Below are positions 1-6,622 of a stretch of 6,622 nucleotides of DNA, piece after piece. The DNA is taken from positions 1 through 6,622 of IMG/VR virus record IMGVR_UViG_3300005859_000094. The stretch is one strand, 5' to 3'. Numbering within the stretch: position 1 is the stretch's first letter; the number at the start of each line of letters is the position of its first letter. A model generated the notes under the pieces. That model was not told the origin of the DNA, did not search any database, and worked only from the letters and a program-made list of their open reading frames with translations. The position numbers were made by a program, and so were the translations under genes.

Positions 1-346
1 GATAAAGATGATATTCCTTCAGTTGAAAATAGTTAGTTGAAATAGTTTTAATTTCGAGCAAATCGTTACCACAAATCAAGTCAATACGACCAGAGATTTT
101 CAGACCTTCTATTTCACCTTTAACTTCAATTTCAGCTTGACAATTCAATTTCTCAACAAAATAATTCTCAATTCTCTCATGATGAAGTTCTCCTAAGTCC
201 AAGACTAGCTCATTTATCCCTTTCTCAAATTCAAATTTTCTAGCAAAATATGATTTTCTAAAACAAACGCCAACTTCAGATGGAAATATTGTATTTTCTG
301 GATATTTGACTTTAAAACTTTGTCTTACAAAATCTTCATAATTCAT
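1..346 (-). CDS. Cas4-like (RecB/PD-(D/E)xK family) nuclease, SIRV2 gp19-like; 3' end lies outside the window
   Basis: Manual translation from ATG at 346: [34 protein letters not shown]...[10 protein letters not shown]...[18 protein letters not shown]...EYHLY. It shows Cas4-type motifs (PS-x-x-x-x-C-x-RK, G-x-x-x-H, GRID, EIK). An SD-like GGTGA lies at 353-357 (- strand), and the gene starts 2 nt after the ATPase stop. Confidence 0.9.
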
Positions 347-348
347 TC

Positions 349-1656
349 TTAATCACCAAGGTTTGAAAATCTCATGAAATTGTAAATCTGATTACAAATT
401 TCTTCTTTTTGTCTCTGACCGATTTGCAAATCTATATCTAGAGCTTGAAGTAAGATTTGTATGTCAATCGCTTGTTCTTGTCTTCTAGATTCCAAATTAT
501 CACAAACTATATAATTAGTTATATTGTTTATCTTTTGCTGAATTAGATCAATTAGAGCTTTCAAGATTGAGGGATATAGAACTCTAGCATTTATAATTTT
601 ATCATAAGTTTTCTTAATTGCAAGTTGGATAATATGAATTCTATCTAAAATTGCAGAAGTAAAAATTTGATAATTTACTAAATAATCTTCAACATCTGGA
701 TTTCTTAATTTGTTAATTGTCATAGAATATGGATTTCCGGCATAAATTATTGGAATACATTTTTGGATAGTTGAGGATTTTGATTCAGTTCCGGCTCCTC
801 TAGTCCATACACAATTTTCCAGACCGGTTGATAAAGTAGCATTTATCGCACCAAGTTCTTTTGTCGAAAATCCATCTTTCCAATTCTGGATTTCATCAAA
901 TATTAAGCCATTTGACAAAAACACTGCACCATACATATTATTTCTGGCATCATAAACTAGATTTGCATATGTTGGCGGTTCTGTATAATATCGGAAATTG
1001 AAAACTTCTTGCAAAATCATAAATGTTGTAGTTTTCCCAGTTCCACGATTTGAAATTTCTATATAGTTAATTTGACGTTTGGTAATTGGAGATTTAAAAA
1101 GTGGGAATAGACGTGGTAGAAATAGAAATATATCTTCAGTTTCCATTTTCATAACGTCATATCCGAATGCCTGAAATAGAAGAGCATACGTTTGATGTTC
1201 TTGATTTGCTAAGTCAAGAAGTTCTTTAGCAATTTCATAATTGTTCTGTGGTTCTATAGAATAAATATCATGAACATACCAGCCATTCACGCCTTTCCTA
1301 ATTTTGACAAACATATAAGAAGTTATTAAATTATAGAAATCTTCAGGATTATCAGCTATTTGATGAGGGTCAAAACTTCCTATAAATCCGTTTTGAAACT
1401 TAGCAATTACCATGTCATCTTTAACTTTAAAATTAGTAATTTTTGAGATAAATTTTATTTCATTATCAAATAGAAGATAGCTTTGGAAATATTGTTGATC
1501 AATTCCACGTTTGTAAGCTTTTAAAATCTCGATTTTCTTTCTCTCATCAATTTGTTTTCCAGAAAGAATGATGTTGAGAACTCTTTCAGTGTCTCGAGGG
1601 TTGTAAAAAAAAGAATGTTGTTTAACTTTTTCCAAGAACTGAGATGAACTGCTCAT
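349..1656 (-). CDS. AAA+ ATPase / putative helicase, SIRV2 gp18 (ORF436)-like; BrxL/MCM-related ATPase domain
   Basis: 435 aa with Walker A-like SNRGTGKTT, Walker B LIFDE, sensor-1-like YAGN and arginine-finger-like AILDRIH. It lies between the SSB and Cas4-like genes, as in rudiviruses. Confidence 0.88.
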
Positions 1657-1674
1657 AAAAAAAATAAAAATTTA

Positions 1675-1686
1675 TGACATTTTAAA
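1675..1686 (-). promoter_or_regulatory. TATA box + TGTCA element for the ATPase gene
   Basis: - strand TTTAAAATGTCA, ending 19 nt before the ATG at 1656. The TATA box overlaps the SSB stop codon. Confidence 0.7.
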
Positions 1687-2095
1687 ATTCATCTTCAACA
1701 TTCTTCTTTGTTTGTTTTTTCTGTTGTTTTTCTTCCTTTTGTGAAGATTTTTGTTGTTCTTCATTCTCTGTTAACTCTAATTCTTCTTCTTGAATTCTAT
1801 TGCCATTTCTTGGAGTAAACTTAACATATTCATTCAAAAGATCAGCATATTTTGTTAAGAATTCACTAATTAATCTTAAATCTTCAGCATCATTAGCAGT
1901 TATTCCAATTTGTTTCTTGAAATTATTTTGACTATGTATAGTCATTGAATATCTTATTTTTCCATTTTCTGGAATTGCATTTATTTGAACAACTATTCTC
2001 TTTAGACCTTTTATTTTTAAAATTCTAGATGCTGGTTTATTGTTTTGTTTTGCTTGTTGACTTAATTCATCAAATATTTCTTTTAAGGAAGCCAT
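1682..2095 (-). CDS. Single-stranded DNA-binding protein, SIRV2 gp17 (ORF131)-like
   Basis: 137 aa: basic N-terminal domain, low-complexity Q/K/E linker and acidic-aromatic C-terminus (VEDEF). First gene of the SSB-ATPase-nuclease block. SD-like GGGG at 2103-2106 (- strand). Confidence 0.82.
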   Translation of the reverse strand: MASLKEIFDELSQQAKQNNKPASRILKIKGLKRIVVQINAIPENGKIRYSMTIHSQNNFKKQIGITANDAEDLRLISEFLTKYADLLNEYVKFTPRNGNRIQEEELELTENEEQQKSSQKEEKQQKKQTKKNVEDEF

Positions 2096-2124
2096 TCTTA
2101 TTCCCCAATTATCAATATATAATA

Positions 2125-2137
2125 TGACAAATTTAAA
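2125..2137 (-). promoter_or_regulatory. TATA box + TGTCA element for the SSB operon
   Basis: - strand TTTAAATTTGTCA, ending 30 nt before the ATG at 2095. Confidence 0.75.
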
Positions 2138-2195
2138 TATTCACAAATATATAAGTTAGAATATTGTTTCTTATTTATGAGATAAATGTAAAATG

Positions 2196-2221
2196 TAATA
2201 TTCATTATATTTCAAATATGA
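2196..2221 (+). repeat. Dispersed copy of the repeat unit found at 6044-6190
   Basis: taatattcattatatttcaaatatga matches 6109-6134 (taatattctttatattttgaatatga) at 23 of 26 positions. Confidence 0.6.
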
Positions 2222-2255
2222 ATTTGTGAGATTGGGAAATAGGAGAAAAAAATAT

Positions 2256-2543
2256 TTAAATTAAATTAAGGAATATTGATCTTATTATTTTTACCGGTTT
2301 GATATTATATTTTTCTGACAATTTTTGCAATTTTTCATAATATAAATCATCTATTGTAAAAAATACTCTCTCGTCATAATTATCTTGACTTTCTATTATT
2401 CTAAATTCTTTTTCTTCATTTAAGATTTTATCTATCTCTTGTTTTATTTGTTCTCGTTTTTCATAAAAAAGACTTTTATATCTTGAAGGTATACGCAATT
2501 CTATATACTTATTTCTTTGCCTTTTCATAATTTTATATATCAT
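2256..2543 (-). CDS. Ribbon-helix-helix DNA-binding protein, possibly with tandem RHH units
   Basis: The C-terminal ERVFFTIDDLYYEKLQKLSEKYNIKPVKIIRSIF fits the RHH pattern, and the N-terminal KYIELRIP strand-helix looks like a degenerate second unit. ATG at 2543 is preferred over the track's TTG at 2546 because it lies 18 nt from a TGTCA element. Confidence 0.7.
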   Translation of the reverse strand: MIYKIMKRQRNKYIELRIPSRYKSLFYEKREQIKQEIDKILNEEKEFRIIESQDNYDERVFFTIDDLYYEKLQKLSEKYNIKPVKIIRSIFLNLI

Positions 2544-2560
2544 CAACCTTCATTTAAACT

Positions 2561-2582
2561 TGACATATACATTTAAATGTCA
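2561..2582. promoter_or_regulatory. Bidirectional promoter between the RHH gene and Rep
   Basis: TGACATATACATTTAAATGTCA has TGACA and TGTCA at its two ends and a perfect 12-bp palindrome ACATTTAAATGT (2569-2580). Each end is 18 nt from an ATG (2543 on -, 2600 on +). Confidence 0.75.
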
Positions 2583-2599
2583 GGTTTTTATTTTTGTTC

Positions 2600-2947
2600 A
2601 TGGATTGTAAAAAAGTTTTTAGCTATCACTTTCTTTATACTTATACATATTTTGTGACAATAACTACAAATTATCGTTACAATTCCACGATTCCGATTTA
2701 TAAAAAATTTCGGCAATATGTGTATAATCATGACTCATCAGCTCATATTTTTTCAGTTAAGGAATATACAACAAAATTTCACGGTCTTCATTATCATGTC
2801 CTAGTATTTACGAATAAAAAACTTGATTATTCTAGAGTTCACAAACATATGCCTCCGCATTCTGACATACATATTCAATTAGTCCCAAAAACAAAAAAAG
2901 ATATAAAAAAAGTTTTAACTTATATGTTAAAAAATCAAATCATTTAG
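2600..2947 (+). CDS. HUH-superfamily Rep initiator/nickase, SIRV1 ORF119 / SIRV2 gp16-like
   Basis: Motif I-like YFVTIT, HUH motif HGLHYHVLV and catalytic Tyr motif YMLK. ATG at 2600 is preferred over TTG at 2594 on promoter spacing. Confidence 0.9.
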   Translation: MDCKKVFSYHFLYTYTYFVTITTNYRYNSTIPIYKKFRQYVYNHDSSAHIFSVKEYTTKFHGLHYHVLVFTNKKLDYSRVHKHMPPHSDIHIQLVPKTKKDIKKVLTYMLKNQII

Positions 2948-3233
2948 ATTGTTGTTGGGAATTTTGGTTTTGTGAAACTTTTTTCTGAGCTAGATTATTT
3001 ACGTCTGAAAGTGTATCCATATTTAAAAGTGCATTTACGCCAAGAGTAGTTGTAGTTTTAATACTTTCAATTGCTGTAATAATAGCTTTTGTCATCTGAT
3101 CAATTGCATTTTGAAATGCCTCATTTGCTTGCTTTTGATTGTACAAATACACTATTTCACCTACAACATATGAACCTATCAATACGCTCATTAATATTAG
3201 AAATCCTTCTAGAGCTTCTGCAAATATGCTCAT
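2940..3233 (-). CDS. PVAP, virus-associated pyramid egress/lysis protein (SIRV2 P98 / STIV C92 family)
   Basis: 97 aa with an N-terminal TM helix followed by GEIVYLYNQKQANEAFQNAIDQMTK...AIESIK...G(V)NALLNMDTL, closely matching SIRV2 P98 as recalled. Confidence 0.9.
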   Translation of the reverse strand: MSIFAEALEGFLILMSVLIGSYVVGEIVYLYNQKQANEAFQNAIDQMTKAIITAIESIKTTTTLGVNALLNMDTLSDVNNLAQKKVSQNQNSQQQSK

Positions 3234-3291
3234 TTCAATTTCATATTAAATAAATTGCTTAGTAATAAATTTTCCACAAAAATTCGAAATA

Positions 3292-3304
3292 TATAAATAT
3301 GTCA
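3292..3304 (+). promoter_or_regulatory. TATA box + TGTCA element for the svtR-like/copG-like pair
   Basis: TATAAATATGTCA, ending 28 nt before the ATG at 3332. Confidence 0.75.
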
Positions 3305-3331
3305 TAATGTAAATTTTTGAGATGATAAAAA

Positions 3332-3493
3332 ATGGAGGCACAAACTAAGAAAGAAAAAGTAGTTTTCGGAATAAATATGGACAAAGAGCTAAAGAAGAAA
3401 TTGAAGGCTTATTGTGTTGAGCATGATATAACGATAACTGAAGCTATAGAAACTGCCATAAAAGAATATTTAGAAAAGAGGGGAGTTAAATGA
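3332..3493 (+). CDS. svtR: SvtR-like ribbon-helix-helix transcriptional repressor (53 aa; not in the ORF track)
   Basis: Manual translation MEAQTKKEKVVFGINMDKELKKKLKAYCVEHDITITEAIETAIKEYLEKRGVK. The pattern VFGIxMDKxLK...LKxYC...AIExAIKEYL matches SIRV1 P56b/SvtR as recalled. Confidence 0.85.
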   Translation: MEAQTKKEKVVFGINMDKELKKKLKAYCVEHDITITEAIETAIKEYLEKRGVK

Positions 3494-3648
3494 AGACGAT
3501 AACTATAAAAATTCCAGAAGATTTGTTAAAAGAATTAGATGAATATGCTAAAAAGCATGACCTTTATAGAGCTGAAGTTATAAGATCAGCAATTGAGGAA
3601 TTTCTGCAAACTCATGAAAGAGTTACTAAAGCAATGTATAAAAGCTAA
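3490..3648 (+). CDS. CopG-family ribbon-helix-helix regulator (52 aa; not in the ORF track)
   Basis: MKTITIKIPEDLLKELDEYAKKHDLYRAEVIRSAIEEFLQTHERVTKAMYKS is a typical CopG RHH. It has an ATGA overlap with the upstream gene and an SD-like GAGGGGAG at 3478-3485. Confidence 0.88.
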   Translation: MKTITIKIPEDLLKELDEYAKKHDLYRAEVIRSAIEEFLQTHERVTKAMYKS

Positions 3649-3682
3649 AAAATAAGAATTTATTAAGACAATTTATCTTTTT

Positions 3683-4198
3683 TTATTTAAATTTCGGTAA
3701 AGTAACATTTCTTTGATATTGATATTTTCCGTGATATGGTTTCTCAACTGGAGTTATTGTTTTAGCGAAAATTAGATGTAAAAATCTTTCTCCAACTTTT
3801 AATTTTACTGGAAATTCTGAGCCAACAACTTCAATTGTTAATTCGCCTTTAAATCCCGCATCAACAATAGTAGGCGGTATAGAAATTCCAAGTCTGGCAT
3901 AAGTAGAGCGTAGATTTACAAAAGCCATAACATCATTTGGAAGTTCTATATATTCCAGAGTTGTCATTAAAAGGTGTTCATGTGGTTGAACTATAATCTC
4001 GTTAGAATTTACAATTTCGTAAAAATCTTCTATATTGTCACCAGGCTCAAAAACTTTATCTGTCTTTTTTAATCTAGCAAATTGGTTTCCAATTCTTAAA
4101 TCTATGCCATTTTCCCTAACTATTTCTTCTGAATATGGTACTATTTTTATCCATTCTTTTTCCAGATAATATTTTAAATCTCTATCGCTTAAAATCAT
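3683..4198 (-). CDS. dUTPase / dCTP deaminase family (trimeric dUTPase fold), rudiviral dUTPase-like
   Basis: Motifs [39 protein letters not shown] and PYHGKYQ. Confidence 0.92.
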
Positions 4199-4225
4199 AG
4201 TTTATCGATTTCAAGATTCATTATA

Positions 4226-4238
4226 TGACAAATATATT
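4226..4238 (-). promoter_or_regulatory. TATA-like + TGTCA element for the dUTPase gene
   Basis: - strand AATATATTTGTCA, ending 28 nt before the ATG at 4198. Confidence 0.65.
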
Positions 4239-4250
4239 TTCAATTATTAT

Positions 4251-4481
4251 CTATTTTTTTATTTCTGGAATTTTTTTACATGCATCATCTTCAAAAAATT
4301 CTATATATTCATCGTCCATAGTTCCTAATGGGTCAAAATATTCAATTCTATAACATTTTTCACCACATCTTACATAACAACATCAATCTGTACAATACAT
4401 ATTGTCAAAATCGCATTCATCTTTAATACATGTTCTACATTCATCTTCAATTTTTTGATTTGAATTATCTTGTTTTTCCAT
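4251..4481 (-). pseudogene. Cys-rich acidic 76-codon ORF interrupted by an in-frame TGA at codon 33 (pseudogene, read-through or sequencing error)
   Basis: MEKQDNSNQKIEDECRTCIKDECDFDNMYCTD*CCYVRCGEKCYRIEYFDPLGTMDDEYIEFFEDDACKKIPEIKK(TAG), with the TGA at 4385-4383. It has its own TATA-TGTCA promoter and fills the gap between neighbouring genes. Confidence 0.65.
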
Positions 4482-4501
4482 AATTATTATTTAAAAAAAT
4501 A

Positions 4502-4514
4502 TGACATATATATT
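4502..4514 (-). promoter_or_regulatory. TATA box + TGTCA element for the Cys-rich ORF
   Basis: - strand AATATATATGTCA, ending 21 nt before the ATG at 4481. Confidence 0.7.
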
Positions 4515-4519
4515 TTTGA

Positions 4520-4762
4520 TTATACTTTTCTTTTTAATTTCTTAATTTCTGTTTCAAGTTCATCAATTCTTTCGTAAAGGTCATCAATCATATCTAATAG
4601 CCAAGTTAAAATTATAGCTAAAAAAATTGCTACAATTGCTGAAATTAGATCTATATCTTGTGAATTTTTTGACAAAATCTCTATAGAAAAAATTAAAAAC
4701 AAAGAATATATTGATATTAAAAGAGTTGAAAAAATATACAATAGATAAGTTAATTTATTCAT
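4520..4762 (-). CDS. Small membrane protein: two TM helices plus a C-terminal coiled coil
   Basis: 80 aa with two hydrophobic stretches (about residues 4-30 and 37-56), followed by the heptad-like DDLYERIDELETEIKKLKRKV. Confidence 0.75.
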   Translation of the reverse strand: MNKLTYLLYIFSTLLISIYSLFLIFSIEILSKNSQDIDLISAIVAIFLAIILTWLLDMIDDLYERIDELETEIKKLKRKV

Positions 4763-4789
4763 GATTAATCAGTTTTATTTTTCGTTATC

Positions 4790-4802
4790 TGACAAATAAA
4801 AA
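4790..4802 (-). promoter_or_regulatory. TATA-like + TGTCA element for the membrane protein gene; the T-run may double as terminator of the upstream gene
   Basis: - strand TTTTTATTTGTCA, ending 28 nt before the ATG at 4762. Confidence 0.55.
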
Positions 4803-4826
4803 AAATGAGGATTAAAAAATATTATC

Positions 4827-5609
4827 TTAAACAAGAGTTCTGCATAATGGACATTTATAAGTTCTTTTATATTTTTGTAGATAATAATTTGGGTCTTTCT
4901 GAATATCTCTGAAATATATTTTTTGATGATTATAAAATAGTCCTGAAACATTACCTCCTAGTTCTGTTTCAACATCTACAAATTTCTGAAAGAATTCGGG
5001 ATTCTTTAAAGCAAGTACTGCAAAGTCTGCTGGAGATTTAAACGCAGAACACCAGCATTCGTAAGCTTTGCCGTAAATATCATAAAGCGGATTCTTTTTT
5101 AAACCGTGAATTTTAATGTATTCTTCTACATCTTGTTCTGTAAAGTCATGAATTATTGCATAGCTCATAGCTTTAATTTGTTTGTTATAATAGATTTTCT
5201 GTGTTCTACTTTTTACCCAACTTTCATCTTTTCTAACGCCGGTAACTAATACAATTTCTTCTTTATCTTTTACGAAATCTTTTAAAGGTTTCAGTTTTAG
5301 ATAATATTTACACCATCTCCTTGTAATTGTAGGAAATCCAATTCTTTTTACTAGCTCAAAATAATCATATTTCGGGCCGATAATTGTCAATTCGACTCCT
5401 AATTCTTTACATGTTTCTTTTACATAATCTATAACTCCTGGAGTCGGAATTCCGGTATTTATAAATAATGCTTTCGTTTTTTCTGGGAAAATTGACTTTG
5501 TTAAATGTAGAGCAACTAACGAATCTTTTCCACCGCTGAACATTACATAAATTTCCTTGAAATTCTGTAAATCTTTTTTTGCTTCTTCAATTACTTTTTG
5601 CAGATCCAT
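4827..5609 (-). CDS. PAPS reductase family (CysH/DndC-like) PP-loop adenine nucleotide alpha-hydrolase
   Basis: 260 aa with PP-loop MFSGGKDS, FINTG, RRWCKYYLKLKP, TGVRKDES, a late ECWC and a C-terminal CPLC. Confidence 0.88.
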   Translation of the reverse strand: MDLQKVIEEAKKDLQNFKEIYVMFSGGKDSLVALHLTKSIFPEKTKALFINTGIPTPGVIDYVKETCKELGVELTIIGPKYDYFELVKRIGFPTITRRWCKYYLKLKPLKDFVKDKEEIVLVTGVRKDESWVKSRTQKIYYNKQIKAMSYAIIHDFTEQDVEEYIKIHGLKKNPLYDIYGKAYECWCSAFKSPADFAVLALKNPEFFQKFVDVETELGGNVSGLFYNHQKIYFRDIQKDPNYYLQKYKRTYKCPLCRTLV

Positions 5610-5629
5610 CTTGAAATTATTTAAATGTC

Positions 5630-5642
5630 TGACAAATATTAA
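5630..5642 (-). promoter_or_regulatory. TATA-like + TGTCA element for the PP-loop enzyme gene
   Basis: - strand TTAATATTTGTCA, ending 21 nt before the ATG at 5609. It overlaps the stop codon of the upstream ORF. Confidence 0.65.
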
Positions 5643-5932
5643 CCTTCATTCTTTTGTCCACAAAAAACATTGATTTCGAATATGTTATGATTATATCTCC
5701 AATTCACTTTTATTAATTCTGGATATCTAAAAGTTTTAATTATATAATTTACAATTCCTAGACCCTTTTTTTCATAAAATTTTATACTCACATTCATTTT
5801 AATTTTTATAGATACAAGATTATCATCTTCTAGAACTAGAAAATCATAGACGTTGTCAGAGTAACGGCTTTTTAACCATTTAAAAACTTGAACTGTATAT
5901 TTTCTACATTCATAAATTGCTAAATCATTCAT
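5639..5932 (-). CDS. Hypothetical viral protein (97 aa, alpha/beta)
   Basis: Intact ORF with an ATG start and its own TATA-TGTCA promoter. No motif recognised. Confidence 0.75.
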   Translation of the reverse strand: MNDLAIYECRKYTVQVFKWLKSRYSDNVYDFLVLEDDNLVSIKIKMNVSIKFYEKKGLGIVNYIIKTFRYPELIKVNWRYNHNIFEINVFCGQKNEG

Positions 5933-5950
5933 ATTTTAAACTTTATTATG

Positions 5951-5963
5951 TGACAATTTAAAA
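5951..5963 (-). promoter_or_regulatory. TATA box + TGTCA element for the 97-aa ORF
   Basis: - strand TTTTAAATTGTCA, ending 19 nt before the ATG at 5932. Confidence 0.75.
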
Positions 5964-6043
5964 GTTCAATATTAATTTAGATATAGGATATTTATCATTG
6001 TGTAATTCTCGAAATTATTATAATTTTTATGAATTCTAATTTC

Positions 6044-6190
6044 ACAATTCATATTCATAATATTTTGAATATTGCTTTTTTTCTTACTTGTGAAACAAAA
6101 TTGACAATTAATATTCTTTATATTTTGAATATGAGTTTGAGTTTGATTTTTTTGTCAATTTTAACAATTAATATTCATCATATTTTGAAT
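6044..6190. repeat. Three imperfect 27-bp direct repeats at an exact 60-bp period, separated by unique 33-bp spacers
   Basis: acaattcatattcataatattttgaat (6044-6070), acaattaatattctttatattttgaat (6104-6130) and acaattaatattcatcatattttgaat (6164-6190). Confidence 0.85.
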
Positions 6191-6197
6191 TAGACAT

Positions 6198-6208
6198 GAA
6201 AATTTAAA
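6198..6208 (+). promoter_or_regulatory. BRE/TATA promoter of the major capsid protein gene (no TGTCA)
   Basis: GAAAA followed by TTTAAA (6203-6208), 33 nt upstream of the ATG at 6241. Confidence 0.6.
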
Positions 6209-6240
6209 TTATAGAAAAAAGATTTGATAATTGAACAAAA

Positions 6241-6622
6241 ATGCCAAGAGGGCATACACCAAGAAGTTATTCGCAAAGGTACGCGAAATGGCAAGCAAAG
6301 TTTACTGCATTTAGCAATCCAACTGTAGCGTCAACAATCTTAACTAACGTAGCTCCAGTTGCTCAAGAGAATTTCCAGACTAATGTACCTAAATTTGTCT
6401 CTGTAAATGAGCAAGTCAGTGCTGTATTAACTCAGTACGGTATAACTGGGCCACAAAGGGCAATTTATCAGGGTTACGGTCTAAAAATTGCTAGAGCTTT
6501 AAATAGAATTGGGTCTGGGCCAGCTCTAGTAAACATGATTAATGGTCTCAAAGCTTATTACATAAATGCCTTTAACGCTAATCCAGAAGTTTTAGATGCT
6601 GTAACTAACATTATAACCGGTT
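6241..6622 (+). CDS. Rudivirus major capsid protein (SIRV2 P134/gp26-like); runs off the window end
   Basis: Manual translation MPRGHTPRSYSQRYAKWQAKFTAFSNPTVASTILTNVAPVAQENFQTNVPKFVSVNEQVSAVLTQYGITGPQRAIYQGYGLKIARALNRIGSGPALVNMINGLKAYYINAFNANPEVLDAVTNIITG, highly similar to the SIRV coat protein as recalled. Confidence 0.97.
   Translation, partial: MPRGHTPRSYSQRYAKWQAKFTAFSNPTVASTILTNVAPVAQENFQTNVPKFVSVNEQVSAVLTQYGITGPQRAIYQGYGLKIARALNRIGSGPALVNMINGLKAYYINAFNANPEVLDAVTNIITG

What the first reader, a model, noticed from the sequence alone, without database searches (positions are those of the whole stretch)
4251..4481. Hidden Cys-rich ORF with an in-frame UGA at a CxxC position
Seen: 76 codons with 9 Cys and many Asp/Glu, a promoter at the short-class spacing, and a single TGA in the context C-T-D-[TGA]-C-C. 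The frame stays open for 43 more codons of the same composition and ends just before the dUTPase promoter. Decoding the TGA as Cys would complete a second CxxC. Inference: a recent nonsense mutation or sequencing error is most likely. Programmed read-through giving 32-aa and 76-aa products is possible. Selenocysteine is unlikely because Sulfolobales are not known to encode Sec machinery. The product could be a metal or Fe-S binder partnering the nearby PP-loop enzyme, or an acidic DNA-mimic anti-defence protein.
Basis: partly seen in the sequence, partly recalled or inferred. Interest (0 to 1): 0.65.

Follow-up and report, generated by a model that had tools for sequence, protein, structure and literature searches.

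The report
Nonsense allele in rudivirus accessory gene
The in-frame TGA is a tryptophan codon (TGG) changed by one base into a stop in one strain of an uncultured Yellowstone hot-spring rudivirus, so it is an ordinary knockout allele of a small, conserved, cysteine-rich accessory gene that is intact in every other known copy, not a recoding signal.

Summary
On the minus strand, 4481->4251 is a 76-codon, acidic frame with 9 Cys, its own rudiviral TATA+GTC promoter, and one TGA at codon 33 (4383-4385). The window is contig Ga0080003_1003245, a Usarudivirus-like fragment from Joseph's Coat hot spring, Yellowstone.

The ORF belongs to a small unannotated family. I found 12 distinct intact members, all from hot-spring metagenomes and none from an isolated virus. 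The family is under purifying selection on both sides of the stop.

In all 11 homologues with DNA in hand the aligned codon is TGG (Trp, context D-W-C-C). The most distant member has Gly there. None has Cys, so no second CxxC exists.

TGA ends two other genes in the window. No tRNA, Rfam family or RNA structure accompanies the stop.

The same TGA haplotype also appears in a contig of a second JGI metagenome, so a base-calling error is unlikely. Three intact alleles coexist in the window's own metagenome.

Best reading: a recent TGG->TGA nonsense allele segregating in the virus population. Low-level read-through by tRNA-Trp is possible but unsupported. The gene's function is unknown. It is linked to dUTPase, not to the PP-loop gene.

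The parts
4251..4481 (-). Interrupted 76-codon CDS of a small acidic Cys-rich rudiviral accessory protein (includes the TAG stop at 4251-4253)
   Evidence: Translation; 12 distinct intact homologues of 64-76 aa; purifying selection in both halves
4383..4385 (-). In-frame TGA at codon 33. It is TGG (Trp) in all 11 homologues with DNA, so the change is a single G>A on the coding strand
   Evidence: In the Logan contigs of run X1, all 3 contigs covering 4383 read C on the + strand, which is TGG
4386..4481 (-). The 32-codon N-terminal piece, the only product expected under standard decoding. It covers the predicted helix with the CxxC and the first beta-strand
   Evidence: JGI called this 32-aa gene on only two contigs on record
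4254..4382 (-). 43 codons downstream of the stop, still open. They encode the most conserved part of the family (the CC-Y-x2-C and YRIEYFDPLGT-DDEYIE core)
   Evidence: There are only 2 private synonymous and 2 private non-synonymous codons, the latter both in the variable tail
4502..4512 (-). The gene's own promoter element (TATA-like box followed by GTC), 20 nt upstream of the ATG. It is conserved upstream of all homologues
   Evidence: The GTC element of SIRV1/2 promoters is described in PMC5569661, citing Kessler 2004
4226..4236 (-). Promoter element of the downstream dUTPase gene, just after the TAG of the Cys-rich gene
3683..4198 (-). dCTP deaminase/dUTPase gene, the constant downstream neighbour of the family
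   Evidence: Pfam DCD 7.7e-30 and dUTPase 4.8e-8; adjacent in 10 of 13 loci, and one gene away in the other 3
4520..4762 (-). 80-aa gene (phrog_9310, probably a membrane protein). It lies upstream here, but sits between the Cys-rich gene and dUTPase in three relatives

Best explanation
The ORF is a real, separately transcribed accessory gene of an uncultured Usarudivirus-like rudivirus. In other strains it makes a 64-76 aa acidic protein. That protein is predicted, at moderate confidence, to be an N-terminal helix packed on a four-stranded antiparallel sheet, with five invariant cysteines that probably stabilise the fold through disulfides or a metal site (inferred). In the haplotype carried by this window, a single G>A transition turned the invariant Trp33 codon TGG into TGA. 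Under standard decoding the product ends after 32 residues and lacks the whole conserved core, so this is a null or strongly hypomorphic allele of a dispensable gene. It segregates alongside intact alleles in the same hot-spring virus population. The downstream frame is still clean because the mutation is young. Shown: the gene is real, the ancestral codon is TGG, TGA is a normal stop in this virus, the allele occurs on two contigs, and the gene is dispensable. Inferred: loss of function, the recent origin of the mutation, and the role of the cysteines.
For: (1) Eleven distinct homologues with DNA all carry TGG at the aligned codon, in the context GAY-TGG-TGT-TGT. Trp33 is invariant in alignment A2. 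The one more distant member, P0005, has Gly there and not Cys. (2) Purifying selection: omega is 0.01-0.14 for codons 1-32 and 0.08-0.30 for codons 34-67 among the CxxC-bearing members. (3) TGA is the normal stop of two other window genes, 2940-3233(-) and 3332-3493(+). There is no tRNA and no Rfam family. The RNA after the stop is no more stable than shuffled sequence (z = +0.78). (4) The same TGA appears in JGI20128J18817_1017926 (metagenome 3300001684). That contig is 100% identical to window 3693-4678 but has 27 differences in 4679-4915, so the allele is found in two assemblies with different right flanks. (5) The window's own metagenome (Ga0080003) holds three other contigs with intact TGG alleles. 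(6) The gene is dispensable. It is absent from SIRV7, SIRV9 and all 50,697 phage records. One contig of run X1 joins 4198 to 4499, skipping the whole promoter-plus-ORF cassette. (7) It has its own TATA+GTC promoter, conserved in the homologues.
Against: No raw reads could be inspected. The one public run found is kept only as Logan contigs, and these carry other haplotypes across 4361-4413. They therefore show TGG alleles but neither confirm nor refute the TGA. The two TGA contigs are identical over the ORF, and the two JGI data sets may derive from the same spring or even the same DNA, so they are not proven to be independent. The 43 downstream codons carry no further lesion. The window-private changes there (2 synonymous and 2 non-synonymous codons) are too few to tell 'very recent' from 'still translated'.
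Confidence: 0.77

Rival explanations
1. Sequencing or assembly error: the virus really has TGG and the contig's A is an artefact.
For: It is a single-base difference from all homologues. All 3 Logan contigs of run X1 that cover 4383 read TGG. The downstream frame is perfectly intact.
Against: The identical TGA is present in a contig of a second JGI metagenome assembly, whose right flank differs at 27 positions. The X1 contigs over the site belong to other haplotypes: they also differ from the window at 4361, 4370, 4371, 4390, 4404 and 4413, so they say nothing about this haplotype. Consensus substitution errors are rare in Illumina metagenome contigs (general knowledge).
Confidence: 0.1
2. Leaky or programmed read-through: UGA is read at a useful rate by near-cognate tRNA-Trp in the Sulfolobales host. 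This would restore the wild-type Trp and give a 32-aa and a 76-aa product, so the allele would be a tolerated, lower-dose version of the gene.
For: The ancestral residue is exactly the one that near-cognate decoding of UGA inserts (established for bacteria and eukaryotes; my knowledge). The downstream frame is intact, with only conservative or tail changes. The allele is seen on two contigs with different flanks.
Against: The stop is not conserved: 11 of 11 other DNA sequences have TGG. There is no stimulatory RNA structure. TGA ends two other genes in the window. In Archaea, read-through has been demonstrated only for Sec and Pyl (PMC8211752). The observations fit a young null allele equally well.
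Confidence: 0.08
3. Selenocysteine or Cys recoding at a CxxC redox or metal site.
For: Only the local look of the sequence: C-x-x-[TGA] next to CC.
Against: Homologues have Trp there, never Cys, and Gly in the most distant member. There is no SECIS-like structure, no Rfam hit and no tRNA. Sec machinery is not known in Sulfolobales (general knowledge; not tested here).
Confidence: 0.01
4. Not a gene at all: a chance open frame in AT-rich intergenic DNA.
For: The ORF is short, matches no Pfam or PHROG family, and is absent from isolated rudiviruses.
Against: There are 12 intact homologues with omega far below 1, a conserved private promoter, a conserved position upstream of dUTPase, and a moderately confident fold (pLDDT 72).
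Confidence: 0.01

Closest known systems
Nonsense (pseudogenised) alleles of dispensable accessory genes in virus populations
   Same: A single-base change from a sense codon that every relative conserves. It is confined to one haplotype. The gene shows presence/absence polymorphism among strains, and intact alleles coexist in the same sample.
   Different: No further decay is visible yet. The allele occurs with two different right flanks, so it has circulated at least briefly, or one of the assemblies is chimeric.
UGA-Sec selenoprotein genes of Archaea (Methanococcales and relatives)
   Same: An in-frame UGA next to cysteines in a small Cys-rich protein.
   Different: The homologous residue is Trp, not Cys or Sec. 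There is no SECIS-like element. The host lineage is not known to have Sec machinery. The stop is not conserved.
Small cysteine-rich proteins of hyperthermophilic crenarchaeal viruses, thought to be stabilised by intracellular disulfides (literature recalled from memory, not checked here)
   Same: A small protein of a Sulfolobales virus with many conserved Cys placed on neighbouring beta-strands.
   Different: There is no sequence or confident fold relationship to any characterised example. Disulfide versus metal binding was not tested.
Bacterial SH3b (Pfam SH3_3) repeats
   Same: The family profile's positions 35-63 (W/C-Y-R-I-E-Y ... G ... D-E-Y-I-E) match the last two strands of many SH3_3 repeats in two bacterial cell-wall proteins.
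   Different: Each single repeat scores only 1-11 bits. Pfam SH3_3 does not match the family even at E <= 1. The model is helix plus sheet, not an SH3 barrel. This is a motif-level resemblance only.
Small acidic anti-defence proteins of rudiviruses (for example Acr proteins of SIRV2/SIRV3; recalled from memory)
   Same: Small, acidic, individually promoted, and variably present among strains.
   Different: There is no sequence match to any isolated rudivirus genome, including those that encode the known Acrs. The gene sits next to dUTPase in the conserved core, not in the variable genome ends. No functional evidence.

Membership tests
Simple nonsense allele / incipient pseudogene | Homologues carry a sense codon at the aligned position, one base away from the stop | tested here: met
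   TGG in 11 of 11 distinct homologues with DNA
Simple nonsense allele / incipient pseudogene | The stop is restricted to one lineage, with intact alleles elsewhere in the population | tested here: met
   Only 2 contigs on record encode the 32-aa product, and both carry the same haplotype. There are 3 intact alleles in the same metagenome
Simple nonsense allele / incipient pseudogene | The stop is present in the underlying reads (not an artefact) | tested here: inconclusive
   Only Logan contigs of one run were available, and they carry other haplotypes at the site. The second assembly with the same TGA gives indirect support
Simple nonsense allele / incipient pseudogene | Relaxed constraint downstream of the stop on that lineage | tested here: inconclusive
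   2 synonymous and 2 non-synonymous private codons. Window vs L008, codons 34-76: omega 0.21 from 5 S and 5 N. Too few changes to decide
Selenoprotein gene | UGA aligns with Cys or Sec in homologues | tested here: not met
   It aligns with Trp (11 sequences) or Gly (1)
Selenoprotein gene | SECIS element on the mRNA | tested here: not met
   No Rfam family in the window. The 111 nt from the stop onwards fold no better than shuffles. The 3' UTR is only about 14 nt long before the next promoter
Selenoprotein gene | Host encodes tRNA-Sec, SelB and the rest of the Sec machinery | not testable with these tools
   The host genome is not identified. The window encodes no tRNA
Programmed stop-codon read-through | The stop codon is conserved among homologues | tested here: not met
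Programmed stop-codon read-through | A stimulatory context or RNA structure 3' of the stop | tested here: not met
   z = +0.78 against shuffles
Programmed stop-codon read-through | Two protein products detected | not testable with these tools
   No proteomic or RNA data are available for this virus
Genome-wide TGA reassignment (TGA = Trp) | TGA is not used as a terminator, and in-frame TGAs occur in many genes | tested here: not met
   Two window genes end in TGA. All other window genes are intact under table 11
Rudiviral protein-coding gene with its own promoter | TATA-like box followed by GTC, about 20-30 nt upstream of the start codon | tested here: met
   TATATATGTCA at 4512-4502. The motif is enriched (5 found vs 0.66 expected) and conserved in homologues. 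Literature: PMC5569661
CxxC zinc-finger / Fe-S type metal binder | Paired, conserved CxxC (or equivalent four-ligand) motifs and a match to a known family | tested here: not met
   The only CxxC (C15, C18) is absent from L015, L006, L020 and P0005. The supposed second CxxC is C-x-x-W. No Pfam, PHROG or PDB match. The five invariant Cys (23, 30, 34, 35, 39) could still bind a metal or form disulfides; this was not tested
Bacterial SH3b (SH3_3) | Pfam SH3_3 match above the gathering score, and an SH3 barrel fold | tested here: not met
   No SH3_3 hit at E <= 1. The model is a helix plus a 4-stranded sheet. Only motif-level hits to repeat proteins

The most novel reading that the evidence does not exclude
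The TGA allele is not dead. At host growth temperature, UGA in this context would be misread by tRNA-Trp often enough to give some wild-type full-length protein, so the allele persists and recombines in the population as a low-dose version of the gene. This would be the first stop-codon read-through in a crenarchaeal system that does not involve Sec or Pyl.
Probability: 0.06. Interest if true: 0.6.

Novelty: new member of a known kind. Interest (0 to 1): 0.17.

Why it matters
The result mainly removes a false lead: there is no selenocysteine, no Cys recoding and no hidden CxxC site. It also adds three modest findings. First, a previously unannotated, metagenome-only family of small acidic Cys-rich rudivirus proteins is tightly linked to the viral dUTPase gene. 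Second, a knockout allele, intact alleles and a cassette-less variant of one accessory gene appear to coexist in Yellowstone hot-spring rudiviruses. Third, this natural TGG/TGA allele pair could serve as a ready-made test of UGA leakiness in Sulfolobales.

Tried and rejected
- blastn and tblastn of the ORF, of its two halves and of an intact homologue against 50,697 phage and archaeal-virus records found no true match.
- Pfam and PHROGs gave no family for three members.
- A PDB sequence-profile search gave only noise, Cdc37 at E = 0.15.
- The ESM Atlas feature search gave no usable hit.
- The AlphaFold2 model (pLDDT 72) was searched by Foldseek against PDB and BFVD, with nothing at E <= 0.001.
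- VIA-align gave a best Z of 6.2 to generic helix-on-sheet folds (VirB8/NTF2/cystatin-like). That is below the tool's stated noise level of 7-8.
- The Atlas shape search returned unrelated DUFs.
- The exhaustive profile search of 1.84 billion representatives added only one true member, plus SH3b-repeat proteins at motif level.
- An exact 22-mer spanning the TGA was not found in IMG/VR.
- No alternative genetic code was used. The stop was read as X only, to make a search query.
- Termination-reinitiation at the overlapping TGATG was considered and rejected: that ATG is out of frame and opens only a 7-codon frame (read).
- Partnership with the PP-loop/PAPS-reductase gene was rejected on co-occurrence, 3 of 13 loci.
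- Paper searches for the two IMG metagenome numbers found nothing.

Full report
**What is in the sequence.**
- On the minus strand, window 4481->4251 reads as 76 codons and a TAG stop, interrupted once by TGA at codon 33 (+ strand TCA at 4383-4385), in the context C-T-D-[TGA]-C-C.
- The frame has 9 Cys, 21 Asp+Glu against 11 Lys+Arg, and a pI of about 4.3.
- Forty-three open codons follow the stop. Base composition alone predicts P = 0.017 for that. Empirically, 4.3% of all stops in the window's six frames are followed by that many open codons.

**Where the window comes from.**
- The window is a 6,622-base IMG/VR record, identical to JGI contig Ga0080003_1003245 of metagenome 3300005859.
- Ga0080003 is listed as Joseph's Coat hot spring, Yellowstone, 74 C, pH 2.5, in PMC7689252 Table 1.
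- It is about 78% identical in DNA to the North American Sulfolobus islandicus rod-shaped viruses SIRV5-11, genus Usarudivirus.
- Gene order matches those viruses: Cas4-like gene, BrxL/Lon-like ATPase ('protease'), pyramid protein, two RHH regulators, dCTP deaminase/dUTPase, and so on.
- The Cys-rich ORF lies between dUTPase (3683-4198, minus) and an 80-aa gene (4520-4762, minus).
- SIRV7 goes straight from dUTPase to the next small gene. SIRV9 lacks both dUTPase and this ORF.

**It is a real gene.**
- Searches of IMG/VR, JGI metagenome contigs, the 5.8-billion-protein word index and the 1.84-billion-representative profile library recovered 12 distinct intact relatives of 64-76 aa.
- All come from hot-spring metagenomes. 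No isolated virus encodes the gene.
- Among the closer members, pairwise Nei-Gojobori omega is 0.01-0.14 for codons 1-32 and 0.08-0.30 for codons 34-67. Both halves are therefore protein-coding and constrained.
- Every copy is preceded by the same promoter element, a TATA-like box followed by GTC. Here it is TATATATGTCA at 4512-4502, ending 20 nt before the ATG.
- The element occurs 5 times in the window against 0.66 expected. The GTC element is a described feature of SIRV1/2 promoters (PMC5569661 citing Kessler 2004).

**What the TGA is.**
- In all 11 homologues for which I hold DNA, the aligned codon is TGG, in the context GAY-TGG-TGT-TGT. Trp33 is an invariant column of alignment A2.
- The single more distant member (P0005, protein only) has Gly there. 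No member has Cys.
- The window therefore differs by one G>A transition from a conserved Trp codon. The 'second CxxC' would be an artefact of reading the stop as Cys.
- The N-terminal CxxC is not a family feature either: it is missing from L015, L006/L007, L020 and P0005. The invariant cysteines are C23, C30, C34, C35 and C39.

**No sign of recoding.**
- TGA terminates two other genes of the window, 2940-3233 (minus) and 3332-3493 (plus). All other genes are intact under table 11.
- The window encodes no tRNA and matches no Rfam family.
- The 111 nt of mRNA starting just upstream of the stop fold no better than shuffled sequence (z = +0.78).
- A review of archaeal recoding states that read-through has been shown only for Sec and Pyl, besides -1 frameshifting (PMC8211752).
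- The overlapping TGATG offers only an out-of-frame 7-codon restart (read).

**Error or allele?**
The one public run that holds the window (71% of sampled words) is kept as Logan contigs.
- Across 4361-4413 these contigs belong to other haplotypes. All three contigs covering 4383 read C, which is TGG, but they also differ from the window at 4361, 4370, 4371, 4390, 4404 and 4413. They show intact alleles in that sample and say nothing about this haplotype.
- Independent support for the TGA comes from contig JGI20128J18817_1017926 of a second JGI metagenome (3300001684). It has the same TGA and the same 76-codon frame.
- That contig is 100% identical to window 3693-4678 but differs at 27 positions in 4679-4915. 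The allele therefore appears in two assemblies joined to different right flanks, through recombination or a chimeric assembly.
- These two contigs are the only places on record that encode the exact 32-aa N-terminal product. I could not establish whether the two data sets are independent samples.
- Three other contigs of the window's own metagenome carry intact TGG alleles.
- A contig in run X1 joins 4198 directly to 4499 with 24 other letters, so it lacks the whole promoter-plus-ORF cassette. A cassette-less variant therefore circulates in hot-spring rudiviruses as well, alongside the knockout and intact alleles seen in the window's metagenome.

**Age of the mutation.** Downstream of the stop, the window's private changes are two synonymous codons (37, 41) and two non-synonymous ones (69, 74), the latter both in the variable C-terminal tail. 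There are no indels and no further stops. This fits a young mutation, but the counts are too small to exclude continued translation.

**What the protein might be.**
- AlphaFold2 with the 11-sequence alignment gives a moderately confident model (pLDDT 72, pTM 0.56): helix 2-18, then strands 23-31, 34-39, 42-49 and 59-64, and a short helix. Trp33 sits in the first hairpin turn.
- No search gave a meaningful relative. Foldseek PDB and BFVD found nothing at E <= 0.001. VIA-align reached Z <= 6.2 to generic helix-on-sheet folds, below the tool's noise level. The Atlas shape and feature searches gave nothing coherent. The PDB profile search gave noise. Pfam and PHROGs were blank.
- The profile search did pull two bacterial SH3b-repeat wall proteins, through a W-Y-[KR]-[IV]-x-Y...G...[DE]-Y-[IV] motif repeated in them. 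This is a motif-level resemblance, not membership.
- Function therefore remains unknown. My working guess (inference) is a small, disulfide- or metal-stabilised binding protein acting with or near the viral dUTPase step, or on a host factor.

**Context.**
- The gene lies directly upstream of dUTPase and in the same direction in 10 of 13 loci. In the other three the 80-aa gene sits between them, so the two small cassettes have swapped order.
- The PAPS-reductase-like PP-loop gene (4827-5609) accompanies it in only 3 of 13 loci. The proposed partnership is not supported.

**Verdict.**
- This is a real, previously unannotated small rudiviral gene carrying an ordinary TGG->TGA nonsense allele (probability about 0.77).
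- An assembly error (about 0.10) and tolerated read-through by tRNA-Trp (about 0.08) remain possible. Sec or Cys recoding is excluded for practical purposes.
- Interest is low. The residual value lies in the orphan family and in the natural TGG/TGA allele pair as a probe of UGA leakiness in Sulfolobales.

Noticed in passing
window 4827-5609 (-): A 260-aa PAPS-reductase-like PP-loop gene (Pfam PF01507 1.6e-24; phrog_424 1.1e-47). It is present in only 3 of 13 related loci (window, L012, L014) and absent from SIRV7 and SIRV9. It looks like an accessory metabolic or modification gene cassette with its own TATA+GTC promoter at the short (20-nt) spacing.
   Followed up: partly
window 4198-4499; run X1 contig (tables 5 and 5c): A contig in the public run joins 4198 to 4499 with 24 unrelated letters between. 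This is a co-circulating virus variant lacking the whole Cys-rich gene cassette, as in SIRV7.
   Followed up: partly
L005 2831-3338, L017 2492-3002, L009 750-1260 versus window 4251-4762: The order of the Cys-rich gene and the 80-aa phrog_9310 gene is swapped in three relatives. Each small gene seems to move as a promoter-plus-ORF cassette.
   Followed up: partly
window 4679-4915 versus L014 1-257: The second TGA contig is 100% identical to the window over 986 bases, then differs at 27 positions within 240 bases. Several of these variants (4805, 4806, 4824, 4825, 4911, 4915) are the ones seen in the run X1 contigs. This is either a recombination breakpoint near 4679 or a chimeric assembly.
   Followed up: partly
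window 4226-4236, 4502-4512, 4790-4800, 5630-5640 (-), 6147-6157 (+): A TATA-like box plus GTCA element lies upstream of most genes, at two spacings to the ATG: 20 nt (Cys-rich gene, PAPS reductase) and 27 nt (dUTPase, orf80). The short class would give essentially leaderless mRNAs (inference).
   Followed up: partly
window 2546-2594: The divergent intergenic region between 2256-2546 (-) and 2594-2947 (+) contains a near-palindrome with GTC/GAC elements facing both ways (TGACATATACATTTAAATGTCA). It is probably a pair of back-to-back promoters or a regulator site.
   Followed up: no
window 349-1656 (-): The 435-aa gene annotated 'protease' in SIRV records carries a precomputed Pfam BrxL_ATPase (PF13337) hit in the JGI gene table. 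This is a Lon/BrxL-like ATPase next to the Cas4-like gene.
   Followed up: no
window 4775-4951 (-): A 58-codon ORF overlaps the 3' end of the PAPS-reductase gene in another frame. JGI did not call it and it has no family match. It is probably spurious.
   Followed up: no
family alignment A2, columns 35-63; P0006, P0007: The conserved C-terminal core of the family resembles the last two strands of bacterial SH3b (SH3_3) repeats at motif level.
   Followed up: partly

What the first reader, a model, noticed from the sequence alone, without database searches (positions are those of the whole stretch)
4827..5609. Stand-alone PAPS-reductase/DndC-like PP-loop enzyme in a rudivirus: candidate nucleic-acid modification or anti-defence enzyme
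Seen: an intact SGGKDS loop, RWC, GVRxDES, CWC and a terminal CPLC. It lacks the CC...CxxC arrangement of APS reductases and the C-terminal ECGLH of CysH, and no sulfate-assimilation genes are in the window. Established: this family includes DndC/SspD of DNA phosphorothioation systems and other adenylating/thiolating enzymes. Inference: it may adenylate or thiolate viral DNA, tRNA or a host defence component, possibly with the Cys-rich neighbour as metal/sulfur partner. That would be an undescribed viral modification module.
Basis: partly seen in the sequence, partly recalled or inferred. Interest (0 to 1): 0.65.

Follow-up and report, generated by a model that had tools for sequence, protein, structure and literature searches.

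The report
Rudivirus copy of a defence-island PP-loop enzyme
A Yellowstone-type Sulfolobus rod-shaped virus picked up, as a single-gene cassette, an ATP-using enzyme with a predicted iron-sulfur site; its closest cellular copies sit in DNA-modification and defence gene islands, so it more likely marks DNA or counters host defence than feeds sulfur metabolism.

Summary
The ORF is real: 4827-5609, minus strand, 260 aa. It belongs to the PAPS-reductase (PF01507) superfamily but fits none of the curated families (CysH, APS reductase, CysD, DndC).

It has a canonical SGGKDS ATP-pyrophosphatase loop and no ECGLH. Its three family-conserved cysteines (C100, C185, C187) align with iron-sulfur ligands of APS reductase, so saying it lacks the CC...CxxC arrangement is literally true but misleading.

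The gene is an 830-840 bp cassette that SIRV7 and SIRV9 lack. It is under strong purifying selection (dN/dS 0.035 against a second rudivirus contig).

Orthologues at 67-76% identity occur in bicaudaviruses (ATSV, SMV2), a fusellovirus provirus and a pRN-like element. They also occur in two types of Sulfolobales chromosomal island. There the gene sits beside a conserved P-loop ATPase, a DndC-like protein or a DNA methyltransferase, and helicase-nuclease pairs.

Best reading: a virus-captured DNA-modification enzyme, probably a thiolating one, used for self-protection or counter-defence. No Cys-rich neighbour exists. The idea is not undescribed: phage PAPS reductases are already discussed as DndC/SspD-like anti-defence genes. 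I rate it a new member of a known kind, of moderate interest.

The parts
4827..5609 (-). 260-aa PAPS-reductase-superfamily PP-loop protein (the finding)
   Evidence: ORF. PF01507 at 1.6e-24. phrog_424 at 1.1e-47. AF2 model pLDDT 92.2. Closest folds are APS and PAPS reductases, Z 18-19.6.
5520..5537 (-). SGGKDS PP-loop (residues 25-30), the ATP-pyrophosphatase signature
   Evidence: S25, G26, G27, D29 and S30 are invariant in 40 homologues. CysH and APS reductase carry a degenerate loop at this position in the printed alignments.
5310..5318 (-). R98-W99-C100; C100 is a predicted Fe-S ligand
   Evidence: R98 and C100 are invariant. C100 aligns with the second Cys of the 'CC' in APS reductase 2goy.
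5220..5240 (-). GVRKDES (residues 124-130), aligned with the GQRRDQS segment of APS reductase
   Evidence: G124 and S130 are invariant; R126 and E129 are conserved in at least 90%. Alignment.
5049..5057 (-). C185-W-C187, predicted Fe-S ligands
   Evidence: Nearly invariant. C185 aligns with the first Cys of the APS-reductase CxxC. Relatives carry CxC or CxxC here.
4842..4853 (-). C-terminal C253-P-L-C256 on a low-confidence tail; candidate fourth ligand or sulfur-carrying Cys
   Evidence: pLDDT is below 50 for residues 254-260. A C-terminal Cys motif is present in all 46 RWCK-type homologues and in none of about 25 RWCC-type ones.
4799..5627 (.). Single-gene cassette absent from SIRV7 and replaced by 248 bp in SIRV9
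   Evidence: blastn shows window 4527-4797 and 5628-6620 abutting at SIRV7 locus L009 8241-8250. DNA similarity to ATSV and SMV2 is confined to the ORF.
4788..4798 (.). 11-nt direct repeat TCTGACAAATA, right-hand border copy
   Evidence: Exact repeat with 840-nt spacing. SIRV7 has a single copy at the ORF17/ORF16 junction, and both copies are kept in contig L190. An 11-mer repeat alone is near chance expectation in this AT-rich kilobase; its position at both borders is what counts.
5628..5638 (.). 11-nt direct repeat TCTGACAAATA, left-hand border copy
5639..5932 (-). Upstream neighbour, 97 aa (phrog_8699). A rudivirus backbone gene, not a partner.
   Evidence: 81% and 71% identical to SIRV9 ORF23 and SIRV7 ORF17, which lack the PAPS gene. 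It has 2 Cys only.
4520..4762 (-). Downstream neighbour, 80 aa, hydrophobic N-terminus plus coiled coil (phrog_9310). A backbone gene, not a partner.
   Evidence: Homologous to SIRV7 ORF16 and SIRV9 ORF21. It has no Cys.

Best explanation
The gene encodes a stand-alone PP-loop ATP pyrophosphatase with a predicted [4Fe-4S] site. It belongs to the non-CysH side of the PAPS-reductase superfamily, the side that also holds DndC, SspD and BrxP. Shown: the rudivirus acquired it as a one-gene cassette; it is kept under strong purifying selection; and it belongs to a tight Sulfolobales clade in which copies from four kinds of virus or mobile element interleave with copies in chromosomal islands. In those islands the gene always lies next to the same P-loop ATPase. 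It also lies next to either a DndC-like protein plus an SF1 helicase and a PD-(D/E)XK nuclease, or a DNA N6-methyltransferase plus an SF2 helicase and a PLD nuclease. Inferred mechanism: the enzyme uses ATP to adenylate an oxygen on its substrate, most likely DNA. A cluster- or cysteine-bound sulfur then displaces AMP, which is a DndC/SspD-like thiolation. The virus copy would put the host's 'self' mark on viral DNA early in infection, probably using host partner proteins. It would thereby escape the helicase-nuclease arm of the cognate island, much as phages use orphan methyltransferases.
For: Family and fold: PF01507 at 87 bits; AF2 pLDDT 92; APS and PAPS reductases at Z 18-19.6. Not metabolic: all curated CysH, APS, CysD and DndC models score far below their cut-offs; it has a canonical SGGKDS loop where CysH and APS reductase are degenerate; it has no ECGLH. 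Fe-S site: C100, C185 and C187 are conserved and align to the APS-reductase cluster ligands; the fourth Cys switches between RWCC and a C-terminal Cys motif. Cassette. Selection: dN/dS is 0.035 (dS 0.42) against contig L190, compared with 0.17 and 0.73 for the two flanking genes. Spread: 76% identity to ATSV and 74% to SMV2; a fusellovirus provirus in A. ambivalens; a pRN-like element. Island contexts. Tree: virus and island copies interleave, and the window sits in a 10-row clade (support 99/97) with ATSV and island copies. Only 2 of 201 genomes of the order hold a close copy; the other matches listed are at most 37% identical, in reading frames of roughly 250-730 aa. Literature: phage PAPS reductases are read as DndC/SspD-like anti-defence genes, with Piel et al. 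2022 cited for Dnd evasion.
Against: There is no biochemical or DNA-chemistry data. The virus carries only this one gene and none of the island partners, so it cannot modify DNA unless host factors are present. Close copies are rare in sequenced Sulfolobales. PADLOC scores for SspD, BrxP and DndC are modest (60, 58 and 40 bits). The best NCBIfam hits are uncharacterised archaeal multidomain paralogues (PRK13795, PRK08557), not DndC. Adjacency in islands could be hitch-hiking of an anti-defence gene among defence genes. The Cys covariation may rest on few independent events.
Confidence: 0.5

Rival explanations
1. tRNA or RNA thiolation, or a related RNA modification. The enzyme would act like TtuA, NcsA or TtcA, or like the uncharacterised archaeal PAPS-reductase paralogues (called PUA fusions in the SMV2 record), to retune host or viral translation.
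For: The best NCBIfam matches are the archaeal PRK13795, PRK08557 and PRK08576 proteins at 90-100 bits. SMV2's orthologue is annotated as a 'PUA-PAPS reductase-like fusion'. TtuA and NcsA [4Fe-4S] thiolases are structural neighbours at Z 14-15. ATSV has a tRNA nucleotidyltransferase 1.7 kb away, and SBRV1 carries a TGT homologue.
Against: The 260-aa protein has no PUA, THUMP or other RNA-binding domain. Identity to the cellular paralogues is at most 37%. Cellular orthologues sit with a DNA methyltransferase, helicases and nucleases, not with translation genes. A fusion with ParB_N occurs in a relative.
Confidence: 0.15
2. Stoichiometric decoy. The viral protein binds and titrates a host partner of the island, such as the ATPase or a sulfur donor, and blocks defence without modifying anything.
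For: It is stand-alone in viruses, whereas cellular orthologues always have the ATPase nearby. Viral copies of defence components acting as inhibitors are a recognised theme in the literature.
Against: All catalytic motifs (SGGxDS, RWC, CxC, CPxC) are strictly kept in the full-length viral and proviral copies examined. dN/dS is 0.035, which suggests catalysis is maintained.
Confidence: 0.1
3. Auxiliary metabolic gene: an unconventional APS or PAPS reductase that boosts assimilatory sulfate reduction in the infected cell. This is the customary annotation.
For: The closest solved folds are APS and PAPS reductases. The Fe-S ligand positions are those of APS reductase. A flexible C-terminal tail bearing Cys recalls the catalytic ECGLH tail. 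Papers on archaeal viruses read such genes as sulfur AMGs.
Against: It has a canonical ATP-type PP-loop instead of the degenerate sulfonucleotide loop. It has no ECGLH. Scores are 34-55 bits against cut-offs of 154-254. RWCC-type relatives have no tail Cys at all. Cellular orthologues lie in defence-like islands, not in cys operons. No other sulfur-assimilation gene is in the window.
Confidence: 0.07

Closest known systems
Orthologues in other Sulfolobales viruses: ATSV gp88, SMV2 AIZ11372, truncated SYV2 gp30
   Same: 74-76% identical over the full length for ATSV and SMV2, with the same motifs including the C-terminal CPLC. All are stand-alone.
   Different: They sit in unrelated virus backbones (Bicaudaviridae, unclassified). 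No flanking genes or flanking DNA are shared. The SYV2 copy has lost the PP-loop.
DndC, SspD and BrxP (PP-loop proteins of the Dnd, Ssp and BREX type 4 DNA phosphorothioation systems)
   Same: All share the PF01507 fold with a canonical SGGxDS loop. The conserved Cys sit at Fe-S positions; the papers describe DndC as an iron-sulfur protein and BrxP as having a 4Fe-4S-like Cys-rich region. All have defence-island context. PADLOC scores are SspD 60 bits, BrxP 58 bits and DndC 40 bits.
   Different: It is much shorter than DndC or BrxP and has no DUF4007 or extra domains. The TIGR03183 DndC model gives 31.6 bits against a cut-off of 290. There is no dndA/D/E or sspA/B/C next to it. In three islands and one mobile element a separate DndC-like gene co-occurs with it, so it is not simply the local DndC.
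Assimilatory APS reductase (P. aeruginosa 2goy, M. tuberculosis 7lhs) and E. coli CysH (1sur)
   Same: These are the best structural matches, at Z 18.7-19.6 over about 185 residues. The Cys positions are homologous to CC...CxxC.
   Different: Those enzymes have a degenerate P-loop, the catalytic ECGLH tail and thioredoxin chemistry. Here the loop is a canonical SGGKDS, there is no ECGLH, and there is an extra roughly 70-residue C-terminal domain with no PDB sequence match.
Phage PAPS-reductase-like genes (phrog_424; the Vibrio phage gene reported to evade Dnd, Piel et al. 2022)
   Same: It is the best profile match of all, at 164 bits. These are accessory genes in variable regions and are proposed to act against defence.
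   Different: Identity to bacterial phage proteins is only 25-30%. Many phage versions carry an N-terminal extension, since the window protein matches only positions 158-371 of the 460-position phrog_424 profile; one archaeal-virus relative has a weak ParB_N match. I could not read the Piel paper itself.
Archaeal cellular PRK13795, PRK08557 and PRK08576 proteins (N-terminal domain + PAPS_reduct +/- 2x[4Fe-4S] ferredoxin)
   Same: These are the highest NCBIfam scores, at 90-100 bits over residues 19-212.
   Different: Matches lie mostly in reading frames of about 430-730 aa and were found in 132 of the 201 genomes sampled, often as several paralogues, at no more than 37% identity. Their function is uncharacterised as far as I know (own knowledge).

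Membership tests
PF01507 PAPS_reduct superfamily (adenine nucleotide alpha-hydrolase fold) | Profile score above the gathering cut-off, and the Rossmann-like PP-ATPase fold | tested here: met
   87.3 bits against 22.5. Z 18-19.6 to solved members.
PP-loop ATP pyrophosphatases | Canonical SGGxDS loop | tested here: met
   SGGKDS at residues 25-30, invariant in 40 homologues. ATP hydrolysis itself cannot be tested here.
CysH / PAPS reductase (TIGR00434, TIGR02057, PRK02090) | Model score above cut-off, and a C-terminal ECGLH catalytic Cys | tested here: not met
   47.4, 33.8 and 54.8 bits against cut-offs of 165, 254 and 154. There is no ECGLH in the translation.
Assimilatory APS reductase (TIGR02055) | CC...CxxC [4Fe-4S] ligands plus the ECGLH tail, and model score above cut-off | tested here: not met
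   36.9 bits against 235. Only a variant C...CxC is present at the homologous positions, and there is no ECGLH.
DndC (TIGR03183) | Model score above cut-off, a protein of about 450-550 aa, and neighbouring dndD/dndE (with dndA or iscS) | tested here: not met
   31.6 bits against 290. The protein is 260 aa, and no dnd partner is in the window.
SspD | Match to the SspD profile, and co-location with sspA/B/C | tested here: inconclusive
   PADLOC SspD at 6.4e-17, covering positions 5-220 of 277, but that library has no curated cut-off. No ssp partner is in the window. The island ATPase and the roughly 350-aa protein gave no SspB or SspC hit.
BrxP (BREX type 4) | PAPS-reductase domain fused to extra domains or DUF4007, inside a brx operon with PglZ | tested here: not met
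   Only the catalytic core matches (58 bits, profile positions 128-337 of 779). There are no brx genes in the window.
[4Fe-4S] protein | Three or four clustered Cys ligands, and a cluster seen by spectroscopy | not testable with these tools
   Inferred only from conservation, alignment to 2goy ligands and covariation.
FAD synthetase (Fad1 / FADS PAPS domain) | Sequence membership and flavin-binding C-terminal elements | tested here: not met
   There is a structural match at Z 14-17.6. The profile match to 8rom covers only the N-terminal region with the P-loop, residues 16-79.

The most novel reading that the evidence does not exclude
Sulfolobales carry a so far unnamed DNA-modification defence module. 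It would consist of this 260-aa Fe-S PP-loop enzyme plus a conserved 520-590-aa P-loop ATPase and a roughly 350-aa protein, coupled either to a DndC-like protein, an SF1 helicase and a PD-(D/E)XK nuclease, or to an N6-methyltransferase, an SF2 helicase and a PLD nuclease. Its modifying enzyme would have been captured repeatedly by rudi-, bicauda- and fuselloviruses as epigenetic mimicry. That would be the first counter-defence of this kind in archaeal viruses, and possibly a new DNA chemistry.
Probability: 0.3. Interest if true: 0.75.

Novelty: new member of a known kind. Interest (0 to 1): 0.5.

Why it matters
Archaeal-virus 'PAPS reductases' are routinely annotated as sulfur-metabolism helper genes. 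The evidence here points the other way: sequence features argue against CysH chemistry, and the closest cellular copies sit inside modification-restriction-like islands. If the gene really marks viral DNA or disarms such an island, three things follow. It would give a testable entry into anti-defence mechanisms in Sulfolobales viruses beyond their anti-CRISPRs. It would flag two candidate archaeal defence islands. It would also warn against counting such genes as auxiliary metabolic genes in viromes.

Tried and rejected
- **PptA (PDB 21fy_C).** It hit the family profile at E 1.2e-9 over nearly the full length. Three paper searches found nothing relevant. It did not appear in the single-sequence searches. 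A profile of the C-terminal domain alone gave only noise. The lead is dropped.
- **Complex prediction.** I tested the window protein against the island ATPase. The tool returned no verdict (score 0.01). This is not evidence either way.
- **Genome look-ups.** The genome search could not reach the genomes behind L004 and L006 and does not draw relatives for a virus record. I used a handle from Ignicoccus (G001) instead.
- **Piel et al. 2022.** The paper is not held, so its claim is cited second-hand from PMC13551039.
- **SMC-like ATPase next to distant relatives (L198, P0044).** I suspected DndD, but it scores better as LmuB-like (53 bits) than as DndD (16 bits). I do not call it DndD/DndE.
- **ESM Atlas.** It gave nothing for the 361-aa island protein.
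- **Big representative protein search.** Not run. Family scans and the word search had already placed the protein.
- **sigma-70 promoter scan.** Not used, because it is not applicable to archaea.
- **Tree against SspD.** No bona fide SspD reference sequence could be fetched, so placement against SspD, DndC, BrxP and CysH rests on HMM scores only.

Full report
**1. What the window is.**
The 6,622-bp contig is the whole record held. It is a Yellowstone-type rudivirus. It is about 76-79% identical at the DNA level to SIRV5-10 (Usarudivirus) over positions 1-4261. It carries the rudivirus coat protein (PF12193), the 117-like Rep, the PHA01746-like protein, a dCTP deaminase and a BrxL-like ATPase protein. 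A second metagenomic contig, L190, has the same gene order and is 83% identical at the DNA level.

**2. The observation.**
ORF 4827-5609 (-) is intact and encodes 260 aa. SGGKDS (25-30), RWC (98-100), GVRKDES (124-130), CWC (185-187) and CPLC (253-256) are all present. PF01507 matches at 1.6e-24. There is no ECGLH and no sulfate-assimilation gene in the window. The neighbours are not Cys-rich: the 97-aa ORF has 2 Cys and the 80-aa ORF has none. Both are ordinary backbone genes present in SIRV7 and SIRV9, which lack the enzyme.

**3. What kind of enzyme it is.**
- The AlphaFold2 model is confident (pLDDT 92.2), except for the last seven residues.
- The closest solved folds are APS and PAPS reductases: 7lhs Z 19.6, 1sur 19.1, 2goy 18.7.
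- Next come the FAD-synthase PAPS domain (17.6), CysD (16.9), GMP synthetases (about 16), and TtuA, NcsA and LarE (about 14-15).
- It fits no curated family: PRK13795/PRK08557/PRK08576 90-100 bits, CysH 47-55, CysD 45, APS reductase 37 and DndC 32, all far below cut-offs of 154-1086.
- PADLOC gives SspD 60, BrxP 58 and DndC 40 bits. phrog_424 gives 164 bits.
- The PP-loop is canonical and invariant in 40 homologues. CysH and APS reductase have a degenerate loop at that position (alignments). From established knowledge of PP-loop enzymes, this points to ATP-dependent adenylation rather than sulfonucleotide reduction.

**4. The cysteines.**
- C100, C185 and C187 are invariant or nearly so.
- In the profile alignment to P. 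aeruginosa APS reductase, C100 falls on the second Cys of 'CC' and C185 on the first Cys of 'CxxC'.
- Across 79 homologues, every RWCK-type sequence (46) has a C-terminal CPxC or CxxxCxC.
- Most of the roughly 25 RWCC-type sequences, which have the APS-like double Cys, have no other Cys after the CxC. None has a C-terminal Cys motif of its own, apart from one ferredoxin fusion.
- RFCT-type sequences have a different C-terminal Cys.
- This fits a [4Fe-4S] cluster whose fourth ligand is either the adjacent Cys or a tail Cys. Alternatively the tail Cys carries sulfur. It is an inference, and it may rest on few independent events.

**5. How the gene got there, and whether it is kept.**
- Relative to SIRV7, window 4798-5627 is a clean insertion between the homologues of ORF16 and ORF17. 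SIRV9 has an unrelated 248 bp there.
- An exact 11-nt direct repeat (TCTGACAAATA) sits at both borders. SIRV7 has a single copy at the junction, and L190 keeps both copies.
- DNA similarity to ATSV and SMV2 (71%) stops at the ORF ends.
- Between the two rudivirus contigs the gene has dS 0.42, dN 0.015 and dN/dS 0.035. The flanking genes give 0.17 and 0.73. The protein is clearly under selection in the virus.

**6. Relatives and their contexts.**

Virus and mobile-element copies:
- ATSV is 76% identical, SMV2 is 74%, and SYV2 holds an N-terminally truncated remnant.
- There is a copy in an SSV-like provirus of Acidianus ambivalens, next to VirArc_Nuclease.
- A pRN-like element, L191, also has a DndC-like gene.
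- A virus-like contig, L195, has the gene beside a 966-aa DUF1156 methyltransferase.

ISLAND1, in Sulfurisphaera ohwakuensis L004, a second species G104/L188 and contig L193:
- a 495-aa protein;
- a DndC-like protein of 398 aa (PADLOC DndC 1.5e-36);
- an SF1 helicase;
- a PD-(D/E)XK protein of 653 aa;
- the 260-aa gene;
- a 589-aa P-loop ATPase (ESM Atlas lead: BrxC_BrxD/Orc1-like);
- a 361-aa protein.

ISLAND2, in L194 and L196:
- a PLD nuclease (DrmC/DpdK/PbeA-like);
- an SF2 helicase of 966 aa (DpdJ/BrxH/DrmA-like);
- a 444-aa protein;
- an N6-methyltransferase that ends 4-17 nt before the PAPS gene;
- convergent genes for a 344-aa protein and a 531-aa ATPase.

Other points:
- The ATPase is homologous in all five island copies. 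It has GRGKT and DEFE motifs.
- More distant relatives (L198, P0044, L197) sit by an SMC-like ATPase plus a TRIP13-like AAA protein.
- A Methanoculleus virus fuses the domain to a weak ParB_N match.
- In 201 genomes of the order, only 2 hold a close copy (73% and 72%; one of them is the provirus). The remaining matches listed are at most 37% identical, mostly in frames of about 430-730 aa.
- In the IQ-TREE tree of 55 rows, the Sulfolobales clade is supported at 100/99. Inside it, virus and island copies interleave. The window, L190 and P0003 (100/100) lie in a 99/97 clade with ATSV and ISLAND1/2 copies. This implies repeated exchange between viruses and islands.

**7. Interpretation.**
Shown:
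- the enzyme class;
- the failure to fit CysH;
- the retained Cys positions;
- the cassette structure and the purifying selection;
- the shared ancestry with island genes.

Inferred:
- the Fe-S cluster;
- adenylation followed by thiolation;
- DNA as the substrate;
- self-protection or counter-defence as the role.

The inference rests on context with methyltransferase, helicases, nucleases, a DndC-like protein and ParB. It also rests on the literature view of phage PAPS reductases (PMC13551039; BrxP in PMC12839542). The customary AMG reading for archaeal viruses is the least supported rival. RNA modification and a decoy role remain open.

**8. Novelty.**
Orthologues are already deposited and annotated, and the anti-Dnd idea is published for phages. 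This is therefore a new member of a known kind, and the first in Usarudivirus-like genomes among those compared here. What appears new, to my knowledge, is the link to two conserved Sulfolobales island types.

**9. Limits.**
- There are no wet-lab data.
- No SspD, DndC or BrxP reference tree was built.
- The complex prediction gave no verdict.

Noticed in passing
L004:3252-14476 (Sulfurisphaera ohwakuensis), L188, L193: A conserved seven-gene island: a 495-aa protein, a DndC-like protein of 398 aa, an SF1 helicase, a PD-(D/E)XK protein of 653 aa, the 260-aa PP-loop protein, a 589-aa P-loop ATPase and a 361-aa protein. PADLOC gives no system-level match. It is a candidate uncharacterised archaeal defence or modification system.
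   Followed up: partly
L194:305-11455 and L196: A second island type: a PLD nuclease, a DpdJ/BrxH/DrmA-like SF2 helicase, a 444-aa protein, an N6-methyltransferase in an apparent operon with the PP-loop gene, and convergent genes for a 344-aa protein and a 531-aa ATPase.
   Followed up: partly
L003:4115-4582 (Sulfolobales virus YNP2): The YNP2 copy starts at about residue 71 of the family. The PP-loop region is missing and the upstream frames carry stops, so it looks like a decaying remnant.
   Followed up: partly
window 4520-4762 (-): The 80-aa hydrophobic/coiled-coil protein next to the cassette is only 31% identical to its counterpart in contig L190 (dN/dS 0.73). The adjacent enzyme is 97% identical. 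This small gene is evolving very fast.
   Followed up: no
window 349-1656 (-): The 435-aa conserved rudivirus protein, annotated 'protease' or 'putative ATPase' in SIRVs, matches the BrxL-like Lon-type ATPase domain PF13337 at 4.8e-13. BrxL is a BREX component.
   Followed up: no
window 3683-4198 (-): The dCTP deaminase/dUTPase-like gene is present here and in SIRV5-7 but absent from the same position in SIRV8-10. It is another variable accessory gene in this stretch.
   Followed up: no
L191:6422-7333 and 10001-10789: A pRN-like element or virus contig carries both a short DndC-like gene (303 aa, PADLOC DndC 7e-41) and the 262-aa family member. It also has an XPD-like helicase, a Cas4-like nuclease and an RNA ligase.
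   Followed up: no
L011:1242-2486 (Methanoculleus virus L4768 gp05): This gene is annotated 'DNA modification methylase' but is in fact a weak ParB_N domain fused to a PAPS_reduct domain. No methyltransferase domain was found by Pfam.
   Followed up: partly
PDB 21fy chain C ('PptA', 270 aa): This solved structure of unknown context matches the family profile over nearly its whole length (E 1.2e-9). No paper was found. It may be the closest solved relative.
   Followed up: partly
L198:3397-8572, L197:12496-16831, contig of P0044: Distant family members (RWCC or CxxxCxC types) sit beside a conserved set: an SMC-like ATPase (LmuB-like), small proteins, a TRIP13/IetA-like AAA protein and two unknown proteins of about 300 aa. 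This is another defence-like neighbourhood.
   Followed up: partly

What the first reader, a model, noticed from the sequence alone, without database searches (positions are those of the whole stretch)
6044..6192. CRISPR-like architecture: three palindromic 27-bp repeats at an exact 60-bp period upstream of the capsid gene
Seen: consensus ACAATT(A/C)ATATTC(A/T)T(A/T/C)ATATTTTGAAT at 6044, 6104 and 6164, with unrelated 33-bp spacers. Each has a dyad core ATATTCA-N8-TGAATAT (perfect in copy 1, 6051-6072). The last copy ends about 12 bp before the capsid TATA box. The repeat does not end in the ATTGAAAG typical of Sulfolobales CRISPR repeats, so it is not called CRISPR. Inference, as alternatives: (i) a phased operator array for a dimeric regulator switching between late capsid and divergent early genes; (ii) iteron-like internal origin or packaging signal; (iii) a repeat-spacer ncRNA processed into about 60-nt units, such as a viral mini-array or Cas-protein decoy; (iv) tandem degenerate - strand promoters, since copy 2 reads TATTAATTGTCA.
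Basis: partly seen in the sequence, partly recalled or inferred. Interest (0 to 1): 0.8.

Follow-up and report, generated by a model that had tools for sequence, protein, structure and literature searches.

The report
Triplicated capsid-promoter operator palindrome, rudivirus
The three evenly spaced repeats are not CRISPR-like: they are three copies of a 22-bp palindromic regulator-binding site that rod-shaped archaeal viruses place just upstream of their capsid and other virion-gene promoters, and this virus carries one copy more than any relative examined.

Summary
Three repeats start at 6044, 6104 and 6164 with exact 60-bp spacing, 10-12 bp before the TATA box of a rudivirus major capsid gene (ATG at 6241). 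The core of each repeat is a 22-bp dyad (6051-6072, 6111-6132, 6171-6192).

The CRISPR analogy fails. The spacers are conserved at the same position in related viruses. The repeats match no Rfam family, and they lie between two divergent promoters.

The element is a variant of the palindrome ATATACATnATATnATGTATAT. It sits at the same distance from the capsid TATA box in SIRV1/2/3 (one copy), in most Yellowstone rudiviruses and ARV3 (two copies, usually 60 bp apart), and in MRV1 and SSRV1. It recurs upstream of BRE/TATA at five to seven other promoters per genome, mostly virion and modification genes: 6 sites against 0.01 expected in SIRV4.

So it is a shared operator or upstream activating site for a dimeric factor. 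Copy number (1, 2 or 3) probably varies by unequal recombination between copies.

The binding protein is not identified. Host Sta1 footprints this region in SIRV1. The published SvtR and aCcr1 motifs do not match it.

Moderately interesting: a variant of a known kind of element.

The parts
6051..6072 (.). Palindrome copy 1 (distal-most), ATATTCATAATATTTTGAATAT, 10/11 symmetric pairs. This is the extra copy, absent from all relatives examined.
   Evidence: Alignment A1 shows a 60-nt insertion here relative to 11 related capsid promoters.
6073..6110 (.). Spacer 1 (38 nt between dyads), T-rich, ending in the conserved CAAT...ACAATT flank.
   Evidence: Most similar to the inter-palindrome spacers of L063, L054 and L061 (66-71%, z about 4). 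Only 55% identical to the window's own spacer 2.
6111..6132 (.). Palindrome copy 2 (8/11 pairs), orthologous to the 'distal' copy of two-copy rudiviruses.
6133..6170 (.). Spacer 2, conserved with relatives (TTTGAGTTTGA... block).
   Evidence: 74-79% identical to the spacers of L057, SIRV4 (L070), L054 and L055, z 6-7. BLAST of 6071-6163 hits only the homologous capsid-promoter position of SIRV4-type viruses, plus chance hits.
6171..6192 (.). Palindrome copy 3 (proximal, 7/11 pairs), in the canonical position 10 bp upstream of the TATA box.
   Evidence: Wherever a proximal copy is present, it starts 70 nt before the capsid ATG: the two-copy contigs, SIRV1/2/3 and the single-copy SIRV10-like contigs. 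ARV1 (L078), SRV (L081) and SBRV1 have none.
6196..6213 (+). BRE-like ATGAAAA plus TATA box TTTAAATTATA of the capsid promoter.
   Evidence: Homologous to the SIRV1 promoter-134 core (GTGAAAATTTATTAA), which lies inside the Reg2 oligonucleotide and protected region 2 of PMC1635249.
6241..6622 (+). Major capsid protein gene, cut by the contig end.
   Evidence: Pfam PF12193, E 1.8e-71. 82-92% identical to rudiviral capsid proteins.
5951..5966 (-). Divergent promoter (TATA plus GTC motif, read on the minus strand) of the 97-aa gene 5639-5932, a homolog of SIRV2 ORF103c.
   Evidence: The block TGACAATTTAA(A/T)AGTT is conserved in most relatives. Gene homology. The GTC motif of SIRV promoters is cited in PMC5569661.
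2198..2219 (-). Fourth site of the same window-type palindrome (2 mismatches), 60 bp upstream of the TATA box of the gp17-like gene (1682-2095, minus strand).
   Evidence: A matching site stands upstream of the gp17-like gene in L018 (6035-6056) and L057 (422-443).
3490..3648 (+). RHH protein, homolog of SIRV2 gp21/ORF59b (aCcr1 clade). A candidate binder, not shown.
   Evidence: Pfam RHH_1. Alignments: the beta-strand is conserved across genera, as the palindrome is.
3332..3493 (+). RHH protein, SvtR (SIRV1 56B) homolog. A candidate binder, disfavoured.
   Evidence: Pfam 56B_RHH. PDB 2KEL, E 1e-15. Its beta-strand does not co-vary with site type. The published SvtR consensus does not match the repeats.

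Best explanation
The three repeats are three tandem copies of a cis-regulatory palindrome conserved in rudiviruses. Its general form is ATAT-(A/T)CAT-n-ATAT-n-(A/T)TG(A/T)-ATAT. It lies immediately upstream of the BRE/TATA of the major-capsid-protein promoter and of several other promoters, mostly for virion-structural and modification genes. It most likely binds a dimeric DNA-binding protein (or a dimer of dimers): the two specific blocks, (A/T)CAT and its mirror, are 10 bp apart, one helical turn. The proximal copy abuts the BRE. Occupancy there most likely helps TBP/TFB recruitment (activation). The upstream copies add high-affinity sites that load the weaker proximal one cooperatively. Copy number (1, 2 or 3) changes by unequal homologous recombination between copies. 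This virus carries the three-copy allele, with a T at dyad position 5 and an A at position 18. Shown here: the repeats, their conservation, their fixed position, their recurrence at many promoters, and the 60-nt insertion. Inferred: protein binding, the sign of regulation, cooperativity and the recombination origin.
For: (1) Position: where a proximal copy is present it starts 70 nt before the capsid ATG, that is 10 bp before the TATA box. This holds for the INPHARED rudiviruses that carry one and for the IMG/VR regions that carry one, out of 27 distinct regions in all. (2) Copy number: one copy in SIRV1/2/3, SIRV10-like contigs, MRV1 and SSRV1. Two copies 60 bp apart in SIRV4/8/9, V3/V60/V65, many IMG/VR contigs and ARV3, which belongs to a different genus and comes from Italy. 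Three copies only in the window. (3) Regulon: the palindrome gives 6 sites at <=2 mismatches against 0.01 expected in SIRV4, 8 sites at <=3 mismatches against 0.03 in SIRV2, 8 in SIRV1 and 7 in ARV3. All 15 SIRV1 and ARV3 sites are intergenic against the annotation, and the SIRV2 and SIRV4 coordinates likewise fall between annotated genes. The promoter-proximal ones end 25-65 nt before an ATG, and extra upstream copies lie about 100-155 nt away; for the SIRV2 and SIRV4 promoters whose sequence was read, the site ends about 6-22 bp before a TATA box. Targets are MCP, ORF399, ORF110, ORF562/564, the ORF488 homolog, the ORF1070 homolog, a glycosyltransferase and a methyltransferase. (4) Dyad positions 5 and 18 tend to change together: A/T in 8 distinct sites, T/A in 4, A/A in 3, T/C in 1. 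ARV3 uses ACCT...AGGT. (5) Spacers and flanks diverge faster than the palindromes. (6) Literature: host Sta1 protects about 20 bp roughly 30 nt upstream of the SIRV1 promoter-134 core and stimulates transcription when TBP or TFB is limiting (PMC1635249). Its proposed consensus maps inside the palindrome at -70..-55. Promoters 134 and 399 were singled out there as probably regulated, and both carry the palindrome. (7) Origin: copy 1 plus spacer 1 is an exact 60-nt insertion. One-copy alleles, the expected reciprocal product, exist. Other rudivirus contigs come from the same sample, 3300005859.
Against: No binding or expression data exist for this virus. Sta1 is now regarded as a rather unspecific AT-rich DNA binder of the Lrs14 family (PMC11841832), so its footprint may not reflect the real factor. 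The paper's figure with the exact protected bases is not held, so the overlap is inferred. Spacing between copies is not uniform across promoters (58, 60, 72, 83-84, 114 bp), which argues against strict helical phasing. Sites with A and with T at position 5, and hybrids, coexist in one contig (L018), so the window's altered half-site may be tolerated degeneracy rather than a changed specificity. The sign of regulation rests only on position upstream of the BRE and on the Sta1 in-vitro result. Kessler 2004 and Guilliere 2009 could not be read, so prior description of the palindrome cannot be excluded.
Confidence: 0.7

Rival explanations
1. Same sites, opposite sign. A virus-encoded ribbon-helix-helix repressor nucleates on the best, most distal palindrome and spreads cooperatively over the weaker proximal copies to the BRE/TATA. 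This holds capsid expression back until the repressor is titrated.
For: Palindrome quality falls toward the promoter: 10/11, 8/11, 7/11 pairs. In relatives the distal copy is the better dyad. The review PMC5569661 describes this model for SvtR and AvtR. The window encodes an SvtR homolog, a gp21-like RHH and a homolog of SIRV4 gp10, which PMC9976892 lists as an RHH cluster.
Against: The published SvtR consensus and the aCcr1 box AGTATTA do not match the repeats. The SvtR-like beta-strand is identical in the window and L058 although their sites differ, and it differs between SIRV and MRV1/SSRV1 although their sites are alike. The sites end before the BRE rather than covering TATA. In vitro, the only factor tested on this region activates.
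Confidence: 0.25
2. The palindrome is functional, but the third copy is a neutral by-product of unequal recombination with no added regulatory effect.
For: Only 1 of 27 distinct IMG/VR upstream regions, and none of the INPHARED rudiviruses, has three copies. One-copy viruses such as SIRV1, SIRV2 and SIRV10 are viable isolates. The insertion is exactly one unit.
Against: Copy 1 is the best dyad of the three, and spacer 1 has diverged from spacer 2 (55% identity). The insertion is therefore not very recent, and the palindrome has been kept intact.
Confidence: 0.25
3. A virus-borne CRISPR-like mini-array, or a repeat-spacer RNA processed into 60-nt units (a Cas decoy).
For: Superficial geometry only: 22-27-nt repeats, 33-38-nt spacers, 60-bp period.
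Against: Spacers are conserved at the same locus in other viruses. Repeats are imperfect. No CRISPR-DR or other Rfam match at E<=10. The array lies upstream of the capsid TATA, between divergent promoters. The same repeat occurs singly at other promoters.
Confidence: 0.02
4. Iterons of an internal replication origin, or a genome-packaging signal.
For: Repeated AT-rich dyads in the most AT-rich part of the window: 17% G+C against 27% overall.
Against: The element is found at 6-8 promoters per genome, mostly within about 65 nt of a start codon and, where the sequence was read, just upstream of a TATA box. It is not at one locus. By established knowledge, rudiviral replication starts at the terminal repeats through the Rep nickase. 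No Rep gene adjoins the array.
Confidence: 0.04
5. The repeats encode a 54-aa protein with a 20-residue internal repeat (ORF 6029-6193, in frame because 60 = 20 codons).
For: The ORF exists and spans all three copies.
Against: No Pfam match. No third-codon-position excess of variability across 12 aligned relatives: entropy 0.71/0.71/0.71. Relatives keep only a 22-24-codon open stretch that starts at the ATG inside the palindrome, or none at all. The ORF lies between two divergent promoters, and no promoter or ribosome-binding site of its own was looked for.
Confidence: 0.02

Closest known systems
Upstream Sta1-protected region of the SIRV1 capsid promoter 134 (Kessler et al. 2006, PMC1635249)
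   Same: Orthologous promoter. An approximately 20-bp protected region about 30 nt upstream of the core promoter with an 'imperfect palindrome'. The published consensus ATNT-N8-WNAT maps inside the SIRV1 palindrome. The binder is a dimer, and it activates when TBP/TFB is limiting.
   Different: That work described a degenerate 16-bp consensus at one site. It did not describe the 22-bp palindrome, its recurrence across promoters or its tandem copies. Sta1 is now viewed as a low-specificity Lrs14-type protein. The window has three copies with altered half-sites, and the first two do not all fit the Sta1 consensus.
Regularly spaced palindromic boxes of archaeal Lrp-type regulators (Ss-LrpB three-box control region in S. 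solfataricus; Ptr2 upstream activating sites in M. jannaschii). Recalled from my own knowledge, not tested here.
   Same: Several dyad-symmetric boxes at regular spacing upstream of BRE/TATA. Cooperative occupancy. Activation by helping TBP recruitment (Ptr2).
   Different: Different consensus and spacing: about 42 bp for Ss-LrpB against 60 bp here. No Lrp-family gene is present in the window, and no binding has been shown.
RHH operators of archaeal viruses (SvtR of SIRV1, AvtR of AFV6; review PMC5569661)
   Same: Imperfect inverted repeats in viral promoters. High-affinity distal plus degenerate proximal sites. RHH genes are encoded in the window.
   Different: The published SvtR and AvtR consensus sequences differ. 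The SvtR consensus finds no match in the repeats at <=2 mismatches. Those proteins act mainly as repressors.
aCcr1 box (AGTATTA / ccr-2 box TGTATTAT) bound by SIRV2 gp21 (PMC9976892)
   Same: The right half of some SIRV2 palindromes reads TGTATTA (ORF399 and ORF564 promoters). gp21 binds the SIRV2 gp17 promoter, and the window has a palindrome upstream of its gp17-like gene.
   Different: The window repeats contain no AGTATTA or TGTATTAT. Binding of gp21 to the capsid promoter was not reported.
CRISPR arrays, including virus-borne mini-arrays
   Same: Repeat-spacer geometry with a period near 60 bp.
   Different: Conserved spacers, imperfect repeats, promoter location, no Rfam CRISPR-DR match, and single copies elsewhere in related genomes.

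Membership tests
CRISPR array | Near-identical direct repeats | tested here: not met
   36-nt units are 81-86% identical. The dyads differ at several positions.
CRISPR array | Spacers unique and unrelated to the homologous locus in relatives (turnover) | tested here: not met
   Spacer 2 is 74-79% identical to the spacer at the same place in SIRV4, L054, L055 and L057. Spacer 1 is 66-71% identical to L063, L054 and L061. The alignment is collinear.
CRISPR array | Repeat belongs to a known CRISPR repeat family | tested here: not met
   No Rfam match to any CRISPR-DR model at E<=10 in 5800-6400.
CRISPR array | Transcribed from a leader and processed by Cas6 | not testable with these tools
   No RNA data. 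The array lies between divergent promoters, upstream of the capsid TATA. There are no cas genes in the 6.6-kb contig.
Transcription-factor operator / upstream activating site of an archaeal promoter | Dyad symmetry compatible with a dimeric binder | tested here: met
   10/11, 8/11 and 7/11 symmetric pairs. Perfect 22-bp palindromes occur in SIRV4 and L018.
Transcription-factor operator / upstream activating site of an archaeal promoter | Fixed position relative to BRE/TATA | tested here: met
   The proximal copy ends 10 bp before the capsid TATA wherever a proximal copy is present. At the SIRV2 and SIRV4 promoters read, the site ends about 6-22 bp before a TATA box; the ORF110 and ORF335 core promoters were not assigned.
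Transcription-factor operator / upstream activating site of an archaeal promoter | Recurs at several promoters of the genome far above chance (a regulon) | tested here: met
   SIRV4 6 against 0.01 expected, SIRV2 8 against 0.03, SIRV1 8, ARV3 7. The SIRV1 and ARV3 sites were checked against the annotation and are all intergenic.
Transcription-factor operator / upstream activating site of an archaeal promoter | Conserved across related genomes while flanks diverge | tested here: met
   The invariant columns of alignment A1 cluster in the palindromes and the core promoter. The element is present in Icerudivirus, Usarudivirus and Hoswirudivirus.
Transcription-factor operator / upstream activating site of an archaeal promoter | Specific binding by a protein, with an effect on transcription | not testable with these tools
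   Only indirect evidence: the Sta1 footprint and activation on the orthologous SIRV1 promoter (PMC1635249).
Sta1 (Lrs14-type) binding site | Match to the published consensus ATNT-N8-WNAT | tested here: inconclusive
   Matches overlap copy 1 (6039-6054, 6057-6072), copy 3 (6182-6197) and the core promoter (6208-6223), but not copy 2. The consensus is very degenerate in 17% G+C DNA.
SvtR operator | Match to ATnnTTCAAnAnnnnnAAAATG | tested here: not met
   No match at <=2 mismatches anywhere in the window.
Iteron-type replication origin | A single locus of repeats bound by the initiator, next to the rep gene or an unwinding element | tested here: not met
   The same element stands at 6-8 promoters per genome. 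The Rep-like gene of the window (2594-2947) is 3 kb away.

The most novel reading that the evidence does not exclude
The 22-bp palindrome may be a so far undescribed, family-wide signature of 'virion-module' promoters in Rudiviridae. It would be read by a conserved virus-encoded factor (the essential gp21-like RHH protein is the best candidate) rather than by host Sta1. The number of tandem copies would act as an evolvable dial for capsid output that changes by unequal recombination.
Probability: 0.3. Interest if true: 0.55.

Novelty: new variant of a known kind. Interest (0 to 1): 0.38.

Why it matters
Transcription of rudiviruses has been described as barely chronological, with a few regulated promoters (PMC1635249). 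How the very highly expressed capsid gene and the other virion genes are co-ordinated is not settled. A sharply defined 22-bp palindrome shared by those promoters across three genera and four host genera gives a concrete bait for finding the regulator. Natural 1-, 2- and 3-copy alleles offer a ready-made dose series for testing cooperativity at an archaeal promoter. It also shows that a CRISPR-like repeat-spacer geometry in a virus can be a promoter array, which is useful for curating virus-borne 'mini-arrays'.

Tried and rejected
1. CRISPR or ncRNA reading: rejected.

2. Coding reading of ORF 6029-6193: rejected.

3. Metagenome scan for further window-type arrays with ATATTTTGAAT-N40-65-ATATTTTGAAT. 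None of the fetched loci encodes any window protein.

4. IMG/VR scan with the 20-nt window pattern. It found the window itself (the window is the whole contig IMGVR_UViG_3300005859_000094), two rudiviral contigs, and 37 single matches that were not examined further and are taken to be chance hits.

5. Exact scan of 185,579 representative genomes for the canonical palindrome: 18 hits, none in Sulfolobales. There is therefore no sign of an identical host site, but degenerate host sites were not tested.

6. Co-variation of site type with the beta-strand of the SvtR-like and gp21-like RHH proteins. There is no co-variation for the SvtR-like protein. The result is uninformative for the gp21-like protein, whose strand is conserved everywhere.

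7. PDB sequence search for the 96-aa protein: nothing.

8. Kessler 2004, Guilliere 2009 and the SIRV2 transcriptome papers are not in the library. Promoter kinetics and any earlier mention of the palindrome could not be checked.

9. A fold of the repeats was not run: one item exceeded the length limit, and the test was judged non-decisive.

Full report
WHAT THE WINDOW IS

The window is the complete 6,622-bp IMG/VR contig IMGVR_UViG_3300005859_000094. It is a fragment of a rudivirus. Its DNA aligns over 97% of a 1-kb probe at about 73% identity with the Yellowstone viruses SIRV4/5/6/7/11, and more weakly with all other Rudiviridae.

Genes:
- 349-1656(-): Lon/BrxL-like ATPase (SIRV2 ORF436).
- 1682-2095(-): PHA01746-like protein (SIRV2 ORF131b/gp17).
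- 2256-2546(-): 96-aa homolog of SIRV4 gp10.
- 2594-2947(+): '117-like' Rep-related protein.
- 2940-3233(-): pyramid-forming protein.
- 3332-3493(+): SvtR homolog (PDB 2KEL, E 1e-15).
- 3490-3648(+): CopG-type RHH homologous to SIRV2 gp21.
- 3683-4198(-): dCTP deaminase/dUTPase.
- 4520-4762(-): small membrane-like protein.
- 4827-5609(-): PAPS-reductase-like gene.
- 5639-5932(-): homolog of SIRV2 ORF103c.
- From 6241(+): the major capsid protein (PF12193, E 1.8e-71), cut by the contig end.

THE OBSERVATION

The repeat finder gives three 36-nt copies at 6035, 6095 and 6155, with spacing 60 and 60. The informative core is a 22-bp dyad at 6051-6072, 6111-6132 and 6171-6192, with 10, 8 and 7 of 11 symmetric pairs.

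The 20-nt pattern occurs three times exactly. With up to 3 mismatches there are 6 matches against 0.23 expected, and no shuffle out of 200 reaches 6. Copy 3 ends 10 bp before TTTAAATT (6203-6210), which is homologous to the mapped SIRV1 promoter-134 core.

WHAT IT IS

I compared the capsid-upstream regions of 12 INPHARED rudiviruses and 27 distinct IMG/VR regions. Most relatives carry, starting 70 nt before the capsid ATG, a version of ATATACATnATATnATGTATAT. ARV1, SRV and SBRV1 have no such element there.

Copy number varies:
- One copy: the Icelandic SIRV1/2/3, SIRV10-like contigs, MRV1 and SSRV1.
- Two copies exactly 60 bp apart: SIRV4, 8, 9, V3/V60/V65 and many contigs. ARV3 of Acidianus from Italy also has two copies 60 bp apart.
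- Two copies at other spacings: 72 bp in L056 and 83-84 bp in L059/L018.
- Three copies: only the window.

Alignment A1 places window copies 2 and 3 on the distal and proximal copies of the relatives. It shows copy 1 plus spacer 1 as a clean 60-nt insertion. The invariant columns cluster in the palindromes (an ATAT-N5-ATAT-N5-ATAT skeleton) and in the core promoter.

A REGULON, NOT A CAPSID-ONLY FEATURE

The palindrome is not private to the capsid promoter.
- SIRV4: 6 sites at <=2 mismatches against 0.01 expected.
- SIRV2: 8 sites at <=3 mismatches against 0.03 expected.
- SIRV1: 8 sites. ARV3: 7 sites. All of these were checked against the annotation and are intergenic.

The sequence context is stereotyped. 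For most of the SIRV2 and SIRV4 promoters read, a CAAC/CACA-type left flank is followed by the palindrome, then about 6-22 bp, then BRE/TATA (TTTATTTA-like), and in most cases the rudiviral GTC motif. The promoter-proximal sites end 25-65 nt before the ATG; extra upstream copies lie about 100-155 nt away.

Targets are the capsid gene, ORF399, ORF110, ORF562/564 (two copies 58 bp apart), the ORF488/510 homolog, the ORF1070 homolog in ARV3, glycosyltransferase ORF335, a methyltransferase, and the ORF268/269 divergent pair. This is largely the virion-structure and modification module.

In the window a fourth site (2198-2219) lies 60 bp upstream of the TATA box of the gp17-like gene. A matching site stands before the same gene in L018 and L057.

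THE WINDOW'S HALF-SITE

The window's copies read ATATTCAT...TTGAATAT rather than ATATACAT...ATGTATAT. Positions 5 and 18 are dyad partners and changed together. Across 16 distinct full sites the combinations are A/T 8, T/A 4, A/A 3 and T/C 1. ARV3 uses ACCT...AGGT.

This symmetric behaviour is what a dimeric reader would impose. However, A-type, T-type and hybrid sites coexist within one contig (L018). I therefore treat position 5/18 as a tolerated A-or-T position, not as proof of a new specificity.

WHY NOT CRISPR, RNA, ORIGIN OR PROTEIN

- Spacers are conserved. Spacer 2 is 74-79% identical (z 6-7) to the spacer at the same place in L057, SIRV4, L054 and L055. Spacer 1 is 66-71% identical (z about 4) to those of L063, L054 and L061.
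- A BLAST of spacer1-repeat2-spacer2 finds only the homologous capsid-promoter position, plus chance hits.
- There is no Rfam match at E<=10.
- The array lies between a minus-strand promoter (5951-5966) and the capsid TATA box.
- An origin or packaging role is hard to reconcile with 6-8 promoter-bound copies per genome.
- ORF 6029-6193 stays open because one unit is 20 codons. It has no Pfam match and no codon-position periodicity in 12 relatives. Relatives have only a 22-24-codon remnant, or nothing.

HOW IT LIKELY WORKS

Shown: a conserved dyad at a fixed distance upstream of BRE/TATA, shared by a set of promoters.

Inferred: a dimeric factor, or a dimer of dimers, binds it. The (A/T)CAT blocks are 10 bp apart, so they face the same side of the helix. 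From the proximal copy the factor would contact or stabilise TFB/TBP.

The only experimental data concern the orthologous SIRV1 promoter. Host Sta1 binds as a dimer. It protects the core promoter and about 20 bp roughly 30 nt upstream, and it stimulates transcription when TBP or TFB is limiting (PMC1635249). Its consensus falls at -70..-55, inside the palindrome. Promoters 134 and 399, chosen there as probably regulated, are both palindrome-bearing.

Sta1 is now considered a low-specificity Lrs14-type protein (PMC11841832). The palindrome is conserved in viruses of Sulfolobus, Saccharolobus, Metallosphaera and Acidianus, and the exact palindrome is absent from representative Sulfolobales genomes. 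A conserved viral factor is therefore at least as plausible.

Among the candidates, the SvtR-like RHH is disfavoured. The gp21-like RHH stays open: its beta-strand is conserved across genera, and SIRV2 gp21 binds the gp17 promoter (PMC9976892). But its published box AGTATTA is not in the repeats.

The falling dyad quality toward the promoter also fits a repressor that nucleates distally and spreads (the model in PMC5569661). I keep this as the main rival.

ORIGIN OF THE THIRD COPY

Copy 1's left flank matches the left flank of the distal copy in L055. Spacer 2 matches the L055/L054/SIRV4 spacer. Spacer 1 resembles the L063/L061 class more than it resembles spacer 2.

A single unequal crossover would explain this. 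It would join the proximal palindrome of one genome to the distal palindrome of another, and it would give exactly this structure while preserving the 60-bp register. The reciprocal one-copy product exists in SIRV10-like contigs. Other rudivirus lineages (L055, L061, L077) come from the same sample, 3300005859. This is inference.

COMPARISON AND VERDICT

Functionally the array resembles multi-box archaeal control regions and the RHH operators of archaeal viruses. It is orthologous to the Sta1-protected upstream region of SIRV1 P134. It fails every testable CRISPR criterion.

I could not find the 22-bp palindrome or its regulon described in the papers available.

The window's contribution is a three-copy, altered-half-site allele. 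I classify it as a new variant of a known kind, interest about 0.4.

Noticed in passing
window 4827-5609 (-): A PAPS-reductase-like gene (Pfam PF01507, E 1.6e-24) sits between the 80-aa gene and the ORF103c homolog. tblastn found no counterpart in any of the other rudiviral loci compared, so it looks like a lineage-specific auxiliary gene insertion.
   Followed up: partly
window 5979-5991, and about -200 from the capsid ATG in relatives (e.g. L070, L064): A second conserved element lies in the middle of the divergent intergenic region: GATATAG(G/T)ATAT. It is present as two direct ATATAGTATA repeats in SIRV1, SIRV2 and SIRV4. It resembles but does not equal the aCcr1 box AGTATTA.
   Followed up: no
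window 2198-2219; L018 6035-6056; L057 422-443: The window-type palindrome also stands about 60 bp upstream of the TATA box of the gp17-like (ssDNA-binding protein family) gene in Yellowstone-type contigs. No such site was found there in SIRV2, where gp21 is reported to bind the gp17 promoter.
   Followed up: partly
L018 3521-3542, 6035-6056, 10536-10557: One contig carries a T-type, a hybrid and an A-type palindrome at three different promoters. The A/T difference at dyad position 5/18 is therefore not lineage-exclusive.
   Followed up: partly
window 6029-6193 (+): A 54-codon ORF with a 20-residue internal repeat is created by the 60-bp period. There is no coding signal, so it is probably spurious.
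   Followed up: yes
window 2256-2546 (-): This 96-aa protein is a homolog of SIRV4 gp10, which PMC9976892 lists as a separate RHH cluster. It appears to contain two beta-strand/helix units, has no solved homolog and no Pfam hit. A tblastn match in SIRV2 (9477-9722) falls in a stretch left unannotated in AJ344259.
   Followed up: partly
window 106-152 and 21-47: Short tandem repeats (18-nt period x2.5; 13-nt period x2) lie at the left end of the contig, downstream of the ATPase gene.
   Followed up: no
L223 22346-23191, L225 19288-20136, L226 21908-22720: The Hoswirudiviruses ARV3, MRV1 and SSRV1 are annotated as encoding a transcription factor B homolog. They carry the same capsid-promoter palindrome, so a viral TFB could be relevant to how the element is read in that genus.
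   Followed up: no
window 4216-4235 (-): A weak 3-mismatch match to the repeat pattern lies 17 nt upstream of the dUTPase start codon. It may simply be that gene's core promoter.
   Followed up: no
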